Shown here: positions 1 to 64,000 of the stretch, in pieces
Position numbering within the stretch: the first letter of the stretch is position 1
Layout: each line of letters opens with the position of its first letter
Assembly: GCA_017469265.1 (NCBI GenBank)
Contig: JAFUGS010000020.1
Span: 87,808 to 151,807, forward strand
From: Clostridia bacterium
GTDB taxonomy: Bacteria > Bacillota > Clostridia > Christensenellales > Aristaeellaceae
Reading direction: 5' to 3'
DNA length: 64,000 bases
The notes under the pieces: generated by a model
Database searches by the model: none
What the model saw: only the letters and a program-made list of their open reading frames with translations
Told to the model about the DNA's origin: nothing
Translations under genes and position numbers: made by a program

Positions 1-1584
1 CAGATACGATTCCAGCGTGGGCGTATCGCTGTGCTCCGCGAATTCATGCACCGCCCCGAGAAATTCATCAATGTTCTCCACCCGGGACCGGGCTTCGTCG
101 CTGGTTTCCCGGGCGTACTGCTCCCGCAGGCCGGTTTTTTCAATCAGCGTGGAAACAAAATCCTCCAGGGGCATGGTGTCCTTCATGGCGCTGAGGAGTG
201 TCATCAGCATGAAGAAATCCGTCACGCATTTCCGGGGCCTGCTGGCCAGGCCTTCCGGCAGGTCGCTCAGCGCGCTGTACAGCGGCATGTCATTTTCCTG
301 CGCGTGATGAATCAGTTCCTGCACCGTGCTGTCACCAATGGCCCGCCTTGGCACATTGATGATCCGGCGCAGGCTCATGTCATCCGCCGGATTCACGATC
401 ACCCGCAGATAGGCGATAATGTCACGGACTTCCTTGCGGTCGTAGAATTTCTGTCCGCCAAACACCTGGTACGGAATGCCGGCCCGGTGCATGATCTCTT
501 CCAGCACACGGCTCTGGGCGTTGGTGCGGTAAAGAATCGCCATATCTCCCAGGCTGTCCCCCGCCCGGGTCAGAGAGCGGATATTGTCCGCAATCCAGGC
601 TGCTTCATCTCTTTCATCCTCCGCGGTGAACACCTGGATCTTCTCTCCTTCGCCCATCTGGGTCCAGAGCTTCTTATCCTTCCGCGACGCGTTGTTGGCA
701 ATCACCTGGTTGGCCGCGTCCAGAATGGTGGAGGTAGAGCGGTAATTCTGCTCCAGCTTGATAACCTTCGCGTCCGGGTAGTCGTTTTCAAAATCGAGGA
801 TGTTCTGAATGTCCGCGCCGCGCCAGCCATAGATGCTCTGGTCATCATCCCCAACGACGCAGAGGTTCCGGCTTTTCGCAGTCAGCAGGCGCACCAGCTC
901 ATACTGGGCCTTGTTCGTATCCTGGTACTCGTCCACCAGGGCATATTGGAAGCGCTGCTGATAGCTCTCCAATACAGGGGGATGATCCGCCAGCAGCAGC
1001 AGCGTCTTCAGCAGCAGGTCATCAAAATCCAGCGCGTTCAGGGTCTTCAGCCGCTTTTCATATTCCACCATTATGTCATGGATCTGGCTGGAGCGATGAT
1101 CCCGCGGGGAATGCATGAACCATTCATCCGGGCTCAGCAGCCGGTTCTTCGCGTCGCTGATCTTCCCCTTGACCTCCCGGACGGAAAGGTATTTGTCATC
1201 GATGTTCAGCCGGCGGAGGATTTCCTTCAGCACCGCCGTCTGATCGTCATCGTCATAGATGGCAAATGTCCGCTGGTATCCCAGCTTTTCGATATCCCTG
1301 CGCAGAATGCGCGCGCAGGTGGAATGAAAGGTGCTGATCCAGGCGTCTTCCGCGGCCTCCGGCCCCACCAGCTGCGCCGTCCGGTCCTTCATTTCTCTGG
1401 CCGCCTTATTGGTAAAGGTTAGCGCCAGAATATGCCATGCCTTCACCCCATGGTCGATTAAATTGGCTACCCGATAGGTCAGGGCCCGGGTCTTTCCGCT
1501 GCCGGCTCCCGCCAGAATCAGCACCGGCCCGTCCAGTGTTTCCACAGCTAAACGTTGTTCCTTGTTCAGAGCGCTTAAATCCAT
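1..1584 (-). CDS. pcrA: ATP-dependent DNA helicase PcrA/UvrD (3' part runs off the window start)
   Basis: Hand translation from ATG at 1584: MDLSALNKEQRLAVETLDGPVLILAGAGSGKTRALTYRVANLI...ILALTFTNKAAREMKDR...ISTFHSTCARILR (SF1 motifs Q, I, Ia). The last codons in the window (LGAVHEFAEHSDTPTLESYL) are in the same frame. Not in the ORF track because there is no stop in the window. Confidence 0.96.
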   Translation of the reverse strand, partial: MDLSALNKEQRLAVETLDGPVLILAGAGSGKTRALTYRVANLIDHGVKAWHILALTFTNKAAREMKDRTAQLVGPEAAEDAWISTFHSTCARILRRDIEKLGYQRTFAIYDDDDQTAVLKEILRRLNIDDKYLSVREVKGKISDAKNRLLSPDEWFMHSPRDHRSSQIHDIMVEYEKRLKTLNALDFDDLLLKTLLLLADHPPVLESYQQRFQYALVDEYQDTNKAQYELVRLLTAKSRNLCVVGDDDQSIYGWRGADIQNILDFENDYPDAKVIKLEQNYRSTSTILDAANQVIANNASRKDKKLWTQMGEGEKIQVFTAEDERDEAAWIADNIRSLTRAGDSLGDMAILYRTNAQSRVLEEIMHRAGIPYQVFGGQKFYDRKEVRDIIAYLRVIVNPADDMSLRRIINVPRRAIGDSTVQELIHHAQENDMPLYSALSDLPEGLASRPRKCVTDFFMLMTLLSAMKDTMPLEDFVSTLIEKTGLREQYARETSDEARSRVENIDEFLGAVHEFAEHSDTPTLESYL

Positions 1585-1658
1585 TTTTTCCTCGCGTTTC
1601 TAGGTATAAAAATGCGTGATGATCCCATGGCCTGTTGCCATGGTGCGGCCTTACCTCC

Positions 1659-1958
1659 TCAGTCTTCCTCCAGGCGGATCTTGTCCAGCACCCGGTCGTA
1701 TCCGTCCGCGCCATAGCTCAGCGAGCGTTTCACCCGTGAGATGGTCGCGCTGGACGCGCCGGTCTCATCGGCGATCTTCTGGTAGGTTTCCTTCTTGCGA
1801 AGGAGAAAGGCTACCTCCAGCCGCTGGGCAATGCTCCGGATTTCCGGAATCGTGCACAGGTCCTCGAAAAAGCGGTAGGCGTCCTCCTCCGTCTCCAGGG
1901 CCAGCACCGCCTGCATGAGCATATCCGTCTGACGGTTTCGAATCTTGGGCTCGAACAT
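1659..1958 (-). CDS. yerC: TrpR-like protein, YerC/YecD family
   Basis: 99 aa containing FFEDLCTIPEIRSIAQRLEVA and the HTH TYQKIADETGASSATISRVKRSL. The yerC-pcrA gene order is typical of Bacillota. Confidence 0.92.
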   Translation of the reverse strand: MFEPKIRNRQTDMLMQAVLALETEEDAYRFFEDLCTIPEIRSIAQRLEVAFLLRKKETYQKIADETGASSATISRVKRSLSYGADGYDRVLDKIRLEED

Positions 1959-2007
1959 GTTTTACCTCTCCTTCGCAGGGCAATTTCACGCTTTACCTTG
2001 CGACAAT

Positions 2008-2036
2008 ATCATACACCAAAAATCCTCCAAAAACAA
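2008..2036 (-). promoter_or_regulatory. Putative sigma-70 promoter for yerC-pcrA
   Basis: Minus strand TTGTTT-17 nt-TATGAT, about 50 nt upstream of the yerC ATG. Confidence 0.5.
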
Positions 2037-2172
2037 CCGAAAAAACCTCTGGAGCCCGTCAGCCCCGGAGGTTGTCCGGAAGATCGGTTGCGTTTTGCCA
2101 ACCTGCGTCCTGAACGTTGAAAAATCTTTGCGCGCAACGTTCTCAGCCCATTCCATACAAAACGGCTCCGTT

Positions 2173-4263
2173 TTATACGTTGAACAGCAGCTCGTCATAG
2201 GTCGGGAACGGCCACGCCTTCCGGTCGGTGATACTTTCCATCTCGTCCGCCACCTTCCGCAGCTTCCGCATGGCCGGCATCACCTGATCCCGCATGTACC
2301 GGGCCTCCGTCAGCGGTTCCGCGTCCTTCGGGCTGCATGCCATAACCTCTGACAACTCCTCGATGCGCTGCCCCAGCTCCTCGCACCCGGCGCAAAGCCG
2401 GCTGACCAGCGATTCTGCAGCGCGCTGGGGCAGGGCGGGCGTGTACTGACGTAGCCGGTTCCCCGCCTCCGCCATCTCTCCCGTGTACCGGATCACCGCG
2501 GGCAGAATCTGCCGTCTCGCCATCATCAGCATGGTTTTGGCTTCGATACCGATCATTTTGGCGTAGCTGTCCAGCCCGATATCCCGCCGGCTCTTCAGTT
2601 CGCTTTCGCTCAGCACCCTGTGAGTAGCGAATAGCCGGATGTTCTTTTCCGCCGTATAGCACGGCAGCGCGTCCACCGTGGAATCCAGCCGCAGCAGCCC
2701 CCGTTTTTCCGCTTCCGTGATCCATTCCGGCGCGTAATTGTTGCCGTTAAAGATGATCCGCCGGTGCTCCCGGATGTTCCGGATAATCAGGTCATGCAGC
2801 GCTTCCTGGAAGTTTTCCGCCCCCTCCAGCTCATCCGCGAACTGCCGCAGGCTCTCCGCCACGATGGTGTTCAGCACCACGTTGGCCGTGGAAATGGACG
2901 CGCTGGAACCAAGGCTTCGGAATTCAAACTTGTTTCCCGTGAAGGCAAAGGGAGACGTACGGTTGCGGTCGGTGGTGTCCCGCGGGAATTTGGGCAGCAT
3001 ATGCACCCCGATGGTCATGTCCGCCTTTTCCCGCCCGCTGTAATCCCGGCCCGTGTCCAGCGCCTGCAGGATCTCCGTCAGCTCATCTCCGAGGAAAATG
3101 GAGATAATCGCCGGCGGCGCCTCGAATCCGCCCAGACGGTGGTCGTTCCCCGCGCTGGCCACGGAGGCGCGCAGCATGTCCTGATGCTCGTCCACCGCCT
3201 TGATGACGCTGACCAGAAACAGCAGGAACTGGGCGCTTTCATGGGGGCTGTCCCCGGGTTCCAGCAGGTTGTATCCGGTGTTGGTGGTCAGGCTCCAGTT
3301 GTTATGCTTGCCGCTTCCGTTCACGCCTTCGAAGGGTTTCTCGTTCAGCAGGCACATCAGCCCATGCCGTCCGGCCACCTTCTTCATGATTTCCATCGTC
3401 AGCTGGTTATGATCGCAGGCGACGTTTACGGTGGCATAGATCGGCGCCATTTCGTGCTGCGCGGGAGCCGTCTCGTTATGCTCTGTTTTGGCCAGCACCC
3501 CCAGCTTCCACAGCTCCTCATTCAGCTCCGTCATAAAGGCCTGAACCCGGGGCTTGATGGTGCCGAAGAAATGATCCCCCAGCTCCTGCCCCTTTGGCGC
3601 CGGCGCGCCGAAGAGCGTGCGGCCCGCGAAGATCAGGTCACTCCGCTGGTCGTACAGCTTTTTATCCACCAGGAAGTATTCCTGTTCCGGTCCCACGGAG
3701 GGTGTGACTCGGGTGGCGTCGTTCCGGCCGAAAAGCTTCAGCACGCGGACCGCCTGCCGGTTGATGGCCTCCATGGACCGCAGCAGCGGCGTCTTCTTGT
3801 CCAGCGCGTCTCCGCTGTAGCTGCAGTACGCCGTCGGAATGCACAGCGTATGATCCTTGATAAAAGCGTAGCTGGTTGGATCCCAGGCCGTGTATCCACG
3901 GGCCTCGAAGGTAGAGCGAAGCCCGCCGCTGGGCAGGCTGCTGGCGTCCGCTTCCCCGCGGACCAATTCCTTTCCGCTGAATTCATTGATCACCTTTCCG
4001 CCGGTGACTGGGGTGATGAAGGCGTCGTGTTTCTCCGCCGTTACACTGTTCAGCGGCTGAAACCAGTGGGTATAGTGGGTGGCTCCCCGCTCGATGGCCC
4101 AGTCCTTCATGGCGTTCGCCACCACACTGGCCACCTGCGCGTCCAGCCGCCGGCCATCGTCGATGGTCTTGTGCAGCGCCCGGTATGTCTCCTTCGGCAG
4201 CCGTTCCCGCATGACAAAGTCGTTAAAGACATTGATCCCGAAGGTCGCTTCCATGGTTTCCAT
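2173..4263 (-). CDS. glnA: Glutamine synthetase type III
   Basis: 696 aa with GSIII motifs GLRSTFEARGYTAWDPTS, GPEQEYF, HNETAPAQHE, NGSGKHNNWS, NDHRLG, DRNRTSPFAFTGNKFEFR. Confidence 0.96.
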   Translation of the reverse strand: METMEATFGINVFNDFVMRERLPKETYRALHKTIDDGRRLDAQVASVVANAMKDWAIERGATHYTHWFQPLNSVTAEKHDAFITPVTGGKVINEFSGKELVRGEADASSLPSGGLRSTFEARGYTAWDPTSYAFIKDHTLCIPTAYCSYSGDALDKKTPLLRSMEAINRQAVRVLKLFGRNDATRVTPSVGPEQEYFLVDKKLYDQRSDLIFAGRTLFGAPAPKGQELGDHFFGTIKPRVQAFMTELNEELWKLGVLAKTEHNETAPAQHEMAPIYATVNVACDHNQLTMEIMKKVAGRHGLMCLLNEKPFEGVNGSGKHNNWSLTTNTGYNLLEPGDSPHESAQFLLFLVSVIKAVDEHQDMLRASVASAGNDHRLGGFEAPPAIISIFLGDELTEILQALDTGRDYSGREKADMTIGVHMLPKFPRDTTDRNRTSPFAFTGNKFEFRSLGSSASISTANVVLNTIVAESLRQFADELEGAENFQEALHDLIIRNIREHRRIIFNGNNYAPEWITEAEKRGLLRLDSTVDALPCYTAEKNIRLFATHRVLSESELKSRRDIGLDSYAKMIGIEAKTMLMMARRQILPAVIRYTGEMAEAGNRLRQYTPALPQRAAESLVSRLCAGCEELGQRIEELSEVMACSPKDAEPLTEARYMRDQVMPAMRKLRKVADEMESITDRKAWPFPTYDELLFNV

Positions 4264-4298
4264 GGTTACTCACCCCTCTCCCCGAATTACGTTTTCAC

Positions 4299-4327
4299 AG
4301 TTTAGAGGAGGATTCTCCGCTTGTCAA
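4299..4327 (-). promoter_or_regulatory. Sigma-70 promoter for glnA
   Basis: Minus strand TTGACA-17 nt-TAAACT, about 35 nt upstream of the start. Confidence 0.7.
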
Positions 4328-4424
4328 GCGTTTGGTTACCCGGAGCACCGCCGCGCGGCTCCCGGGAACATCCTGAAGCTGCGGCTGTTCGAGGAAAGGG
4401 TGGAACCATCGCCAGTTTCTTTGA

Positions 4425-5252
4425 TCAGAGTGCGTTTTTGGGGCAGCTCTTTACGCATTCCATGCAGAGAATACAATCCGTACCGTTCTCCCTTTTTCTT
4501 GAATTGTCGGTCACATCCACATCCATCGGGCACACGCGCCTGCATTTTCCGCAATGGACGCACAGATCCGTTTTGCATTGAATCCGGATCAGGGAGAAAT
4601 AGCTCATGGGCTTCAAAAACACGGTGATGGGGCAGATATACTTGCAGAACGCCCGGTTGTCCCTGAACGCGAAAGCAAGCGCGATTCCGACGATGTAATA
4701 AACCGCGTTTCCGATGATGAATGCCCAGAACATGATGCTTTCCATCTTTCCGACTTTGGCCAGAAAAAGCGCGGCCACAAAGGCAAGCGACAACGTGAAG
4801 GTGATATATCGGATCCAGCCGATCTTCTTTCTTGGCTGTTCGGGAACCTTATACGGCAGAAAGTCCAGCACCATGGCCGTCCAGCAGGCATATCCGCACC
4901 ATCCGCGTCCGAAGATCAGCGGCCCGAAAATCTTCGCGACCGCGTAATGAATGGTGGCCGCTTCAAAGACGCCGGTGAAAAAGTAGTACCAGAACCCCTC
5001 AATCTGCATGTTTTCATTGCAGATCAGGCCAAGGTAAACCAGCATGTATAAGCCAACAAGCAGTTGCACGATACGCCTGGCATGCTTGTATTTCCGTATG
5101 AACAGGAACATCCCCAATGAAATGGATAAACCGATGTAGCTGAAATTGAACAGATAAAACAGATTGTTCTTTGTCAGCCACAGGGTCACCGCGACCGTTT
5201 CAAAGATGATCAGGATCATGATCGGCGGCCAGTACTTCCTGATTCTTTTCAT
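4425..5252 (-). CDS. Membrane-bound 4Fe-4S ferredoxin-type protein (NapH/MauN/RdxA-like)
   Basis: Several hydrophobic segments, motifs GRGWCGYAC and RAFCKYICP, and two C-terminal CxxCxxCxxxCP clusters (CVHCGKCRRVCP, CILCMECVKSCP). Confidence 0.88.
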   Translation of the reverse strand: MKRIRKYWPPIMILIIFETVAVTLWLTKNNLFYLFNFSYIGLSISLGMFLFIRKYKHARRIVQLLVGLYMLVYLGLICNENMQIEGFWYYFFTGVFEAATIHYAVAKIFGPLIFGRGWCGYACWTAMVLDFLPYKVPEQPRKKIGWIRYITFTLSLAFVAALFLAKVGKMESIMFWAFIIGNAVYYIVGIALAFAFRDNRAFCKYICPITVFLKPMSYFSLIRIQCKTDLCVHCGKCRRVCPMDVDVTDNSRKRENGTDCILCMECVKSCPKNAL

Positions 5253-5490
5253 GCTTTTATTTCATCCTTTTTCTTTCGTCTCAGCGGGCATCCTCATCCA
5301 TAGTTTTCCGGTGAAATCCCGCGAGCCGGAATGTAATTTGTCAGCGCGCTTCCATCGCCGTAAACCGTTCTGCCTTCGGCAGAACGAGCCGGATACGGTA
5401 TTTCTTTTCCCGTTCGCAGCGGGAGAACCTGCCGGTTCACGCTGAAGGGACATGAAGCCGATGTGCTCACTGTCTTTGTACGGGAAAAAG

Positions 5491-5523
5491 AATAAAGAAA
5501 GGGCAACCGCGCTGGATTGCCCT
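5491..5523 (-). terminator. Intrinsic terminator after rubrerythrin
   Basis: Minus strand AGGGCAA-loop-TTGCCCT followed by TTCTTTATT. Confidence 0.7.
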
Positions 5524-5552
5524 TGGTGTCAGCCCTTACATGCGTATGAATC

Positions 5553-6095
5553 TTACTTCCCGAAATACCGCTTCAGCAGGCCCTCAAAGCCCTTGCCATG
5601 ACGGGCTTCGTCGCGGCCAATTTCGTGGACAATGTCATGGATGGCGTCCAGGTTCAGCGCCTTGGCCTTCTTGGCCAGATCCGCGCGGCCCTGGGTGGCG
5701 CCATACTCGGCATCCGCCCGCAACTCCAGGTTCTTCTTGGTGCTGTCGGTAACCACTTCACCCAGCAGCTCCGCGAAATGCGCGGCATGCCAGGCTTCTT
5801 CCATGGCGGCCTTTTCAAAGAAGGCGCCGACTTCCGGATAACCCTCGCGGATGGCCACGCGGCTCATGGCCAGATACATACCGACCTCAGAGCACTCGCC
5901 ATTGAACATTTCCCGCAGGCCGTTCTTAATCTCTTCCGGCGCATCGCTGGCCACGCCGACCACGTGCTCGGCGGCCCAGACCTTGTCGGACTCCTGCTTC
6001 AGAAACTTGCTGGCCGGCGCCTTGCAGACCGGGCACTTTTCCGGCGGCTCATTTCCTTCGTAAACATAACCACAGACACTGCATACCCACTTCAT
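5553..6095 (-). CDS. rbr: Reverse rubrerythrin (N-terminal rubredoxin domain plus ferritin-like diiron domain)
   Basis: Starts MKWVCSVCGYVY...CPVCKA, followed by diiron motifs GECSE, EEAWH, DEARH. SD GGAGG precedes the ATG at 6095. Confidence 0.92.
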   Translation of the reverse strand: MKWVCSVCGYVYEGNEPPEKCPVCKAPASKFLKQESDKVWAAEHVVGVASDAPEEIKNGLREMFNGECSEVGMYLAMSRVAIREGYPEVGAFFEKAAMEEAWHAAHFAELLGEVVTDSTKKNLELRADAEYGATQGRADLAKKAKALNLDAIHDIVHEIGRDEARHGKGFEGLLKRYFGK

Positions 6096-6175
6096 ATCGC
6101 ATACACCTCCAGAATTTGTCGTAAAGGTTTTCCTCACAGCCCGGATTATACCAGAGCGCGGAAGGAAAAGCAACC

Positions 6176-7282
6176 TCAATCGCTGAAATTATTGTCGAAA
6201 TTGATGTCGGCCTTATATCCGGGCAGATACTCCGCGATATGCCCCAGCAGATCCTCACAAAGCGCTTTCCGGTCCACCTGAAAGTCGGTCATGACATCGA
6301 TGGTCATGGTTTTCGCTTCATCATCGATGTAGATGGCGTGGGTTCCCAGGACGCCCTGATGTTCCATGGCCGTCTCGTGGATGGATTTGCGCAGGTCATT
6401 GTGGTTGCTGTCGATGGCATAGATGCCCACGGTCAGAATCACGTGGTACTGCTGCATCACGGCCTCGGATATTCTGCGCGTCAGCCTGTGAATCTGATCC
6501 GCGGACAGATCCGCCGGCACCTCAATATGTACGGATCCAATGGCGTATTCCGGGCCATAATCATGCAGGATCAGGTCATACGCTCCAAGTACGTTCTCGA
6601 ATCCGCAGACCGTTTCCCGGATCGCCTTGGACACCTCGCTGTCCGGCCGGTTTCCGATGACAGTGGAAATGGATTCGGACAGCATCTCCCAGCCGGATTT
6701 CACGATGAACAGGGAGAGCACAGCGCCAATCCATCCGTCCACCGTCACGTGGAAAAACCAGGTAATGGCGATGCCCACCAGCGTGGACGCGGACAGGATT
6801 GCGTCAAAGCTGGCATCAGAGCCGGAAGCGATCAATGCCTCGGACTGGTATTTCTGGCCCTGTGCCTTGACGTACCGGCCCAGGATCAGCTTCACGACCA
6901 CGGCCACCGCCACAATGATGACGCTGGCCGCCGAGTACTCCGGCATCTCCGGCGTGAGAATTTTCTTGACCGATTCCACCAGCGCGGTCACGCCGGCAAA
7001 GAGTACAATACCGGCCACGATGATGGCGCTGAAATACTCAATCCGGCCATGCCCGAATGGATGTTTCTCGTCCGGCTTTTTCTTGGCCAGACGGATGCCC
7101 ACAATGGTCACCACGGAGGAGACCGCGTCCGTCAGGTTGTTCACCGCGTCCAGCATGATGGCGATAGATCCTGAAATAAAGCCAACCAGCGCCTTGAACG
7201 CGCTCAAAAGGACATTTGTGATCACGCCGATAACGCTGGTCCGCGTTATGGCCTGCTCTCTGCTCACGGAATCCGTCATCAT
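6176..7282 (-). CDS. Cation diffusion facilitator (CDF) family transporter
   Basis: DAVNNLTD, HPFGHGRIEY, C-terminal ZT_dimer-like domain (YDLILHDYGP...SVHIEV). Start chosen from SD GGAGG. Confidence 0.92.
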   Translation of the reverse strand: MMTDSVSREQAITRTSVIGVITNVLLSAFKALVGFISGSIAIMLDAVNNLTDAVSSVVTIVGIRLAKKKPDEKHPFGHGRIEYFSAIIVAGIVLFAGVTALVESVKKILTPEMPEYSAASVIIVAVAVVVKLILGRYVKAQGQKYQSEALIASGSDASFDAILSASTLVGIAITWFFHVTVDGWIGAVLSLFIVKSGWEMLSESISTVIGNRPDSEVSKAIRETVCGFENVLGAYDLILHDYGPEYAIGSVHIEVPADLSADQIHRLTRRISEAVMQQYHVILTVGIYAIDSNHNDLRKSIHETAMEHQGVLGTHAIYIDDEAKTMTIDVMTDFQVDRKALCEDLLGHIAEYLPGYKADINFDNNFSD

Positions 7283-7354
7283 CCCGTCCTCCCTTTTCTG
7301 GATGCTTTTCTTCCCTGTTTTCAAAAAACACCATTCATGAATGCCGTGGGAAAA

Positions 7355-7951
7355 TTACGACTGCTTCCCGTCCGGATCCCCCTGCTGATGGATCTTCCTT
7401 TTCCAGCACTGGTGACACATGGCCAGGTAGCTGTCGTTTCCGCCCAGCATCACCTGTCCGCCGCTGGTCACGATCCGCCCCGCATGATCGATTCGGGCAT
7501 TCACCGTCGCTTTCCGGCCGCACTCACAGATGGTTTTGATTTCGGTAATGGAATCAGCCAGCTCCATCAGGCGCTGGGAGCCGGGAAAAAAATGGGTCAG
7601 AAAATCGGTCCGCAGTCCGAAACACAGCACGGGCAGATCCTCCTCATCCACGAGGAAACGCAGTTCATCAATCTGGGCGGGCGTAAAGAACTGTGCCTCA
7701 TCCGCGATGATGACATCCCGCGGACCGCGAAGGTGGTAGGCTTCCAGGATGCTGTTCTCCGGAGTGATAACCTCGGCCTGGCTCCGGAGCCCAATCCGGC
7801 TTTGAATGACATCCGCACCGTCACGGGTATCCACGCTGGGCTTGATCAGCCAGACGGACATGCCCCGTTCCTCATAATTGAATTTGGTAATCAGCGCCTG
7901 GGCGGATTTGGAAGATCCCATTACGCCGTATTTAAAGTAAAGCTTTGCCAT
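7355..7951 (-). CDS. tdk: Thymidine kinase
   Basis: MAKLYFKYGVMGSSKS, DEAQF, FGLRTDF, zinc motifs CECG and CHQC. Confidence 0.95.
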   Translation of the reverse strand: MAKLYFKYGVMGSSKSAQALITKFNYEERGMSVWLIKPSVDTRDGADVIQSRIGLRSQAEVITPENSILEAYHLRGPRDVIIADEAQFFTPAQIDELRFLVDEEDLPVLCFGLRTDFLTHFFPGSQRLMELADSITEIKTICECGRKATVNARIDHAGRIVTSGGQVMLGGNDSYLAMCHQCWKRKIHQQGDPDGKQS

Positions 7952-7970
7952 GGTCTGCTTTCTCCTGTCA

Positions 7971-8591
7971 TCAGCTGTTTTCCAGGTGGGCCCGCACCCG
8001 CTGCACCACCATTTCCAGCGCCACCTGGTTTTCTCCGCCCTCGGGGATAATGACATCCGCCTGGCGTTTGCTGGGCTCCACAAACTGTTCATGCATGGGC
8101 TTCACCGTGGTCAGATACTGATTGATGACGCTGTCCAGGCTGCGGCCGCGATCCTGCACGTCCCGCTGAATCCGGCGCAGAATGCGGACATCCGCGTCCG
8201 TATCCACGAAGATTTTAATGTCCATTTCCCGGCAGAGCCGCGGATCCGCGTAAATCAGGATACCTTCCACGATGATGACACGGGTCGGTTCGATGCGCAC
8301 CGTCTGGTCAATCCGGTCATGGATGGAATAATCATAGATCGGGCAGTCAATGGATTCTCCGGCTTTCAGCCGTTTCAGATCCTCGATCATCCGATCCGTA
8401 TCGAAAGCGTCCGGGTGATCGTAGTTCAGCAGGCACCGCTCCTCAAAGGGCATGTGGTGATGCTCCTTGTAGTAGTTATCGTGGTGCACGACAGAAACAT
8501 TTCCGCCAAAGCGCTCCACCAGGCGGTTCGTGATGGTGGTTTTCCCGCTGCCTGTTCCTCCGGCAATCCCGATGACCATGATTTCATTCAT
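7971..8591 (-). CDS. udk: Uridine kinase
   Basis: GIAGGTGSGKTT, NYDHPDAFD, IIVEGIL, RRIQRDVQDRGR. Confidence 0.96.
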   Translation of the reverse strand: MNEIMVIGIAGGTGSGKTTITNRLVERFGGNVSVVHHDNYYKEHHHMPFEERCLLNYDHPDAFDTDRMIEDLKRLKAGESIDCPIYDYSIHDRIDQTVRIEPTRVIIVEGILIYADPRLCREMDIKIFVDTDADVRILRRIQRDVQDRGRSLDSVINQYLTTVKPMHEQFVEPSKRQADVIIPEGGENQVALEMVVQRVRAHLENS

Positions 8592-8634
8592 TCGCGTGTA
8601 CCTCCCCGCAGGGTGCGGTTTTTCTTCTTACAGA

Positions 8635-11600
8635 TTATGCATCCTTGCCCTGGCCTTCCGCCGGCTGAAACCGGAAACCGTACAGATCGAACTGACAGCC
8701 CGGCAGGAATACCAGGCTTACCCTGTTGACGCCCGGCAGCGCGGTGACCTTGAAAGTCTGCTGCCCTTTCTCCGTCCCGCTGAAGGGCAGCACTTCGGTC
8801 TGGCTGTCCCCCGCCGCGTTTTCCATGCGAAGGGAAATGGCGTTGGTTTCCAGCGGTGTGCGGCCTTCCACGGTCACATGTGTTTTTCCGCCCGGGCCAA
8901 AGTCCATCTCCTCCCAGACGAGCGTCACGTTGTTCCCTATGTCCAGAACCGCGCTGCCCTCCCGGCGGAAGCTGTCCCCGTACAGGGCATCCGCCTCCCC
9001 GGCCCGCTGCCAGGCGAAGGCCCGGTTTTGCCGCTCGAAGCGGAAGCCCTTGAAGTGGAACTTATGCTCGGCCACAAAGCACAGCGTATGCAGCCCGGTC
9101 AGCCGCTCCGGCAGGGTATAGGTTTCCTGCTGATAAACATTCCAGATGCTCTTTTTCTGATAGCGCAGCGTCGTGATCAGCCGCCCGCCCTGCCCCGGAT
9201 GACCGTCGTACAGGCGCAGGTCGTAGGGATCATCATTCAGGGTAAAGATGCTCAGGGTCACCCGGTCGCTGCCGTCCCGGCCAAAGTCCAGGCCCGAGAA
9301 GCCGACCATGCTGTCTCCGCTGTCCCGGGCAAAGGCAATTCCCTTTTCGTTCCCGGCGCCTATCTCCCCGTCGGACAGGTCGTAAAGCCCGGCGCTGATG
9401 AATTCACAGGGATCCAGGCCAACCTGACCCATTCCCCGGATGCGCAGCTCCATCTGGCTGATCTGCTCCGGATGATGATCCACCGCGTTGCCGTACAGCG
9501 CCCGAAGCCAGATTTCCCCATCGCCCCTGGCCCGGACCCGGATACCGTCTTTCTCCGGAATGATCTCCGCGCAGGGAGCCGGAATGCCCGTAGCCGTGGT
9601 CACCTGCCATTCCAGGTCGAAGGCCGTGGCATTTTCCGGCCACGCGTGCCAGGCAAACCGGAGCTCCGGTTTGTCAGGATTCATTTCCTGCCCGTCCAGC
9701 GGTAAGATTTCAACCCGGCGGATCGGGATTTCCGCGGACGCTTCCGTGTATGGGATCTCCATCACCGGACAGGCGGACCGGGACGCGGAAGGCGCTGTCT
9801 CCAGCCGCAGCGCCGCGGTGACGCCCGCCGTCGTCCGCAGAACGATCTCCACGGGTTCTTCCTGTCCGTTGCTGCCGACAATCAGTGCCAGCTTTCCGCC
9901 GAAAAGCCGTTTGGTACAGCCTTTATACGCATCCGTGTCCGACGGATCCCCATTATCCATGCCCAGCAGGGCGCCGCCGCCGGCAACCCGCGCCATCACC
10001 CGGTCCCGGGCATTTGCCACCGGATTCCCGTCCCGGTCCATCGCCTCCACGGTGACAAAGGTCAGGTCGTTTCCATCCGCCCGCAGCGTCTCCTTTTCCG
10101 CCGTGACGCGCAGGGAGGCCGTGTCACCGAAGCTGTGACGGACATCCCGACAGATCTCCCGCCCGCTTTCATCCAGTCCGAAAGCTTCCAGCCGCCCCGC
10201 CTCATAGGGTACTTTCCAGATGCCGAGGCAATGCGCGGGATCCCGGTGGTTCAGCTTCTGAACGCCGAGGCTCCGTCCGTTCAGCCGCAGCTCCACCGCC
10301 GGGCAGCTGCTCATGGCCCGTATATCAATCATCTGGCCCGGGTTCCAGTCCCAATGGATACCGATATGCACCATCGGCTTTTCCGTCCACAGGCTCTGGA
10401 AAAGATAGTAGGAATCCTTCGGGAAGCCCGCCGTATCCACCTGCCCGAAATAGCAGCTCCGGGTATGATAGGGGGTGGGTTCCCCGATATAATCCATGCC
10501 GCTCCAGATAAACTGGCCCATGCTGTAGGGGTTGTTCAGGTCGTCCACGATCATTTTGGCCAGGTTCTGGGCTCCCCAGCTGGAAACGCTGTTTCCCAGG
10601 CTGGAGCACTGAAGGTCCACATCGCTGAGGATGGTCTTGTCCATCGGGAAGTGATAGATTCCCCGGCTGCTCAGCACGCTGGCTGTCTCACTGCCGTAGA
10701 TCACCCAGTCCGGATGTGCGGCGTGATGCTGATCATAGAATTTCTCCGCGTAATTGTATCCGGGAATCTTCACGACCTCCGCGCAGCGCTGAGCGCCTTC
10801 CCAGGGCATATAATTGCTGCCGAAGGTCACCTCCGCGTGGCGCGCCGGGTCGTGAGCGCGTACCTGTTCCATCAGCATACGGGTTACCTCCGTCCCCCGC
10901 ATGTCCGCGAACATATCGTAGATCTCATTCCCGATGGACCACATGATCACGCAGGCGTGATTCCGGTCCCGCCGGACCCAGGACGCCACATCCTCCGCCT
11001 CATGTTCGGAAAAGAAGCGGGCATAATCATAGGTGGTTTTAGGCCGCTCCCACATATCCAGGACCTCGTCATCCACCAGGATGCCCATCTCATCGCATAT
11101 GTCCAGCAGCTGCCGGGCCGGTGGATTGTGGCTGGTGCGCAGCGCGTTCACCCCCATGTCCCGCAGGATGCGCAGCTGGCGCCGGGCCGCTTCCGGATGA
11201 AAAGCAGCGCCCAGGGCGCCCAGATCATGATGGTTGCAGACGCCCCGCAGCTTCAGACGCTCCCCATTGATCCAGAAGCCGGAATCCGGGTCAAACCGCA
11301 GGGTACGCAGGCCAATCCGGCAGGCTTCCCGCTGAAGGCCCATCCTGTATTCCAGCGTGTACAGACGGGGATGCGCGGGGCTCCAGGTTTCTCCGCCCCT
11401 GATTCGCAGAACCGCCTCAGCCCTCCCTTCCCGGGCTTCCGCGTCAGCTTCCGCCACGGCCATTTCGGAAGGATCCAGCAGGCGGAAAGAAATCTCCCCG
11501 TCCCCGGTGGTTTCCATCTGTGCCCGGATCTCCCATCCGTCCTCCACGGGACGCGTGATGGTGTACAGGCTGTCTGGGACCATATGCGTCTTCGGCAGCC

Positions 11601-12039
11601 TGGCCAGGCGCACATCCCGGTAGATCCCGCTGCCGGAGTACCAGCGGCTGTTGGGGCTCTGATGCCGGATATGCACCAGAATCTCGTTCTCCCCGGCCCG
11701 CAGCTTTCCGCTCAGGTCCACGTCAAAAGCGGTATAGCCATAGGCATGGGAAGCCAGCACCTCCCCGTTCAGCAGTAAGTCGCAGTCCATGTAGACGCCG
11801 TCAAACCGGAGCAGGGTCACCTTTTCCTGATCCGCGGGCAGCGTAAGCGTCCGCCGGTACCAGGCATCCGCGCTTTCGTACAGGTCGTCAGCCTGCCAGA
11901 TCAGCCAGTCATGAGGAAGGCGCACCTCCCGCCAGTCCGGGGACGCCTTCGCGTCGGACAGGCTGCTGCCCAGGGGCAGTTTTACAAAGCGCCATCCATC
12001 ATTCAGCAGCCACTCTCCGATTCCTTCTCCTCTTGCCAT
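8635..12039 (-). CDS. GH2 beta-galactosidase-like glycoside hydrolase with C-terminal CBM6-like beta-sandwich modules
   Basis: LRFDGVYMD, SRWYSGSGIYR, LRGVCNHHD, RTSHNPP, acid/base WSIGNE, nucleophile YGSET, QFIWSGMDYIGEP. No signal peptide. Start taken as the ATG after SD AGGAGG. Confidence 0.9.
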   Translation of the reverse strand: MARGEGIGEWLLNDGWRFVKLPLGSSLSDAKASPDWREVRLPHDWLIWQADDLYESADAWYRRTLTLPADQEKVTLLRFDGVYMDCDLLLNGEVLASHAYGYTAFDVDLSGKLRAGENEILVHIRHQSPNSRWYSGSGIYRDVRLARLPKTHMVPDSLYTITRPVEDGWEIRAQMETTGDGEISFRLLDPSEMAVAEADAEAREGRAEAVLRIRGGETWSPAHPRLYTLEYRMGLQREACRIGLRTLRFDPDSGFWINGERLKLRGVCNHHDLGALGAAFHPEAARRQLRILRDMGVNALRTSHNPPARQLLDICDEMGILVDDEVLDMWERPKTTYDYARFFSEHEAEDVASWVRRDRNHACVIMWSIGNEIYDMFADMRGTEVTRMLMEQVRAHDPARHAEVTFGSNYMPWEGAQRCAEVVKIPGYNYAEKFYDQHHAAHPDWVIYGSETASVLSSRGIYHFPMDKTILSDVDLQCSSLGNSVSSWGAQNLAKMIVDDLNNPYSMGQFIWSGMDYIGEPTPYHTRSCYFGQVDTAGFPKDSYYLFQSLWTEKPMVHIGIHWDWNPGQMIDIRAMSSCPAVELRLNGRSLGVQKLNHRDPAHCLGIWKVPYEAGRLEAFGLDESGREICRDVRHSFGDTASLRVTAEKETLRADGNDLTFVTVEAMDRDGNPVANARDRVMARVAGGGALLGMDNGDPSDTDAYKGCTKRLFGGKLALIVGSNGQEEPVEIVLRTTAGVTAALRLETAPSASRSACPVMEIPYTEASAEIPIRRVEILPLDGQEMNPDKPELRFAWHAWPENATAFDLEWQVTTATGIPAPCAEIIPEKDGIRVRARGDGEIWLRALYGNAVDHHPEQISQMELRIRGMGQVGLDPCEFISAGLYDLSDGEIGAGNEKGIAFARDSGDSMVGFSGLDFGRDGSDRVTLSIFTLNDDPYDLRLYDGHPGQGGRLITTLRYQKKSIWNVYQQETYTLPERLTGLHTLCFVAEHKFHFKGFRFERQNRAFAWQRAGEADALYGDSFRREGSAVLDIGNNVTLVWEEMDFGPGGKTHVTVEGRTPLETNAISLRMENAAGDSQTEVLPFSGTEKGQQTFKVTALPGVNRVSLVFLPGCQFDLYGFRFQPAEGQGKDA

Positions 12040-12053
12040 CATACCCTCCTGCC

Positions 12054-12503
12054 TCACTGCTTCCAGTATTCAAGGTTCATTTCGTTGGTGGACGCGTAAT
12101 GGCCCTGCATGTTCAGCTCATACCGCAGGTGCACCTTGCCGCCATCCGGCGCTTCGTCCCATCGGACCTCCCGGGTGTAAACCGCCATGTCCATATCCCC
12201 GAAGGGGGTCTGATACCGGGTTTCGAACCGTTTGTTCCGCTGGAACAGCATCGTGGTGGAAAAATCACCCGTCCGGTTCATGGTCACCTGGTGCTTTTTC
12301 AGCACCAACTGGATGTCCGCCTGAATCGTCTCCCCGGTATCCTCATCCTGCTGCGACTCCTGGTATCGCAGGATGGAAAAATCCTCCCCGGGGAAAAAGC
12401 GTCCGGTGGTCATCAGCTGGATGGGCTCGTTGCTCATATCGTCATAGCTGGCGATGGACGCCAGATGAATGACCACGGGAAGGCCCTGCTGCGCTGTATC
12501 CAT
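12054..12503 (-). CDS. DUF1934 family protein (beta-barrel)
   Basis: 149 aa with pattern VTMNRTGDFSTTMLFQRNKRFETRYQTPFG...KVHLRYEL. Confidence 0.8.
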   Translation of the reverse strand: MDTAQQGLPVVIHLASIASYDDMSNEPIQLMTTGRFFPGEDFSILRYQESQQDEDTGETIQADIQLVLKKHQVTMNRTGDFSTTMLFQRNKRFETRYQTPFGDMDMAVYTREVRWDEAPDGGKVHLRYELNMQGHYASTNEMNLEYWKQ

Positions 12504-12728
12504 CTACTCACCTCGTTCGTCAGGAAAGCGCCGGAAAATGCCGACAGCACGCTTCCTGTTTTCACGTCATTTCAAAGGGGAATCCCCCGCGCCGGCTCCC
12601 CTGGGCACGCCCAGGCGTCATTGGCTCTTAGTGTACCTTCTTTTCCGACGCTTTGCAAGAATCCCTTGCATCTTTTTCAATCTTTCGGTAATATAAACTG
12701 AAAAGAAAAAGCACCGGAGGCCTGCCTC

Positions 12729-13598
12729 ATGCAGCTGAACGCAAAAGCCAAAATCAACTGGTCCCTGGATATCACCGGCGTCCGGGAGGATGGCTATCAT
12801 CTGATGGACATGCTGATGCAGCCTGTGGAGCTCTGCGATACCATCACCCTTTTCCCGGCGGACACCCTGTCCCTCACCACCGCGGGGACGCCCCTGCTGA
12901 AGGCGGACGAGCGTCATCTGGCCATGCGCGCCGCAACGCTGCTGAAGGAAGCTACCGGCTATGGCGGCGGCGCCGATATTTCCGTTTTTAAGCGCGTGCC
13001 CGTCGGCGCGGGCATGGGCGGTGGCAGCGCCGACGCGGCGGCCGTGCTCTTCGGCCTGAACCGGCTCTGGGGGACGGGGCTGTCCGGCGCGGAGCTGGAG
13101 CAGCTGGGGCTGACGCTGGGGGCGGATATCCCCTTCTGTCTTCGCGGCGGTCTGACCCGTACCCGGGGCATTGGGGAAGACATGGAAAACCTCCCCTGCG
13201 GCCGGCTTTATCCGCTCGTGGTGATTCAGCCATGCCGTGGTTTATCCACCCGGGAGGTCTTTGGCGCTTTTACCCTGTCGGACGACCTGACGCACCCGGA
13301 TACGGAGGCCTCCATCCGCGCCTTGGCCGAGGGAGATCTTGCGCCTCTTCGCCGCAGTTTAAACAACGTGTTGCAGCCTGTATCCGTACGGATGAGGCCG
13401 GAGATTGGCCGCTGCCTGCAGCGCCTGAAGGAAGCCGGCGCGGAGGTCGCCCTGATGACCGGCAGCGGCAGCGCCGTCTTTGGTGTTTTTCGGACCACCG
13501 CGAAAGCCCGAGCCGCCTTCTCCCGTCTTGCGCTGGTCTGGCCTCACACCTTTCTGACTCATACCAGCCTGTCCAGTCTGGATCTGGTCAGTGAATGA
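12729..13598 (+). CDS. ispE: 4-diphosphocytidyl-2-C-methyl-D-erythritol kinase
   Basis: AKAKINWSLDI, GYHLMDMLM, KRVPVGAGMGGGSADAA, GADIPF, MTGSGSAVFG. Confidence 0.96.
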   Translation: MQLNAKAKINWSLDITGVREDGYHLMDMLMQPVELCDTITLFPADTLSLTTAGTPLLKADERHLAMRAATLLKEATGYGGGADISVFKRVPVGAGMGGGSADAAAVLFGLNRLWGTGLSGAELEQLGLTLGADIPFCLRGGLTRTRGIGEDMENLPCGRLYPLVVIQPCRGLSTREVFGAFTLSDDLTHPDTEASIRALAEGDLAPLRRSLNNVLQPVSVRMRPEIGRCLQRLKEAGAEVALMTGSGSAVFGVFRTTAKARAAFSRLALVWPHTFLTHTSLSSLDLVSE

Positions 13599-13715
13599 GT
13601 TGGTTCCAGGAACGACATTGCCCAGTTCGCCCCGGTCTCCGCGAAAACGGGACGATCTCCCCTTCCGGCATGCTTCGTTTCCCTCTTCCCCCGTGTTGAA
13701 AGGAGCGTTTGATTC

Positions 13716-14618
13716 ATGAAACGCGCGCTTGCGCTGCTTTTCGCCCTGTTGCTGCTGCCGTCGTTCTCCTTCGCGGCGGATGGCACAGACCGGCTGGAGC
13801 CGGTCCTCCTGGTGCCGGATTATGTGACCTGGCTGCTGGAGGTTGCCAGCGAGGAGGTGGGGTACCGGGAAGGAGATCATGGCTACAGCAAGTACGGCGA
13901 CTGGGCCGGGGATCCGTATGCCCAGTGGTGCGCGGAGTTCCTCTGCTGGTGTGTGGATCAGGTGGATCAGCGCCATGGCACCCATCTTCTGGGGCGGATT
14001 TATCCTCTGTACTCCGGGCAGAACACCGGCCGGGCCTGGTTCATCCGGGCGGGACGGTTCATCGTCCGGAAGGGCGAGGTGGACGGCTGGGGATATGAAT
14101 GGCTGAAGGGAAAGCGCAGCTACATCCGGTCCGGCGACTATATCCCCCAGCCTGGGGATTATGTCTTCTTTACCTGGACTTCCGGCGTGGATACGGATCA
14201 TGTGGCGCTGGTGGAGTACTGCGCCAGAAACGCGGAAGGGAAAGTCGAAATCCACGTCATCGAGGGGAATAATCCTGTAGGGGTTGCCCGGAATGTTTAT
14301 CCCCTTTCCAACACGCAGATTCTGGGTTACGGCACCGTACATGATCTGGCGGATATCACCATGCGTTTCGGTAATTCCGGCGAAAAGGTCCGCCAGCTCC
14401 AGGAAAACCTGTCCTACCTGGGCTACCTCGAATCCCGTTACGTTACGGGGGACTTTGGCAACGCCACCGCCGCAGCCGTCCGCGGTTTCCAGGCCGCCTG
14501 CGGCCTGCGGACCAGCTCCATCGCCAACATGGAGACGCAGCTCCGCCTGCAGGAGGAGGTTGACAAAAAAAAGGATCAGGATCCCCTGACCTGGACCGTC
14601 GTGGATGAGGATGACTGA
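13716..14618 (+). CDS. Secreted CHAP/NlpC-P60-like cysteine hydrolase with C-terminal peptidoglycan-binding domain
   Basis: Signal peptide MKRALALLFALLLLPSFSFA, QWCAEFLCWC, PQPGDYVFF, DHVALVE, IEGN, and PG_binding_1-like VRQLQENLSYLGY...GDFGNATAAAVRGFQ. Confidence 0.8.
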   Translation: MKRALALLFALLLLPSFSFAADGTDRLEPVLLVPDYVTWLLEVASEEVGYREGDHGYSKYGDWAGDPYAQWCAEFLCWCVDQVDQRHGTHLLGRIYPLYSGQNTGRAWFIRAGRFIVRKGEVDGWGYEWLKGKRSYIRSGDYIPQPGDYVFFTWTSGVDTDHVALVEYCARNAEGKVEIHVIEGNNPVGVARNVYPLSNTQILGYGTVHDLADITMRFGNSGEKVRQLQENLSYLGYLESRYVTGDFGNATAAAVRGFQAACGLRTSSIANMETQLRLQEEVDKKKDQDPLTWTVVDEDD

Positions 14619-14656
14619 TTCGCAGGCTTCCCTTATACCCGCAAGAGCCACACTAA

Positions 14657-14693
14657 TAAAGAAGACGCCGGCGTCAGTCAGCGTCTTCTTTTT
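14657..14693. terminator. Bidirectional terminator between the convergent CHAP gene and dapF
   Basis: AAGAAGACGC-12 nt-GCGTCTTCTT with A and T runs on either side. Confidence 0.7.
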
Positions 14694-15531
14694 CGTCCCA
14701 GTTTCCGTCGAACACGAAGGCCGCGGGGCCGGTCATCAGCACATGCCCGGAAGCTTCGTCCCAGCGGATCCGCAGGTCGCCGCCGTTCAGCTTCAGCGTG
14801 GCCTCGCGCTCCGTCAGCCCATTGAGCACCGCCGCCACCAGCGTCGCGCAGGCGCCGGTGCCGCAGGCCAGCGTTTCCCCGCTTCCCCGCTCCCAGACCC
14901 GCATGCGGATGGTTTCCCGATCCAGGACGCGGGCAAATTCCGTATTGATCCGCCGGGGGAAAGCGGAATGATGCTCAAACCGCGGCCCCCAGCTTTCGAT
15001 GGGCCAGTCCTCAACCTCGTCCTGAAACACCACGCAATGCGGATTGCCCATGCTGACGCATGTCACCTGGAAAACCCTGTCCGCGACCTGCATCGGCACG
15101 TGAATCAGCGCTCCCGAATCATCATCCATCCTGGCGGGAATCTGCTCCGGCCGCAGTGCCGGGGCGCCCATATCTACCTGAACGGCGGAAACCGTTCCGT
15201 TTTTCAGGAGGAGCCGCAGCATTTTCACGCCCGCGCCGGTCTCCAGCCTGACCTCCGTCCGGTCAGTCAGGCCCCTGTCATAGACATATTTCCCCACGCA
15301 TCGGCTCGCGTTGCCGCACATTTCCGCCTCGCTGCCGTCCGCGTTATACATCCGCATCCGAAAATCCGCCTCATCACCGGGCAGGATCAGCACCAGCCCG
15401 TCTCCCCCGATGCCGAAATGCCGGTCGCTGACGCGGCGGGCCAGCGCGGAGGGATCCCGGGGGACCGGCCCCCGAACGCAGTCCAGGTAAATATAATCAT
15501 TGCCGATCCCCTGCATTTTTGTAAACTTCAT
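14674..15531 (-). CDS. dapF: Diaminopimelate epimerase
   Basis: MKFTKMQGIGNDY, IGGDG, NADGSEAEMCGNASRC, SMGNPH, ERGSGETLACGTGACA. Confidence 0.97.
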   Translation of the reverse strand: MKFTKMQGIGNDYIYLDCVRGPVPRDPSALARRVSDRHFGIGGDGLVLILPGDEADFRMRMYNADGSEAEMCGNASRCVGKYVYDRGLTDRTEVRLETGAGVKMLRLLLKNGTVSAVQVDMGAPALRPEQIPARMDDDSGALIHVPMQVADRVFQVTCVSMGNPHCVVFQDEVEDWPIESWGPRFEHHSAFPRRINTEFARVLDRETIRMRVWERGSGETLACGTGACATLVAAVLNGLTEREATLKLNGGDLRIRWDEASGHVLMTGPAAFVFDGNWDEKEDAD

Positions 15532-16052
15532 TCCACCTGGCCCTCCGCCGCGAAGGCGACATGCTCCCGCACGGGCAGCGTCTCACTGTGCTCCGGCTGC
15601 TCATCCCGGATAAAGCGGTTCAGCTCCTTCAGCCGGTTGATGCGCCCCTGCACCCGATGCCCGGTCATGGTCTTGCTGCGGTATTTGTCGAAAAGCGCCC
15701 GTACGCCCATGGTCACCGGAATCGCGGCCCAGAAACCCGCTGCCCCCATGACCGCCGCGCCGACCCCCATGGCCGCGCCGGTTTTCACCATCCGGTAGGC
15801 GCCGTCCTTCAGGCCGGTTTTCCCCGGCTTTTTCTTCAGCAGAATCTTGGATCCCTCACTCACGGTGATGATGGCAAAGGGCAGAATGCCCGTCACGTTT
15901 TCCATCAGCTCCGTCAGCAGACCTGTTTCCTCCAGCAGTCCTGTGTCCACCGCCATTTCATCCATATAGGTCAGGCCGGTGGCCAGGGTATCAATCACCG
16001 TATCCCGCTGCCGTTTTCTGTATTCCTTTACCAGCTCCTCATAGGTCTTCAT
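15528..16052 (-). CDS. Hypothetical protein with a Gly/Ala-rich hydrophobic hairpin
   Basis: 174 aa, strong SD AAAGGAGG, ATGA overlap with dapF, segment GAAMGVGAAVMGAAGFWAAIPVTMGV. Confidence 0.85.
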   Translation of the reverse strand: MKTYEELVKEYRKRQRDTVIDTLATGLTYMDEMAVDTGLLEETGLLTELMENVTGILPFAIITVSEGSKILLKKKPGKTGLKDGAYRMVKTGAAMGVGAAVMGAAGFWAAIPVTMGVRALFDKYRSKTMTGHRVQGRINRLKELNRFIRDEQPEHSETLPVREHVAFAAEGQVE

Positions 16053-16069
16053 GGCGCACCTCCTTTGCT

Positions 16070-16516
16070 TCAGACCAGTTTCAGCACCAGGCTGACCGCA
16101 ATCACGGCCGCGGCGGCCACCACGATCAGCACAGTGATATCCCGGACAATATTCCGGTTCTTCTTTTCCTGTTTTTCCCGCTCCTTCGCATCCCGGCTGC
16201 TCTGCTTTTCCAGTGCGGCCAGCCGGTTTCTCAGCTCTGTCAGCACCCGGTCATGCTCCCGTTCCTGCTCGGTCAGGGTGGTTTCCATCTCTTCGAGGCG
16301 GCTGTCCAGCTTCTGCAGCCGGCGGTCCTCCTCGTTCATCAGGCTGTTCACTTCACCCCGCAGCTTGTTCTGGTCCTCACAGAGGCCTTCCGCCACCAGC
16401 GTCATTTCCGCTGTGAACTGCTCCATCAGCTGAGCTGAATCCTCTCCCTTGACCATCTTCAGCGCGTCGTTCCAAAGCTTTTTGGGTTTATTCATCAGGG
16501 TCGTTTCTTCGCTCAT
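16070..16516 (-). CDS. Hypothetical coiled-coil protein with a C-terminal transmembrane anchor
   Basis: 148 aa, SD AGGAG, charged heptad-like run, then ITVLIVVAAAAVIAVSLVLKLV at the C-terminus. Confidence 0.85.
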   Translation of the reverse strand: MSEETTLMNKPKKLWNDALKMVKGEDSAQLMEQFTAEMTLVAEGLCEDQNKLRGEVNSLMNEEDRRLQKLDSRLEEMETTLTEQEREHDRVLTELRNRLAALEKQSSRDAKEREKQEKKNRNIVRDITVLIVVAAAAVIAVSLVLKLV

Positions 16517-16527
16517 TTTCGCTTCTC

Positions 16528-17280
16528 CTATATTCGCAGGGTATACCGATCCCCCCGGATAAGCTGACGGCCTGTATAAAGCGGCCGGCCTTTCTGATCA
16601 TAGACCACCTGTTCCGCCAGCAGCAGCGTCGTTCCTTCCGCCACCTGCAGCAGCGCCGCTTCCTCCGCGTCAGCAGCCACCAGCGAAAGATCATAAATAC
16701 TTTTCTCCGCCTGAACACCGTATTCCTGCAGGGCCCGATACAGGCTGCCCCGCAGGCTGGCGTTTTCCAGCCAGGCGTAGGCCATGGAGAAATGGTTTTG
16801 CTCCAGGATCACTGGCTCCCCGTCCGCGGCCAACACCCGTCTGATCTCCAGTACCTGAGCGTCCTCCGGCAGATTCAGCCGCTTCCGATCCTCCGGAGCC
16901 GCGTCCAGCTCCCGCACCCGCAGTTTCTGGACGGAAGGCTTTTTCCCGGTCTCCCGGCAGGCGTCGTGAAAGCCCATCAGCGTCCGGGCTTTTCGCTCCT
17001 CCCGGGGCTGGGAAACAAAGGTGCCCTTACCCTGCTTTCGCTGCAGGAGCCCCGCGGCGGTCAGCTCCTGCAGGGCACGGCGGACCGTCACCCGGCTTAC
17101 CGTGTAGCGGACCTCAAGTTCATGCTCCGTGGGAATTTTGCTGCCCACGGGGTAAATTCCCTGAAGGATATCCATCCGGATCCGCTCCATGATCTGCGCG
17201 TACAGGGGGCTGACGCTCTCCATCTGCAAGGTTCCCTGTCCCATCCTTCCGTCCCCGCTCTCTTTCAAAGATTCCAACAT
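16528..17280 (-). CDS. GntR family (HutC subfamily, UTRA domain) transcriptional regulator; start may be 17244 or 17223
   Basis: PLYAQI...GSKIPTEHEL...VSRVTVRRAL...GKGTFV HTH, followed by a UTRA domain (GSLYRAL...IRGDRY). Confidence 0.93.
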   Translation of the reverse strand: MLESLKESGDGRMGQGTLQMESVSPLYAQIMERIRMDILQGIYPVGSKIPTEHELEVRYTVSRVTVRRALQELTAAGLLQRKQGKGTFVSQPREERKARTLMGFHDACRETGKKPSVQKLRVRELDAAPEDRKRLNLPEDAQVLEIRRVLAADGEPVILEQNHFSMAYAWLENASLRGSLYRALQEYGVQAEKSIYDLSLVAADAEEAALLQVAEGTTLLLAEQVVYDQKGRPLYTGRQLIRGDRYTLRI

Positions 17281-17295
17281 CCTATTGTCCTATAA

Positions 17296-17307
17296 TGTAT
17301 CAATACA
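17296..17307. promoter_or_regulatory. Palindrome, candidate GntR/HutC-type operator
   Basis: TGTAT-CA-ATACA overlapping the predicted gntR transcription start. Confidence 0.55.
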
Positions 17308-17312
17308 ATATT

Positions 17313-17341
17313 ATTATAGTATCTTTTCCGGGGATACGCAA
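17313..17341 (-). promoter_or_regulatory. Sigma-70 promoter for the gntR-hyp-hyp-dapF unit
   Basis: Minus strand TTGCGT-17 nt-TATAAT. Confidence 0.7.
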
Positions 17342-17445
17342 GCGTTTTCACAGGATTTTCATCTTCCGCCGAAAACGGAAAAAGGGATATGCCAACGCCC
17401 GTTTTTATGGTACAATAGCGCTATCTGTCCGAAGGAGTTTTTGAC

Positions 17446-19176
17446 ATGAAGCGTCTGGCTGGTTTTCTCAGGCCTTACCGGAAGGAATGCGTGCTCGGTC
17501 CGCTGTTCAAGCTACTGGAAGCGCTGTTCGAGCTCATCGTTCCCCTGATCATCGCGAAGATGGTGGATGAGGCGATCCCAGTGGGGCAAAGCGGCGGCGT
17601 CTGGCGCTGCGCGGGCATTCTGGCCCTGCTGGCGACCATCGGGCTGGCGGCCTCAGTCACAGCCCAGTTCTTCGCCGCCCGAGCCGCCATCGGCTTTTCC
17701 ACTGCCCTGCGTCACGCTGTTTTCAGCCATATTCATACCCTGTCCTGGAAGGATCTGGATGCCCTGGGCTCCGCGACCCTGGTGACCCGGCTTACCGGGG
17801 ATATCAGTCAGATCCAGTCCGGCGTCAACCTGGGCCTGCGGCTGCTGCTTCGATCCCCCTTTGTGGTCTTTGGCGCGATGATCATGGCCTTCCTGATTGA
17901 CGCGCGCCTGGCGCTGATTTTCGTCGGAGTGATTCTTGTGCTCTTCCTGATCGTCTTCGGCCTGATCTTCGCCACCATGCCCATGCAGCGCCGGGTCCGG
18001 TCGGATCTGGACAGCATCACCTCCGTCACGCGGGAAAACCTTTCCGGGGTCCGGGTCATCCGGGCTTTCCGGCGGGAAGCCTCCGAGTCCGACCGCTTCG
18101 ACCGGCTGAATGATCTGCTGACCCGCTCCCAGCTGAAGGTGGGCCGCCTTACGGCTGCCCTGAATCCCCTCACCTGGATCGTTCTGAACCTGGCGGTGCT
18201 CCTGCTGCTGCGCTCCGCCGGCGTCCGGGTGGATACGGGTACCCTCTCCCAGGGGCAGGTTATCGCCCTTTACAACTATCTTTCCCAGATTCTGGTCGAG
18301 CTTGTCAAGCTGGCCGATCTGATCGTAACCCTGACCAAATCCGCTGCCTGCGCCAGGCGGGTGAGCGATGTCCTGGCCGTATCCCCCACCCAGCGGGACG
18401 GACAGAAGGTTCTGACCGAAGCGGATTTATCCTCCCTCCGCTTTGAGGATGTCAGTATTCGCTATCACAGTCAGGGGGATGAAGCGCTGGAGCATCTGTC
18501 CTTTACCGCCCTGCCGGGCCAGACCATTGGGATCATCGGTGGAACAGGCTCCGGCAAATCCACCCTGGTACAGCTGATTCCCCGTTTCTACGACCGCACC
18601 GGGGGCAGCATTCTTTTGGGATCCACCCCCGTGGAGGCTTTCACCCTCTCTTCCCTGCGAAGCGTCATCGGGTTTGTACCCCAGCGGGCCACGCTGTTTG
18701 AAGGGACGATCCGCTCCAATCTGCTTTGGGGCAATCCTTCCGCCACGGACGCGGATCTCTGGCAGGCGCTGGAAACAGCCCAGGCCGCGGAGATCGTCCG
18801 CTGCCTGCCGGAGGAACTGGATGCCCCGGTGCAGCAGGGGGGCAAGAATTTTTCCGGCGGCCAGCGTCAGCGGCTGACCATTGCCCGGGCGCTGGTGCGC
18901 AGGCCCGCGATTCTGGTTCTGGATGACAGCGCCTCCGCGCTGGATTACGCCACGGACGCGGCGCTGCGGCGAGCTCTCCGCGCCATGGATCCGGCTCCCA
19001 TGACCTTTATTGTCAGCCAGCGCACCTCCTCTGTCCGCTTCGCGGATCAGATCCTCGTGCTGGAGGACGGCGTCTGTGTCGGCCAGGGTACCCATGAGGA
19101 GCTGCTGGCCTCCTGTCCCGTCTATCAGGAAATCCATGCCACCGCTTCCGGAGAGGAGGTGCGGAACCATGCGTGA
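17446..19176 (+). CDS. Heterodimeric ABC exporter subunit (TMD+NBD, degenerate site)
   Basis: N-terminal transmembrane domain, GGTGSGKS, FSGGQRQ, degenerate Walker B LDDSASALD, Q in place of the H-switch (VSQR). Confidence 0.93.
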   Translation: MKRLAGFLRPYRKECVLGPLFKLLEALFELIVPLIIAKMVDEAIPVGQSGGVWRCAGILALLATIGLAASVTAQFFAARAAIGFSTALRHAVFSHIHTLSWKDLDALGSATLVTRLTGDISQIQSGVNLGLRLLLRSPFVVFGAMIMAFLIDARLALIFVGVILVLFLIVFGLIFATMPMQRRVRSDLDSITSVTRENLSGVRVIRAFRREASESDRFDRLNDLLTRSQLKVGRLTAALNPLTWIVLNLAVLLLLRSAGVRVDTGTLSQGQVIALYNYLSQILVELVKLADLIVTLTKSAACARRVSDVLAVSPTQRDGQKVLTEADLSSLRFEDVSIRYHSQGDEALEHLSFTALPGQTIGIIGGTGSGKSTLVQLIPRFYDRTGGSILLGSTPVEAFTLSSLRSVIGFVPQRATLFEGTIRSNLLWGNPSATDADLWQALETAQAAEIVRCLPEELDAPVQQGGKNFSGGQRQRLTIARALVRRPAILVLDDSASALDYATDAALRRALRAMDPAPMTFIVSQRTSSVRFADQILVLEDGVCVGQGTHEELLASCPVYQEIHATASGEEVRNHA

Positions 19177-20923
19177 CCAGAAGCGCGCTTCTCAGAAGAA
19201 AACCATTCTCCGAATTCTCCGCTATATCCGTCCCCATGGCGGCTGGATGCTGCTCAGCCTGCTGCTGAGCCTCCTGTTCGTCGCCCTGAGCCTGTACCTG
19301 CCGATTCTCCTTGGCCAGGCCATTGACTGCCTCATCGCCGCGGGTCAGGTCCGCTTCGATGCTCTTTTCTCCCTGCTGGTCAAAGGCATGGTGTGCGTTG
19401 GTCTGGCGGGGCTTTTCCAGTGGCTGACCGGCATCATCAACAACCGGATTACCTGCCAGTCCGTCCGTTCCCTGCGCCGGGACGCCTTCGCGCATCTGCA
19501 CCGTCTGCCCCTGAAGTATCTGGACGCCCATGCTTCCGGGGACATTCTTTCCCGGATGATCGCGGATGTGGATACCTTCTCGGACGGGCTGCTGCTGGGT
19601 TTTTCACAGCTTTTCACCGGTGTCATGACCATTCTGGGAACCCTGGTTTTCATGCTTCGGCTTTCCCCGTTGATCACCCTGGTCGTGGTGCTGCTGACCC
19701 CCCTGTCCCTCTTCGTCGCCCGGTTCATCGCCCGGCGCACCTATGACATGTTCCACCTCCAGTCCGAAACCCGGGGGGAACAGACCGCCCTCATCAACGA
19801 GGCCGTGGGAGAACTGAAGCTGATCCGGGCCTTCGGTCACGAAGCGGAAACCGTCTCCCAGTTTGATGAGATCAATACCCGCCTTCAGTCCTGCTCCCTG
19901 CAGGCCACCTTCTTCTCCTCCCTGGTGAATCCCACCACCCGCTTTGTAAACAGCCTGGTCTACGCCGCGGTGGCCCTGGCGGGCGGCTTCGCCGTGATCT
20001 CCGGCGCCCTGACCGTCGGTACGCTGACCAGTTTTCTGTCCTACGCAAATCAGTACACCAAGCCCTTTAACGAAATCTCCGGCGTCCTGACCGAGCTGCA
20101 GAACGCCCTGGCCTGCGCGGACCGCATCTTTGACCTGATGGACGCGCCGCCCATGACGCCCGATCCGGAGGATCATCCCTTTGCCGCCCCGGTGCGGGGA
20201 GATTTCCGGCTGCGGGATGTCTGCTTCGCCTACGACCCGGCCCGGCCGCTGATTGAGCATCTGTCTCTCTCCGCCCGTCCAGGCCAGCGGATCGCCATCG
20301 TCGGCCCCACCGGCTGCGGCAAAACCACGCTGATCAATCTGCTGATGCGCTTTTATGACGTGGACAGCGGTGCCATTTCCCTCGACGGGGTGGAAACCCG
20401 TTCCATCTCCCGCGGCGCGCTGCGCGAACAGATCGGCATGGTGCTGCAGGATACCTGGATTCCCGCCGGCACCATCCGGGAGATCATTGCCTTCTCCCGT
20501 CCGGACGCCTCCGAGGAGGAGATTGTAGCCGCGGCAAAAGCGGCTCATGCCCACTCCTTTATCCGCCGCCTGCCCCAGGGGTATGACACCCTGATCGGCG
20601 AGGCGGGCGGCTCCCTGTCCCAGGGTCAGCAGCAGCTGCTGTGCATCGCCCGGGTCATGCTGGCGCTGCCGCCTGTGCTGATTCTGGATGAAGCAACCTC
20701 CTCCATTGACCTGCGTACCGAGCAGCGGGTGCAGCGGGCTTTCTCCGCCATGATGCAGGGGCGGACCTGCTTCATCGTCGCGCATCGCCTGTCCACCATT
20801 CAGTCCGCCGACCTGATTCTCGTCATGGAAGCCGGACATGTGGTGGAACAGGGTACGCACGCCTCGCTTCTGTCGCAGAACGGCCCCTATGCCCGTCTCT
20901 ATCATGCGCAGTTTGAATCCTGA
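19169..20923 (+). CDS. Heterodimeric ABC exporter subunit (TMD+NBD, consensus site)
   Basis: Start MRDQKRAS overlaps the previous stop. GPTGCGKT, LSQGQQQ, ILDEATSSID, AHR. Confidence 0.93.
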   Translation: MRDQKRASQKKTILRILRYIRPHGGWMLLSLLLSLLFVALSLYLPILLGQAIDCLIAAGQVRFDALFSLLVKGMVCVGLAGLFQWLTGIINNRITCQSVRSLRRDAFAHLHRLPLKYLDAHASGDILSRMIADVDTFSDGLLLGFSQLFTGVMTILGTLVFMLRLSPLITLVVVLLTPLSLFVARFIARRTYDMFHLQSETRGEQTALINEAVGELKLIRAFGHEAETVSQFDEINTRLQSCSLQATFFSSLVNPTTRFVNSLVYAAVALAGGFAVISGALTVGTLTSFLSYANQYTKPFNEISGVLTELQNALACADRIFDLMDAPPMTPDPEDHPFAAPVRGDFRLRDVCFAYDPARPLIEHLSLSARPGQRIAIVGPTGCGKTTLINLLMRFYDVDSGAISLDGVETRSISRGALREQIGMVLQDTWIPAGTIREIIAFSRPDASEEEIVAAAKAAHAHSFIRRLPQGYDTLIGEAGGSLSQGQQQLLCIARVMLALPPVLILDEATSSIDLRTEQRVQRAFSAMMQGRTCFIVAHRLSTIQSADLILVMEAGHVVEQGTHASLLSQNGPYARLYHAQFES

Positions 20924-20964
20924 CAATGATCCCCACTTCGACCGATGAAAGGAAGCATGAACCC

Positions 20965-22797
20965 ATGAATCTGAACTGGCTGCGTCATTTTCCCGACCTG
21001 CCCGCAACGCTGCCGCCGGAGACCCGTCCCTCGGATCTGGCCCGTCTCGAGCTTTCTCTGGCCTTCCCCGGCAGGGATTTTTCCATTACCCTGTCTCCCT
21101 CCCTGGGGGATTCCTTCATTCTGGATACCATCGGTGCCACCACCATCCTGACCGGCGGGGAAACCGGGCTGCTTTATGGCGCCTATGCCCTGATCCGGAG
21201 TCATCTTTCCGGCAGTCCGCTGCCCGCGCATCTGGAGTCCGCGCCTCAGTACCCCCTGCGCGTAATCAACTGCTGGGACAATATGGACGGTTCGGTGGAG
21301 CGGGGCTACGCCGGCCGCAGCCTGTTCTTTGAAGGCGGGCAGTTTGCCTACGATCCCGGCCGTATGCGCCACCTGGCCCGCCTGATGGCCTCCGTGGGGC
21401 TGAATGTGCTCTGCGTCAACAATGTCAATGTGCATGAACCCGCCCAGGGTCTGGTCGCGGAGCTGCTGCCGGAGCTTTCCGCCCTGGCGGATCTGTTCCG
21501 CCCCTTCGGCGTGCGTCTGATGGTCAGTGTGGACTTTTCCATGCCCCTGCGGGACGGGCTCGATACGGCGGATCCCCTTTCAGAGGCAGTGCAGGCCTGG
21601 TGGCAGCGGACCTGCGCCCGGGTGTACGCGGAAATTCCGGATCTGGCCGGCTTTCTGGTCAAGGCGGACAGCGAAGGCCGGCCCGGCCCCTTCGCCTATG
21701 GCCGTTCCCACGCCGATGGCGCCAATCTGCTGGCCCGGGCACTGAAGCCTTACGACGGCGCGCTGATCTGGCGCTGCTTCGTCTACAACTGCCGTCAGGA
21801 CTGGCGGGATCCCTCCACGGACCGGCCCAAGGCTGCCTATGAAACCTACCAGCCCCTGGACGGCGCTTTTGATGACAACGTGATTCTGCAGGTGAAAAAC
21901 GGTCCCTACGACTTCCAGGTTCGTGAGCCTCTCTCCCCCCTGCTGCTCTCCCTCCGTCACACCCATCTTGCGCTGGAGCTGCAGCTGGCCCAGGAGTATA
22001 CCGGCCAGCAGATTGATCTTTACGCCATGGCGCCCATGTGGCGGGAAATATTCCAGGATCTGCCCGCCGACCGCCTGCAGGCCATCGCCGCGGTTTCCAA
22101 CCTGGGGCGGGACGAGAATTATTTCGGCCACCCGCTGGCTGCCGTCAACCTGTACGCCTTCGGCCTGCTGGCCTGGTCCCCGCGGATCGATCCGGCGGAG
22201 GTGTTCGACAACTGGGCGTGCCTCACCTATGACTTCTCCGCGGCAGACCGGCGGACACTGGTCCAGCTGCTGCTCTGCTCCCGGTCCGTTTATGAAAAGT
22301 ATACCGCTCCGCTGGGGCTGTGCTGGATGGTCAATCCCGGCCTGCACTATGGCCCGAATCCTTCCGGATACGAGTACGATCTGTGGGGCACCTACCACCG
22401 GGCCAACCGCGACGCCGTCGGCATTGACCGCACCGCCGAGGGTACCGGGTATCTCCTGCAGTATCCGGCGGAGCTCCAGGCCCGCTACGCTGATCCGGAT
22501 ACCTGTCCGGACACGCTGAAGCTTTTCTTCCACCGCCTGCCCTATGATTACCGTATGCCGGACGGCCGCACCCTGATTCAGCGAATCTATGACGATCACT
22601 TTGCCGGCGCGGAGGAGGCGGCGGCCATGGCGACGGTCCTGAAGGCCCTTCCCTTCCCGGAGCCGGATGCCGCCGTCATCGCCGACCGGGCCGGCCGCCA
22701 GGTTCAGAACGCTGAAAACTGGCGGGATGTGATCAACACCTTCTTCCACCGGCTCTCCGGCATCCCGGACGCCCAGGGCCGCAGAATCTATGACTAA
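20965..22797 (+). CDS. aguA: Alpha-glucuronidase, GH67
   Basis: WDNMDGSVERGYAG, GFLVKADSEG, WRCFVYN, KNGPYDFQVREP, ELQLAQEYTGQQ, FFHRLPY. Confidence 0.93.
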   Translation: MNLNWLRHFPDLPATLPPETRPSDLARLELSLAFPGRDFSITLSPSLGDSFILDTIGATTILTGGETGLLYGAYALIRSHLSGSPLPAHLESAPQYPLRVINCWDNMDGSVERGYAGRSLFFEGGQFAYDPGRMRHLARLMASVGLNVLCVNNVNVHEPAQGLVAELLPELSALADLFRPFGVRLMVSVDFSMPLRDGLDTADPLSEAVQAWWQRTCARVYAEIPDLAGFLVKADSEGRPGPFAYGRSHADGANLLARALKPYDGALIWRCFVYNCRQDWRDPSTDRPKAAYETYQPLDGAFDDNVILQVKNGPYDFQVREPLSPLLLSLRHTHLALELQLAQEYTGQQIDLYAMAPMWREIFQDLPADRLQAIAAVSNLGRDENYFGHPLAAVNLYAFGLLAWSPRIDPAEVFDNWACLTYDFSAADRRTLVQLLLCSRSVYEKYTAPLGLCWMVNPGLHYGPNPSGYEYDLWGTYHRANRDAVGIDRTAEGTGYLLQYPAELQARYADPDTCPDTLKLFFHRLPYDYRMPDGRTLIQRIYDDHFAGAEEAAAMATVLKALPFPEPDAAVIADRAGRQVQNAENWRDVINTFFHRLSGIPDAQGRRIYD

Positions 22798-22815
22798 AGA
22801 AAGGAATGCCCAAAC

Positions 22816-25719
22816 ATGACCTGTCAGGAGAATGATCGAATTCTTGGTTTCCGCGTTACCCGCGTCCGCCCCTCCGCCGAGCTGCACGGCCGCCTGGTGG
22901 AATTCCGCCATGAAAAGACAGGCGCCAGCCTCTGCTGGCTGGATAACGGCGCGGAGAACAAGGTCTTTTCCATCGCCTTCCGCACCCTTCCCACGGACAA
23001 CACCGGTGTTTTTCATATCCTGGAGCATTCCGTGCTCTGCGGGTCGGAAAAGTACCCGGTCAAGGAACCCTTTGTCGAGCTGCTGAAGGGTTCAATGAAC
23101 ACGTTTCTCAACGCCATGACCTTTCCGGACATGACCATGTATCCCGTGGCCAGCCGGAATGATCAGGATCTGATGAACCTTACCGAAGTCTATCTGGACG
23201 CAGTCTTCCGTCCCCGCATCCTGCAGGATGAGCGGCTTTTCCGCCAGGAGGGCTGGCACATCGAGCAGGATGAAGCCGGGCAGTATCTGTACAAGGGTGT
23301 CGTTTTCAATGAAATGAAAGGCGCCATGAGTGATGTGCAGCAGGTCGGGGAAACGGAAATGGCCCGTCAGCTCTTCCCGGATACGGGATATGGCTTCAAC
23401 TCCGGAGGCGACCCGGAGGATATCCCCTCCCTGACCTACGCGCAGTACCTGGAAACCTATCGCCGCCATTATCATCCTTCCAATGCCTGGATTTACCTGG
23501 ACGGGGCTGTACCCATGGACCGGATGCTGCCTCTTCTGGCCGAATATCTGGACAACTACGAGGCGGAAACAGACCTGCCGGTTTTCACCCTGCAGAAGCC
23601 GGTCTCCTCCGACCGCACCGTCTATTACGAGCTGGGGCAGGATGAGGACGCGAAGAACAAGGGACACCTGTATCTGTCCCGTCTCTTCGGCACCTGGGAA
23701 ACCAGGGAGCGGAACATGGCCGTCAGCATCCTGGCCGATGTGCTCACCGGCAGCAATGAAGCGCCCCTCAAGCGCGACATTCTCGAAAAGGGACTGGCCC
23801 AGGATTTCAGTCTCAGCATCGACGATTCCGCGCTGCAGAGCGTGGTCACCCTCCACGCGGAAAACCTGCGGGACGGACAGGAGCAGGCTCTGATGGAAAC
23901 GCTGGACGCCTTCGCGGCGAAGCTGGAGCGGGAGGGGCTGGATCCGGCGGCCGTGGAAGCCTCCCTGAACCGGTTCGCCTTCACGCTCAAGGAAGAGGAC
24001 GAACCTCAGGGCATTGACCGGGCCGTCCGGATCATGGGTTCCTGGCTGTATGATGGCGATCCCCTCCTCTCCCTGGAAAATGACGCCGCGCTGGCGGCGC
24101 TGCGGCAGATGCACGCTTCCGGCGAGCTGAACGCCCTGGCGCTCTCCCTGCTGCGGGATCGGACGGGGCTTTGCACGCTTCGGCTGCTGCCCTCCCAGAC
24201 CCTCGGCGAGGAAAAGCGCCGCCAGGAGGAAGCGCGTCTCGCCGCCACGGTTGCCGCCTGGTCTCCGGCGGATCGGGCTGCCAACGAAGCGCTGATCGCT
24301 TCCCTGCGGGCCTGGCAGGAAGCGCCGGATTCTCCCGAAGCCCTGGCCACCCTGCCCATGCTGACCCTGGCGGACGCGGATCTGCCCCCGGTCTGGCCGG
24401 AGACACAGATCCTTTCCGTGGAGGACGTTCCCGTCCTGCTGCATCCCATCTCCTGCGGCGGTATCGTGCATCTGCGCGCCTTCTTCTCCCTGACCGACTT
24501 TACCGTACCGGAGCTGCAGGATGTCAGCCTGCTCTGCGCGCTGTTGGGCAAACTCCCCACCGCGCGCTATGACGCCCTTACCCTCCAGCAGGAAATCAAA
24601 CGGATCACCGGCCGCCTGGGTTTCTCTGTCACCACCCGCACGGATCCCGGCGATGCTTCCCGCTGTATACCCACCCTTGTGGCCTTCACCAGCGTGCTGA
24701 AGGAGAATGTGCCGCAGGCCCTTTCCCTCCTGGTGGAAATCCTGAAGCATACGGACTTCTCCTCCACGGAGAAAATTCAGGAAATTGTCCTCCAGCTGGA
24801 GCTCATGTCCCGTCAGCGCATCGTCAACGCGGGGCATGTCATCGGTATTCGCAGCGTGCTCAGCCATTACTCCGCAGATCAGGCTCTGCGGAACGCGCTG
24901 GAAGGGGATCAGGGCGTGCGGTACCTGCATGCCTTTGCCCTGTCCCCGGCGGAAAAGCTGCCGGGGCTCCTGGCCACCGCGGAAAAACTCCGCTCGCTTG
25001 CCACTGTTCGCCGCCGCCTGACCCTGAGTGTGACCATGGATGCGCCTTCCTCTGAAGCCGCGGGTTCCGGTCTGGACTGGGAGCCCTTCCTCTCCGCCCT
25101 GCCGGAAGGAAAGGAATGCCCGTTCTCCGCCCGTTTCGCCGCGGATTCCGCCCTGCGCCAGGGATACCGCATTCCCGCGCAGGTAGGCTTTGCCGTCCGC
25201 GGCTGGCGGCTCAGCGAGATGGATGAATCCTTCCGCGGCCCGCTGTTCCTCGCGGCCAACATCCTGACCTATTCCTATCTCTGGGTTCGCATCCGGGTCC
25301 AGGGCGGCGCCTACGGCTGCGGCTTCCAGGCGGACCGCTACGGCAATCTGTACTCCTATTCCTACCGGGATCCCACTCCCGCCAGAACCCTCCAGGCGGA
25401 TCAGGACGCTTCCGCCTTTCTTCGGGAATTTCTCTCCGGCGGTGAGTCCCTGGATAAGTTCATCATCTCCACCCTCAACGACCTGAATCCCCTCCTCAGC
25501 CCCCGGGAGAAGGGCGCCCTGGCGGATGGCCGTTATTTCAGCGGATACACCCGTGAGGAAGCGGAAGCCATCCGGAAATCCATCCTGCATGCCACGCCGG
25601 AGGATCTTCTGGCCCTTCTGCCCGTGCTGGACGCTTTCGCTGAGCACGGCGCGGTCTGCGTCGTCGCTCCCGGTGACAGTCTGGACGCCTGTCCGGATCT
25701 GCCCCAGGCCGACCTGTAA
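22816..25719 (+). CDS. M16C (PreP/insulinase-like) Zn metallopeptidase
   Basis: HILEHSVLCGS (HxxEH), FLNAMTFPD, GVVFNEMKG, RVQGGAYG. 967 aa. Confidence 0.93.
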   Translation: MTCQENDRILGFRVTRVRPSAELHGRLVEFRHEKTGASLCWLDNGAENKVFSIAFRTLPTDNTGVFHILEHSVLCGSEKYPVKEPFVELLKGSMNTFLNAMTFPDMTMYPVASRNDQDLMNLTEVYLDAVFRPRILQDERLFRQEGWHIEQDEAGQYLYKGVVFNEMKGAMSDVQQVGETEMARQLFPDTGYGFNSGGDPEDIPSLTYAQYLETYRRHYHPSNAWIYLDGAVPMDRMLPLLAEYLDNYEAETDLPVFTLQKPVSSDRTVYYELGQDEDAKNKGHLYLSRLFGTWETRERNMAVSILADVLTGSNEAPLKRDILEKGLAQDFSLSIDDSALQSVVTLHAENLRDGQEQALMETLDAFAAKLEREGLDPAAVEASLNRFAFTLKEEDEPQGIDRAVRIMGSWLYDGDPLLSLENDAALAALRQMHASGELNALALSLLRDRTGLCTLRLLPSQTLGEEKRRQEEARLAATVAAWSPADRAANEALIASLRAWQEAPDSPEALATLPMLTLADADLPPVWPETQILSVEDVPVLLHPISCGGIVHLRAFFSLTDFTVPELQDVSLLCALLGKLPTARYDALTLQQEIKRITGRLGFSVTTRTDPGDASRCIPTLVAFTSVLKENVPQALSLLVEILKHTDFSSTEKIQEIVLQLELMSRQRIVNAGHVIGIRSVLSHYSADQALRNALEGDQGVRYLHAFALSPAEKLPGLLATAEKLRSLATVRRRLTLSVTMDAPSSEAAGSGLDWEPFLSALPEGKECPFSARFAADSALRQGYRIPAQVGFAVRGWRLSEMDESFRGPLFLAANILTYSYLWVRIRVQGGAYGCGFQADRYGNLYSYSYRDPTPARTLQADQDASAFLREFLSGGESLDKFIISTLNDLNPLLSPREKGALADGRYFSGYTREEAEAIRKSILHATPEDLLALLPVLDAFAEHGAVCVVAPGDSLDACPDLPQADL

Positions 25720-25737
25720 GGTTCTTTTCTTTGCGCA

Positions 25738-25776
25738 AAACCCCTTCCCGTTTTTTCGCGGGAAGGGGTTTCTTTT
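25738..25776. terminator. Bidirectional terminator between convergent M16C and glmS
   Basis: AAACCCCTTCCCG-loop-CGGGAAGGGGTTT followed by CTTTT. Confidence 0.85.
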
Positions 25777-25790
25777 CGGATCCGGTTTTC

Positions 25791-27659
25791 TTATTCCACG
25801 GTTACACTCTTGGCCAGATTTCTGGGTTTATCCACGTCCAGGCCCCGGTTGACGCTGGTGTAATATCCAAGCAGCTGCAGCGGTACAACCGCCAGGGAAG
25901 CGATGAAATGTTCATCCGTTTTAGGGACGTATACGGTGAAATTCACCGAATCCTCCACGGAGAAATTCCCGTTTGTGGTCAGTCCCATCAGGTAAGCGCC
26001 CCGGCTTTTGCACTCCAGCATGTTGCTCAGCGTCTTCTCGAACAGCTTTCCCTGGGTCAGCACGCCGATGACCAGCGTATTCTGCTCGATCAGGCTGATG
26101 GTGCCGTGCTTCAGCTCGCCCGCCGCGTACGCCTCTGAATGAATATAGCTGATCTCCTTCATCTTCAGGCTGCCTTCCAGGCTGATGGCGTAATCCAGCC
26201 CCCGGCCGATAAAGAAGATGTCATGCGTGTTGGCTATTTTGGACGAGAACCACTGCAGCCGCTCCTTTTCCTCCAGGATCCGGCCGATCTGATCCGGAAT
26301 GGCGGAAAGCGCTTCCAGATACCCCGCGGACTGTTCCTCCGTGATGGCGCCGCGCACGGCCGCCAGCTGCACCGCCAGAATATCCATGGCCATCAGCTGG
26401 GCGCTGTAGGCCTTGGTGGTGGCCACCGCAATTTCCGGCCCGGCCAGGGTATAGAGCGTATGATCCGCCTCCCGGGCGATGGTGGAACCGATCACATTCA
26501 CCACCGCCAGCGTCACCGCGCCCCGTTCCTTTGCCACCCGCAGCGCCGCCAGGCTGTCCGCCGTTTCCCCGCTCTGGGAGATCACGATCACCAGGGTATC
26601 CGGCTCTGATGGGACGCTGCGGTACCGGTACTCGCTGGCCAGCTCCACCCGTACCGGCACCTTCGCCAGGTCCTCGATCACATACTGCGCCGCCATCCCC
26701 ACATGCCAGGCGGAACCGCAGGCCACAATGTCGATCCGGCTGACACGCTGAAGCATTTCATCCGTCAGGCCGGTTTCCGCCAGGGAGATCTTTCCCTCCC
26801 TGACCAGGCTGTTCAGGGTGTCCCGGACGGCCTTGGGCTGCTCATGGATCTCCTTGAGCATGAAGTGCTCATAGCCATCCTTCTCCGCCGCGGCCGTGTC
26901 CCAGGTAATCTCCGTCTGGGGCAGCTGCACCTCGTCTCCGTTCAGGTCATAGAACTTCACGTCCCCGGGACTGATTCTGCCCACCTGCAGGTTGTCAATA
27001 TAATAGACATTCCGCGTATATTTCAGAATCGCCGGCACATCCGAGGCCAGGTAGGAGGCTTCTCCGGAAACGCCGATCACCAGCGGGGAATCCTTCCGGG
27101 CCACAAAAATCTCGTCCGGGTAATCCTTGAACATCAGGGCCAGCGCGTAGCTGCCCCGAACCCGCACCATGGTCCGGGTGATGGCGTCCACCGGACCGAT
27201 CTTATACTTCTTGTAATAATAATCCACCAGCTTGACCACGACCTCCGTATCTGTTTCGCTGTAAAACAGATAACCGTGCCGGGTCAGCTTTTCCTTCAGC
27301 TCGGTGAAGTTTTCGATGATGCCGTTGTGTACGCCAACCACATCGCTGATGATCGGCCCCTGGCCGGAAACGGTATAATTCCCGCTCACATGGGGATGCG
27401 CGTTGAGCATGCTGGGATCCCCATGGGTGGCCCAGCGGGTATGGCCGATGCCGCAGGTTCCGGGCAGGGACCGGCCCTGATCCGTCTTGTCTGCAAGATG
27501 ATAGAGCTTGCCCAGGGCTTTGACCACTTCCGCCGGCGCGTTCCCGTTCCGCACGGCCAGCCCGGCGGAATCATATCCCCTGTATTCCAGCCTGGCCAGC
27601 CCGTCCAGCAGAATCGGCGCCGCCTGCACATGACCTGTATATCCGACAATTCCGCACAT
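25791..27659 (-). CDS. glmS: Glutamine-fructose-6-phosphate aminotransferase
   Basis: MCGIVGY, EYRGYDSAG, GHTRWATHG, SQSGETAD, AGPEIAVATTKAY, DKPRNLAKSVTVE. SD AAAGGAGG. Confidence 0.98.
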   Translation of the reverse strand: MCGIVGYTGHVQAAPILLDGLARLEYRGYDSAGLAVRNGNAPAEVVKALGKLYHLADKTDQGRSLPGTCGIGHTRWATHGDPSMLNAHPHVSGNYTVSGQGPIISDVVGVHNGIIENFTELKEKLTRHGYLFYSETDTEVVVKLVDYYYKKYKIGPVDAITRTMVRVRGSYALALMFKDYPDEIFVARKDSPLVIGVSGEASYLASDVPAILKYTRNVYYIDNLQVGRISPGDVKFYDLNGDEVQLPQTEITWDTAAAEKDGYEHFMLKEIHEQPKAVRDTLNSLVREGKISLAETGLTDEMLQRVSRIDIVACGSAWHVGMAAQYVIEDLAKVPVRVELASEYRYRSVPSEPDTLVIVISQSGETADSLAALRVAKERGAVTLAVVNVIGSTIAREADHTLYTLAGPEIAVATTKAYSAQLMAMDILAVQLAAVRGAITEEQSAGYLEALSAIPDQIGRILEEKERLQWFSSKIANTHDIFFIGRGLDYAISLEGSLKMKEISYIHSEAYAAGELKHGTISLIEQNTLVIGVLTQGKLFEKTLSNMLECKSRGAYLMGLTTNGNFSVEDSVNFTVYVPKTDEHFIASLAVVPLQLLGYYTSVNRGLDVDKPRNLAKSVTVE

Positions 27660-27726
27660 GCGTCTTTTCCTCCTTTCAAACACAGCTGCCATCGGGTCTT
27701 TTTGTCCGACTGCATGGTTCCTCCTG

Positions 27727-27756
27727 ATCTTATCATTATTTCGGTTGCGCTGTCAA
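27727..27756 (-). promoter_or_regulatory. Putative sigma-70 promoter for glmS
   Basis: Minus strand TTGACA-18 nt-TAAGAT with extended -10 TG. Confidence 0.6.
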
Positions 27757-27930
27757 TACGTTATAATACATTATATCTTTGCCTGATTGTATTCCTTTTG
27801 TTCTGTCTTTTTCGCATTTTCCGCCCATTGTCTGGCCCGGAGGCTGAAGACAGTCCTCCCCTGCATCCTCGCCAGCGCTTCCACACGCTCTTGAAAAACG
27901 TCAGCGGTCATCCCGGCCATTCATGCCGCA

Positions 27931-27959
27931 TTGCCAAGGCAAGCGGAAAATGATATACT
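27931..27959 (+). promoter_or_regulatory. Sigma-70 promoter for the GH31 gene
   Basis: TTGCCA-17 nt-TATACT with extended -10 TG. Confidence 0.75.
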
Positions 27960-28007
27960 CATGCAAATAAATGTTCGTACGCGAATCTGCATAAGGGAGG
28001 AAGAGCC

Positions 28008-30086
28008 ATGCGTGTGGAACAGCAGGGAAACCGTCTGATCATCCTGAGCGGGATGAACCAGGTCTGGATCGATCCCTGGGGAAAGGACAGTCTCCGCGTC
28101 CGGATGACCTGCGACGCGGAAATGGATGCCCATGACTGGGCGCTGACAGAACCGGTGGCGGAAACAGAACCGGTAATTACCGTCCGGGAGGTGGACACCA
28201 CGGACCCCTGGTATCGGGGGCCGGAATACGCCCATTATCATCGGGTTGAAAAAGAATACACTCTGACCAACGGCAGGCTGAGCGTCAGGGTCAATCCGGA
28301 AGGCTGGCTCAGCTTCTACAACCAGAAGGGCGATCTCCTGACGGAGGAATACTGGCGCAACCGGAACCGGATCAACCGGTATTCCACATCGCTGCGGATT
28401 CCCGCCCGGGAGCTGAAGCCGGTGCCGGGAACCTCGGATTACGCTCTGACCGCCCGCTTTGAAGCCTTTGAGGGGGAAAAAATCTTTGGCATGGGCCAGT
28501 ATCAGGATCCGCAGCTGAATAAAAAAGGCGCGATCCTGGAGCTCTGCCACCGGAATTCCCAGGCCAGCGTCCCCTTCTTCCTCTCCAGCCGGGGCTACGG
28601 CTTCCTGTGGAACAACCCCGCCATCGGCACCTGCACCTTCGGGGCCAACCGGACGGAATGGACGGCCCGCTCCACCAAAAAAATGGATTATTTCATCACC
28701 TGCGGCGACACCCCGGCGGAGATCGAGTACAATTACACGGCGGCGGTTGGCCGCGCGCCCATGATGCCGGAATTTGGCCTGGGCTACTGGCAGTGCAAGC
28801 TCCGGTACCGCACCCAGGAGGAGCTCCTTTCCGTGGCCCGGAAACATAAGGCCTTGGGGTTGCCCCTGGATGCCATCGTGGTGGATTTTTTCCACTGGAC
28901 ACGCCAGGGAGATTTCAAATTCGAGCCCCTGGACTGGCCGGATCCGGACGCGATGGTGCGCGAGCTGAAGCAGATGGGCGTGGAAACCGTGGTTTCCGTC
29001 TGGCCCACCGTGGATGAGCGCAGCGAAAACTACGGGGAGATGGCGGATCGGGGCTACCTGATCCGGACGGACCGGGGCAGTGAAATCTCCACCTGGATGG
29101 GCGATGTCACCATCTTTGACGCCACCCATCCCGGCGCCCGCCGCTTTGTCTGGGAAAAGTGCCGGGAAAACTATTACCGCAAGGGCATCCGCTGTTTCTG
29201 GCTGGATGAGGCGGAGCCGGAATATAACAGCTACGAATTTGACAATTACCGCTACTGGATCGGCCCGGCCCTGCAGACCTCCAATCTCTATCCCCTGTAC
29301 TATGTCAAAGGCTTCTACGACGGGCTGAAGGCGGAGGGTGAAAAGGAGATTCTGTCCCTGACCCGCTGTGCCTGGGTCGGCAGCCAGAAATATGCCGCCC
29401 TGGTCTGGTCCGGGGATGTCTACTCCTCCTTCCGGACCATGCGGGAACAGCTGCAGGCGGGCCTGTCCATGTCCATGGCGGGAATTCCCTGGTGGACGGC
29501 AGACATCGGCGGATTCATGGGGGGAGACGGCAGCGACCCGGCCTTCCGGGAACTGCTGGTCCGCTGGTTTGCCTGGTGCTGCTTCTGCCCTGTCTTCCGC
29601 ATGCACGGCGAGCGGAGCCCCTGGTATGAGCGGGAGCAGGAATACCGCAACGGTGTCCGCCAGCTGACCTCCGGTCAGGACAATGAGGTATGGAGCTTCG
29701 GCGAGGAAAATACACCCATCCTGACAAAGTACCTGTTCATCCGGGAGAAGATCCGTCCCTATGTCCGTCAGCTCATGGCGGACGCCCACACCTCCGGCGC
29801 GCCGGTCATGCGGCCCCTGTTCTATGATTTCCCCGAGGATTCGGAGGCCTGGAATGTGGAGGACAGCTATATGTTCGGCCCCGAGCTGCTGGTCAGCCCC
29901 GTGATGGAGGCGGGCGCCCGCCAGCGCCGGCTGTATCTGCCGGCCGGCGCTGGCTGGAAGAACGCCTTTACGGGAGAAACCTTCGACGGCGGCCGGTGGA
30001 TCACTGTTCCCGCTCCGCTGGATGTCATTCCTGTCATGATCCGCGTCCGGGAGGATCCGGCTCAGACCCTTTCCATCCTTCCCTGA
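28008..30086 (+). CDS. GH31 glycoside hydrolase (alpha-xylosidase/alpha-glucosidase-like)
   Basis: GYWQCKLRY, VVDFFHW, nucleophile WLDEAEPE, acid/base WSGDV, WTADIGGF, FRMHG, YMFGPELLVSPV. No signal peptide. Confidence 0.93.
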   Translation: MRVEQQGNRLIILSGMNQVWIDPWGKDSLRVRMTCDAEMDAHDWALTEPVAETEPVITVREVDTTDPWYRGPEYAHYHRVEKEYTLTNGRLSVRVNPEGWLSFYNQKGDLLTEEYWRNRNRINRYSTSLRIPARELKPVPGTSDYALTARFEAFEGEKIFGMGQYQDPQLNKKGAILELCHRNSQASVPFFLSSRGYGFLWNNPAIGTCTFGANRTEWTARSTKKMDYFITCGDTPAEIEYNYTAAVGRAPMMPEFGLGYWQCKLRYRTQEELLSVARKHKALGLPLDAIVVDFFHWTRQGDFKFEPLDWPDPDAMVRELKQMGVETVVSVWPTVDERSENYGEMADRGYLIRTDRGSEISTWMGDVTIFDATHPGARRFVWEKCRENYYRKGIRCFWLDEAEPEYNSYEFDNYRYWIGPALQTSNLYPLYYVKGFYDGLKAEGEKEILSLTRCAWVGSQKYAALVWSGDVYSSFRTMREQLQAGLSMSMAGIPWWTADIGGFMGGDGSDPAFRELLVRWFAWCCFCPVFRMHGERSPWYEREQEYRNGVRQLTSGQDNEVWSFGEENTPILTKYLFIREKIRPYVRQLMADAHTSGAPVMRPLFYDFPEDSEAWNVEDSYMFGPELLVSPVMEAGARQRRLYLPAGAGWKNAFTGETFDGGRWITVPAPLDVIPVMIRVREDPAQTLSILP

Positions 30087-30101
30087 TTGCAGCATCCCTG
30101 A

Positions 30102-30129
30102 CCCGCGGCAGAAACCGCGGGCTTTTTTT
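30102..30129 (+). terminator. Intrinsic terminator after GH31
   Basis: CCCGCGG-CAGAAA-CCGCGGG-CTTTTTTT. Confidence 0.85.
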
Positions 30130-30210
30130 CTGTCTCGATCAAAATCAGAAAGGCGGAAGGCCCGGCATGTTATCATCCGGTCCGCTTCAGCGGGTAAATC
30201 CATCTCATAA

Positions 30211-30237
30211 ATAAAGTCCCGGAGATCGTCTCCGGGA
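30211..30237 (-). terminator. Intrinsic terminator after the ABC ATPase
   Basis: TCCCGGAGA-3 nt-TCTCCGGGA followed on the minus strand by CTTTAT. Confidence 0.65.
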
Positions 30238-30245
30238 TCTTTCTA

Positions 30246-31181
30246 TTATTCCGTTATGGCCTGCAGGAAGGCTGTTTCCAGATCATCCTTTTCCGTTTCC
30301 ATCCGCCGGATCGGCGTTCCCAGCGCGGCACAGAGGGAGAACAGTTGATCCGTCATGCGTCCGCGCGCGTCGGCTTTTGTGCCGGTAATCCGCATCTCCG
30401 CCACGCCTTCCTCCTCCGTCGGCAGTGTTTCCACATGCTGGACACAGCCGATGCTGCGGATTGCGGGCTGCAGCTCCCGGGCCGTGCCGGCCGCGCTGAG
30501 GCGGATCCGCACCAGATCCGTTCCTTCCGTTTCCCGCAGCGGCACCCGCCGGATCAGCCTTCCCTCATGCAGGATGAAGGCCACGTCACACAGCTGCTGC
30601 ACCTCTGAAAGGATGTGGCTGGAAAACAGAATGGTGTGTTCCTCCCCCAGCAGGCGGATCAGCTTTCGTGTTTCCACCACCTGGAGAGGATCCAGCCCTG
30701 CCGTCGGCTCATCCAGGATCAGCACCTCCGGGTTTCCGCACAGAGCCTGAGCGATGCCCACCCGCTGCCGGGTGCCTTTGCTCAGATTCCCGATGACCCG
30801 CTCACCCTGTTTCTCCAGGTCGCAGACCTTCAGGATTTCCGCCACGTGATCCGGTATGCCCTTCGGAACCACTTCCCGCAGCTCGCTCACAAACCGCAGA
30901 TAATCCTTCACCGTCATTTCATCGTACAGCGGCGGCTTTTCCGGCAGGTATCCGATGCGCCGCTTGCACGCCTGTCCCTCTGTCAGCATATCCATGCCAT
31001 CCACGAGGACCCGTCCTTCGTCCGGAGGGAAGTAGCCGGTCATCAGGTTCAGCGCCGTGGTTTTTCCCGCGCCGTTCCTTCCCAGCAGGCCGGCGATCTG
31101 GCCCTTCTCCACGGTGAAGCTCACATCCCGCAGCGCCACATGCTGTCCGTATCGTTTTGTCACCCGCTCCAGGGAGATCAT
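30246..31181 (-). CDS. ABC-2 type transporter ATP-binding subunit (CcmA/GldA-like)
   Basis: GRNGAGKTT, LSKGTRQRVGIAQAL, ILDEPTAGLD, SSHILSEV. Confidence 0.92.
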   Translation of the reverse strand: MISLERVTKRYGQHVALRDVSFTVEKGQIAGLLGRNGAGKTTALNLMTGYFPPDEGRVLVDGMDMLTEGQACKRRIGYLPEKPPLYDEMTVKDYLRFVSELREVVPKGIPDHVAEILKVCDLEKQGERVIGNLSKGTRQRVGIAQALCGNPEVLILDEPTAGLDPLQVVETRKLIRLLGEEHTILFSSHILSEVQQLCDVAFILHEGRLIRRVPLRETEGTDLVRIRLSAAGTARELQPAIRSIGCVQHVETLPTEEEGVAEMRITGTKADARGRMTDQLFSLCAALGTPIRRMETEKDDLETAFLQAITE

Positions 31182-31212
31182 GTTTCTTCCTCCTTGTCCC
31201 GCGTCTCGCGGA

Positions 31213-34200
31213 TCAGCCGCCCTTGAGTACCACGTTCTCCGGTCCCATCTCGTCCCGCAGCCTTTTCAGGCAGGCTTCGCCGGCGTCACACCAGCTGGCC
31301 CGGGGTGCGAGCAGGGTGGTCTTTTCCTCCGGAAAATGCAGATACACCGGCACATCCCCCGGATACAGTCCCAGCAGTGCGCAGGCCCGTGTCATCTCCG
31401 TCCGGTTCATCCTCAGGAACAGCTTCTTTTTCGCGCCCGCCGCGGTCTCCGCGTCGGTCTTTCCCGGCGGCATTTCCGCCCTGGCCGGCGCGGTCGCGGT
31501 TTCCCGCGTCCCGTTTTCCTTCTTCCTGGCCCATTCCGCGATGGCCGTAATCCGCTCCGCCAGCAGTTTTGGCGCTTCCTCCTCCCGGACGCTCAGCCGT
31601 CCTTCCATGACCACCACCGCGTCCTCCTGCAGCAGCGCCTGGTATCGTTCAAAAACCCTCGGAAAAACCAGGCATTCCATCTGTCCTGTCATATCCTCGA
31701 TGGTGACGAAGGCCATGTAATCCCCTTTTTTTGTGGCCTTTCCCTTGATCGCGGTCAGAATACCGCCGATCTCCACCTGCCGTCCGTCCTGGCTCATGCC
31801 ATGATCCGGCGCGTCCTCAATCTCCGCCAGCTCGCTTGTCTGGAAACTGGTGTGCTGCAGAGCATCCCGCCATTCATCCAGCGGATGCCCGCTCATATAA
31901 ACGCCGGTGGCTTCTTTTTCCATCTGCAGCTTGACCTTCATGGGGCAGTCGTCCACCATCGGAAAGGTGTTTCCGTTTTCCCGCAGGATTTCATCCGCCC
32001 CCGCCATGTCAAAAAGGCTCATCTGCCCGGCGACGTTCTTTTTCCGGTCCTGCTGGTTCGCTTCCAGCGCGCCTTCATAGACCTGCAGCATCTGGGGCCG
32101 GTTCGCTCCCATCCCGTCGAAGGCCCCGGCCCGGATCAGGCTTTCCACTACCCGCTTGTTGCACTCGTTGGTATCAATCCGCCGGCAGAAGTCGAACAGA
32201 TCCCGATAAGGCTCATGTTCCCGCTCCCGGACAATAGCCCGCACCGCGTTCTCGCCCACGGCTTTTACCGCGCCGAGGCCGAAAAGAATGCTCCCTTTTC
32301 CGGCCGCGTCCGTTCTGACCGTGAATTTCCACCCGCTGCGGTTGATGTCCGGCGGCAGGACGCTGATCCCCCGGCCCCGGCAGTACTGGATGTATCCCGC
32401 GATCTTGCCCGCGTTGCCATAGACGCTGTTCAGCATCGCCGCCATGAACTGCACCGGATAGTACCGTTTCAGCCACCCGGTCTGCATGGCCACCACGCTG
32501 TACGCCGCGGCATGGCTTTTGTTGAAGGCGTAGCTCGCGAAGGAGATCATTTCATCATAAATCTGGTTGGCGGTCTGTTCATCCACGCCGTTGCGCACGC
32601 AGCCGGGGACTTTGATCTCCCCGTTCTCGTCCATCAGGCCGTGGACAAAGATTTCCCGCTCCTCATCCATGACCTTGTGCTTTTTCTTGGCCATGGCTCT
32701 GCGGACCAGGTCGCTCCGCCCATAGCTGTATCCCGCCAGATCCCGCACAATCTGCATGACCTGCTCCTGGTACACCATGCATCCGTAAGTTACGTCCAGG
32801 ATCGGCCGCAGCTTCTCTGTCTTGTACCTGACGCTCCCAGGATCCTGCTTTCCCGCGATATAGCGCGGGATGGATTCCATGGGGCCTGGCCGGTACAGGG
32901 AGATCGCGGCGATGATATCCTCGAAGCAGCTGGGCTTCATATTGGTCAGGAAAGCCGTCATGCCGTTTCCTTCCAGCTGGAACACGCCCTCCGTATCCCC
33001 CTGGCAGATCATGGCGTAGACTTCCGGGTCATCCAGCGGAATTTCTTCCGCCTTCATATCGACCCCAATCTCCCGCATCATCTCCAGGGTATCCCGGATC
33101 ACCGTCAGGGTGCGCAGTCCCAGGAAGTCCATTTTCAGCAGCCCCAGCCGCTCTATCGTTCCCATGGGATACTGGGTGGTGATGACCTCGTCGTTTCGCT
33201 GCAGCGGCACATAATCCACCACCGGCTTTCCGGTGATCAGAACGCCCGCCGCGTGGGTGCTGGCGTGCCGGGGCATGCCCTCCAGCGTCATCGCCATGTC
33301 TATCAGCTGACGAACCTTTTCCTGCCCCTCCACCATCTCCCGCAGCATGGGGCTGAGGCGCAGCGCCTTCTCCAGCGTCATGCCCAGATCGAAGGGGATG
33401 GCCTTGGCCACCGCGTCCGTCTCCTGGTACGTCATGCCCAGCACCCGGCCCACGTCGCGCACAACACCCTTGGCGGCCATCGTGCCGAAGGTGATGATCT
33501 GGCTGACGTGATCCGCGCCGTATTTCCGCGCCACGTAGTCGATGACCTCCTGCCGCCTTTCGTAGCAGAAGTCCACGTCAATATCCGGCATCGTCACCCG
33601 CTCCGGATTCAGGAAGCGCTCGAACAACAGCTGATACTTCAGCGGATCCAGCATGGTAATGCCCAGGCTGTAGGCCACAATAGATCCCGCGCCGCTGCCA
33701 CGCCCCGGCCCAACCATGATGCCGTGTTCCTTGGCGTAATGGATAAAATCCCAGACGATAAGGAAGTAATCCACGAATCCCATCTGGATGATGGTTCCCA
33801 GCTCGTATTCCAGCCGCTGCCAGGGTTCATCTCCTTCTTTCGCCCCGGGATACAGCCGGGCCATACCTTCCCCGCAAAGGCGGCGAAGCATGCTTTCCGC
33901 GGTTTCCCCTTCCGGTACGGGATATCTGGGCAGCCGGGTTTTTCCGAATTCAAAGGAAACATTGCAGCGTTCCGCGATCTTCACCGTGTTTTCAATCGCG
34001 TCCGGCACCGCCCGGAACAGCGCTCTCATTTCCTCTTCACTTTTGACGTACAGCTCCCGGGTTTCCATGCGCATCCGCTGATCATCCGCCAGGTTTTTCC
34101 CGGTCTGGATGCACATCAGCACTTCCTGGGCTTCCGCGTCCTTTTTCTCCAGGTAGTGACAGTCGTTGGTCGCCACCAGCGGCACATTCATCTCCCGGGC

Positions 34201-34770
34201 CAGCGCGATCAGCCGCGGCATCACGGTCTTCTCATCCCGCAGTCCGTGATCCATAATCTCAATAAAAAAGTTGTCTTCTCCGAAGATTTCCTGCATTTCC
34301 CGCACATAGGCACGGGCGCTCTCCTCCTGCCCGTTCAGCAGCATTTTGGGCAGATCCCCGCTCAGGCACGCGCTGCAGCAGATCAGTCCCTCATGATGTT
34401 CCCGGATCAGATCATAGTCCATCCGGGGCTTATAGTAGTAACCCGTCAGAAAAGCTTCGCTGCTGAGCTTCATCAGGTTCTGATATCCCGTATTGTTCTC
34501 GCACAGCAGGATCAGGTGGCTGTTTTCCCGACCGGCAGGGCTCCGGTCCATCCGATCCCGGCACACATAGGCCTCCATGCCGATGATGGGCTTGATTCCC
34601 GCGTCCGTCATGGCGGTATAAAAATCAATCGCCCCATACATTGCGCCGTGATCCGTTACCGCGCAGCTGGTCATCCCCAGGCTTTGCAGCTTCTCCACCA
34701 GTTTGCTGATCCGGCACGCACCGTCCAGCAGGCTGTACTCCGTGTGCAGATGTAAATGCGTGAAGCTCAT
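31213..34770 (-). CDS. dnaE: DNA polymerase III alpha subunit (DnaE)
   Basis: PHP domain HLHTEYSLLDG, GPGRGSGAGS, FERFLNPER, PDIDVDF, YAFNKSH, and a C-terminal OB fold. 1185 aa. Confidence 0.98.
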   Translation of the reverse strand: MSFTHLHLHTEYSLLDGACRISKLVEKLQSLGMTSCAVTDHGAMYGAIDFYTAMTDAGIKPIIGMEAYVCRDRMDRSPAGRENSHLILLCENNTGYQNLMKLSSEAFLTGYYYKPRMDYDLIREHHEGLICCSACLSGDLPKMLLNGQEESARAYVREMQEIFGEDNFFIEIMDHGLRDEKTVMPRLIALAREMNVPLVATNDCHYLEKKDAEAQEVLMCIQTGKNLADDQRMRMETRELYVKSEEEMRALFRAVPDAIENTVKIAERCNVSFEFGKTRLPRYPVPEGETAESMLRRLCGEGMARLYPGAKEGDEPWQRLEYELGTIIQMGFVDYFLIVWDFIHYAKEHGIMVGPGRGSGAGSIVAYSLGITMLDPLKYQLLFERFLNPERVTMPDIDVDFCYERRQEVIDYVARKYGADHVSQIITFGTMAAKGVVRDVGRVLGMTYQETDAVAKAIPFDLGMTLEKALRLSPMLREMVEGQEKVRQLIDMAMTLEGMPRHASTHAAGVLITGKPVVDYVPLQRNDEVITTQYPMGTIERLGLLKMDFLGLRTLTVIRDTLEMMREIGVDMKAEEIPLDDPEVYAMICQGDTEGVFQLEGNGMTAFLTNMKPSCFEDIIAAISLYRPGPMESIPRYIAGKQDPGSVRYKTEKLRPILDVTYGCMVYQEQVMQIVRDLAGYSYGRSDLVRRAMAKKKHKVMDEEREIFVHGLMDENGEIKVPGCVRNGVDEQTANQIYDEMISFASYAFNKSHAAAYSVVAMQTGWLKRYYPVQFMAAMLNSVYGNAGKIAGYIQYCRGRGISVLPPDINRSGWKFTVRTDAAGKGSILFGLGAVKAVGENAVRAIVREREHEPYRDLFDFCRRIDTNECNKRVVESLIRAGAFDGMGANRPQMLQVYEGALEANQQDRKKNVAGQMSLFDMAGADEILRENGNTFPMVDDCPMKVKLQMEKEATGVYMSGHPLDEWRDALQHTSFQTSELAEIEDAPDHGMSQDGRQVEIGGILTAIKGKATKKGDYMAFVTIEDMTGQMECLVFPRVFERYQALLQEDAVVVMEGRLSVREEEAPKLLAERITAIAEWARKKENGTRETATAPARAEMPPGKTDAETAAGAKKKLFLRMNRTEMTRACALLGLYPGDVPVYLHFPEEKTTLLAPRASWCDAGEACLKRLRDEMGPENVVLKGG

Positions 34771-34830
34771 TTCTGTTTCATTCGCTCCCTGTTTTCGTCC
34801 TTGCTTTCCGCTGAGGGCTGCCCTGTTTTC

Positions 34831-35310
34831 TTAATGAAAGGTTTCCATGATATCCCGGGTCAGGTTGGCGGCATCCTGACTGCCGTAGAAGAAGTCGATT
34901 TCGATCAGCCATCCGTCAAACAGATAGCTGTATCCTACGCACGGCGCTCCGTCCGCCGGATCCGCATCCTGGTACACCAGAAACCGCTCTCCCGCAATTT
35001 CCCGCACCTGGGCTTCCCGCCCGTTTTCGGTCAGCGCTTCCGCCAGCCCCTCCACGGTGCTGCCCTGCGCGTCCCAGGCAAAAACCAGCATCTCCAGATC
35101 AGGCTCCCGCCGAAAAACGCCCTTCAGATCCGTTTCCTCCGGCTTCGGGCTGCTGACAATCATGCCCGCCGGCAGCGTAAGCCGGTGGACCCCATCCGGC
35201 AGCACAGCTTCCCGGGCTTCCGTAACGCGAAAATCCGCCAGGGCCGGGCAGGTTCCAAGCATCAGGCACAGGATCATCCCCAGGGTCAGCACGCTCAGCA
35301 CTTTTTTCAT
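34831..35310 (-). CDS. Small secreted hypothetical protein
   Basis: Signal peptide MKKVLSVLTLGMILCLMLGTCPALA, ATGA overlap with the upstream XRE gene, SD GGAGG. Confidence 0.8.
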   Translation of the reverse strand: MKKVLSVLTLGMILCLMLGTCPALADFRVTEAREAVLPDGVHRLTLPAGMIVSSPKPEETDLKGVFRREPDLEMLVFAWDAQGSTVEGLAEALTENGREAQVREIAGERFLVYQDADPADGAPCVGYSYLFDGWLIEIDFFYGSQDAANLTRDIMETFH

Positions 35311-35801
35311 TGGAAGGCCTCCTCCTCGATTTCGCCCTCGGCCATCTTCTCTTCCAGCCACAGCTGCATGGTGGATACGGAAACCTGAAGTTTCTCAAGC
35401 GTATTCTTGATCTGGGCAAAGTCATCGTACTCGTCCGGAGAGATCGTCCCGTCCTCCGCGATTTCCAGCAGCCTGTCCTTGAAACGGTTCAGCCGGTTCA
35501 GCCCGTTCAGGGTTTCCACCGCAATCTGCACCAGCTCCCGGCTCTCCACCCGGGGCGTCCGGCCCTTTCCGATGGGACACTCCATGCTGCAATAGTAATT
35601 GCACAGCCCGGGTGCCTTGTAGTATTCAGCCATCAGCTTCACATCCTCCGGCCGGATCTGAACCCGTTCGTTTTCGATTTTCTCAATTCGCTCCGGGGAG
35701 AAGCCGGGAATCAGTTCCCCCGCCTTCTCCCGGGTCAGGCCCAGTTCCTCCCTCGTAATCTGGTAGATGCTTTTATTCTCCCTGATTGACTTCCGTCCCA
35801 T
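35307..35801 (-). CDS. XRE-family HTH regulator with a Cys cluster and a C-terminal helical domain
   Basis: SIYQITREELGLTREKAGELIPGFSPERIEKIENE HTH, LCNYYCSMECPIG, EDGTISPDE. SD GGAGG. Confidence 0.85.
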   Translation of the reverse strand: MGRKSIRENKSIYQITREELGLTREKAGELIPGFSPERIEKIENERVQIRPEDVKLMAEYYKAPGLCNYYCSMECPIGKGRTPRVESRELVQIAVETLNGLNRLNRFKDRLLEIAEDGTISPDEYDDFAQIKNTLEKLQVSVSTMQLWLEEKMAEGEIEEEAFQ

Positions 35802-37302
35802 CTGTCTTTGCCTCCCCGTTCGTGGTGATGTAATCCTCGTGGATCCATCCTCTTTTCCCTTTCGCTTCCACCTGCCAGAAGGCGTCTTCCTTCCCCAGCA
35901 GGGTAACCTCCGTGCCGGTCTTCCAGTTCTCAATGATCTTCTGTTTTTCGCTGGGCCCGAAGCGGACCTTGACGGTGGCCCGCCCGCTGGTGCTGCCGTT
36001 GACGCTGATCTTTCCTTTCAGGATCTCTCCCGCCAGTGGCTCCACCCGCTCCACTTCGTCTTTTTGTACATATCCGCGGTCATCCTTGTAGATGACCATC
36101 AGCCGATCCTCCTCCTCCCGGATCACGGGAAGGATCTGCCCCGGAGCAATCGCGCCGATCCGTTTTCCCTCTGCGCTGTTGAGCCGGATGTTTTTCTTTT
36201 CCGTCACCACAGCGAGGCTGCCGCTTTGCGTCTCCCCCCAGGTCAGGGTCCGGGTGGGTACTGTCATTTCCTTCCCGTTGACCGTGATCCGGCTTTCGCC
36301 GATCCCGATCTCCTCCAGCGCGGCGCCGATCTTCCCATCCGCCCCGCTGTAGCTGAGCCAGCGGGGACGAATCAGCCGTCCGCCCCGCCGCGCGCAGTAT
36401 TCCAGATCCATGTAGTAGCTGAGTCCACCGTAGTATCCGGTCTCAAAGAAGTATTCTGCCCCGGGGATTTCTCCCGGTGTCTTTGCTTCCACATACGCGT
36501 CGTCCGCCAGGTAGTAGATTTTTCCTTTCTTAATCCGCTCAAAGGTGGCGCTGGGCGCGCTGTCCACCACCAGCACCTTCTGCCCCGCCTCGTCGATCCC
36601 GGCCATGAGGGCAATATGGCCGATCACGATGCCAAAGGAATACAGATCCCCGTTCCGAAGGCCTTCCCGCAGCTCCACCTTATTCTTCTGCAGGTTGTTT
36701 CCCGTCCCGTATCCGTACACCTGCCCGGCCTGATAAATGAGGCGGGCGTTGGCTGTACCGTTCTTCGTATAGCACTTCCGATAGGTCACCGCCAGGGTTT
36801 CCGGACGGATATCCTCCCCCGTCCATCCCATTCGCTGCAGCGCGTGGCTCAGCGTGAAGATGGCGCAGCCCGCGTTATCCAGATCAGATTTGGCGTAGAC
36901 CTTGTCCTTCCAGGAACCGTCCTTCTGGCTGTAGATCATCTCCGGCCCCTGGACATCTTCCTTTCTGCCGGAGACCGGAATCTGCACGCTGGCAGTCTCC
37001 TGTGTCCCATCGGCGAAAACCACCGCCGCCTGCAGCTCGTAAGTGCCTTCCTGTCTGGGACTGAAGGCCGCGGTAAAATGGTCATCTTCCTCCCCCTGGA
37101 ACACGTTCTTTCCATCCACACTCAGGGCGTAAATCACCTTCGCGCCTTCGGACTCCGCCTCTCCGGGAAGCACCTGAATCTCGACCGTCTCGCCCACGCG
37201 CGCTTCCGCCGGCGCGGCCGTGACGCGCGCTTCCGCCACGGCCCCCGCCGACAGCAGCGTCAGGCCCAGAAGCAACCCGATCAAAAAGCAGCGTTTTCTC
37301 AT
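35773..37302 (-). CDS. Secreted protein with Ig-like, C39-like cysteine peptidase and SH3b domains
   Basis: Signal peptide, then YSQKDGSW...AGCAIFTLS...GHIALM...VDSAP (Q/C/H/D), then SH3-like VRFGPS...VTLLGKEDAFWQVEAKGKRGWIHEDYI. Confidence 0.8.
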   Translation of the reverse strand: MRKRCFLIGLLLGLTLLSAGAVAEARVTAAPAEARVGETVEIQVLPGEAESEGAKVIYALSVDGKNVFQGEEDDHFTAAFSPRQEGTYELQAAVVFADGTQETASVQIPVSGRKEDVQGPEMIYSQKDGSWKDKVYAKSDLDNAGCAIFTLSHALQRMGWTGEDIRPETLAVTYRKCYTKNGTANARLIYQAGQVYGYGTGNNLQKNKVELREGLRNGDLYSFGIVIGHIALMAGIDEAGQKVLVVDSAPSATFERIKKGKIYYLADDAYVEAKTPGEIPGAEYFFETGYYGGLSYYMDLEYCARRGGRLIRPRWLSYSGADGKIGAALEEIGIGESRITVNGKEMTVPTRTLTWGETQSGSLAVVTEKKNIRLNSAEGKRIGAIAPGQILPVIREEEDRLMVIYKDDRGYVQKDEVERVEPLAGEILKGKISVNGSTSGRATVKVRFGPSEKQKIIENWKTGTEVTLLGKEDAFWQVEAKGKRGWIHEDYITTNGEAKTDGTEVNQGE

Positions 37303-37454
37303 GCTTCCCTCCAGCAATCATTTCCTTTTATTATACTCCTCCTTGAAGGCCCTGACAAGTTTCAGGGAAGGCGCGGGCTCCTGGCGGAAACAGGATGGTA
37401 CAGAACTGTTTCCGGTCTTCCTTTTTCCCGGAATCCGGCACGCTTCCGCGCCAA

Positions 37455-37486
37455 AAACAGAAAACCCCTGCCCGTTCGGGCAGGGG
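37455..37486 (-). terminator. Intrinsic terminator after ispH-rpsA
   Basis: Minus strand CCCCTGCCC-GAAC-GGGCAGGGG-TTTTCTGTTT. Confidence 0.85.
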
Positions 37487-37499
37487 CGCATGAATCCTC

Positions 37500-39593
37500 T
37501 TACGCTTCGGGAGCGGCTTCTTCCACGGCTTCGGCAGCTTCTTCCTCGGCTTCCACCGCTTCTTCCGCGGCGGCTTCCACGGTCTCTTCCACCGCTTCGG
37601 CCAGCTCTTCCGCAACGGTGTCATCCGTCGCGACCACTTCGTACTCCGCTTCCGGCTCCACGCTGGCTTCGGCGTTCAGCGCTTCCTCATCCTCCAGGGC
37701 CTGGCGGATACTGAGGCTGATGCGTTTCTTCTCGGAATCCACGCTCAGAACCTTCACGTTCACGATCTGGCCAACCTGCACCGCGTCTTCCACCTTGGCG
37801 ATCCGGGTGCGGGCGCACTGGCTGATATGTACCAGGCCGTCCAGGCCGGGCTCCAGCTCCACAAAAGCGCCGAAGTCGGTGATCCGGACCACCTTGCCCT
37901 GCACGATGGAGCCCTCGGGATACTTCTCGGCGGCATTATCCCAGGGCTTGGGCTGCAGCTGCTTGTATCCCAGCTGAATCCGGTCGCGGTCGCGGTCCAG
38001 GCTCAGGATCTTCACGTCCACTTCCTGGTTGGGCTTCACGGTCTCGCTGGGATGCTTCACCCGGCCCCAGCTCAGGTCGGTGATGTGAATCAGGCCATCC
38101 ACACCGCCCAGATCCACGAAAGCGCCGAAATCGGTCAGCCGGCGGACGATGCCATGAATGACCATGCCCTCTTCCAGCTTGTCCCAGACTTCCTTTTTCT
38201 TCGCGGCGGCTTCTTCCACCACCACGGCCTTGCGGCTGGCGACAATGCGCTTCTTCTGCTCGTCGACTTCGATGATCTTCAGCTTCATGTCCTTGCCAAC
38301 GAAGTCGCTGATCTTTTCGACATAGCGCTGGCTCAGCTGGCTGGCGGGCACAAAGGCACGGATGCCGTCCACGTTGGCAATCAGGCCGCCCTTGACGGCT
38401 TCCTTGCCGACGCCATCCACATACTCGCCCGCTTCATACTTGGCCATCAGGGCGTCCCACGCCTTGCGATTGACGATATTGCGCTGGCTCAGCAGCACAT
38501 TGCCTTCGCCGTCATTCACCTTGACGACTTCGACTTCAATCTCGTCTCCCAGCTTAACGTCCTGTTCCACCAGATCTTCCTTCTTGATCAGGCCATCAGC
38601 CTTGTAGCCGATGTTCACGCTCACCTCGTCGTCGGTGATCTGCACCACCTTGCCGGTGACCGTTTGTCCAGGACGGATCCTGACCATCGTGGCCTCGACT
38701 TGCTGCATGAAGTCCTCGTTGTTGGTCTCCTCTTCAGGGGTAGGGGTCAGGTCCTTGTTTTCCAGTTCGCTCATTCGTGTGACAACCTCCTTAAGTGACT
38801 CCGCTGGGGTCGATGCTCCCGCGGTGATCCCAATCATCCCGGGATCTTTATTTGCAAAGGCTGGCGGAATCTCCGCCGCGCGCTCTACCAGAATGGTGTC
38901 CGGACACCGGGCCCGGCACAGGTCGTAAAGCTTTTTCGTGTTGGCGCTTTTCCGGCCGCCGATGACGATCATCTTCCGCGCCCGTGAAGCCAGCTCCACC
39001 GCCTCCCGCTGGCGGACCTCCGTCGCGCTGCAGATCGTGCAGTGGCTGGCCAGCGTGTTTACCTTTCCCTGCAGCACCCGCAGCACCGCTTCCCACCGCT
39101 CGGGGGGGAATGTGGTCTGCGCCACCGCCAGGGCGCTGTCAAAGGCGGGCAGCTTCTCTGCTTCCTCAGGGGTCGCGACCACGTACACTGCGCCCCGCGC
39201 CCAGCCGGCCGTCCCCCGGACCTCAGGATGTTCCTTCTCGCCCACCAGAATCACAGGCGTTCCATCCGCGGATCCTTCCGCCACGATCCGATGCAGCCGG
39301 TCCACAAAGGGGCAGGTAAGATCCATCACCTCGCAGCCCAGCTGATGCAGCCGGTCCAGCACCTCGGGCGAAACCCCATGGCTCCGGATCAGCACCCGCT
39401 TCCCCACGGCGTCCTCCGGGGACGCGACCGGGGCCAGGCCCCGCGAAGCGAGGCTTTGCACCACGGAAGGATTATGAATCAGCTCCCCTAGGGTGCAGGA
39501 TGGGATGCCGTCCTCCACCGCCTTTTCCGCGGCTTCCACTGCCCGGCGGACTCCCATACAGAATCCGGCATGCGCAGCGATCTCAACGGTCAT
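37500..39593 (-). CDS. ispH: Bifunctional IspH (HMBPP reductase) / 30S ribosomal protein S1 fusion
   Basis: [38 protein letters not shown], followed by four S1 repeats and an acidic tail. Confidence 0.96.
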
Positions 39594-39735
39594 CTCGTCA
39601 TCCTTTCGCAAAAAGCTTCAATTTTATTATTTTCTACCCGTTTCCGAAAAATCCTTCTTTCATTTTCGGATTTTTGAAAAAATTTTTTTTGTTTCCCAGG
39701 GATTTCGCCGCGTTCCCGGTATCCGGACCGGAACA

Positions 39736-40362
39736 TCAGCCTTCCACCTCCGCGATCATCCGCCGGAAGGTTTCCCGCATCCGTTCATTCAGCCGCTCGC
39801 AGGTGTCCACATTCACGCCTTCCGCCAGCAGGTCCTCATAGGGGATCGGATCCCCCACATACGCGTTCACCCGGCGGAAAAGCTTCAGCGGGGCATCCAG
39901 ATAGATGGGGATCAGCGGAGCTTTTCCCCGCAGGACGATCAGGCTGGTGCCGTTCTCGATCTGCTCCATCTGACCCTCATGATGCCGGGTACCCTCCGGA
40001 AAGATCACCAGCGCTTTCTTCATCCGCAGCGCCTTCATGCAGGCCCGCATGGCCTCCAAGTCTGTATTGTGCCGATCCACCAGGATGCAGTGCGCCATCG
40101 TCAGGACGCGCCGGACAAAGCGGTTCTTCCCCAGTTCCTTCTTTCCCAGAAAAACGCACTGACTCTTCACCGGGTAGGCCAGAATCAGCGGATCCAGCGC
40201 GTGTCGGTGATTGGAAATCAGCACAAAAGGCGTTTCCCTGTTCTTCAGTTTTTCCACGCCGTGGTATCTGACCGGCATGAAAACATGAAAGAGCACCGCC
40301 GCGAAAACCCGCCCGATCTCATAAACCCGGCTGTTTTTTTCCGTCACAGCCTCAAGCGCCAT
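39736..40362 (-). CDS. plsC: 1-acyl-sn-glycerol-3-phosphate acyltransferase
   Basis: SNHRHALD (NHxxxD), FLGKKEL, IFPEGTR. Confidence 0.93.
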   Translation of the reverse strand: MALEAVTEKNSRVYEIGRVFAAVLFHVFMPVRYHGVEKLKNRETPFVLISNHRHALDPLILAYPVKSQCVFLGKKELGKNRFVRRVLTMAHCILVDRHNTDLEAMRACMKALRMKKALVIFPEGTRHHEGQMEQIENGTSLIVLRGKAPLIPIYLDAPLKLFRRVNAYVGDPIPYEDLLAEGVNVDTCERLNERMRETFRRMIAEVEG

Positions 40363-41026
40363 GGGTCTTTTCCTCCACCAGTCTCAAAATGGTGTCCACC
40401 ACCTGGTCAAAGCTCATTTCCGTCGAATCCACCAGCACCGCGTCCTCCGCCTGCCGCAGCGGCTCCACGGGGCGGTTCATATCCTGCTCGTCCCGGGCGA
40501 TCACCTGGGCCAGAACCTCCTCAAAGGTGTCCGGTTCCCCCTTTTCCCGCATTTCCAGCCAGCGGCGCCGGGCCCGTTCCTCGCTGGAGGCGGTCAGGTA
40601 AATTTTCACTGGCGCGTCCGGCAGCACGGTAGTGCAGATATCCCTTCCATCCAGCAGCATATCCTGTTTTGCAGCCAGCTCCTGCTGCCGGCGCACCATC
40701 ATCCGGCGCACCTCCGCGTACCTGCTGACCGTGCTGGCGGCCATGCTGACCTCCGGCGTCCGGATCAGCCCGCTGACGTCCTCGCCGTCCAGCATGGTGA
40801 CCTGTCCCGCTTCACCGTATCTCACATCCAGCTGCAGTTCCGCGCACAGGGCCGTGACCGCACGCTCATCCCGGACATCCGTCTCCGTCCGCAGCGCCTT
40901 CAGCCCCAGTGCCCGATACATGGCGCCTGTGTCCAGATGCAGAATGCCCAGCTTTTTCGCTACCGCGTCCGCGATGGAGGACTTACCCGCCCCAACCGGG
41001 CCGTCAATCGCAATATTCAGCCGCAT
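40352..41026 (-). CDS. cmk: Cytidylate kinase
   Basis: IAIDGPVGAGKS, DTGAMYR, LDGRDI, KIYLTASSEERARRR, RDEQD. Confidence 0.96.
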   Translation of the reverse strand: MRLNIAIDGPVGAGKSSIADAVAKKLGILHLDTGAMYRALGLKALRTETDVRDERAVTALCAELQLDVRYGEAGQVTMLDGEDVSGLIRTPEVSMAASTVSRYAEVRRMMVRRQQELAAKQDMLLDGRDICTTVLPDAPVKIYLTASSEERARRRWLEMREKGEPDTFEEVLAQVIARDEQDMNRPVEPLRQAEDAVLVDSTEMSFDQVVDTILRLVEEKTHGA

Positions 41027-41216
41027 TTTTTCACACTTCCTCCTTTTGCTTATCTTATAATTATACCCTTCTTTTTCTGCCTTCGCAAGATCGATCTTGA
41101 AACCTGACCCGAATTCGCATATAATATATTCTTGTTTCGTGCGTGGCATGCCGGGTGTACGGTTCCCGGTTGTTTATGTACGGAGGAATCATTTCCTGAT
41201 TTCTGAAGGATCGTGA

Positions 41217-41807
41217 ATGATGAACTACGCCTTTTTTGCCCATCTGGCCCGGCTGAAGCTGATCACCCGCTGGTCGCTGATGCGGAATACCCAGCCGGAA
41301 AACGACGCGGAACATTCCCTGCAGGTGGCCATGATTGCCCACGGCATCGCCGTGCTCGGAAGGGATCGCTATGACCGCGCCGTCGACCCGGAGCATGTGC
41401 TGGCCATGGCCGTCTACCACGACGCCACCGAGGTCATGACCGGCGACCTTCCCACCCCCGTAAAATACCACTCGGAGTCTCTTCGCGGCGCCTACAAGCA
41501 TCTTGAGTCCCTGTCTGCGGATCGCCTGCTTTCCCTCCTGCCGGAGGGGATGCGGGATACTTTTGCTCCCTACCTGAAGCAGGCCCCCGGATATGAGCGG
41601 GACATCGTGAAGGCCGCGGACAAGATTTCCGCCTATGTCAAGTGCCTGGAAGAGCAGCGGGCGGGCAACCGGGAATTCGATTTCGCCGCCGAAAACATCC
41701 GTCACACGCTGGACAACATCGCCTACCCGGAGGTGCAGGATTTCCTGCGGGATTTCCTGCCAGCCTTTGACATGACCCTGGACGAGCTGAATCATCCCAC
41801 CGTATGA
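41217..41807 (+). CDS. yfbR: HD-domain 5'-deoxynucleotidase, YfbR-like
   Basis: LKLITRWSLMRN, ENDAEHS, YHDATEVMTGDLPTPVKY, KAADKISAYVKC. Confidence 0.92.
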   Translation: MMNYAFFAHLARLKLITRWSLMRNTQPENDAEHSLQVAMIAHGIAVLGRDRYDRAVDPEHVLAMAVYHDATEVMTGDLPTPVKYHSESLRGAYKHLESLSADRLLSLLPEGMRDTFAPYLKQAPGYERDIVKAADKISAYVKCLEEQRAGNREFDFAAENIRHTLDNIAYPEVQDFLRDFLPAFDMTLDELNHPTV

Positions 41808-41846
41808 AGCATTCCCTGTTTTTATTGACCGAAGGAGGTTCCCCTG

Positions 41847-43010
41847 ATGAAAAGATACCTGGCCCTGTTTCTGATCCTTTGTCTGCTGCCCCTGGGCGTC
41901 CTTGCGGAGGACGGGGAAGCCGACCTGACCACGGAGGACGTGGTGGAGGAGGTGCTGCTGGATGATGACAATACCTTCGTGGATGATGAAACCGGCGAAA
42001 CCTTTGTTCTGACGGAGGAAGAGCAGCAGAAGCTGGATGAGCTTCTGGAGGAACAGCCGGAGGAAGAGGAAGATATCGACCCCGATTCTCTGGATCTGAA
42101 CCCCAACCTTCCGGACAACGTGATCAACATTCTGCTGATCGGTGTGGACACCCGCAGCAAGAACCCGGAGGAAATCATCGGCCGCGGGGACACGCAGATC
42201 ATCGTTTCCGTCAACCGGGATACCGGTTCCATCAAGATGACCTCCATCCTGCGGGACACCTATGTATCCATTCCCGGCTATAAGAACAAGACCAAAATCA
42301 ACAACGCCTTCCAGTATGGCTGCAACAAGGTCAAAAAGGGCGAGCTGAAGGACAAGATCCGCAGCGGCGCTTCCCTGGCCATGCGCACCATCAACAAAAA
42401 TTTCGAAATGAACCTGCAGAACTATGTCGCCATTAACTTCAACGGGCTGGCTTCCATCATTGACGCCCTGGGCGGCATTGACATCGAACTGACGAAAGGC
42501 GAGGCCTGGTACATCAACAAGTACCTGAAAGAGCATCCCCCGGCCTATGACAACAAGGCCAAAGGAGAAAGGACGTCCCTGCAGCAGGCCGCCGGAACAC
42601 AGCATCTGGACGGCGTGCAGGCGGTCATGTACGCCCGGATCCGTTCTCTCAGCGGGGAGAATGATTTCAACCGCACGGATCGTCAGCGTCATCTGCTGGA
42701 TCTGCTGCTGCAGATGGTGATGAGCAATCTGGACATCAATACCCTCATGGATCTGATCGACATCGCCACCAGCTACGCGGCCACCAACATGAATTTCGAA
42801 ACCATGTTTAATCTGGCCCGGAGTCTGATTCCGGCGCTGAGCAGTCATTCCGGCAATGATTCCCTCTTCGAGCAGATGCGGATTCCCGCGGATGACACCT
42901 GGAAGTATGGTACCGTGAACGGAACTTCCGTCATTATGTTCAAAAAGTCCGCTCATCCCGCCGAGGATCTGCACAATTTCATCTACGGCGCGTACTACAG
43001 CGCGAATTAA
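41847..43010 (+). CDS. LCP (LytR-CpsA-Psr) family glycopolymer transferase
   Basis: NILLIGVD, RGDT, SILRDTYV, KINNAF, LDGVQAVMYARIR, DFNRTDRQR. Confidence 0.93.
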   Translation: MKRYLALFLILCLLPLGVLAEDGEADLTTEDVVEEVLLDDDNTFVDDETGETFVLTEEEQQKLDELLEEQPEEEEDIDPDSLDLNPNLPDNVINILLIGVDTRSKNPEEIIGRGDTQIIVSVNRDTGSIKMTSILRDTYVSIPGYKNKTKINNAFQYGCNKVKKGELKDKIRSGASLAMRTINKNFEMNLQNYVAINFNGLASIIDALGGIDIELTKGEAWYINKYLKEHPPAYDNKAKGERTSLQQAAGTQHLDGVQAVMYARIRSLSGENDFNRTDRQRHLLDLLLQMVMSNLDINTLMDLIDIATSYAATNMNFETMFNLARSLIPALSSHSGNDSLFEQMRIPADDTWKYGTVNGTSVIMFKKSAHPAEDLHNFIYGAYYSAN

Positions 43011-43022
43011 GCCGCGGCGCGC

Positions 43023-43061
43023 AAAAGCCTTTCGGGACGTTTCTCCCGAAAGGCTTTTTTT
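43023..43061. terminator. Bidirectional terminator between convergent LCP and trmB
   Basis: 15-bp stem AAAAGCCTTTCGGGA / TCCCGAAAGGCTTTT plus a T run. Confidence 0.9.
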
Positions 43062-43078
43062 CGTCTGCTTTTCATGAT

Positions 43079-43870
43079 TCAGCAAGCGGGAATTTCACGG
43101 AAATCACCGCTGTTTTCGACAGAGGCGTCCGGTTTTCCGCCCAGATCCGGGAGCACGGCCAGTCGCCGCAGCCCCGGCGTCATCCGGAAGCGGGTCGGAT
43201 CGAAAGAGGGCTCCCTGTCCGTCATCCGGAAGATGCCGAATTTGATGGGCACCCCCAGCGCCATGTACTTCTGCTCATGCTCGGAGACATAATTGGGCTG
43301 GAAGCCGCTGGCCCGCAGATCCCCGGTCTGGAAAACCGGTTCAAACCCGCACAGGTCAAAATAGACCAGGGAATCCGCGTACAGGCTGTCATCATCCGTC
43401 TTGAACCAGATCTCCCCGCCCGGCTGCAGCATTTTCCGGTACTGGATCAGCTGCCGGGGATGGGTCAGCCGGCGTTTCTCGTGTTTGGGCCGCTCCGTCC
43501 AGGGGTTGCAGAAGGAAATATGGATTCTCTCCGGGCCGTCCTCCCGGTCGAAGTAATGGTCGATCAGGCAGATATCCGCCAGCAGGATGAAGACGTTCTC
43601 CGGCGTCTCCCCGCAGGCCCTGACCAGATTCCGCCGCGTATCCCCCAGCACATCCGGGCTGATGTCCACCACCACGTAGTTGATCTCCGGGTTGGCCGCC
43701 ACCATCTGCGCGGTGCTGACCCCCTTGCCGCACCCCATCTCCAGCTGCAGCGGCCGCTCCGGCCTGGCAAAGGCCTCCCGCCAGCGCCCCCGCCGCCATT
43801 CCCCCGCCGGCTCATAAAAAGGGCAGGCCTCCAGCTCCGGCCTGGCCCACTTCTTTTTTCGAATATGCAA
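43079..43870 (-). CDS. trmB: tRNA (guanine-N7)-methyltransferase
   Basis: MHIRKKKWA, LEMGCGKG, FCNPW, RRLTHP, FKTDD, SEHEQK. Confidence 0.93.
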   Translation of the reverse strand: MHIRKKKWARPELEACPFYEPAGEWRRGRWREAFARPERPLQLEMGCGKGVSTAQMVAANPEINYVVVDISPDVLGDTRRNLVRACGETPENVFILLADICLIDHYFDREDGPERIHISFCNPWTERPKHEKRRLTHPRQLIQYRKMLQPGGEIWFKTDDDSLYADSLVYFDLCGFEPVFQTGDLRASGFQPNYVSEHEQKYMALGVPIKFGIFRMTDREPSFDPTRFRMTPGLRRLAVLPDLGGKPDASVENSGDFREIPAC

Positions 43871-43886
43871 AATCCTCTTCTCCTGT

Positions 43887-44330
43887 TTACGTTGTTTCGT
43901 TCTTCCGCAGTGCCTTCAGGTACCGGATGCCTTCCCGGTATCCCGCAAAGCCCATGCCCATGAAGGTTTTCACGCAGGCCAGGCGGATGTAGGAAACCTG
44001 GCGGAAATCTTCCCGCTTTGTGACATCGGACAGATGCACCTCAACCGTGGGGATGGAAACGGCTTTCACCGCGTCCAGCAGGGCGATGCTGGTATGGGTG
44101 TAGGCCCCCGGGTTGATCACGATGCCGTCGTATACGCCGTAAGCCTCCTGAATCCTGTCCACCAGCGCCCCTTCGTGGTTGGACTGGAAGCAGTCCGCCT
44201 CCACGCCCTCCTCTGCCGCCGTCTGGGCAATAAAGGCCAGCAGGTCCTGATAGGTTTCCCGGCCGTAGATGGCCGGCTCCCGAAGCCCCAGCATGTTCAG
44301 GTTGGGTCCGTTGATCACGAGGATCTTCAC
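43887..44330 (-). CDS. aroQ: Type II 3-dehydroquinate dehydratase
   Basis: INGPNLNMLGLREPAIYG, QSNHEG, INPGAYTHTS, EVHLS. Confidence 0.97.
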   Translation of the reverse strand: MKILVINGPNLNMLGLREPAIYGRETYQDLLAFIAQTAAEEGVEADCFQSNHEGALVDRIQEAYGVYDGIVINPGAYTHTSIALLDAVKAVSIPTVEVHLSDVTKREDFRQVSYIRLACVKTFMGMGFAGYREGIRYLKALRKNETT

Positions 44331-45085
44331 GCTTTACTCATCTCCCTGTAGATTGTTTCCACCCGTTCCTCGGGAATCTTCTCCCCCAGGAACTGTTCCG
44401 CGCTTTTCCAGGCCTGCGCCACCAGCATGTACAGCCCGTTGCACCCGGGGATACCCAATTCCCCTGCCTGTTTCAGCAGCTTTGTCTCCAGCGGCCGGTA
44501 GATCAGGTCCAGCACTCCCCGCAGCCCGGGCAGCGCCGCCAGATCCAGCGGCCGGGCGTCCGTTTCCGGATACATGCCCACCGGCGTGGTATTCACCAGG
44601 TACGTCGCGTCCGCCTGCAGATGCAGATTTCCGTAATGAAATGGCCCGGAGCGGCTGATCACCACCACCGGATCGGCGCCAAGCCGGCGCAGCGCTTCCT
44701 GAACCGCGGCGGAGGCGCCGCCGCTGCCCAGCACCAGTGTCTTTTCCCCCTTCAGTTCAAAGCCGGCGCGGCGAACCATGGCCTCGAAGCCGTATACGTC
44801 CGTATTATCCCCGTACAGGGACCCATCCGTCCGACGGACGATGGTGTTCACGCTGCCAATCCGATCCGCCACGGGGGAAAGCTCGTCCAGAAAGGGCACC
44901 ACGGTCTTTTTATAGGGGATCGTGACATTCAGCCCCGTCCATTCCCCTGACCGGAGAAAGGCAGGCACCTCCGTCTCCGGCATTTCATACAGCCGGTAGG
45001 GATAATCCCCCAGCCGGCGGTGGATCTCCGGCGACCGGCTGTGCCCCAGAGTTTTCCCCAGCAGGCCGCATTTGATTTCACGCAT
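44327..45085 (-). CDS. aroE: Shikimate dehydrogenase
   Basis: GHSRSP, NVTIPYK, GSVNT, NTDVYG, GSGGAS, NTTPVGM, GLYMLVAQA. Confidence 0.95.
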   Translation of the reverse strand: MREIKCGLLGKTLGHSRSPEIHRRLGDYPYRLYEMPETEVPAFLRSGEWTGLNVTIPYKKTVVPFLDELSPVADRIGSVNTIVRRTDGSLYGDNTDVYGFEAMVRRAGFELKGEKTLVLGSGGASAAVQEALRRLGADPVVVISRSGPFHYGNLHLQADATYLVNTTPVGMYPETDARPLDLAALPGLRGVLDLIYRPLETKLLKQAGELGIPGCNGLYMLVAQAWKSAEQFLGEKIPEERVETIYREMSKA

Positions 45086-46163
45086 CTTCCGTTTCCCTCT
45101 TCCGTCCCAGCATTGCGTCCACCAGCACAAAGGCCACCGCCGCTTCCACCACCGGCACCGCCCGCGGCACGATACAGGGGTCGTGCCGACCGGCTACCCG
45201 CAGGGTCGTTTCCTCGCCGGTGCGTAGGTTTACGCTCCGCTGGCTCTTTCCGATGGAGGGCGTTGGCTTCACCGCCGCCCGCAGGCGCAGGGGCATGCCC
45301 GTGGTGATGCCGCCGAGGATGCCACCGGCATGGTTGGTTTCCGTACGCAGCGTGCCATGATTCATCCGGTAAGCGTCGTTGTTTTCGCTGCCCCGGGTCT
45401 CCGCCGCGCTGAATCCGTCCCCGAATTCCACGCCCTTCACCGCCGGAATGCCAAATATCGCCTGAGCCAGCCGGTTTTCCATTCCGCCGAACATGGGATC
45501 CCCCAGCCCGGCCGGCAGCCCCACAGCCACACATTCGATGATTCCGCCCAGAGAATCCTCCTCCTGCCTGGCCTGGGCGATCAGGGCCTGCATTTCCGCT
45601 CCCCTTTCGTCGCTCAGGGTGGGAAAGGGCTTTTCCGCCACGGACCGGAAGGGATCTCCCTCGTCCTGAATCCCTCCGATGGACGCGATATGCGCCCGCA
45701 CCGTGATCCCCCTGGCTTCCAGATACTGCAGGCAGATGCCGCCGGCCACGCACAGCGGCGCGGTCAGCCGGCCGGAAAAGTGGCCGCCGCCCGCCACATC
45801 CTGATATCCGTGGTACTTCACGGCCGCCGGATAGTCCGCGTGCCCCGGCCGGGGAACCTCCCGCAGCCCGTCATAATCCTGGCTGCGAGTGTTCGTGTTC
45901 CGGATCACCGCCGTCATCGGGGCGCCGCAGGTAACATCCCCCACCAGTCCGGAGAGAAATTCCGGTTCATCCGCTTCCTTCCTCGGGGTGGCCCAGGCGT
46001 GATTTCCCGGAGCGCGCCGGGCCAGGAATCGCCCCAGCGCGTCCTGATCCACCCGGAATCCGGGCGGAAATCCCTCCATCGTCATACCGATGGCCGGGGA
46101 ATGGGACTGACCGAAAATCGTCAGCCGAAGGTTCTCCCCCAGGGAAGAGCCCATAGCGCTCAT
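45078..46163 (-). CDS. aroC: Chorismate synthase (start may be 46154)
   Basis: FGQSHS, RPGHAD, GGGHFSGRLTA, GGIIE, IPAVKGVEFG, GGILGG, GRHDPCIVPRA. Confidence 0.96.
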   Translation of the reverse strand: MSAMGSSLGENLRLTIFGQSHSPAIGMTMEGFPPGFRVDQDALGRFLARRAPGNHAWATPRKEADEPEFLSGLVGDVTCGAPMTAVIRNTNTRSQDYDGLREVPRPGHADYPAAVKYHGYQDVAGGGHFSGRLTAPLCVAGGICLQYLEARGITVRAHIASIGGIQDEGDPFRSVAEKPFPTLSDERGAEMQALIAQARQEEDSLGGIIECVAVGLPAGLGDPMFGGMENRLAQAIFGIPAVKGVEFGDGFSAAETRGSENNDAYRMNHGTLRTETNHAGGILGGITTGMPLRLRAAVKPTPSIGKSQRSVNLRTGEETTLRVAGRHDPCIVPRAVPVVEAAVAFVLVDAMLGRKRETEDA

Positions 46164-46204
46164 CTCCTCTGTTCCTTTTTTGGGCCACGGCCCGTCCGCC
46201 GCGC

Positions 46205-47035
46205 TCAGCCGTCCAGTTCCTCTTTCCGCCGCTTCCCCTCATCCAGCAGGCGGATCAGATCTTCCCGGTCTCCCCGGGCCAGGTCCTCCCGATAGGCCTG
46301 CAGGTTTTGGATCAGCGTATCAATTTCCTGAATCAGGTTGTCCCGGTTGTCCAGAAAAAGCTCCGCCCACATCTCAGGATTCAGCCACGCCACCCTTGTC
46401 AGATCTTTATAGCTGCCGGCTGAAAAGCCCTGATGCATCCGGGCTGACGGGCTTTTGACATATGCGTTGGACACCACATGGGCCAGCTGGCTGGTAAAGG
46501 CGATGACCCGGTCATGCTTTTCCGCCGTTGTCAGGGTGATGGACCCGAAGCCCACCGGGGACAGGACCCGGCGTACCCGCCGGAGCAGGTTTTTGTCTGC
46601 CCCCTCGGGGGGAACAATCACCATGGGCGCCCCCTGGTACAGATCCTTCCGGGAATTGGCGAAGCCGGAAAACTGTGTCCCGGCCATGGGGTGCGCACCA
46701 AGGAAGGTGAAGCCGTGCTCCCGGGCCAGCCGCATGCCCGCCTGGGTGGTTTCCCGCTTGGTGCCGCAGCAGTCCATAACCAGGGGCTTTTCCCCGATGT
46801 CCGGCCCCCATTCCTCCAGAAATCGAATGGCTGCCTGGGGATACACGCAGATCAGTACCAGGTCACACTCCCGGACATTTTCCCGGGTCAGCTCCTCATC
46901 CACCGCCAGGGCATCCAGGGCCTGGTCAAACACCATGCCGTCCTTTTCCAGGGCGAAAACCTCATGTCCCATGGCGCTGTAAGCCCTGGCGAAGGAGCCG
47001 CCGATCAGCCCCAGGCCCACGATTCCGATTTTCAT
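46205..47035 (-). CDS. tyrA: Prephenate dehydrogenase
   Basis: GLGLIGGS, GAHPMAG, HDRVIAFTSQLAH, GSYKDLTRVA. Confidence 0.92.
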   Translation of the reverse strand: MKIGIVGLGLIGGSFARAYSAMGHEVFALEKDGMVFDQALDALAVDEELTRENVRECDLVLICVYPQAAIRFLEEWGPDIGEKPLVMDCCGTKRETTQAGMRLAREHGFTFLGAHPMAGTQFSGFANSRKDLYQGAPMVIVPPEGADKNLLRRVRRVLSPVGFGSITLTTAEKHDRVIAFTSQLAHVVSNAYVKSPSARMHQGFSAGSYKDLTRVAWLNPEMWAELFLDNRDNLIQEIDTLIQNLQAYREDLARGDREDLIRLLDEGKRRKEELDG

Positions 47036-48330
47036 TTTCCGCCTCCTGTCCGCGCGGCGTCATCTGCCGCGCCATCCCGCTCCAGCGCCTCCAGCGTTTC
47101 CCAGAAGCGGGGAAAGGATTTTTCCGTACATTCAGCCCCGTCAATGATCACGGGTGCCGCGCATCCCGCCGCGGCCACCGCCGCGGCCATGGCGATCCGA
47201 TGATCGTTGGACGCGTCCACCCGGCCGCCCGCCAGCCTGTCTTTTCCGTGGATCAGCAGCCCGTCCGCGGTTTCCCGGATGTCGGCGCCCAGCGCGGAAA
47301 GCATGGCGGTCGTCGTCCGCAGCCGGTCCGATTCCTTCAGCCGAAGCCGCTCCGCGTGGACGATCCGGGTTTCCCCTTCCGCCAGCGAGGCGGCCACCGC
47401 CAGGATCGGTACCAGATCCGGGATCCCCGAGGCATCGATTTCCATGCCCCGCATCCGACCGGGGCGAACCGTGATTTCCGTCTCCTCTTCGCGCACATCC
47501 GCTCCGAAAGCCCGCATCAGGGGAAGCATTCGCCGGTCTCCCTGCCGGGACAGAAGGTTCATTCCCCGGACGGTGATCCCGTTCCCGCCCAGGGCGCCCA
47601 GCGCCAGAAAGAAGGCGGCGGAGGACCAGTCCCGCTCCACCTGAAGGACGGACGGGCTCTCTCCGCGTTTTTCCCCCGCGGGAAAGCGGTAGCGCCAGCC
47701 CTGTTTTTCAAATCGCCAGCCAAAGAGAGACAGCGCGTCCTCCGTCATGGCGATATAATCCGCGGACTCAATCCGGTCCGTAACCTCCAGCACACTTTCC
47801 CCCGCCAGCAGCGGCAGGGCAAACAGAAGCCCGGACACATACTGGGAGGAAATGTTTCCCGGGATCCGGTACGCGCCGGCCCGCAGCCGGCCGTCGCAGA
47901 AAAGCAGGTTCCCATCCCGCCGCAGCGACATGCCGTTCTCCGTCAGCAGATCCCACAGGGGCTGCAGCGGCCGCTCCGGCAGCCGGCCCTCCATGCGGAA
48001 GACCGCCGATCTTCCCAGCGCGCCGACCACCGGCAGGAGGAAACGCAGCGTGGAGCCGCTTTCCCCGCAGGGCAGCTCCGCCGCCCCTTCCGTGTGCCGC
48101 CCGGGAACCGCAGGGGTTACCCGGATGCGGTCACCCGCCCGCGATATACCCGCTCCCAGGGCCCCCAGGCAGTCCATCGTCGCCTGAATATCCCTGGATA
48201 TGCCATCGCACCGCAGTTCCGCCGCGTTCTGCCCCAGGGCGGCGCAGATCAGCAGCCGGTGCGCCCGGGACTTGGACGCCGGAATCTCCACGCTGCCGGT
48301 CCGTCCGCCCGGCTGGATTGCCTGAATCAT
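47032..48330 (-). CDS. aroA: 3-phosphoshikimate 1-carboxyvinyltransferase (EPSP synthase)
   Basis: PASKS, CGESGSTLRF, SSQYVSG, DWSSAAF, PDLVP, RLKESDR, DHRIAM, KSFPRFW. Confidence 0.95.
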   Translation of the reverse strand: MIQAIQPGGRTGSVEIPASKSRAHRLLICAALGQNAAELRCDGISRDIQATMDCLGALGAGISRAGDRIRVTPAVPGRHTEGAAELPCGESGSTLRFLLPVVGALGRSAVFRMEGRLPERPLQPLWDLLTENGMSLRRDGNLLFCDGRLRAGAYRIPGNISSQYVSGLLFALPLLAGESVLEVTDRIESADYIAMTEDALSLFGWRFEKQGWRYRFPAGEKRGESPSVLQVERDWSSAAFFLALGALGGNGITVRGMNLLSRQGDRRMLPLMRAFGADVREEETEITVRPGRMRGMEIDASGIPDLVPILAVAASLAEGETRIVHAERLRLKESDRLRTTTAMLSALGADIRETADGLLIHGKDRLAGGRVDASNDHRIAMAAAVAAAGCAAPVIIDGAECTEKSFPRFWETLEALERDGAADDAARTGGGK

Positions 48331-49388
48331 TGCACCCCTCCCTGGCGAAGCCACGTGCCGATCTCCCCGGTGGGGATGCTGACGATCTCGCACCGGCCGA
48401 TGCCAGTGGGCACCACGATGCGGATGTTCTTCCCCGTAGCCTTCTTGTCAGCCAGGCAGGCCTCCGTCATCGCCTCCGCCGGCCAGGAGGCTTCCGTGGG
48501 CAGCCCGTACTGACGGATCAGCCGGATCAGCGCGTCACGATCCTCCGCCGCCAGCAGCCCCCGCGCGCAGGCGCTCCGGGCCATGACGGCCATGCCCATG
48601 GCGACCCCCTGCCCATGCAGGATGGAAAAGCCGCTGCAGGCCTCGCAGGCATGCCCGAAGGTGTGACCAAAGTTCAGCATCATGCGCAGCCCCCGGTCAT
48701 ATTCGTCCTGAAGTACGTAATCTCTTTTCATTTCCACGCAGGTGGCGATGACCTTCTCCAGCTGGTCACGGACCGGTTTTCCCCCCAGGCTGCGGAAGAA
48801 GTCCGCGTCCCCGATCATGCCGTACTTGATCACCTCCGCGCAGCCGCAGCGGTATTCCTCCTCCGGCAGCGTTCCCAGGGTTTCCGGGTCACAGATCACC
48901 GCCCGGGGCTGGTAAAAGGCCCCAACCTGGTTTTTTCCCGACTTCAGATCCACCGCGGTTTTTCCCCCGACGGAGGAGTCCACCATGGCCAGCAGGGTGG
49001 TCGGAATCTGCACATAGTCAATCCCCCGCTGATACGTGGCGGCGGCGAAGCCCCCCAGGTCGCCCACGACCCCGCCGCCCAGCGCCGCCAGCGCGTCGCC
49101 CCGGGTCAGGCGTAGGCCGCACATGTTTTCCAGCACGTCCTGCCAGGTCCCGATGGTTTTATGCTTCTCCCCATGGGGCATCACATAAAGAAAAACCTGA
49201 ATCCCGGCATCCCGGAGCGATGCCGCTGTCTTTTCCGCGTACAGCGGCGCCACGTGATCGTCCGTCAGCAGGAAAACCCGCTCCGCCCGGGGACAGACCT
49301 CCCGCAGGATGCTCCCCGTCCGGGCCAGGGCACCGCCTTCCATCCATACTTCATACGCGCTGGAGGCGGGAATCATGATTCGTTTCAT
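48327..49388 (-). CDS. aroB: 3-dehydroquinate synthase
   Basis: GEKHK, GGGVVGDLGGF, PTTLLAMVDSSVGGKT, EVIKY, LNFGHTFGH, HGQGVAMG. Confidence 0.96.
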   Translation of the reverse strand: MKRIMIPASSAYEVWMEGGALARTGSILREVCPRAERVFLLTDDHVAPLYAEKTAASLRDAGIQVFLYVMPHGEKHKTIGTWQDVLENMCGLRLTRGDALAALGGGVVGDLGGFAAATYQRGIDYVQIPTTLLAMVDSSVGGKTAVDLKSGKNQVGAFYQPRAVICDPETLGTLPEEEYRCGCAEVIKYGMIGDADFFRSLGGKPVRDQLEKVIATCVEMKRDYVLQDEYDRGLRMMLNFGHTFGHACEACSGFSILHGQGVAMGMAVMARSACARGLLAAEDRDALIRLIRQYGLPTEASWPAEAMTEACLADKKATGKNIRIVVPTGIGRCEIVSIPTGEIGTWLRQGGVQ

Positions 49389-49422
49389 CGTCCGTACCGC
49401 TCCTCTTCGCCGCGTTTGACAC

Positions 49423-49442
49423 GCGCGTTCAAAACAACGCGC
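49423..49442. promoter_or_regulatory. Inverted repeat, candidate operator of the aro operon
   Basis: GCGCGTT-6 nt-AACGCGC starting 2 nt downstream of the -10 box. Confidence 0.55.
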
Positions 49443-49444
49443 AA

Positions 49445-49474
49445 ATTGTAACATAAACCGGTCCCGGAAAACAA
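49445..49474 (-). promoter_or_regulatory. Putative sigma-70 promoter for the aro operon
   Basis: Minus strand TTGTTT-18 nt-TACAAT with extended -10 TG. Confidence 0.6.
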
Positions 49475-49537
49475 GGAAGCCCCTGCACTTCCCTTGTTTC
49501 TTCAGAAAAGCGGCGGCGAAAAAAACGCCGCCAAAAT

Positions 49538-49566
49538 TTCACAAGCGCTCAAATCTGTGGTATACT
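49538..49566 (+). promoter_or_regulatory. Sigma-70 promoter for the maf-mre operon
   Basis: TTCACA-17 nt-TATACT with extended -10 TG. Confidence 0.65.
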
Positions 49567-49599
49567 GTTCGGGTATCCTTTTTGGGAGGTGCTTTTGTC

Positions 49600-50169
49600 G
49601 TGCCCGTTTCCCTGGTTCTGGCCTCCTCCTCGCCCCGCCGCCAGGAGCTTCTGACCCTGGCCCGGATCCCTTACGAGGTGGACGCGCCGGAGGTGGATGA
49701 ATCCTGTGACCTGCCGATCGCGGAGGCCGTGGCCGAGCTGAGCCGGCGCAAGGCTTCCGCCGCGCTTTCGCTGCATCCGGGCCGCTTTGTTCTGGCCGCG
49801 GACACCCTCGTCGCCCTGGATGGGGAAAAGCTGGGCAAGCCCGCCTCCGAGGCGGAAGCCTGCGCCATGCTGCGCCGTCTGTCCGGCCGGACCCATACGG
49901 TCTGCACCGGGGTTACGGTGGTGGATCCCCAGGGCATCCTCCGCACGGAAGTGGATACCTCCCTTGTCACCTTCGACCCCATGCGGGAGGAGGAAATCCA
50001 GGCCTATGTCGCCACCGGGGAGCCCATGGACAAAGCCGGCGCCTACGCGGTGCAGGGCCAGACCGCCCTGTGGGTCCGCCGCCTGGAAGGCAGTCCTTCC
50101 GGCGTCATGGGGCTTCCGCTGGACCTGGTCCGGCGGCTGCTGGAACAAAGCGGTTATTCCTTTTTCTGA
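49600..50169 (+). CDS. maf: Maf family nucleotide pyrophosphatase
   Basis: GTG start after SD GGGAGG. LVLASSSPRRQELL, AADT, GKP, HTVCTG, DKAGAYAVQG. Confidence 0.93.
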   Translation: MPVSLVLASSSPRRQELLTLARIPYEVDAPEVDESCDLPIAEAVAELSRRKASAALSLHPGRFVLAADTLVALDGEKLGKPASEAEACAMLRRLSGRTHTVCTGVTVVDPQGILRTEVDTSLVTFDPMREEEIQAYVATGEPMDKAGAYAVQGQTALWVRRLEGSPSGVMGLPLDLVRRLLEQSGYSFF

Positions 50170-50202
50170 AACGCATTCTGAACGGTAGAAAGGAAACAAC
50201 GC

Positions 50203-51234
50203 ATGCCTTTTGCGGCTCCTGATATTGGTATCGATCTGGGCACCTCCAACACCTGCGTCTACGTGCGCGGCCGGGGCATCGTGGTGAACGAGCCCACCCT
50301 GGTGGCGGTGGAGCGGGAAAGCCGGCACACCGTGAAAGCGGTGGGCGATGAGGCCCGCTTTCTCTACGGCCGCAGCCCCGATCAGCTCATGACCATCTCC
50401 CCCCTGCGCAACGGCCAGGTTTCGGATTTTGACATGACCGAGCTGCTGCTGAAGTATTTTATCCGGAAAGCCATCGGCATCAGCTACCTGAACAAGCCCC
50501 GGGCCATCGTTTCCGTCCCCTGCGGGCTGGATGACGTCAACCGGAAGGCCCTGACCTCTGCCGTCCGCTACGCCGGCGCCCGGCACGTTTTTCTGATCGA
50601 AAAGCCTTTTGCCGGCGCCATCGGCACCGGTCTGCCGGTCTATGATCCGGTGGGCAACATGGTGGTGGACATCGGCGCCGGGACAACGGACATCGCCGTC
50701 ATTTCCCTGGGCGGCCTGGTGGTTTCCCAGAGCGTTCCCATCGGTGGGGACCGGATGGATGAAGCGCTGATGAATTACCTCAAACGGGAATGCAACATCA
50801 TCGTCGGCCGGCAGACAGCGGAAAAGGTCAAGAAGGATCTGGCCACCGCCATGCCCCTGGAGGAACCCCGTTCCATCCTGGTTCGCGGGATCAACCAGCT
50901 GAACACCTCCGCCGGGACGATCTCCTTCACCTCGGACCAAGCCTACGCCGCTGTCCGGGAGCCCTGCGCCGGTATTATCAAGGCCATCCGCCAGGTACTG
51001 GAAAAAACGCCGCCGGAGCTCTGCGCCGACATCATGCGCGGCGGCATCCATCTGACCGGCTGCGGCAGCATGCTTTTCGCCCTGGATCAGTATATTTCTG
51101 AAAAGCTGGATATTCCCGTGCTGCTGGCCCGGGATCCCGGGGACTGCTGCATCCTGGGCATCGGATACCTGACCGAGAACATCCAGCTGGTTACGCCCCA
51201 GGATAAGCGTTCCGTTCCCGTCGCGCAGGGATAA
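50203..51234 (+). CDS. mreB: Rod shape-determining actin homologue MreB (divergent nucleotide pocket)
   Basis: IDLGTSNT, NEPTLVA, DIGAGTTDIAVISLGG, GGDRMDEA, AEKVK, TPPELCADI. Located directly upstream of mreC. Confidence 0.93.
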   Translation: MPFAAPDIGIDLGTSNTCVYVRGRGIVVNEPTLVAVERESRHTVKAVGDEARFLYGRSPDQLMTISPLRNGQVSDFDMTELLLKYFIRKAIGISYLNKPRAIVSVPCGLDDVNRKALTSAVRYAGARHVFLIEKPFAGAIGTGLPVYDPVGNMVVDIGAGTTDIAVISLGGLVVSQSVPIGGDRMDEALMNYLKRECNIIVGRQTAEKVKKDLATAMPLEEPRSILVRGINQLNTSAGTISFTSDQAYAAVREPCAGIIKAIRQVLEKTPPELCADIMRGGIHLTGCGSMLFALDQYISEKLDIPVLLARDPGDCCILGIGYLTENIQLVTPQDKRSVPVAQG

Positions 51235-51335
51235 TGCCTGCCGTCGTTTCTCGTACGCGTTCACGCAGAGGGACCGGGTCCGCCCGGACTGTCCGTCCCG
51301 CACTGCCGGAAACACCTGAAAGGAGGTGAACCGCC

Positions 51336-52844
51336 ATGGCCCGTTTCAAGCTCCGCCCCCGGGAAAAAAGTAAGGATTCCCGACCCACCGTATCCGATGA
51401 TTTTATCTATGACGAGCCCCGGGCGGCGGATGCCTCCATCGCTTCAGACACGCCGGAGGAAGCGCTGAAAAAGCTCCGGGGGGGCAATCCCCCTCCGAAG
51501 GATCCCGCGTCCGCGGAACCGGAGACGGAGGAAACCCCTTCCGCGAAATCCCCAAAATCCTTTGACGCTTTCCGGAAAAAGACCCGGACCGCCTCTCCTG
51601 TCCAGCTGGATGACGATCTGCAGCCCATTCCCTCCCACCGCCGCGGGGGCGGGCATCCCCGGCTCCGCGTCTTCTTCCTGGTGCTGATCACCTTTGTGCT
51701 GCTCCTGTTTGTAGGGGCCTACGTCTACCACCGGATCATTCCCGCCGCCCCCTATCTGGGGGATCCGGAGATCATGGTGGGCGAGGCGGTTTCCCCCGTA
51801 CAGGAATTTTTCTCTTCCCTGACGGAAACCGTGGCGGGGCTCTTCCGCTCCTATAAGCTGCGCTCCAACATCGAGGCGGAATACAACGCCCTTCGGGCGG
51901 AAAATGAGCAGCTGGTATATAAAGCCATGCTGGCGGACGAACTGCAGCAGACGCTCTCCCAATATGAGGACCTCAGCGATGAGATTGCAGCCAACGCGAA
52001 CATGCAGCCCATTGTCTGCACGGTCATCGGAAAGTCCGATTCCAATTATTTTTCCACCTTTACCATCAACAAGGGCTCGGATGACGGGTTGGAGGATTAC
52101 ATGGCCGTCACCATCTCCGGCTCCCTCGTGGGCTATACGGAGAGCGTCCAGCCCTCCTCCGCCACCGTACGGACCATCATCGACTCCGAGGCTTCCATCG
52201 CCGCGCTGATTTCCTCCTCCCGGGATCAGGGCACCGTCCGCGGTACCCTGGGTATCGACGGCACCGCCATGTGCCGCATGTATTACCTGCCGGATGACAA
52301 TCTTCCCCGTCCCGGGGACACGGTGGTCACAAGCGGTGTCGGCATGTCCTTCCCCAAGGGGATCCCCATCGGCACCGTCCGGGAAAGCACCCGCGGGATG
52401 GACTCCAACAAGCAGTACATCGTGCTGGAGCCCCTGGCGGATTTCCAGCATCTGGAGTACGTTATCGTTCTTCGCTATAAGCCCGTGGCGGAGGCCATAC
52501 AGGGCCGGGAAAACGGCCGGACCAACGTGGAGCTGGTACCGCTGGAAAGCGCCCGGCCCTCGCCCGAGGTTCCGCAGATCGCCTCTTCCCTCTTCGAGTC
52601 TCAGACGACCCCGGATCCGAACGCGACGCCCACTCCCTCCCCGGAACCTACGGAGACGCCGGAACCCACGCCGGAGCCCACGCCGATTCCCACCCCCACG
52701 CCGGAAATCCACAACCTGGAATATCAGGTGGTAAATCCCAGGGGAGAACCGACGCCCACGCCTACGCCTTCCCCGGTGCCGACGCCCACGCCCTATATCA
52801 CCCCGGACCCGGATACCATGACCTTCGAGGAGGACGACGGATGA
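51336..52844 (+). CDS. mreC: Rod shape-determining protein MreC with long N- and C-terminal extensions
   Basis: TM helix, coiled coil (ALRAENEQL), FTINKGSDDG, LVG, DTVVTSGVGMSFPKGIPIGTV, LEPLADFQHLEYVIV. 502 aa. Confidence 0.92.
   Translation: MARFKLRPREKSKDSRPTVSDDFIYDEPRAADASIASDTPEEALKKLRGGNPPPKDPASAEPETEETPSAKSPKSFDAFRKKTRTASPVQLDDDLQPIPSHRRGGGHPRLRVFFLVLITFVLLLFVGAYVYHRIIPAAPYLGDPEIMVGEAVSPVQEFFSSLTETVAGLFRSYKLRSNIEAEYNALRAENEQLVYKAMLADELQQTLSQYEDLSDEIAANANMQPIVCTVIGKSDSNYFSTFTINKGSDDGLEDYMAVTISGSLVGYTESVQPSSATVRTIIDSEASIAALISSSRDQGTVRGTLGIDGTAMCRMYYLPDDNLPRPGDTVVTSGVGMSFPKGIPIGTVRESTRGMDSNKQYIVLEPLADFQHLEYVIVLRYKPVAEAIQGRENGRTNVELVPLESARPSPEVPQIASSLFESQTTPDPNATPTPSPEPTETPEPTPEPTPIPTPTPEIHNLEYQVVNPRGEPTPTPTPSPVPTPTPYITPDPDTMTFEEDDG
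52606..52815 (+). repeat. Pro/Thr-rich low-complexity repeat inside mreC
   Basis: Encodes TPDPNATPTPSPEPTETPEPTPEPTPIPTPTP and EPTPTPTPSPVPTPTPYITPDP. Confidence 0.9.
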
Positions 52845-53455
52845 AAAAGCTGCTTCGCCGTCTCTTTCAACCGGGTTCTTTCCGGAAATATTTTGTGTTT
52901 GTGCTGATGCTGCCCCTGGGTTTTCTCTGCCAGGTCTGCGTCATGCCCTATGTGCGCCCCTTCGGCGTCACCCCTAATCTGCTTTATGTGCATATCGCCA
53001 TCATCACCGTTGCCTACGGGCGGCTCCAGGCCTTCTGGGCCGGGCTGGTCTACGGCTTCCTGATGGAAATCCGCCTGCCCTCCGTGCCTTTTGTGCAGCT
53101 GGCCATCTATCCCCTTTCCAGCCTGTTCGTCTCCTTTGCCTTCGCGGACAAATCCCTCCGCCGGCTGCAGATGGACCGGGCCCTGAAGCGGAAATCCCGG
53201 GAGATGCCTCCCCTGCTGCGGACGGTGCTCTGCGCCATGGTAAATGTGCTGGTCTACGAAATCATCAATGTTGTTTACATCTATCTGGGGGGTACCAGCC
53301 TGAGCCCGCAGCATTTTATCCGGGCACTGCTGGATGTGATCGAAACCGGCGCGCTGGCCTTTTTCGTGGCCCTGGTGCTGCGTCCGGTCATCCTGGGCCG
53401 GCAGAAGCCGGAACCGGTGCTGAAAAATCAGCCCATCGTCTTTGGAAAAAAGTAA
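52841..53455 (+). CDS. mreD: Rod shape-determining protein MreD-like membrane protein
   Basis: Hydrophobic, with PNLLYVHIAIITVAYG...AGLVYGFLME. ATGA-coupled to mreC and followed by the PBP gene. Confidence 0.75.
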   Translation: MKKLLRRLFQPGSFRKYFVFVLMLPLGFLCQVCVMPYVRPFGVTPNLLYVHIAIITVAYGRLQAFWAGLVYGFLMEIRLPSVPFVQLAIYPLSSLFVSFAFADKSLRRLQMDRALKRKSREMPPLLRTVLCAMVNVLVYEIINVVYIYLGGTSLSPQHFIRALLDVIETGALAFFVALVLRPVILGRQKPEPVLKNQPIVFGKK

Positions 53456-53488
53456 CCCCCGCGGGAACCATTCTCTCAGGAAAGGAGC

Positions 53489-55993
53489 ATGCGCATGGAG
53501 AAGAAAAAGAAGATTCGTCCCGGGCTGGGCCGGTATATCGGCTTTCTCGTGGCGCTCTTTGCCATGTTTGTTTATCTGGTTTCCGGCCTGGTAAACCTGC
53601 AGCTGCGCCAGGAGGACTATTATCAGGAGAAGGCGGAATCCACCCGCACCAAGACCATCGCCCTCCGGGGCAAGCGCGGCAACATCGTCTCCTCCGACTC
53701 GGTGATCCTGGCGGAGGATGAGCTGATCTACAATGTTACCTTTTACAAGGACGCCTCCACCGTTTCCGCCGCGTCCTACAGGGCCTATACCGCCTCCATC
53801 ATCGATACCATCGGCATCGTGGAGAAAAACGGCGGCGAAATGGCCATCGATTTCGTCATCCGGCGGGACGAGGATACCGGGGACTGGGTCTTTAACTTTG
53901 GTTCCGGTGTGTCTGACTCGGTGCTGGCCACCCGGGAAAACCAGTGGCGCTCCAATAACTATCTGACCAACCTGAACCGTTACGAAACGCCGGCCCAGTG
54001 TATCGACCGGCTGAAAACCCGCTATCAGATCACCGACGACATCGATGAGGAAACCATGCTTAAAATCATGGCCATCTACTCGGAGATGCAGATGAACATC
54101 TTTAACTCCCAGCCCATCGTCATCGCCAAGGATGTCAAATACGAAACCGTCATCGAGATTGAAACCCGGTCCATGATGCTGCCGGGCATGGAGATCGAGA
54201 TCGGCACCAAGCGGGTTTATCCCCGGTCCACGCTGGCTTCCCAGATCATCGGGTACACCGGCGCCATTCCCTCCCGGGCCACCTGGCTGACCCTGCAGGC
54301 CAAGGGATATTCCTACAATGACACCATCGGCCGGGACGGCATTGAGTCCTCCATGGAGGACTGGCTTACGCAGAATTCCTCCCTTCGGAAGGGAACCAGG
54401 GTCGTGGAACGGGATCAGATGTCCAAGGTGGTCCGGGAGCTGAGCTACACGGAGCCTCAGGACGGCAACAATGTCAAGCTGACCCTGAACGCGGCCTACC
54501 AGGTGGTGGCCGAGCGGGCCATCGCCAGCAATGTGTCCACCACCCGGGATCTGCAGGAAAAATACCTGGCTTCCGATTCCTGGCTGGAGGCCAACAAGAC
54601 GGATATCCACAACCGGAACTGGGCCACCTATCCCCTGGATCTGGCGGAGCATGGCTGCCTCATTGTGCTGGACATGCAGTGCCGCGTGCTGGCCATGGCC
54701 AATTATCCCACCTATGACCTGAACGCCCTGGTGGCCGGCGGCAAGGACGCCATGGCCATCCTGGGGGACAGCCGGAATCTGCTGCTGAACTACGGCATCC
54801 ACGCCCGGGGAACCCCCGGCTCCATTTTCAAGATGGTTACCGGTACCGGCGCCCTCACCGAGGGGGAGCTGCTGCCCACGGAGCGGATCTCCGACGGCGG
54901 GTACTATACAAAGTACAACGCGGATAAATCCACCGCGCCGAAGTGCTGGATCAACCAGAATTACATCTACAAGCACGCCAACCAGACCATCGTGGACGGG
55001 CTGACCAACTCCTGCAATTACTTTTTCTACGAGCTGGGCAGCCGCCTGGGTGAGGAAAGGCTGTACCGGTACGCCTCTCTCTACGGGCTCACCTCCAAAA
55101 CCGGCATCGACCTTCCCGGCGAGGTACGCTCCGTGGTCGGCAGCCAGAACACGCTGTATGATCCTTCCAAGCCCATGAACGAAGCCAACCAGGATACCTC
55201 CCTGCCCATCATCGTCTTTAACTCCATCAAGACGCACCTGAAGAACTGCGGCGCTTCCCGGAACATTGAGTACGATGACGAGCGTCTCTCCGTCTGCGCC
55301 AAGCGCCTGATGGACATGGCCGTCAACTACAACGAATCCGAATGGCTGGACAACATGCGCACCATCCTGATGGAGGAGCTGAACATGACCAAGGAGATGG
55401 TCTACCTCCAGTCCGTCATCGGGGATACCTACAATTACATGAACGATATTAAATGGGGCGGCGGCCAGACCATTCTGACCGGCATCGGCCAGTCCGTCAC
55501 CGTGCTGACCCCCATCGCGGTCGCCCGGTATGTGTGTACGGTTGCCAATGGCGGCTATCTGTACAACGTGTCCCTGATCGACTCCATCTCCTCCCCGGAG
55601 GGCGAAATTCTCTCCCAGCGGGAGCCTACCCTGATCCATCGGCTGGATAAGGCGGATGAATATCTGCCCCTCATCCGGGAAGGGATGAAGGGCGTGGTTG
55701 ACGAGTCCGGTACCGCCGGTAAGTATTTCCGCCGCTGGCCCTACACGGATCAGATTGCCGCGAAAACCGGAACCGCGCAGGTAACGAAGATCGACCTGGA
55801 AAACAACTCCTGGTTCGTCTGTTTCGCCCCCTTCGAAAACCCGGAGATCGCCATCGCCTGTTTCATTCCCAACGGGTACTCCGGTTCGGAAGCGTCCAAG
55901 GCGCCCCGGGATTTCATCGAATGGTACATGGAGCAGAAGACCCTGCGCTCGGCGGAGGATATCCTCCCTGTACCCAACAGCCTGACCCCCTGA
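53489..55993 (+). CDS. mrdA: Class B penicillin-binding protein (PBP2/MrdA-type transpeptidase)
   Basis: N-terminal TM, RGKRGNI, GRDGIE, and transpeptidase motifs SIFK (SxxK), SCN (SxN), KTG. 834 aa. Confidence 0.9.
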   Translation: MRMEKKKKIRPGLGRYIGFLVALFAMFVYLVSGLVNLQLRQEDYYQEKAESTRTKTIALRGKRGNIVSSDSVILAEDELIYNVTFYKDASTVSAASYRAYTASIIDTIGIVEKNGGEMAIDFVIRRDEDTGDWVFNFGSGVSDSVLATRENQWRSNNYLTNLNRYETPAQCIDRLKTRYQITDDIDEETMLKIMAIYSEMQMNIFNSQPIVIAKDVKYETVIEIETRSMMLPGMEIEIGTKRVYPRSTLASQIIGYTGAIPSRATWLTLQAKGYSYNDTIGRDGIESSMEDWLTQNSSLRKGTRVVERDQMSKVVRELSYTEPQDGNNVKLTLNAAYQVVAERAIASNVSTTRDLQEKYLASDSWLEANKTDIHNRNWATYPLDLAEHGCLIVLDMQCRVLAMANYPTYDLNALVAGGKDAMAILGDSRNLLLNYGIHARGTPGSIFKMVTGTGALTEGELLPTERISDGGYYTKYNADKSTAPKCWINQNYIYKHANQTIVDGLTNSCNYFFYELGSRLGEERLYRYASLYGLTSKTGIDLPGEVRSVVGSQNTLYDPSKPMNEANQDTSLPIIVFNSIKTHLKNCGASRNIEYDDERLSVCAKRLMDMAVNYNESEWLDNMRTILMEELNMTKEMVYLQSVIGDTYNYMNDIKWGGGQTILTGIGQSVTVLTPIAVARYVCTVANGGYLYNVSLIDSISSPEGEILSQREPTLIHRLDKADEYLPLIREGMKGVVDESGTAGKYFRRWPYTDQIAAKTGTAQVTKIDLENNSWFVCFAPFENPEIAIACFIPNGYSGSEASKAPRDFIEWYMEQKTLRSAEDILPVPNSLTP

Positions 55994-56010
55994 GAAAGGA
56001 GGACGCGGTT

Positions 56011-56829
56011 TTGTCAAAAACATATCTGGTCGCCTCCGGCAAAGGGGGCGTCGGAAAATCGACCGTGACGGCCTGTCTGGCCGTCCTGCTGGCCCGGAAG
56101 GGGCGCCGCGTGGTTCTGATGGACGCGGACATCGGCCTTCGGTCCCAGGATCTGCTGCTGGGGCTGGAAAGCTCCGTGGTCTATGACCTGGTGGATGTGG
56201 CCCAGGGCCGCTGCCTGCTGAGTCAGGCGCTGCTTCCCTGCCCGGGAACGCCCAACCTGGAGCTGCTGCCCGCGGCGCAGTTTGCCCGCTGCAGGGATCT
56301 GGATCCGCGGAAGCTGAAAAAGATGCTCTCTCTCCTGCGGAAGGAACATGATTTCATTTTGATCGACTGTCCCGCCGGACTGGAGCGCGGCCTTCGGAAC
56401 GCTTTGAACGCCGGCATGCGCAATGAGACCCTGATTCTCGTCACGCCGGATGATCTCTGTATCCGCGGCGCGGAACGGGTTGCTGCCCTGATCGCGGAAA
56501 AAAACCTTCCCCGCCCGCAGCTGCTGGTTAACAGACTGGATCAGGATCGGGTTTTCACCCATGAGATGTACAGCGCCGCAACCATCTCCCAGGTGCTGGA
56601 TCTGCCGCTTCTGGGAGAGGTGCCGGAGGATTCCGCCGTCTATACGGCTCAGCTGCGACACCGGCTGACGATCGATTACGACTGCGAAGCCCGGAATGCC
56701 CTTCAGCGGATCGCCGCCCGACTGGATGGGGAGAATCCGCCTTTGCCGGATTACGGAAGGCGGAAAACCTCCTTTTTCCGGAAGCACTTTCCGCCGGCTC
56801 TGAAGGAGGTGCCTGATGAACGGAACTAA
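56011..56829 (+). CDS. minD: MinD-family ATPase (divergent)
   Basis: TTG start after SD AAAGGAGG. SGKGGVGKST, DADIGLR, VVYDLVDV, DCPAG, and a C-terminal amphipathic SFFRKHF. Confidence 0.85.
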   Translation: MSKTYLVASGKGGVGKSTVTACLAVLLARKGRRVVLMDADIGLRSQDLLLGLESSVVYDLVDVAQGRCLLSQALLPCPGTPNLELLPAAQFARCRDLDPRKLKKMLSLLRKEHDFILIDCPAGLERGLRNALNAGMRNETLILVTPDDLCIRGAERVAALIAEKNLPRPQLLVNRLDQDRVFTHEMYSAATISQVLDLPLLGEVPEDSAVYTAQLRHRLTIDYDCEARNALQRIAARLDGENPPLPDYGRRKTSFFRKHFPPALKEVPDERN

Positions 56830-58045
56830 TGTGGAGCGCCGGGCCTATCGGGCCCACACGGATCTGGTGCTGATCTTTCTGGTGGGCGTCATGTCCCTCA
56901 TGGGTATCGTTGCCGTCTGTGTCGCCACCTACACGCCGGATTCCAGCCCGGATATCTCCTTCCTGAATCACGTGGTGGAATCCTCCTACACCATGCGCCA
57001 GTGCCTTTTTGTGCTGGTGGCGCCGCTGGTGGTGGGTTTTATCATGGTGATTCCCTATGATCTGATCTTCCGCCGGGCGGAGCTGATCTACTGGGCCATG
57101 GTGGTGCTGCTGGCGGTGGTTACCGTCTTCAACCGGGCCCAGGGCGTGAAGGCCTGGCTGGACATTATCTGGGGATATACGATTCAGCCTTCGGAGTTCG
57201 CCAAGCTGTCCATGATTCTGATCCTGGCAAAGCAGCTGTCCCGGTCCAACCGGCCTATGGCCACCTTCCGCTCCTTTTCCCAGGTTATGCTCACAGTCAT
57301 GATTCCCGCGGTTATCATTCTTGCGGAGGGCGAAACCGGTTCCATGCTGGTGATCGTGTTTCTCACCGCCATCATGATGTACTTCTCCGGCTGCAGCCTG
57401 AAGATGCTGGGCATTCTGGCGGGCATCGCCGTGCTGGGCATCCTGTCCATCTACGGCCTGATGGTGGCCACCGGTTCCACGGACTACCGCCTGGCCCGGA
57501 TCTCCGGCTTCCTGAACCCGGAGCTCTATTCCTCCTCGGACTCCTATCAGATTCTCCAGTCCCAGATGGCCATCGGCTCCGGCGGCGTCACCGGCATCGG
57601 CATGTTTGTGGACGGTTCCATGAGCCAGCTGAACTACGTGCCCGCGGACTGGACGGACTTTATCTATGCCACCATCGGGGAAGCCTGGGGCTTTGCGGGC
57701 TGTATGACCGTTCTGGTGATGTATCTGCTGATCCTGCTGCGCATGCTGTACCTGGCCTATTACACCCGGGACAAATTCGGCCGGCTGATCATCTGCGGCG
57801 TGCTGGGGATGCTGCTGTTCCATGTGTTTGAGAACATCGCCATGACCCTGGGCCTGATGCCCATCACTGGCATTCCCCTGCCCTTCCTGTCCTACGGCGG
57901 CTCCAACATGGTTACCAACATGGGCGGCATCGGCCTGGTGCTGAACGTGACCCGGAACCGTTCCCTGTCCGACGCGGTCAGCACCCCCCAGACCTTTTAC
58001 AATCCCTATCGTTTTTCCACCCGATTCAAAACACGTCCCTGGTAA
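56816..58045 (+). CDS. rodA: SEDS glycosyltransferase RodA
   Basis: IQPSEFAK, AIGSGG, TDFIYATIGE, GLMPITGIPLPFLSYGGS. Confidence 0.92.
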   Translation: MNGTNVERRAYRAHTDLVLIFLVGVMSLMGIVAVCVATYTPDSSPDISFLNHVVESSYTMRQCLFVLVAPLVVGFIMVIPYDLIFRRAELIYWAMVVLLAVVTVFNRAQGVKAWLDIIWGYTIQPSEFAKLSMILILAKQLSRSNRPMATFRSFSQVMLTVMIPAVIILAEGETGSMLVIVFLTAIMMYFSGCSLKMLGILAGIAVLGILSIYGLMVATGSTDYRLARISGFLNPELYSSSDSYQILQSQMAIGSGGVTGIGMFVDGSMSQLNYVPADWTDFIYATIGEAWGFAGCMTVLVMYLLILLRMLYLAYYTRDKFGRLIICGVLGMLLFHVFENIAMTLGLMPITGIPLPFLSYGGSNMVTNMGGIGLVLNVTRNRSLSDAVSTPQTFYNPYRFSTRFKTRPW

Positions 58046-58054
58046 AAACGCACG

Positions 58055-58096
58055 AAAAAACAGGAACCGCGTCCTTCAGACCGGTTCCTGTTTTTG
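58055..58096. terminator. Bidirectional terminator between rodA and the vanZ-like gene
   Basis: AAAAACAGGAACCG-12 nt-CGGTTCCTGTTTTT. Confidence 0.85.
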
Positions 58097-58597
58097 ATGT
58101 TTTCTTATTTTCGATTGCCGCCGGAGCAGCGCCAGGACCCCCACCGTCAGCAGAATCCCCGTCAGCACGCCGGCGCTGTCGATGGTCACATCCCGCCATT
58201 GACCGCTCCGTCCGTCCACCAGCAGCTGATGGCTTTCGTCCAGCGCCGCGTACCCCGTAGCCGCGGCCCAGGCCGTCAGAGAACATATTCTCTTTCTGCC
58301 CAGCCAGCTCTCCAGGCACAGCCGCAGGCTGGCTCCCAGCAGGGCAAATTCCGTAAAATGCGCGCATTTCCGTACCACGTGCTGAATCCGGTCATAAAAG
58401 GCCTTTCGGGTCCTCGGCTCCATGCGCCGCCAGTCCGGACGGACCATGCTGGCCACCCGCTCAGCGACCCTGCCGCTGGTGATGTCCGATTTTTCCGCCG
58501 GCTCCGTGGAAAAAAGAAAGATCATGAGCATGACCCCCAGCACCAGCATGGTTGTCAGCGCTCTTCCCCAGGCGCTCTGCAAGCCCCTTCCCCGCAT
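58076..58597 (-). CDS. VanZ family membrane protein
   Basis: MIFLFS...S...SG, RKCAHFTEFALLG, YAALDESHQLLVDGRSGQWRDVTIDSAG. Confidence 0.9.
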   Translation of the reverse strand: MRGRGLQSAWGRALTTMLVLGVMLMIFLFSTEPAEKSDITSGRVAERVASMVRPDWRRMEPRTRKAFYDRIQHVVRKCAHFTEFALLGASLRLCLESWLGRKRICSLTAWAAATGYAALDESHQLLVDGRSGQWRDVTIDSAGVLTGILLTVGVLALLRRQSKIRKHQKQEPV

Positions 58598-58694
58598 TTT
58601 CGATCCCCTTTCGCCCGCCGGCGCCTGTTTTCCTGAAAAGTATACCCTGAATCAGCGGTTCTGAAAAGCTCTTCCGCTGTTTTTCCCCGCGGGA

Positions 58695-58729
58695 CAAAGA
58701 AATCCGCACGCCGGTTCGGTGTGCGGATT
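58695..58729 (-). terminator. Terminator after dnaJ
   Basis: AATCCGCAC-loop-GTGCGGATT followed on the minus strand by TCTTTG. Confidence 0.7.
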
Positions 58730-58734
58730 CATGA

Positions 58735-59862
58735 TTAATTGAACAGCTCTTTCACCCGGTCCATGAAGCCCTTTCGTCCTTCATACTCCCGGTCCCCGGT
58801 GGTGCCGTCGAATTCCTTCAGCAGCTCCTTCTGCCGGTTGTTCAGCCGCTTGGGAATTTCCACCTTGACCTTCATGATCAGGTCGCCCTTCCCGCTGCCG
58901 CGAAGCTGCTGGATTCCGGCGCCCTTAATGCGGAATTCCGTCCCCGGCTGGGTTCCTTCCGGAATCCGGTACTTGACCGGCCCGCTGAGGGTGGGCACCT
59001 CCACCTCCCCGCCCAGCGCCGCGGTCACGAAGCTGATGGGGAACTCCAGCAGCAGGTTGTATCCGCTGCGCTGGAAAACCTTATGCGGCCGGACATTCAC
59101 CGTGATGAAAAGATCCCCGTTGGGGCCTCCCCGCATTCCGGGTTCCCCCTGATTGTTCATAATGATGGTCTGGCCATGGTCGATGCCCGCGGGCACCTTG
59201 ACCGTCACGGTGCGCTTTTTCCGGACTCTTCCGCTTCCGCCGCAGCCGGTGCACTTGTCCGTGATCACCTTGCCCGTGCCGCCGCAGGTGGGGCATGTCC
59301 GTACAGTGGTCATCCATCCCGCGCTGCTGCGGATCTGGCCCGTTCCCTGGCAGGCCGCGCAGGTGCTGGGCTTTGTCCCGGGCTTCGCGCCATTGCCCTT
59401 GCAGGTGTCGCAAAGCTCATTCCGGTAGATCTCAAAGCTCTTCTCACAGCCTTTGGCCGCTTCCTCAAAGGTGATTCGCAGCTCGTACCGCAGGTCATTT
59501 CCCTGCACGGGGCCCTGGGCCCGGGTCCGGGTGCCCATGCCGCCGTTGAACAGCTGGTCGAAAATATCGCCCACGCCGCCGAAGTCAAAGCCGTCGGCGC
59601 CGCCGAAGGGATTGCCGCCGCCCCCCATACCGGCCATGGGGTCCTCAAAGCCGAACTGATCGTACCGGGCCCGCTTATCCGGGTCGCTCAGCACCTCATT
59701 GGCCTCGTTCAGCTCCGCGAAGCGTTTCACCGCTTCCTCGTCGTTGGGATGCAGATCCGGGTGGCATTCTTTGGCCTTCTTCCGGTAGGCCCTTTTAATC
59801 TCGTCATCCGTCGCGTTCTTCCCGACGCCAAGCACCTCGTAATAATCCCGCTTGTTTGCCAA
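58735..59862 (-). CDS. dnaJ: Chaperone DnaJ
   Basis: TTG start, J-domain with HPD, G/F-rich region, four CxxCxGxG repeats. Confidence 0.97.
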   Translation of the reverse strand: MANKRDYYEVLGVGKNATDDEIKRAYRKKAKECHPDLHPNDEEAVKRFAELNEANEVLSDPDKRARYDQFGFEDPMAGMGGGGNPFGGADGFDFGGVGDIFDQLFNGGMGTRTRAQGPVQGNDLRYELRITFEEAAKGCEKSFEIYRNELCDTCKGNGAKPGTKPSTCAACQGTGQIRSSAGWMTTVRTCPTCGGTGKVITDKCTGCGGSGRVRKKRTVTVKVPAGIDHGQTIIMNNQGEPGMRGGPNGDLFITVNVRPHKVFQRSGYNLLLEFPISFVTAALGGEVEVPTLSGPVKYRIPEGTQPGTEFRIKGAGIQQLRGSGKGDLIMKVKVEIPKRLNNRQKELLKEFDGTTGDREYEGRKGFMDRVKELFN

Positions 59863-59957
59863 GCCGCATCACCTCATTGACCGGAATCAAGCCCGCCCCC
59901 TTTCGAAACCGGGAGACGGGCTGATACCGTGCGATTTCTCTGTGAACCTTTTCGCGC

Positions 59958-61784
<1,827 letters not shown>

Positions 61785-61877
61785 TCATTCCTCCGCTTTC
61801 TATCGATGCATTCGATGTTTTTGTTTTATCCGGCCTTACGGCCTTTCCTCATGCCCTTTCGGGCCCTGTTGGCGCGT

Positions 61878-62465
61878 TTATTCGGGCACGACCTTCACCA
61901 TGGCGTGGCGAAGGATCTTCTCGCCCATTTTGTATCCCTTCTGCAGCACCTGGCACACGGTGCCGGGCTCACCCTCCTCCGGCGTCCCCTGCAGGATCGC
62001 GTTTTCCAGGTTCGGGTCAAATTTTTCTCCCAGCCGGTCAATGGCGCTGACGTCCAGTTTCCGATAGACCTCGTTCATCTGCTTCAGCACCAGCTCCACG
62101 CCGTTCTTCAGCGCCTCGTCCGTGCTGCCGGCCGCCGCGTCCGCCGCCCGCTCCAGATTGTCCAAGACGGGCAGCATGGCCGCCGCCACGTCCCGCTTGC
62201 CTTCGGCGAAGCTGTCCGCCCGGACGCTCTCGTTCCGGCGGCGGAAATTCTCAAAATCCGCCTGGACCCGCTGCGCCATGGCCAGGTACTCCGCGGCCTT
62301 CGCCTGCGCGTCCGCCAGTTCCTTGTTCTCCGGCTCCTTCGGCGGCTCCTGCGCCGCTTCCTCGCTCGCCTGTTCCGGCTCCGTCTCCGGCACCACGGTC
62401 TCCTGTTCCGTCTCCGGGGCTTTTTCCTCTGGGTTCATGCTGTTCTTCCTCTTCTTTCGGCTCAT
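61878..62465 (-). CDS. grpE: Nucleotide exchange factor GrpE
   Basis: ADFENFRRR, LPVLDNLERA, FDPNLENA, QKGYKMGEKILRHAMVKV. Confidence 0.96.
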   Translation of the reverse strand: MSRKKRKNSMNPEEKAPETEQETVVPETEPEQASEEAAQEPPKEPENKELADAQAKAAEYLAMAQRVQADFENFRRRNESVRADSFAEGKRDVAAAMLPVLDNLERAADAAAGSTDEALKNGVELVLKQMNEVYRKLDVSAIDRLGEKFDPNLENAILQGTPEEGEPGTVCQVLQKGYKMGEKILRHAMVKVVPE

Positions 62466-63496
62466 TGTTTTTCATCCCCTCCGCTGAACAGATCCGTCAG
62501 CTGGTGGCCCATCACGTTCAGGATGGACAGCACCCGGGAATACTGCATCCGCGTGGGACCGATCACGCCGATGGTTCCCTGCTGCCCGTTCCGGGTGGAA
62601 TAGGTCGCCGTCACGATGGAGCAGTCCACCATTTCCGGCACCCCCGTTTCCGGCCCGATGCGGACGGTAAAGGCCATCTCCCCGTTCCCGTCAATGATGC
62701 TGGCCAGCCGGTCCCTTGTCTCCATCAGGCTCAGGAAACTGCGGGCCTTTTCCACGTCGCTGTATTCCGGATAGCTCAGCATATTGCTGGTCCCTCCGAT
62801 GGCCACATGCGGCCTGCGCGGGGATTCCCGCCGCTCGTTCAGGAATCCATAAAGATTCCGGAGCAGCTCCTCGTTTTCCCGCATCCGGTCGATCATCTCC
62901 GGCAGGATCCCGCAGGCTTCCTCCAGCGTGTGCCCCCGCAGGGCGTCCGTGATGGCCCGGGAAATGGCGTACAGCGTGTCACTGTCCACCTCGGCGGAAA
63001 GGTGAATCGTGCTGTCCCGCACGATCCCCGCGTCCGTCACCACCACCACCAGCGCCGCGTCCCGCGACACCGGCACCAGCTGCACCGTCTGAATCCGGGG
63101 CATCTTCCCCTTCGGCGGCAGCACCACGGCGGTGTATTTGGTCAGGGCGGAAATCACGCTGGCCGCGTGGTCAATCACGTCCTCCATCTGGTGCACCCGG
63201 CCGGAAAAATGCCGCTCCACGCTTTCCAGGCTGTCGTCCCGAATGCGGCCGGCCTTCATCAGGCTGTCCACATACAGGCGGTATGCCTTGGCGCTCGGCA
63301 CCCGTCCGGCGGAAACATGAGGCTGATCCAGATACCCCAGCTCCTCCAGGTCGCTCATCTCGTTCCGGATGGTGGCGGAGGAAAGGCCCATGTCATACTT
63401 CCGGCTGATGGTTCTGGATCCCACCGGCACGCCGGTCAGGATGTAATCATCGATGATGGCCTGCAGGATCTTCAGCTTCCGCTCGTCCATCTCCAT
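62462..63496 (-). CDS. hrcA: Heat-inducible transcription repressor HrcA
   Basis: RKLKILQAIIDDYI...PVGSRTI...SSATIRNEMSDLEELGYL...SAGRVPS, GVIGPTRMQY. Confidence 0.97.
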   Translation of the reverse strand: MEMDERKLKILQAIIDDYILTGVPVGSRTISRKYDMGLSSATIRNEMSDLEELGYLDQPHVSAGRVPSAKAYRLYVDSLMKAGRIRDDSLESVERHFSGRVHQMEDVIDHAASVISALTKYTAVVLPPKGKMPRIQTVQLVPVSRDAALVVVVTDAGIVRDSTIHLSAEVDSDTLYAISRAITDALRGHTLEEACGILPEMIDRMRENEELLRNLYGFLNERRESPRRPHVAIGGTSNMLSYPEYSDVEKARSFLSLMETRDRLASIIDGNGEMAFTVRIGPETGVPEMVDCSIVTATYSTRNGQQGTIGVIGPTRMQYSRVLSILNVMGHQLTDLFSGGDEKQ

Positions 63497-63580
63497 ACGC
63501 CCGCCTCCTTCTGTACTGTTCAGGATGGCGACCGGATTCCGGCCCGGCAAACAGGCCTGTGCCGGTCAGCCTTGCTGTTG

Positions 63581-63607
63581 TTAGCACTCAATAAGTTCGA
63601 GTGCTAA
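63581..63607. promoter_or_regulatory. CIRCE element (HrcA operator)
   Basis: Perfect TTAGCACTC-N9-GAGTGCTAA between the promoter and hrcA. Confidence 0.98.
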
Positions 63608-63618
63608 CCAACATGCAT

Positions 63619-63647
63619 ACAATAGCACTATGCCTCCCCTTTGTCAA
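63619..63647 (-). promoter_or_regulatory. Sigma-70 promoter of the hrcA-grpE-dnaK-dnaJ operon
   Basis: Minus strand TTGACA-17 nt-TATTGT immediately upstream of CIRCE. Confidence 0.8.
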
Positions 63648-63801
63648 CCGTTTTCAAAAGAAAATTTTAGACTTTTTTTGACCTTCGTTTTTCCGATCTT
63701 CTTTTCACCGGGCGGACGGCCTGATCCCTTTCGTTTTATGCGGATTTTGTGGTTTTTCTTCCATTTGACCACATTCTGTGGTATAATGATGATGTATATG
63801 A

Positions 63802-64000
<199 letters not shown>

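Follow-up and report, generated by a model that had tools for sequence, protein, structure and literature searches.

MinD is understood almost wholly as a carrier of MinC, with MinE as its driver or with DivIVA and MinJ as its anchors. The locus considered here, which lies in a 64,000-nucleotide window (the whole stretch of DNA that was analysed) from a Clostridia bacterium, carries minD between pbp2 and rodA and neither of its partner genes. Is such a cluster a new means of placing wall synthesis, or an old cluster that has been reduced? A preliminary description, made from the sequence, regarded the operon as a co-evolved, rewired elongasome. The analysis makes it fairly probable that this is a stepwise reduction of the MRE/MIN cluster ancestral to Firmicutes, and not a purpose-built new system.

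The cluster comprises seven co-oriented genes, maf, mreB, mreC, mreD, pbp2, minD and rodA, bounded by a promoter-like site at one end and a strong terminator hairpin at the other; all are on the + strand, and their identities come from gene calls together with Pfam and NCBIfam profile scores. The sigma-70-like promoter candidate 5′ of maf (49538..49566, +) reads TTCACA-17-TATACT with a TG extension and is a consensus match only (10/12), the scan of the region having found 4 sites against 2.8 expected by chance. The first gene, maf (49582..50169), encodes a nucleotide pyrophosphatase (PF02545 197 bits; TIGR00172 167 bits, cut-off 117) and adjoins mreB in 30 of the 31 family loci whose sequence extends upstream to this point. 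It is followed by mreB (50203..51234; PF06723 370 bits), mreC (51336..52844), an mreD candidate (52841..53455), pbp2/mrdA (53489..55993), minD (56011..56829) and rodA (56816..58045), which encodes a SEDS glycosyltransferase (PF01098 257 bits). From maf to rodA the intergenic gaps measure 33, 101, −4 (an ATGA overlap), 33, 17 and −14 nt, and for this reason radC, minC and minE cannot fit in the cluster. Between the convergent rodA and vanZ lies the terminator hairpin (58056..58095, no strand assigned), which looks bidirectional from the A-run before it and the U-run after it. It folds at −25.7 kcal/mol (z = −5.67), with 0 of 200 shuffles as stable; the terminator scan overlooked it because of its long loop. 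Gene calls, consensus match, RNA fold and gap lengths thus agree with the earlier reading of the layout, namely seven co-oriented genes between a promoter at 49538 and a terminator past rodA, overlaps at mreC/mreD and minD/rodA, and no space for the three missing genes.

The reference for this comparison is the cluster radC, maf, mreB, mreC, mreD, pbpB5, minC, minD, minE, rodA, which Garcia et al. (2021, PMC8136486) infer for the ancestor of Firmicutes; they report that MinC, MinD, MinE and MreB were lost in a patchy manner, chiefly among cocci. Order and orientation are the same for maf, mreBCD, pbp2, minD and rodA, whereas radC, minC and minE are missing, so that 7 of the 10 genes stand in ancestral order and the window cluster is classed as a reduced derivative and not as a full member. 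The passages of that paper that were consulted describe no MinD-only state in a family with a full Rod system.

Within the order, relatives carry pbp2-minC-minD-minE-rodA at the equivalent place. Pfam searches recovered MinC and MinE in 0 of 121 family genomes, covering 55 genera, and neither turned up in any of 24 further genomes of the genus; order-tuned HMMs gave no match at E ≤ 10 in the window's own genome (91.75% complete), and no MinE remnant was seen in the minD-rodA gaps. The two genes are therefore truly gone and not relocated. Relocation, the alternative raised at the outset, applies to radC, which sits on another contig of the same genome and was found in the cluster in no family locus or order-level relative examined. 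Across the order, MinD occurs in 128 of 161 genomes and MinC in 36 of 161, and many families have MinD and MinE only, without MinC; MinC-independent use of MinD seems to be common there. DivIVA is encoded in the window's genome.

In B. subtilis, MinD serves to recruit MinC. The window resembles the B. subtilis MinCD/MinJ/DivIVA system in having MinD without MinE and a DivIVA in the genome, and the B. subtilis min genes likewise follow mreBCD; it differs in lacking MinC and in having other residues at S148 and D154, where MinD contacts MinC. The window's minD starts with TTG, 8 nt after an AGGAGG ribosome-binding site, and its 272-aa product scores 223.2 bits on TIGR01968 (cut-off 212.9), compared with 380-406 bits for canonical MinDs of the order; only 50 of the 121 family genomes have a MinD that reaches this cut-off. 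The protein aligns with E. coli MinD (3Q9L) over residues 2-245 (E = 1.3e-37) and shares with it the deviant Walker A (SGKGGVGKS, with K11 and K16), D38 and D40 in DADIG, and the Walker B DxPAG. Its C-terminus, RRKTSFFRKHF, is a putative amphipathic membrane helix, basic and aromatic as known ones are; similar tails occur in most family MinDs. What sets the window protein apart from 3Q9L is N45S, S148L, D152G and D154E, together with an extra tail of ~12 aa (KEV-like) after the putative membrane helix.

These substitutions fall at sites of known function. MinC and MinE bind MinD at one site, made up of S148, D154 and I159; N45 mediates MinE stimulation, and MinE fails to stimulate a D152A mutant (PMC6803595). 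At helix-7 positions 148, 154 and 159 the window reads L, E and L, and at 45 and 152 it reads S and G, all five positions being fully or nearly invariant in 55 aligned MinDs of other families and outgroups, nearly all of which come from loci also carrying MinC or MinE. No variation is seen at D154 where MinC or MinE is present; each of the three MinD-only groups has other residues there, namely E in the window's family (f1), T, C or L in f25 and S or N in f15. Loss of the partners would explain the residue changes. Within the family, position 148 is hydrophobic in 34/36 MinDs, 154 is Glu in 29/36 and 146 is Asp in 34/36; by conservation helix 7 ranks in the top fifth of 15-residue segments, and Walker A is the most conserved segment of all. 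D152G, by contrast with such family-wide traits, is found in 3/36 and is confined to a few close relatives. The changes N45S and D152G singled out earlier are thus real, and the altered residues as a set concern partner binding and MinE stimulation and not basal catalysis. For the same reason the statement that both ATPases are degenerate at hydrolysis residues holds for MreB and fails for MinD, in which K11, K16, D38 and D40 are present.

In MreB, Lys134 (codon 50602-50604) replaces the catalytic Glu. The protein matches Geobacillus MreB (7ZPT) with 313 bits over residues 5-330, and K134 aligns to the Glu before Pro in both Geobacillus and Caulobacter (4CZE) MreB, the residue known as catalytic E140 of CcMreB (PMC4051119). 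Of the catalytic motif E...T-X-[D/E] (CcMreB E140, T167, E169), the Glu has become Lys and T-T-D is kept, as are the phosphate/adenosine motifs DLGT, DIGAGTT and LTGCGS. The substitution noted at first sight is real and extends well beyond the window: the Glu is absent in 35/35 family operon MreBs examined and present in 30/30 outgroup copies that come with MinC. A second MreB paralogue of the window's genome, on another contig (C29), has LLDKN at this position, and most family genomes lack the Glu in both copies. The motif is found in 95.8% of non-Spiroplasma MreBs (PMC9597168), and therefore deviant MreBs exist. Spiroplasma MreB3 and ScMreB5 E134A, which likewise lack the Glu, polymerise and show slow phosphate release or more stable filaments (PMC9597168, PMC9195046). 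By analogy with these proteins, the K134 MreB would be expected to bind ATP and polymerise, with slow hydrolysis and stable filaments. The likeness is partial, as MreB3 carries Asp in place of the Glu plus a Lys at T167, and Spiroplasma is wall-less, whereas the window MreB accompanies a complete PBP2/RodA set.

The remaining wall-building proteins, MreC, MreD, PBP2 and RodA, look conventional and catalytically intact as judged from their translations. PBP2, a class B transpeptidase of 834 aa with PBP_dimer and Transpeptidase domains (PF03717, PF00905), retains the pedestal and the SIFK, SCN and KTG active-site motifs, and RodA retains TDF and QPSEFAK, which confirms the earlier observation on the catalytic motifs. 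PBP2 scores 356 bits on TIGR03423, below the cut-off of 455, probably because of order-wide inserts; all families of the order have a PBP2 of 787-894 aa. RodA passes NF037961 (188 bits, cut-off 150) and falls under TIGR02210 (305 bits, cut-off 337). The MreD candidate, a hydrophobic protein of 204 aa, has no Pfam match and reaches 31.1 bits on TIGR03426 (E = 1.9e-7, below the cut-off of 34.85); its assignment comes from hydrophobicity and from its position in a conserved slot between mreC and pbp2. MreC is 502 aa long (PF04085 137 bits, residues 230-379), with a cytoplasmic N-terminal tail of ~107 aa, the first hydrophobic span beginning at residue 107, and a Pro/Thr-rich C-terminal tail. MreC lengths are 355-516 aa in the family vs 279-338 in other families.

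Do these features form one package? The altered MreB, MinD, MreC and PBP2 had been expected to occur together, and they are distributed largely independently. The sister family f25, which groups with the window's family in a PBP2 + RodA tree (SH-aLRT 91, below the 95 mark), has maf-mreB-mreC-pbp2-minD-rodA without minC or minE, and keeps the MreB Glu as well as MinD N45 and D152. Conversely, the MreB Glu is missing from two MinCDE-bearing families, f38 (IEKP) and f3 (IETP). The long PBP2 proved to be order-wide, MinCDE-bearing families included, and so is not tied to the altered MinD or MreB. Nor does the MreC extension accompany them throughout the family, as the N-terminal tail of ~100 aa, with its conserved motifs DDFIY, SDTPEEALKKL and LDDDLQPI, occurs in the window's subclade only. 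The idea of a single co-evolved package is therefore not supported, its features differing in age and distribution; what stands of the rewired elongasome is the loss of MinC and MinE, a MinD under selection and a Glu-less MreB.

A stepwise history would accommodate these ages. The exit of radC from the cluster was probably early, because radC is absent from it in every order locus examined. In-place deletion of minC and minE would then have left pbp2-minD-rodA, an event placed most simply in the ancestor that the window's family shares with f25. Along the branch leading to the window's family, the MreB catalytic Glu would have been lost, as would the helix-7 MinC/MinE contacts S148 and D154 of MinD, with N45 lost in about half of the family. 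Within subclades, the long cytoplasmic tail of MreC, the short post-helix tail of MinD and the change of D152 to Gly may have followed. Under this reduction, MinD most likely still dimerises, binds ATP and the membrane, and does a job for which neither MinC nor MinE is required; candidate roles are positioning at the pole or septum in connection with DivIVA, positioning of the chromosome or its origin, or the recruiting of another partner, and the role would be weak enough for loss in several genera.

A very improbable alternative is that MinD is a functionless relic heading for loss. MinD divergence relative to RodA + PBP2 is 1.18 in the family vs 0.64 in MinC-bearing families, i.e., ~1.8x faster, K11 and D40 have each been lost in 4/36 family MinDs, and dN/dS is highest (0.26-0.36) in the window's own genus. 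In addition, minD has been cleanly deleted in 4 family genera, and a 5th holds a remnant only. Against decay, no genus has a dN/dS anywhere near 1 and most lie at 0.05-0.17, the frame is intact in ~100 of 121 family genomes at a mean pairwise identity of only 39%, the nucleotide-binding motifs are the best conserved, and the membrane-helix-like C-terminus is retained. Partner-less MinD evolves faster yet stays under purifying selection, and the earlier claim that minD was kept after partner loss is upheld by this selection; the helix-7 surface of the retained MinD is changed. That surface invites a further explanation, in which unrelated proteins have taken the place of MinC, and perhaps of MinE, and bind the remodelled helix 7 while MinD still places the division site, by analogy with plant plastids, where ARC3 replaced MinC. 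The conserved new residues, the excess of MinD over MinC in the order with its many MinD-MinE-only families, and the presence of DivIVA would agree with such a replacement. No candidate gene was identified and the operon holds nothing new, and this explanation is judged improbable.

The same residues bear on the proposal that MinD has become part of the Rod complex, acting as an ATP switch on the membrane; jointly with an extended MreC and an MreB that does not hydrolyse ATP, it would set the sites of RodA-PBP2 wall building. In all family loci examined (66 loci from 38 family genomes and the 7 nearest public MAGs), and in f25 as well, minD lies between pbp2 and rodA; this fixed slot and the rodA overlap would suit a functional link to the wall synthases and speak against mere reduction. 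In small-genome relatives, maf, mreB and minD are adjacent even without mreC, pbp2 and rodA, and the motif-bearing MreC tail and the KEV-like MinD tail appear together in the window's subclade. However, the gene order goes back to the ancestral cluster (PMC8136486), so that position alone is uninformative, and a co-occurrence of tails in one clade amounts to a single event. The 4 genera that lost minD all keep pbp2-rodA, and in several other families MinD adjoins MinE without mre, pbp2 or rodA neighbours; MinD retention is therefore independent of the elongasome. Given also that its features are of different ages and found apart, the proposal is considered unlikely. It is similarly doubtful that the remodelled helix 7 binds a new partner, either a Rod-complex protein or an FtsZ regulator. 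The conserved derived residues of the helix fit such a partner and inherited substitutions equally well, a point that counts against reduction. In the window's subclade, the MreC tail would be the obvious Rod-complex candidate. If such a partner existed, MinD and the Glu-less MreB would link elongation of the wall to the geometry of the cell in an undescribed way, without MinC or MinE.

Stepwise reduction, the preferred reading, makes partner-less MinD and Glu-less MreB variations on known machinery, for which a new kind of system is not needed. A gut and rumen Clostridia family (55 genera sampled) and its sister family retain MinD with neither partner. A partner-less MinD is under selection and MinD is >3x as common as MinC in the order, which points to a MinC-independent MinD role, and the lineage is a natural place to seek it. 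Archaea offer a parallel, as their partner-less MinD homologues are used beyond MinC delivery; a Haloferax homologue oscillates and positions the motility machinery (bioRxiv 10.1101/2020.04.03.021790). Those proteins form a separate sister group, whereas the window MinD descends directly from bacterial MinD in its ancestral locus. Nature has in effect run an experiment on whether rod growth needs ATP hydrolysis by MreB, since the whole family has lost the MreB Glu while PBP2 and RodA are complete. Public records call the identical 272-aa MinD product, and the annotation "septum site-determining protein MinD" is probably misleading in the family genomes.

The locus comprises seven co-oriented genes spanning 49582-58045, which Pfam and NCBIfam models assign to maf, mreB, mreC, mreD (a weak match), a class B penicillin-binding protein (pbp2/mrdA), minD and rodA; gene calls, family assignments and spacing agree with the layout given in the preliminary description. 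Successive genes are separated by 33, 101, -4, 33, 17 and -14 nt, so that an additional gene cannot fit. The minD gene starts with TTG at 56011, preceded by AGGAGG 8 nt before, and its 272-aa product is called identically in public assemblies. A promoter-like site at 49538-49566 (TG present, 10/12 match) is a consensus match only. On the 3' side of rodA, between it and a convergent vanZ gene, lies a hairpin with a 10-bp core, an A-run on one side and a U-run on the other (-25.7 kcal/mol, z = -5.7). The vanZ gene encodes a VanZ-family membrane protein at 58076-58597 on the minus strand (PF04892, 75 bits); the terminator hairpin is common to vanZ and rodA, and dnaJ and dnaK come next on the minus strand. 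The wall-synthase motifs are intact, as had been described, with SIFK, SCN and KTG in the translation of PBP2 and TDF and QPSEFAK in that of RodA, and both synthases would be expected to act conventionally.

The arrangement pbp2-minD-rodA is found in 66/66 loci examined in the window's family (38 family genomes and 7 public MAGs, certain genomes having been fetched twice), and those with sufficient flank read maf-mreB-mreC-(mreD)-pbp2-minD-rodA. In other families of the order, the equivalent position is occupied by pbp2-minC-minD-minE-rodA. The window's locus and its relatives are the MRE/MIN cluster, which Garcia et al. (PMC8136486) infer to be the ancestral state of Firmicutes; a patchy distribution of MinC, MinD, MinE and MreB is reported by the same authors. 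Reduced or altered forms are also seen elsewhere. A Monoglobaceae MAG (L090, JBGVEN010000015.1) carries an eroded maf-mreB-mreC-pbp2-minD cluster in which minC, minE and rodA are missing and a methylglyoxal-synthase-like gene directly follows minD. A compact maf-mreB-minD(-minE) cluster without mreC, pbp2 and rodA occurs at loci L168-L173, L176, L183, L185 and L186, in families f10, f15, f16, f18, f22, f31, f34 and f37, whose genomes measure 0.8-2 Mb. In a congener (G144, locus L124, C1:3183100-3196000), two neighbouring MreC-like matches (5756-7045 and 7341-8507) between mreD and mreB suggest a tandem duplication of mreC.

The possibility that minC, minE and radC had merely moved holds for radC and fails for the other two genes. 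The MinC_C and MinE Pfam models give zero matches in the window's genome (91.75% complete), in 24 further genomes of the genus and in 121 family genomes from 55 genera. Custom HMMs trained on 57 MinC and 42 MinE sequences, taken from the order and outgroups, return nothing even at E <= 10 in a six-frame search of the window's genome, and where family members have a longer gap between minD and rodA, it contains no MinE remnant. Relocation is thereby ruled out, and minC and minE are lost rather than moved, the MAG absences being statements on the genomes searched. Loss of radC is likewise ruled out, since the gene is present on contig C18 of the window's genome. This sole radC gene (C18:57670-58005, locus L001) has about 60 additional N-terminal residues and lies, distant from the mre cluster, upstream of genes for a DUF218-like membrane protein and an rsmG-like methyltransferase. 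No examined locus of the order has radC within the cluster, so its absence is not specific to the window's family.

MinD without MinC is common in the order: among 161 sampled genomes, 36 have MinC and 87 MinE, against 128 with a MinD-like protein (E <= 1e-30). Several families have MinD and MinE only, and MinC-less minD-minE pairs (L177, L180, L181, L195 and others, in f4, f24, f26 and f27) in many cases lack mre, pbp2 and rodA in their vicinity. Such a pair implies an effector other than MinC, or a use outside division. MinD alone is found in the window's family (f1), f25, f15 and part of f8. The f25 gene order, maf-mreB-mreC-pbp2-minD-rodA, is identical, and f25 is the sister of f1 in a tree based on two operon genes, PBP2 and RodA (SH-aLRT 91).

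The preliminary description suggested that the altered MreB, MinD, MreC and PBP2 form one co-evolved package, and this is not supported by the comparison, in which each feature is distributed differently across families. The MinD-only f25 retains the MreB catalytic Glu (AEEL, AEEP, ADEP) together with MinD N45 and D152, whereas f38 (IEKP) and f3 (IETP) lack the Glu despite having MinCDE. These three families rule out that the MreB Glu and the Min partners are always lost together, and the independent events are too few for a statistical test. The PBP2 insert drops out of the package because every family of the order has a PBP2 of 787-894 aa. MreC is 355-516 aa long throughout f1 versus 279-338 aa in other families, and its cytoplasmic N-terminal tail of about 100 aa is confined to the window's subclade. 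On this distribution, the features appear to travel together inside the window's family only.

The history of the locus is most likely a stepwise reduction of the ancestral cluster. The first step would be the placement of radC outside the cluster, its state in every examined locus of the order. The deletion in place of minC and minE would have followed, probably once, prior to the f1/f25 split. Loss of the MreB Glu and remodelling of MinD helix 7 would belong to the f1 stem, and the tails of MreC and MinD, as well as D152G, would have arisen later, within subclades.

Aligned to E. coli MinD, the window's protein keeps K11, K16, D38 and D40 and carries N45S, S148L, D152G and D154E. According to a review (PMC6803595), MinC and MinE bind MinD at a common site made up of S148, D154 and I159, N45 mediates stimulation by MinE, and D152A cannot be stimulated by MinE. 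The substitutions therefore alter the partner interface and spare the residues of basal catalysis, which corrects the preliminary description, where MinD was called degenerate at hydrolysis-related residues. In 55 aligned MinDs from other families and outgroups, nearly all from loci with MinC or MinE, TSGKGGVGKTT, N45, D152 and D154 vary little or not at all. In a set of 36 MinDs from the family, position 45 is Ser in 19, position 148 is Val, Leu or Ile in 34 and position 154 is Glu in 29; Gly at position 152 occurs in only 3/36, and K11 is missing in 4/36. Where MinC or MinE is present, position 154 is always Asp, and each of the three MinD-only groups has another residue there (E; T, C or L; S or N), the pattern predicted by partner loss.

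The divergence of MinD relative to RodA and PBP2 is 0.64-fold in MinC-bearing families versus 1.18-fold in f1, and MinD passes from the most conserved to the least conserved protein of the cluster. In four family genera (g21, g33, g35 and g39) pbp2 directly adjoins rodA, and in a fifth only a minD remnant is left. Between close pairs, MinD dN/dS lies at 0.05-0.17 in most genera and reaches 0.26-0.36 in the window's genus, where RodA has 0.13-0.19 and PBP2 0.06-0.10. Walker A and switch I are the most conserved MinD segments in the family, and a basic amphipathic motif is kept at most C-termini. Faster divergence, low dN/dS and conserved nucleotide-site segments together indicate, at the level of sequence, that MinD is functional but has come under weaker constraint, weakest of all in the genus to which the window belongs. 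Under stepwise reduction, it would retain ATP binding, dimerisation and membrane binding in a role independent of MinC and MinE.

MinD might instead have acquired a new helix-7 partner, a Rod protein or an FtsZ regulator, and, together with the Glu-less MreB, couple wall elongation to cell geometry. The derived helix-7 residues are conserved inside the family, and minD always lies between pbp2 and rodA in the examined family loci. In the window's subclade, moreover, an MreC cytoplasmic tail (residues 1-108; 51336-51660) with the conserved short motifs DDFIY, SDTPEEALKKL and LDDDLQPI co-appears with a MinD C-terminal tail after the membrane helix (56788-56826), in which P-x-x-L-K-E-V is conserved. 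The carriers are the window's own locus, L040-L045, L121 and L124, with L127 for the MinD tail. The two tails possibly form an interaction pair and supply a concrete interaction hypothesis; however, they lie within one clade and count as a single phylogenetic event, and the new-partner explanation is considered unlikely.

The alteration of MreB at a hydrolysis-related Glu is confirmed. K134 of the window's protein aligns at the Glu preceding Pro, which corresponds to CcMreB E140, a residue that holds the attacking water in place and makes contact with A22/MP265 (PMC4051119). Glu is found there in 0/35 family operon copies, K being the commonest residue beside Q, H, A, T and S, and in 30/30 outgroup copies from MinC-bearing loci. 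A second MreB of the window's genome (C29:158-1129, minus strand, locus L108; PF06723, 359 bits) has LLDKN at this position, so that the organism appears to have no canonical E...T-X-[D/E] MreB. Second copies in five other near-complete family genomes, of one to three contigs each, have R in four cases and DEP in one. Spiroplasma MreB3 and ScMreB5 E134A (PMC9597168, PMC9195046) bind ATP, polymerise and turn over slowly, and by analogy the window's MreB would behave alike. The MreB-like protein of the compact small-genome cluster, about 30% identical to the window's MreB, has S, A or N for the catalytic Glu and often lacks the AAAIG segment. In the MreB of L090 the catalytic position falls within IEKS, where Lys may have replaced Glu independently.

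Follow-up and report, generated by a model that had tools for sequence, protein, structure and literature searches.

The window, a stretch of 64,000 nucleotides from a bacterium of the Christensenellales, carries an operon in the order maf-mreB-mreC-mreD-pbp2-minD-rodA (Table 1). This gene order links mreB to the elongasome, and the linkage of mreB to mreC, mreD and other elongasome genes is common to 61/61 genomes of the same GTDB family. By profile HMM, the mreB product is an MreB, with 369.6 bits against Pfam MreB_Mbl (PF06723; cut-off 27) and 381.9 bits against NCBIfam NF010539 (cut-off 293); with TIGR00904 it reaches 359.7 bits, slightly below the cut-off of 365.75. The scores for MamK (NF040964, 65.8 bits, cut-off 400) and BeeR (NF053558, 64.7 bits, cut-off 530) fall below their family cut-offs, and the protein is not assigned to the MamK-, BeeR- or ParM-type actin-like proteins. 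Its ligand-free AF2 model has a pLDDT of 92.2 and a pTM of 0.88, and the top 25 Foldseek matches are all MreB/Mbl with TM-scores of 0.84-0.93, which places it in the actin/ASKHA fold with its subdomains IA, IB, IIA and IIB. The original prediction of a full-length, bona fide MreB at the elongasome locus therefore holds, on its length, HMM scores, model confidence and mreCD-pbp2-rodA neighbours.

Table 1. Genes of the mreB operon, the nucleotide-pocket features of MreB, and dnaK in the window
Feature	Position	Strand	Remark
maf	49582..50169	+	upstream gene of mreB operon
mreB, type 1 (mreC-linked paralogue)	50203..51234	+	343 aa, Lys at catalytic Glu position
phosphate-1 loop D11-L-G-T-S-N	50233..50250	+	intact
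S104 (Caulobacter C110)	50512..50514	+	lineage-specific change, gamma-phosphate/A22 pocket
K134, codon AAG	50602..50604	+	aligned to Caulobacter E140 / Geobacillus E136 / E. coli E143
A159 (Caulobacter G165)	50677..50679	+	phosphate-2 loop DIGAGTT
T161-T162-D163	50683..50691	+	retained Thr-X-[D/E] half of catalytic motif (Caulobacter T167, E169)
C287	51061..51063	+	adenosine loop LTGCGSML; position variable (G/S/A/C/D/N) in sub-clade
C316 (Caulobacter V324)	51148..51150	+	lineage-specific pocket change
mreC	51336..52844	+	502 aa, long N-terminal extension; Pfam core at residues 230-379
mreD	52841..53455	+	weak match, TIGR03426 31.1 bits, below cut-off
pbp2 / mrdA-type transpeptidase	53489..55993	+	
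minD	55921..56829	+	ORF as listed; true start may be further downstream
rodA (FtsW/RodA/SpoVE family)	56816..58045	+	
dnaK	59958..61781	-	retains IINEPTAA

The catalytic motif E...T-X-[D/E], kept in 95.8% of non-Spiroplasma MreBs (PMC9597168), is broken in this protein: its Thr-X-Asp half is present, and its Glu is replaced by Lys134. The codons at 50581-50631 read RHVFLIEKPFAGAIGTG, and HMMER aligns this stretch without gaps to 'IEEPFAAAIG' of Geobacillus MreB (7ZPT) and 'LIDEPMAAAIG' of Caulobacter MreB (4CZE); because the alignment is ungapped and P135 fixes the register, K134 falls on the second acidic residue (E136/E140). In the AF2 model, a strand at 128-133 is followed by a helix at 134-142, of which K134 is the first residue. 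We considered whether E133 could be the true catalytic residue. This is ruled out by the alignment without indel, by the strand/helix boundary and by the variation of position 133, which in the EEP motif is ordinarily the first of the two acids, among E, D, A and S within the clade of lysine-bearing MreBs (K clade). Thus, the lysine at the catalytic Glu of an elongasome MreB, as read from the sequence at the outset, is confirmed; DnaK in the same window retains its Glu, again as first described.

E-K-P is found in 121/121 sequences (the window MreB and its 120 nearest protein clusters, at 73-91% identity), a set that includes the cultured rod-shaped isolate Aristaeella lactis, whose orthologue shares 76% identity with the window MreB. 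The K134 codon is AAG in independent rumen MAG orthologues and AAA in one, and dN/dS among orthologues is 0.06-0.22. The expectation that IEKP would be conserved in related genomes with dN/dS below 1 is borne out, and K134 is maintained under purifying selection. A sequencing error, or a residue unique to one assembly, is excluded by its presence in independent MAGs and an isolate genome. On a broader version of this doubt, the gene would be a decaying or non-functional MreB, or its lysine an assembly artefact, which would suit the several unusual positions of the nucleotide pocket (A159, C287, N113) and the many small-genome families of the order whose strongly divergent MreBs likewise lack the Glu. 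However, the reading frame is intact, the model and Pfam match (370 bits) are strong, the mreCD-pbp2-rodA operon is conserved, and cultured relatives are rods, Aristaeella species being listed at 1-3 x 0.2-0.5 um in a comparison table (PMC12694931). Together with dN/dS, the conservation of the lysine effectively refutes this explanation, to which we give next to no weight.

The substitution was initially described as a feature of one gene, and this proved too narrow. Across 61 genomes of this GTDB family, which represent 60 genera, Glu occurs in 0/61 mreC-linked MreBs, the residue being K in 30, S/T in 19 and Q/H/G/A in 12. The window MreB branches within the Christensenellales type-1 MreBs; lysine-bearing MreBs form a clade of 30-31 rows (FastTree local support 98-99), and the Q/H/G/A states belong to basal genera, with K fixed in the crown clade. 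Among the mreC-linked MreBs, T167 (Caulobacter numbering) is present in 51/61 and an acid at 169 in 61/61, and both are strictly retained in the K-type paralogue. An orphan second paralogue is affected as well: it mostly carries R or K at the Glu position (31 rows), and it keeps the catalytic T167 in just 10/58, with hydrophobic residues otherwise. In all, 55/61 genomes (at least 50 genera), that of the window among them, are without any Glu-bearing MreB. The suggestion that the window MreB copolymerises with another paralogue is half borne out: a second paralogue does exist, on contig 29 of the same genome at 137-1189 (minus strand), but it is devoid of the Glu and of the catalytic Thr alike. 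This 92%-complete genome therefore offers no canonical, hydrolysing MreB with which a copolymer could form. The two paralogues may copolymerise with each other.

Loss of the Glu is not unique to this family: within the order, 18 or more further families lack it too. These have small genomes with one divergent maf-linked MreB each. Their proteins (105-280 Pfam bits) are divergent throughout, and in some of them the catalytic position is aligned with less certainty. In the tree they group with the long-branch paralogues of the family under study, possibly by long-branch attraction. We also considered a link to RodZ, considering that E. coli E143A partly suppresses rodZ loss. RodZ_C (PF13464) was found neither in the window genome nor in any of 201 genomes of the order, including those of families with canonical MreB; its absence is thus non-discriminating, and the idea that Glu loss tracks RodZ absence was dropped.

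Around the lysine, the ATP-binding residues are in place. The equivalents of Caulobacter D16, T19, D162, D192, E213 and K216 are all retained, and the nucleotide motifs are present as D11-L-G-T14, D156-I-G-A-G-T161, G286, D186, E207 and K210, with A159 and C287 lying inside loops. The other peculiarities first noted in the pocket, namely DIGAGTT, LTGCGSML and DDVNRKA (N113 on Caulobacter E119) beside an intact DLGTSNT, are each present in the translation, and C287 and N113 are restricted to the genus or cluster. When group-specific columns were scanned, no acidic residue that could stand in for the Glu turned up elsewhere in the pocket of the K clade. The Aristaeella sub-branch alone has gained a Glu, in its phosphate-1 loop (DLGTEN); the window MreB has Ser there.

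The lineage-specific changes cluster in the pocket. The Caulobacter C110 column is C in 44/45 outgroup sequences and T, S or A in the K clade, and the V324 column is V in 45/45 of the outgroup and A, T or C in the K clade. In all, four of the ten lineage-specific columns (C110, E140, G165, V324) are among the nine A22-insensitive residues near the terminal phosphate (p = 4.8e-5). A22 and MP265 bind E140 and the gamma-phosphate and close off the channel through which Pi leaves (PMC4051119); in Caulobacter, G165A confers A22 resistance (PMC3137890), and E. coli E143A is A22-resistant. The pocket changes (C110S/T, E140K, G165A, V324A/C) might have arisen under selection for resistance to a natural inhibitor, small molecule or protein, acting at the A22/phosphate-exit pocket in the rumen or gut, with any altered ATP turnover as a by-product, and the match to Caulobacter insensitivity sites does extend to the identical C110S and G165A. 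However, the gamma-phosphate site is lined by these very residues, so any alteration of the hydrolysis chemistry would be expected to give such an overlap; no natural inhibitor of the A22 pocket is known for rumen or gut habitats, and the literature consulted yielded none; and the parallel T167 loss in the second paralogue, as well as the specific fixation of K/R, would be left unexplained. We regard this origin as improbable.

What the loss of the Glu would mean can be gauged from other MreBs. Members of the family have ATPase activity and polymerise with ATP into antiparallel double filaments bound to the membrane. In Caulobacter MreB, the attacking water is held by E140 and T167 (PMC4051119). 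The Geobacillus E136A mutant has its ATPase lowered 55-fold and shows the highest Tm with ATP bound; it polymerises normally, and its polymers persist at limiting ATP (bioRxiv 10.64898/2026.07.23.740262). E. coli E143A is viable and rod-shaped with longer polymers, and Caulobacter E140A/G is viable (PMC3137890). The literature thus agrees with the earlier statement that mutating this Glu blocks hydrolysis and stabilises polymers, with the addition that cells stay viable and rod-shaped. The experimental precedents at this position are all E-to-A/G, or E-to-D in Spiroplasma MreB3.

We propose the following mechanism, which builds on the sequence and these precedents. The window gene would encode the working elongasome MreB of a Christensenellales rod from the rumen. 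In this lineage, the gamma-phosphate and phosphate-exit pocket appears to have been rebuilt by the change of E140 to Lys together with those at C110, G165 and V324. With nucleotide- and Mg-binding residues kept, ATP binding and membrane polymerisation would persist. No carboxylate would now hold the attacking water, and the gamma-phosphate would have a cationic side chain beside it; hydrolysis and/or Pi release would therefore fall far below the rates of canonical MreB, leaving the filaments ATP- or ADP-Pi-like and long-lived. That the window MreB binds ATP and polymerises, that it hydrolyses ATP or releases Pi slowly and that its filaments last long is, in our view, an evenly balanced proposition. 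Residual slow turnover would probably run through the retained Thr161-X-Asp163 pair, and the orphan paralogue, with K/R and the catalytic Thr lost, is probably fully hydrolysis-dead.

The main rival to slowed turnover gives Lys134, and the Arg/Lys of the second paralogue, an active role as a catalytic, transition-state-stabilising or gamma-phosphate-clamping residue. The cation would contact the gamma-phosphate or orient the water, and a Thr161-Asp163 relay would take the proton; the ATPase would then be near normal or faster, its chemistry changed and not lost. Lys71 in Hsc70, which is essential for hydrolysis, and the Lys/Arg fingers of other NTPases offer parallels for a catalytic cation, although the Hsc70 lysine comes from a different structural element than the Glu140 equivalent. 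A basic residue is specifically fixed, with K in about 30 crown mreC-linked MreBs, R/K in 31 orphans and K or R at position 133 or 134 in 49/61 mreC-linked MreBs. If only the loss of hydrolysis were at stake, any residue would serve, as Q/H/G/A do in the basal genera; the fixation of K or R/K in the crown clade points to a positive, possibly catalytic role of the cation, and the strict retention of T167 and acid 169 in the mreC-linked paralogue suggests that hydrolysis chemistry is still selected. The motif-less Spiroplasma MreB3 shows very slow Pi release, which is restored by restoring the Thr-acid pair alone, even without the Glu (PMC9597168); by analogy, the Glu may be less indispensable than E136A suggests. 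Eukaryotic actin also hydrolyses ATP with Gln instead of Glu at this position (Gln137; cited in PMC3137890), which means that the water-activating position need not be Glu. On the other side, K/R in the orphans accompanies the replacement of T167 by hydrophobic residues, which fits lost rather than new chemistry; the basal members with G/A/Q/H indicate that the lineage passed through, and tolerates, uncharged states; and no MreB, ParM or MamK with a catalytic Lys at the Glu position is known from the literature consulted. A catalytic lysine is thus conceivable but rather doubtful, and slowed turnover remains our preferred reading. The kept Thr-X-Asp pair and the specifically conserved basic residue together suggest that the site is still functional.

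MreBs without the catalytic Glu are already known, both natural (Spiroplasma MreB3) and engineered (viable E-to-A mutants), and the window protein differs from each. With canonical MreB (Geobacillus stearothermophilus 7ZPT/7ZPU, Caulobacter crescentus 4CZE-4CZM, Thermotoga maritima 1JCE) it shares 44-45% full-length identity, the fold, the phosphate-1, phosphate-2 and adenosine motifs and the mreBCD linkage; it departs from them in the Lys for Glu and in the changed C110, G165 and V324. With the laboratory mutants (Geobacillus/B. subtilis E136A, E. coli E143A, Caulobacter E140A/G and Spiroplasma citri MreB5 E134A), it shares the altered position. Those proteins bind ATP and polymerise, with an ATPase reduced 55-fold (Geobacillus E136A) or strongly, polymers that are longer or more persistent, and viable, roughly rod-shaped cells. 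They are, however, engineered or drug-selected Ala/Gly changes in otherwise canonical proteins, whereas in the window lineage a cation is naturally fixed across dozens of genera, the pocket is co-adapted and the other paralogue has undergone a parallel change. Spiroplasma MreB3 (7E1C/7E1G), which is among the Foldseek matches, is a natural motif-less MreB that polymerises and releases Pi very slowly. It has Asp/Lys/Ser at the three motif positions and belongs to a wall-less swimmer with four other, motif-bearing MreBs and without mreCD linkage; the window MreB has Lys/Thr/Asp (K134/T161/D163) and 28% identity to 7E1G, which sets it outside the MreB3 type, and is the elongasome MreB in a walled rod that has no canonical one. 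Eukaryotic actin (Gln137/His161) and Hsc70 (Lys71, Glu175) have the ASKHA fold in common with it but are different families, and neither has Lys at the Glu140 equivalent.

The Glu-to-Ala laboratory mutants, which polymerise into more stable filaments and show only mild shape defects, are artificial. The Aristaeella family offers a natural, long-lived counterpart to them, in dozens of genera with a complete elongasome and with cultured rods, and thus a chance to examine, in nature, whether rod building by MreB depends on ATP hydrolysis. More tentatively, we raise the possibility that in a whole family of gut and rumen Firmicutes, walled and rod-shaped, rods are formed without an MreB that has the canonical hydrolysis site, the Lys/Arg on which both paralogues have converged serving either as a gamma-phosphate clamp that locks filaments in the ATP/ADP-Pi state, in which case it would be chemically like the isothiouronium group of A22, or as the basis of a novel Lys/Arg-based hydrolysis among polymerising actins. 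The family is also predicted to be naturally insensitive to A22-class MreB inhibitors. With either role of the cation, rapid, Glu-dependent ATP turnover by MreB would be dispensable for rod morphogenesis in nature.

The mreB gene of the window is an intact reading frame of 343 codons, and its product scores 369.6 bits against Pfam MreB_Mbl and 381.9 bits against NCBIfam NF010539 (cut-off 293). As the original prediction had it, the gene lies at the mreBCD operon, in the co-oriented order maf-mreB-mreC-mreD-pbp2-minD-rodA. The stretch around the catalytic site reads RHVFLIEKPFAGAIGTG and contains the AAG codon of K134. Elsewhere in the operon, the minD ORF as listed begins inside pbp2 and shares its last 73 bases; the true minD start is therefore probably farther downstream. 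As listed, the operon has no space for minC or minE. The Pfam core of the 502-residue MreC is confined to residues 230-379, which implies long N- and C-terminal extensions relative to typical MreC.

Coordinates of the features discussed (window positions unless a contig is named)
Feature	Position	Orientation	Remark
maf	49582-50169	co-oriented with mreB	first listed gene of operon
mreB	50203-51234	+	343 aa
mreB, codons around the catalytic site	50581-50631	+
mreB, AAG codon of K134	50602-50604	+
mreC	51336-52844	co-oriented with mreB	operon, after mreB
mreD	52841-53455	co-oriented with mreB	operon, after mreC
pbp2	53489-55993	co-oriented with mreB	operon, after mreD
minD	55921-56829 as listed	co-oriented with mreB	between pbp2 and rodA
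rodA	56816-58045	co-oriented with mreB	operon, after minD
dnaK	59958-61781
Second MreB of the same assembly (locus L002)	contig 29, 137-1189	minus	orphan paralogue
Tandem MreBs of genome G028 (L247/L252/L253)	G028 contig 29, 3882-6984		three paralogues

The placement of K134 at the catalytic Glu position is borne out. Residues 5-330 of the window MreB align (HMMER) without gaps at the catalytic region to Geobacillus MreB (7ZPT, TIEEPFAAAIG) and Caulobacter MreB (4CZE, LIDEPMAAAIG), and in this register, anchored by P135, the second acidic residue (Geobacillus E136, Caulobacter E140) is matched by K134. In an AlphaFold2 model with an alignment of 47 sequences as input (mean pLDDT 92.2; 96 across residues 131-140), K134 opens helix 134-142, straight after strand 128-133, and the best 25 Foldseek matches of this model in the PDB are all MreB or Mbl, with TM-scores of 0.84-0.93. 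Position 133, where the usual [ED]-E-P motif has its first acid, is E, D, A or S within the K clade, the crown clade of mreC-linked MreBs with Lys at the Glu position. Considering the register, the model and this variability, the idea that E133 is the true catalytic residue is without support. The other sequence features first described are also present: DIGAGTT (A159), LTGCGSML (C287) and DDVNRKA, with N113 at the position of Caulobacter E119. The phosphate-1 loop DLGTSN is intact, and the DnaK of the window keeps its INEPT-type Glu (IINEPTAA).

A sequencing error, or a residue unique to this assembly, is excluded by the 120 nearest protein clusters (73-91% identity to the window MreB), all of which carry E-K-P and which stem from numerous independent metagenomes of rumen and gut as well as from the isolate Aristaeella lactis. 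The dN/dS ratio lies below 1, at 0.06-0.22 (Nei-Gojobori; ten unsaturated of the eleven orthologues compared as DNA), and the Lys codon in the eleven is AAG everywhere except for one AAA. Decay or artefact as the origin of K134 can, for practical purposes, be set aside for the window MreB. An Aristaeella-like sub-clade (P0054-P0121), 73-79% identical to the window MreB, keeps E-K-P. Its phosphate-1 loop reads DLGTEN, with Glu in place of the canonical Ala (Ser in the window MreB), and its adenosine loop LTGDGA[RK]L, with Asp in place of the canonical Gly (Cys in the window MreB); both newly acquired acids may form pairs with K134.

The changes extend to the pocket around the terminal phosphate. 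Dye et al. reported nine residues whose mutation leaves Caulobacter least responsive to A22 (D16, Q26, C110, I123, E140, D162, G165, T167 and V324), eight of which cluster near that phosphate (PMC3137890). Before looking at this list, we had fixed a rule selecting alignment columns with conservation of 85% or more in the canonical outgroup and a consistent difference in the K or K/R clades. It yielded ten columns, four of which (C110, E140, G165 and V324) are shared with the nine A22 residues (hypergeometric p = 4.8e-5). The window MreB has S104, K134, A159 and C316 at these positions, and C110S and G165A are A22-resistance substitutions in Caulobacter (PMC3137890). Another of the nine, T167, has been lost from the orphan paralogue, with only 10 of 58 proteins keeping it. 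Selection by a natural inhibitor of the pocket would be one explanation, possible but unsupported, and we consider it improbable. The nucleotide- and Mg-binding residues D16, T19, D162, D192, E213 and K216 are retained. The data show that the window MreB is a functional protein under selection, with its gamma-phosphate and Pi-exit pocket rebuilt around a cationic side chain and its nucleotide binding preserved.

Every MreB from 61 genomes (60 genera) of the window's GTDB family was collected, together with MreBs from another 25 genomes of the order, outside this family, and all were aligned with the two reference structures; the genomes are mostly MAGs. Two old paralogues occur in the order: type 1, with maf and mreC on its flanks, and type 2, an orphan. 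Both types have [ED]-E-P and GGGT[TSCA][ED] in 45/45 sequences from those sampled families whose MreBs are near-canonical. In the window's family, none of the 61 mreC-linked copies has Glu at the catalytic position; the residue is K in 30, S in 11, T in 8, Q in 5, A in 5, and H and G in 1 each. A second deep group of the family has the basic residue one position earlier ([KR]-[ST]-P), and K or R at position 133 or 134 is found in 49 of the 61. Orphan copies have R (25), K (6), S (11) or other residues (9), Glu being kept in only seven sequences from six genomes, and 55/61 genomes are without any Glu-bearing MreB. In trees made with FastTree only, the family's type-1 proteins form a single clade (local support 100), whose basal genera have Q, H, G or A and whose crown of about 30 rows (support 98-99), the window MreB inside it, has K throughout. 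In the type-2 clade, E persists in the same basal genera and gives way to S or N in the genera that follow and to K/R in the crown. Judged from these residue states, the two paralogues changed in parallel within the same lineages; independent events are few because the clades are nested, and we make no statistical claim of co-evolution.

The window's own assembly (2.57 Mb, 92% complete) has exactly one further MreB, an orphan paralogue of 350 aa (Pfam, 358.9 bits) with the motifs LLDKNIATALG and VDISAGGTD. Here too Lys stands in for the catalytic Glu, and Gly replaces the first Thr of GGGTT (Caulobacter T167); no Glu-bearing MreB was found in this 92% complete assembly. A copolymer with another paralogue, as had been proposed, is possible, but the partner would not be a canonical hydrolysing MreB, its active site being even more degenerate. 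A DUF512/radical-SAM-like gene adjoins this second mreB.

Loss of the Glu is not limited to this family. The aligned position holds S, N, T, G, A, H, K or W in at least 18 more families of the order, often with T167 lost too (loci L247-L267). These families have mostly small genomes (0.9-2.3 Mb) with a single maf-linked MreB, divergent throughout (105-280 Pfam bits vs 370-455 in the window's family), so that the site alignment is less certain for some. Two sampled genomes of the order (G029 and G019) gave no MreB match at E <= 1e-25. In none of the 201 sampled genomes of the order, most of which have MreB, was the RodZ C-terminal domain (PF13464) detected; E. coli and B. subtilis genomes, used as controls, scored. 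Among the best 150 50%-identity cluster representatives, about one third are without Glu, Q being commonest and K occurring in 13, a set biased by its similarity ranking to a K-bearing query. The tandem MreBs of G028 have I-E-E-E-[IV]-K-A in the catalytic-Glu region and adjoin a separate maf-linked MreB reading LMESVIAAGLG. MreB-like proteins of Megasphaera spp. (L106-L121), with IETAAAAALG and GGGTTN, have Thr in place of the catalytic Glu and Asn in place of E169. In MreBs from Patescibacteria/Saccharibacteria MAGs (L084-L092, L105, L122) the motif is [IV]-K-E-P; the Lys precedes the catalytic Glu, which is kept.

When Caulobacter MreB is polymerised, the water attacking the gamma-phosphate is held in place by E140 and T167; A22/MP265 binds to E140 as well as to the gamma-phosphate and closes the phosphate exit channel (PMC4051119). 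The E...T-X-[D/E] motif occurs in 95.8% of 4832 non-Spiroplasma MreBs; Spiroplasma MreB3, whose three residues are D/K/S, is very slow to release Pi, and the Thr-acid pair alone restores release (Takahashi et al., PMC9597168). In Geobacillus E136A the ATPase falls 55-fold and the melting temperature with ATP bound is the highest; polymerisation and lipid binding are normal, and the polymers persist under limiting ATP. The corresponding B. subtilis mutation causes minor shape defects only (bioRxiv 10.64898/2026.07.23.740262). Caulobacter E140A/G mutants grow normally (PMC3137890). In E. coli, a chromosomal E143A mutation leaves cells viable and rod-shaped, makes them resistant to A22, lengthens the polymers and partly suppresses rodZ loss. 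Our literature search found no paper linking MreB catalytic-site variation to Christensenellales.

The functional reading given in the original prediction is supported in part. By analogy with E136A, E143A and MreB3, the most likely consequence of K134, which we hold at about even confidence, would be a strong slowing of hydrolysis and/or Pi release, with longer-lasting filaments. A real rival, though a less likely one, is that a cation beside the gamma-phosphate could stabilise the transition state or orient the water. Two observations speak for it: Lys or Arg in particular became fixed in the crown group, although basal genera tolerate neutral residues, and the mreC-linked paralogue strictly keeps the Thr-X-Asp relay (an acid at 169 in 61/61; T167 in 51/61 family-wide and in all rows of the K clade as delimited here). 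As a related mechanism, we infer that the Lys ammonium or Arg guanidinium could occupy the site of the A22 isothiouronium cation, between E140 and the gamma-phosphate, as a built-in phosphate clamp.

Cells of both Aristaeella hokkaidonensis and A. lactis are thin rods measuring 1-3 x 0.2-0.5 um (PMC12694931). The MreB of A. lactis is of the E-K-P type, so the K-type protein supports rod morphogenesis. The finding is a natural, family-wide replacement of the MreB catalytic Glu by Lys/Arg in two paralogues, with co-evolved changes in the pocket, and it occurs in walled rods with cultured representatives.

Follow-up and report, generated by a model that had tools for sequence, protein, structure and literature searches.

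The function of MinD is textbook-defined by its partners, which are either MinC and MinE or MinC together with MinJ and DivIVA. With regard to the residues involved, D152 is in contact with K11 in the monomer, N45 has been linked to the hydrolysis that MinE stimulates, MinE cannot stimulate a D152A variant, and helix 7 touches both the RSGQ motif of MinC and the MinE helix through S148, D154 and I159 (PMC6803595). In the literature searched, we came across no account of a bacterial MinD orthologue with a remodelled docking surface and with neither MinC nor MinE; the nearest known parallels are archaeal MinDs without MinC and MinE, and FlhG-type paralogues.

Here, we analyzed a window of 64,000 nt of DNA from a Clostridia bacterium (GCA_017469265.1 JAFUGS010000020.1:87808-151807), which contains a minD gene placed between pbp2 and rodA (Table 1). 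No internal stops were found in the minD frame upon translation, and the gap between the pbp2 stop and the minD start amounts to 17 nt. At the other end, the minD stop overlaps the start of rodA, as reported in the first-pass annotation of this DNA, the overlap being 14 nt long. A convergent VanZ-like gene comes after rodA, and hrcA-dnaK-dnaJ are located further downstream on the minus strand.

Table 1. Coordinates of the minD operon and of the sequence features discussed in the text (positions counted from the first letter of the window).
Feature	Position	Strand	Remarks
maf	49582-50169	+	upstream part of the minD operon
mreB	50203-51234	+	upstream part of the minD operon
mreC	51336-52844	+	502 aa; cytoplasmic N-terminal extension of ~110 aa
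mreC motif DDFIYD	51396-51413	+	conserved short motif, cytoplasmic extension
mreC motif SDTPEEALKKLR	51444-51479	+	conserved short motif, cytoplasmic extension
mreD	52841-53455	+	upstream part of the minD operon
pbp2 (class B PBP)	53489-55993	+	834 aa; directly 5' of minD; stop TGA 55991-55993
minD Shine-Dalgarno AAAGGAGGA	55995-56003	+	GGAGG to TTG, 8 nt
minD CDS	56011-56829	+	272 aa; TTG start; stop TAA 56827-56829
Deviant Walker A, G10-K11-G-G-V-G-K16-S17	56038-56061	+	signature and catalytic lysines both retained
Switch I, D38-A-D40-I-G-L-R44-S45-Q46-D47	56122-56151	+	D38/D40/R44 retained; N45 and L46 substituted
Helix 7 start, PDDLCIRGAER	56446-56478	+	own residues 146-156, E. coli 145-155; MinC/MinE docking helix
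SFFRKHF, C-terminal amphipathic membrane-targeting motif	56770-56790	+	residues 254-260
minD 12-codon tail and stop	56791-56829	+	contains the rodA Shine-Dalgarno and start
rodA Shine-Dalgarno AAGGAGG	56803-56809	+	inside the minD tail
rodA	56816-58045	+	409 aa; ATG at 56816; translationally coupled to minD

The encoded protein narrowly passed TIGR01968, the NCBIfam equivalog model for MinD, scoring 223.7 bits where 212.9 are required. Its score remained below the threshold of the archaeal-type MinD model TIGR01969 (135.6 bits; cut-off, 201.75), and was far under the model's own cut-off in the case of the enterobacterial model NF008079. The top PDB matches by sequence were the MinD proteins of Aquifex, Pseudomonas and E. 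coli, with E values ranging from 4e-42 to 2e-37. An AlphaFold2 model built on a 67-sequence alignment reached a pLDDT of 92.3 and a pTM of 0.91. Its top Foldseek matches were 6RIQ_C, 3Q9L_A, 3R9J and 4V02 (E values of 1e-22 to 1e-24), and TM scores of 0.82-0.94 were obtained against canonical MinD structures, where the upper value is normalised to the target.

The residues that define the MinD core were also found. In an alignment to the E. coli structure 3Q9L, K11, K16, D38, D40 and R44 stood in register with their E. coli counterparts, in agreement with the numbering used in the first-pass annotation. The deviant Walker A motif SGKGGVGKS (residues 9-17) holds K11 and K16, and these P-loop lysines were invariant in all 60 family sequences. 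Similarly, the Walker B/switch II motif D120-x-P-A-G, which reads IDCPAG here, was kept in at least 90% of the family, and the hydrolysis residues K16, D38, D40 and D120 were invariant in it. At the C-terminus, the SFFRKHF motif aligned to GFLKRLF of E. coli, with a helix at residues 255-259 of the model; the amphipathic pattern is conserved in the genus, and basic and aromatic C-termini occur throughout the family. Judged from sequence, the gene at 56011-56829 is a genuine MinD membrane ATPase, and membrane binding is predicted for its product.

Neither MinC nor MinE was found alongside this MinD. The genome to which the window belongs is a MAG of 103 contigs that is 91.75% complete, and no match above the cut-off was obtained in it with the Pfam MinC_C and MinE models. 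HMMs specific for the order, built from the MinC and MinE proteins of sister families and run with all filters off, likewise gave nothing below E = 0.3 in this genome. These order-specific models recovered one real, divergent MinE of a sister family that Pfam MinE had overlooked. Two candidates for cryptic partners were rejected: a weak Pfam match to MinC of 11.7 bits on contig C17, which belongs to a YceD-family protein, and the N-terminal extension of MreC, in which the order-specific HMM search with filters off detected no similarity to MinE. At the level of the genus, MinC and MinE were each found in none of the 36 species, including those with one- and two-contig genomes. At the level of the family, for which we sampled 121 genomes of at least 85% completeness (several with only one to three contigs) from 60 genera, neither MinC nor MinE scored above the cut-off in any genome (0/121 for both). 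The relatives of this family appear in public records as Christensenella, Clostridia or Clostridiales MAGs from rumen and gut.

MinD itself is widespread in the same sample, with an orthologue in 29 of the 36 genus species and in 100 of the 121 family genomes, which represent 51 of the 60 genera. In every one of the 60 family loci that were read, the gene order was pbp2-minD-rodA with nothing between the genes. Seven sister families carry maf-mreB-mreC-(mreD)-pbp2-minC-minD-minE-rodA, in which minD occupies the same slot, and eight further families of the order possess MinD and MinE and have no MinC. No minD was found in nine of the 60 family genera, where, in the loci read, pbp2 abuts rodA. 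In one minD-less locus (L161), the stretch between pbp2 and rodA was considered as a minD remnant; this was rejected, since it holds a frame that resembles a GNAT-type acetyltransferase, as judged by eye. The minD-less genera keep mreB, mreC, pbp2 and rodA, and MreC was present in all 60 genera. Because these elongasome genes are retained, rod growth in some relatives does not require MinD. Together with the eight families that have MinDE and no MinC, this distribution shows that the Min system has been dismantled by degrees across the order, from MinCDE through MinDE and MinD alone to none.

In a phylogenetic tree with FlhG-like and ParA-like sequences as outgroups, the 60 family MinDs, which are orphans with respect to MinC and MinE, formed one clade (SH-aLRT of 100), the stem of which measures 0.77 substitutions per site. 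Identity to the focal MinD ranged from 30 to 70% within the family.

The positions at which MinD docks its partners, or responds to them, differ from those of canonical MinDs. Translation and alignment confirmed that switch I reads DADIGLRSQD, with the codon TCC at 56143 placing Ser where E. coli MinD (3Q9L) has N45. Furthermore, the E. coli segment PEVSSVRDSDR aligns with PDDLCIRGAER, which corresponds to the changes E146D, V147D, S148L, D152G and D154E. The codons underlying S148L (CTC at 56455), D152G (GGC at 56467; residue 153 in its own numbering) and D154E (GAA at 56473) bear out the reading of this helix in the first-pass annotation. In the model, helix 7 spans residues 148-163. Position 159 is Leu here, a residue which is also found in canonical MinDs.

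These positions were compared with those in 52 canonical MinDs that have minC and/or minE adjacent. The set comprises E. coli and members of further families of the order, of Bacillota outside it (MinE-less Bacillales among them), and of Fusobacteriota, Cyanobacteria/Vampirovibrionales and Chloroflexota. In the 52 sequences, N45, E146, D152 and D154 were invariant, and position 148 was Ser or Ala. Thus, these residues do not vary freely in ordinary MinDs, clostridial ones among them. In particular, the MinDs of MinE-less Bacillales, which have MinC, retain N45 and D152, as had been argued from B. subtilis. The switch I Asn is also retained in the FlhG/FleN-type outgroups. In the orphan family, by contrast, position 45 is occupied by Ser, Asp, Cys, Gly or Ala, and Asn was found in only two of 60 sequences; position 148 is always Val, Leu, Ile or Ala, and V147 is replaced by Asp in nearly every member.

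We extended this comparison to the 93 columns for which conservation in canonical MinD reaches at least 90%. In the family, 39 of these columns were kept at 90% or more, S9-K16, D38, D40, G42-R44, D47, D120-P-A-G124, R151 and R155 among them. In eight further columns, a different residue has taken over and become fixed (E146D in 100% of the sequences, N241R in 98%, D154E in 95%, T17S in 93%, N222L in 88%, G224H in 85%, and T8A and D93R in 80% each), while 14 were relaxed, including N45, L46, T91 and G158. The fixation of these replacements despite a family identity of about 49% suggests that the former docking surface is newly constrained rather than decaying. Loss of the partners does not by itself force such substitutions: an independent orphan MinD from a Monoglobaceae MAG (L065), in a genome without Pfam MinC or MinE, keeps all the canonical residues. 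Considering both the missing MinC and MinE in the genome, in the 36 genus species and in the 121 family genomes, and the family-wide changes at positions 45, 146, 148, 154 and 222, the proposal of the first-pass annotation that this protein is not a standard partner of the division inhibitor holds.

On balance, we consider it probable that the gene is a functional, positional orthologue of minD that survived the deletion of minC and minE from a pbp2-minC-minD-minE-rodA cluster in the ancestor of this large family of uncultured Clostridia. The orphan MinD probably works with a partner different from MinC and MinE. Its conserved core and membrane motif suggest that it would still form an ATP-dependent dimer on the membrane. 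Since MinE is absent and residue 45 is unconstrained, ATP turnover may well be slow or otherwise triggered. The remodelled groove, comprising the P-D-D-hydrophobic...R-x-A-E pattern of helix 7 together with L222, H224 and R241, would most likely dock a different client, as its newly fixed residues imply.

As to the nature of this client, the leading candidate would be a cytoplasmic peptide from one of the wall-elongation proteins that the operon also encodes. The position of minD is in itself no pointer to the elongasome, because it was inherited from the ancestral gene order. In the focal genus, the N-terminal extension of MreC is a candidate client, which we regard as a lead. In this genus and in neighbouring genera, MreC carries a cytoplasmic extension of 105-200 aa, the sequence of which is variable except for the motifs DDFIYD, SDTPEEAxRKL and an NLQPV-like one. 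In the 39 genomes in which both genes were read, a MinD with R93 (mostly with F91 and Q46) occurred together with a long MreC extension in 26 of 27 cases, the one exception being possibly a truncated reading, and a MinD without R93 occurred with a short MreC N-terminus in 12 of 12. Mapped on the MinD tree, the extension showed two changes, one gain and one loss, with a direction consistent with the MinD residues; the loss falls in a nested clade that is also devoid of F91 and R93. Long branches make both placements uncertain, and as two events at most are not enough for a test, the co-distribution serves as a lead only. Neither the presence of MreC, which is universal among the 60 genera, nor its extension was accepted as a family-wide correlate of MinD; being confined to one subclade, the long extension cannot explain why MinD is retained throughout the family. 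The more specific proposal that MinD now docks short peptides of the rod-wall machinery (in the focal genus, DDFIYD and SDTPEEAxRKL of MreC), and in this way places or gates the RodA-PBP2 elongasome while being stoichiometrically coupled to RodA, is one that we put forward tentatively, as a conjecture with a rather small chance of being right.

Among the rival explanations, the one that survives best is that the protein is still a regulator of the division site, held at poles or septa by DivIVA and recruiting in place of MinC, via the remodelled surface of helix 7, an unrecognised factor not homologous to it that inhibits or organises FtsZ. We hold this to be unlikely, with a modest rather than a negligible chance. 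Such a role is the ancestral function of the minD slot, and the newly fixed surface residues are compatible with a replaced effector. Furthermore, the eight sister families with MinDE and no MinC indicate that MinC-independent use of MinD is common in the order. DivIVA is encoded in the genome under study and in 119 of the 121 family genomes; however, it is equally present in the MinD-less genera, and was therefore rejected as a discriminator. The same explanation is also weakened in that no candidate effector was found, and no gradient mechanism is evident without MinE or a known adaptor.

It is improbable, in our estimation, that the gene is a decaying relic, i.e., a partnerless MinD that persists inside an essential operon because it carries the ribosome-binding site of rodA. 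The rate of evolution would fit such a view: root-to-tip distances were 2.43 in the orphan clade and 0.75 in canonical MinD, which is an approximately three-fold difference, and mean identity was 0.49 within the family versus 0.62 among canonical MinDs of several phyla. The relaxation of N45 and of 13 other formerly invariant columns and the clean loss of the gene in nine of 60 genera point in the same direction. Regarding selection, dN/dS values for minD often exceeded those of rodA and pbp2 from the same loci by a factor of 1.5-4, and were highest in the focal lineage (0.26-0.36), at two to eight times the values of these two neighbours. The fast rate, the low identity, the losses and these ratios also count against the reading as a functional orthologue with a different client. 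Nevertheless, dN/dS was far under 1 in all of the 17 pairs analyzed (0.06-0.36, with a median near 0.13), which shows MinD to be under purifying selection. The nucleotide-binding core and the membrane motif have stayed invariant even where identity falls within the range of 30-70%, and eight of the replaced positions are fixed to new residues. By far most of the 100 matching genomes preserve an open frame of about 270 codons; eight family matches contain one in-frame stop each, and in most of these it sits at the match's 3' end.

The arrangement of the minD 3' end bears on the same question, and on the 12-residue tail, PPALKEVPDERN, that follows SFFRKHF and to which the first-pass annotation had drawn attention. 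The tail is indeed present, but it does not represent a protein feature. Its conserved K/R-E-V residues are always encoded as xxG-GAG-GTx, which constitutes the GGAGGT Shine-Dalgarno sequence of rodA, and the rodA start (ATG or TTG) lies 5-8 nt past it, within the last minD codons. Both GGAGGT and the rodA start were located inside the 3' end of minD in about 29 of 33 genus loci. In three genus loci in which minD and rodA do not overlap (L015, L087 and L096), the tail is unrelated or missing and the motif is absent, and a new protein motif was hence rejected. Translational coupling to rodA, which arose upon the removal of minE, has left the tail as a by-product. The embedding of the rodA Shine-Dalgarno and start codon in minD would give a relic a reason to persist, yet the last 30 nt alone would suffice for rodA.

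The first-pass annotation had also proposed that D152G, together with N45S, locks MinD as a permanent membrane-bound ATP dimer that positions the elongasome, which we consider very unlikely. The proposal draws on the contact between D152 and K11 in the monomer, the failure of MinE to stimulate D152A and the part attributed to N45 in MinE-stimulated hydrolysis (PMC6803595), and the focal species does have both G152 and S45. Across orthologues, position 152 is still Asp in most of the family and in roughly half of the genus members. Gly was present in only three of 60 sequences, namely the focal species and two close relatives, with Ser or Asn in other genus members; a small number of further genera have Asn or Ala. 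Thus, D152G cannot define the mechanism of the family. In addition, none of the catalytic residues D40, K16 and D38 has been lost, and being insensitive to MinE is of no consequence where MinE is absent.

Finally, although the 103-contig MAG is 91.75% complete, MinD evolves fast in the family and Pfam MinE overlooked a divergent sister-family protein, it is hardly credible that MinC and/or MinE are present and were missed in unassembled regions or through divergence beyond detection, as there was no match in the 36 genus or the 121 family genomes, several of which consist of one to three contigs, the unfiltered order-specific HMMs gave nothing below E = 0.3 in the genome itself, and the ancestral slot is full, with 17 nt between pbp2 and minD and an overlap between minD and rodA.

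Taking the functional orthologue with a different partner as the preferred reading, at least 51 genera of one family keep a MinD that is selected and, by sequence, catalytically intact, with neither partner found and with a re-specified docking surface. This constitutes a natural experiment on what MinD is capable of alone and on the change of client in a ParA/MinD ATPase. The graded series of the order, comprising MinCDE, MinDE, MinD alone and none, is likewise suited to the study of how a Min system is dismantled. Should the client prove to be a part of the elongasome, a Min-type positioning ATPase would be linked to lateral wall synthesis. In public records, the proteins of close relatives are named 'septum site-determining protein MinD', a name that probably mis-states the role of the orphan MinDs.

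Compared with the canonical MinDs (E. coli 3Q9L/3R9I, Aquifex 4V02, Pseudomonas 6RIQ and TIGR01968), the orphan MinD shares the fold, the Walker A motif, D38/D40, D120-x-P-A-G, R151 and R155, as well as the C-terminal amphipathic helix and the chromosomal slot between pbp2 and rodA. It differs from them in that no MinC or MinE was found, N45 and L46 are lost, and E146D, V147D, D154E, N222L, G224H and N241R have been acquired, along with Ala or a hydrophobic residue at position 148; its substitution rate is approximately three times the canonical one. The system of the B. subtilis type, with MinCD, MinJ and DivIVA, is similar in that it also belongs to Bacillota without MinE, has DivIVA and places minD after the mre genes. 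However, MinDs of this type keep MinC, N45, S/A148, D152 and D154, all of which the orphan MinD is without.

The MinDs of the sister families with MinDE only resemble the orphan MinD in their lack of MinC and their fast evolution, and they adjoin the orphan clade on a branch that the tree leaves unresolved. Unlike the orphan MinD, they keep MinE, N45, S148, D152 and D154, and they show changes of their own (R44N, E146H and R155K). Outside the bacterial Min system, FlhG/FleN (PDB 4RZ3 and 5J1J) has a MinD-like fold and a C-terminal amphipathic helix and represents a partner switch relative to MinD, but its identity to the orphan MinD is about 28%, its structural matches are weaker, it keeps the switch I Asn, and there is no flagellar context at this locus. 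With regard to the archaea, Haloferax MinD4 and MinD2 (bioRxiv 10.1101/2020.04.03.021790 and 10.1101/2024.08.01.606218) are described as MinD-family ATPases that act without MinC and MinE and position cargo other than a division inhibitor. These archaeal MinDs form a separate sister clade, whereas the orphan MinD descends from the bacterial MinCDE system.

A cytoplasmic extension of about 110 aa was found at the N-terminus of the MreC protein encoded upstream of minD, with the transmembrane helix beginning near residue 112. Across the genus and neighbouring genera (loci L166-L184 and L199-L203), short motifs of this extension are kept and the remainder is variable. R93 and F91 of MinD co-occur with the long MreC extension. 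In the eight genomes read of the family that lack minD, from six genera (loci L157-L164), MreC comprises about 365–378 aa with a short N-terminus, and rodA directly follows pbp2, with the exception of L161, where an unrelated reading frame that, judged by eye, looks like a GNAT-type acetyltransferase sits between both genes.

PBP2 of the window is long (834 aa). Its match to the dimerisation domain covers 258 residues versus a 180-position profile, and its transpeptidase match falls into two pieces, which together suggest that the protein carries insertions. Since the VanZ-like gene is convergent to rodA, the operon ends at rodA; in many Clostridia, mgsA occupies the position of this VanZ-like gene.

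Features of the operon and its surroundings, in window positions
Feature	Position	Strand	Remark
MreC N-terminal extension	51336-51680	+	5' part of mreC
MreC motif DDFIYD	51396-51413	+	
MreC motif SDTPEEAxRKLR	51444-51479	+	
Third short motif of the MreC extension		+	NLQPV-like
1076-aa open frame	52793-56023	-	antisense across mreD and pbp2
pbp2	53489-55993		
VanZ-like gene	58076-58597	-	convergent to rodA
dnaK	59958-61781	-	HSP70, 838 bits; in hrcA-dnaK-dnaJ cluster
782-aa ORF	60255-62603	+	antisense to dnaK

Several long frames run antisense to genes. The 782-aa ORF matched Pfam PF10712 'NAD-GH' (E 3e-148) and was rejected as a gene, being a shadow ORF of a high-GC genome. The 1076-aa frame and further long antisense ORFs near it are putative shadow frames, typical of high GC.

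An independent second MinD follows pbp2 in a Monoglobaceae MAG (L065:4001-4786), in which, as assembled, no match to Pfam MinC or MinE was obtained; this protein keeps all canonical docking residues (N45, S148, D152, D154 and N222). Within the order, eight other families (loci L119 and L121-L127) possess MinD and MinE and lack MinC genome-wide, often in the gene order maf-mreB-minD-minE; the MinE of L127 was missed by Pfam MinE and recovered by an order-specific HMM (E 4e-14). The MinDs of these families retain N45 and D152, as well as S148 (except for Thr in L122) and, in six of the eight, D154, and they carry R44N and R155K, accompanied by E146H in five.
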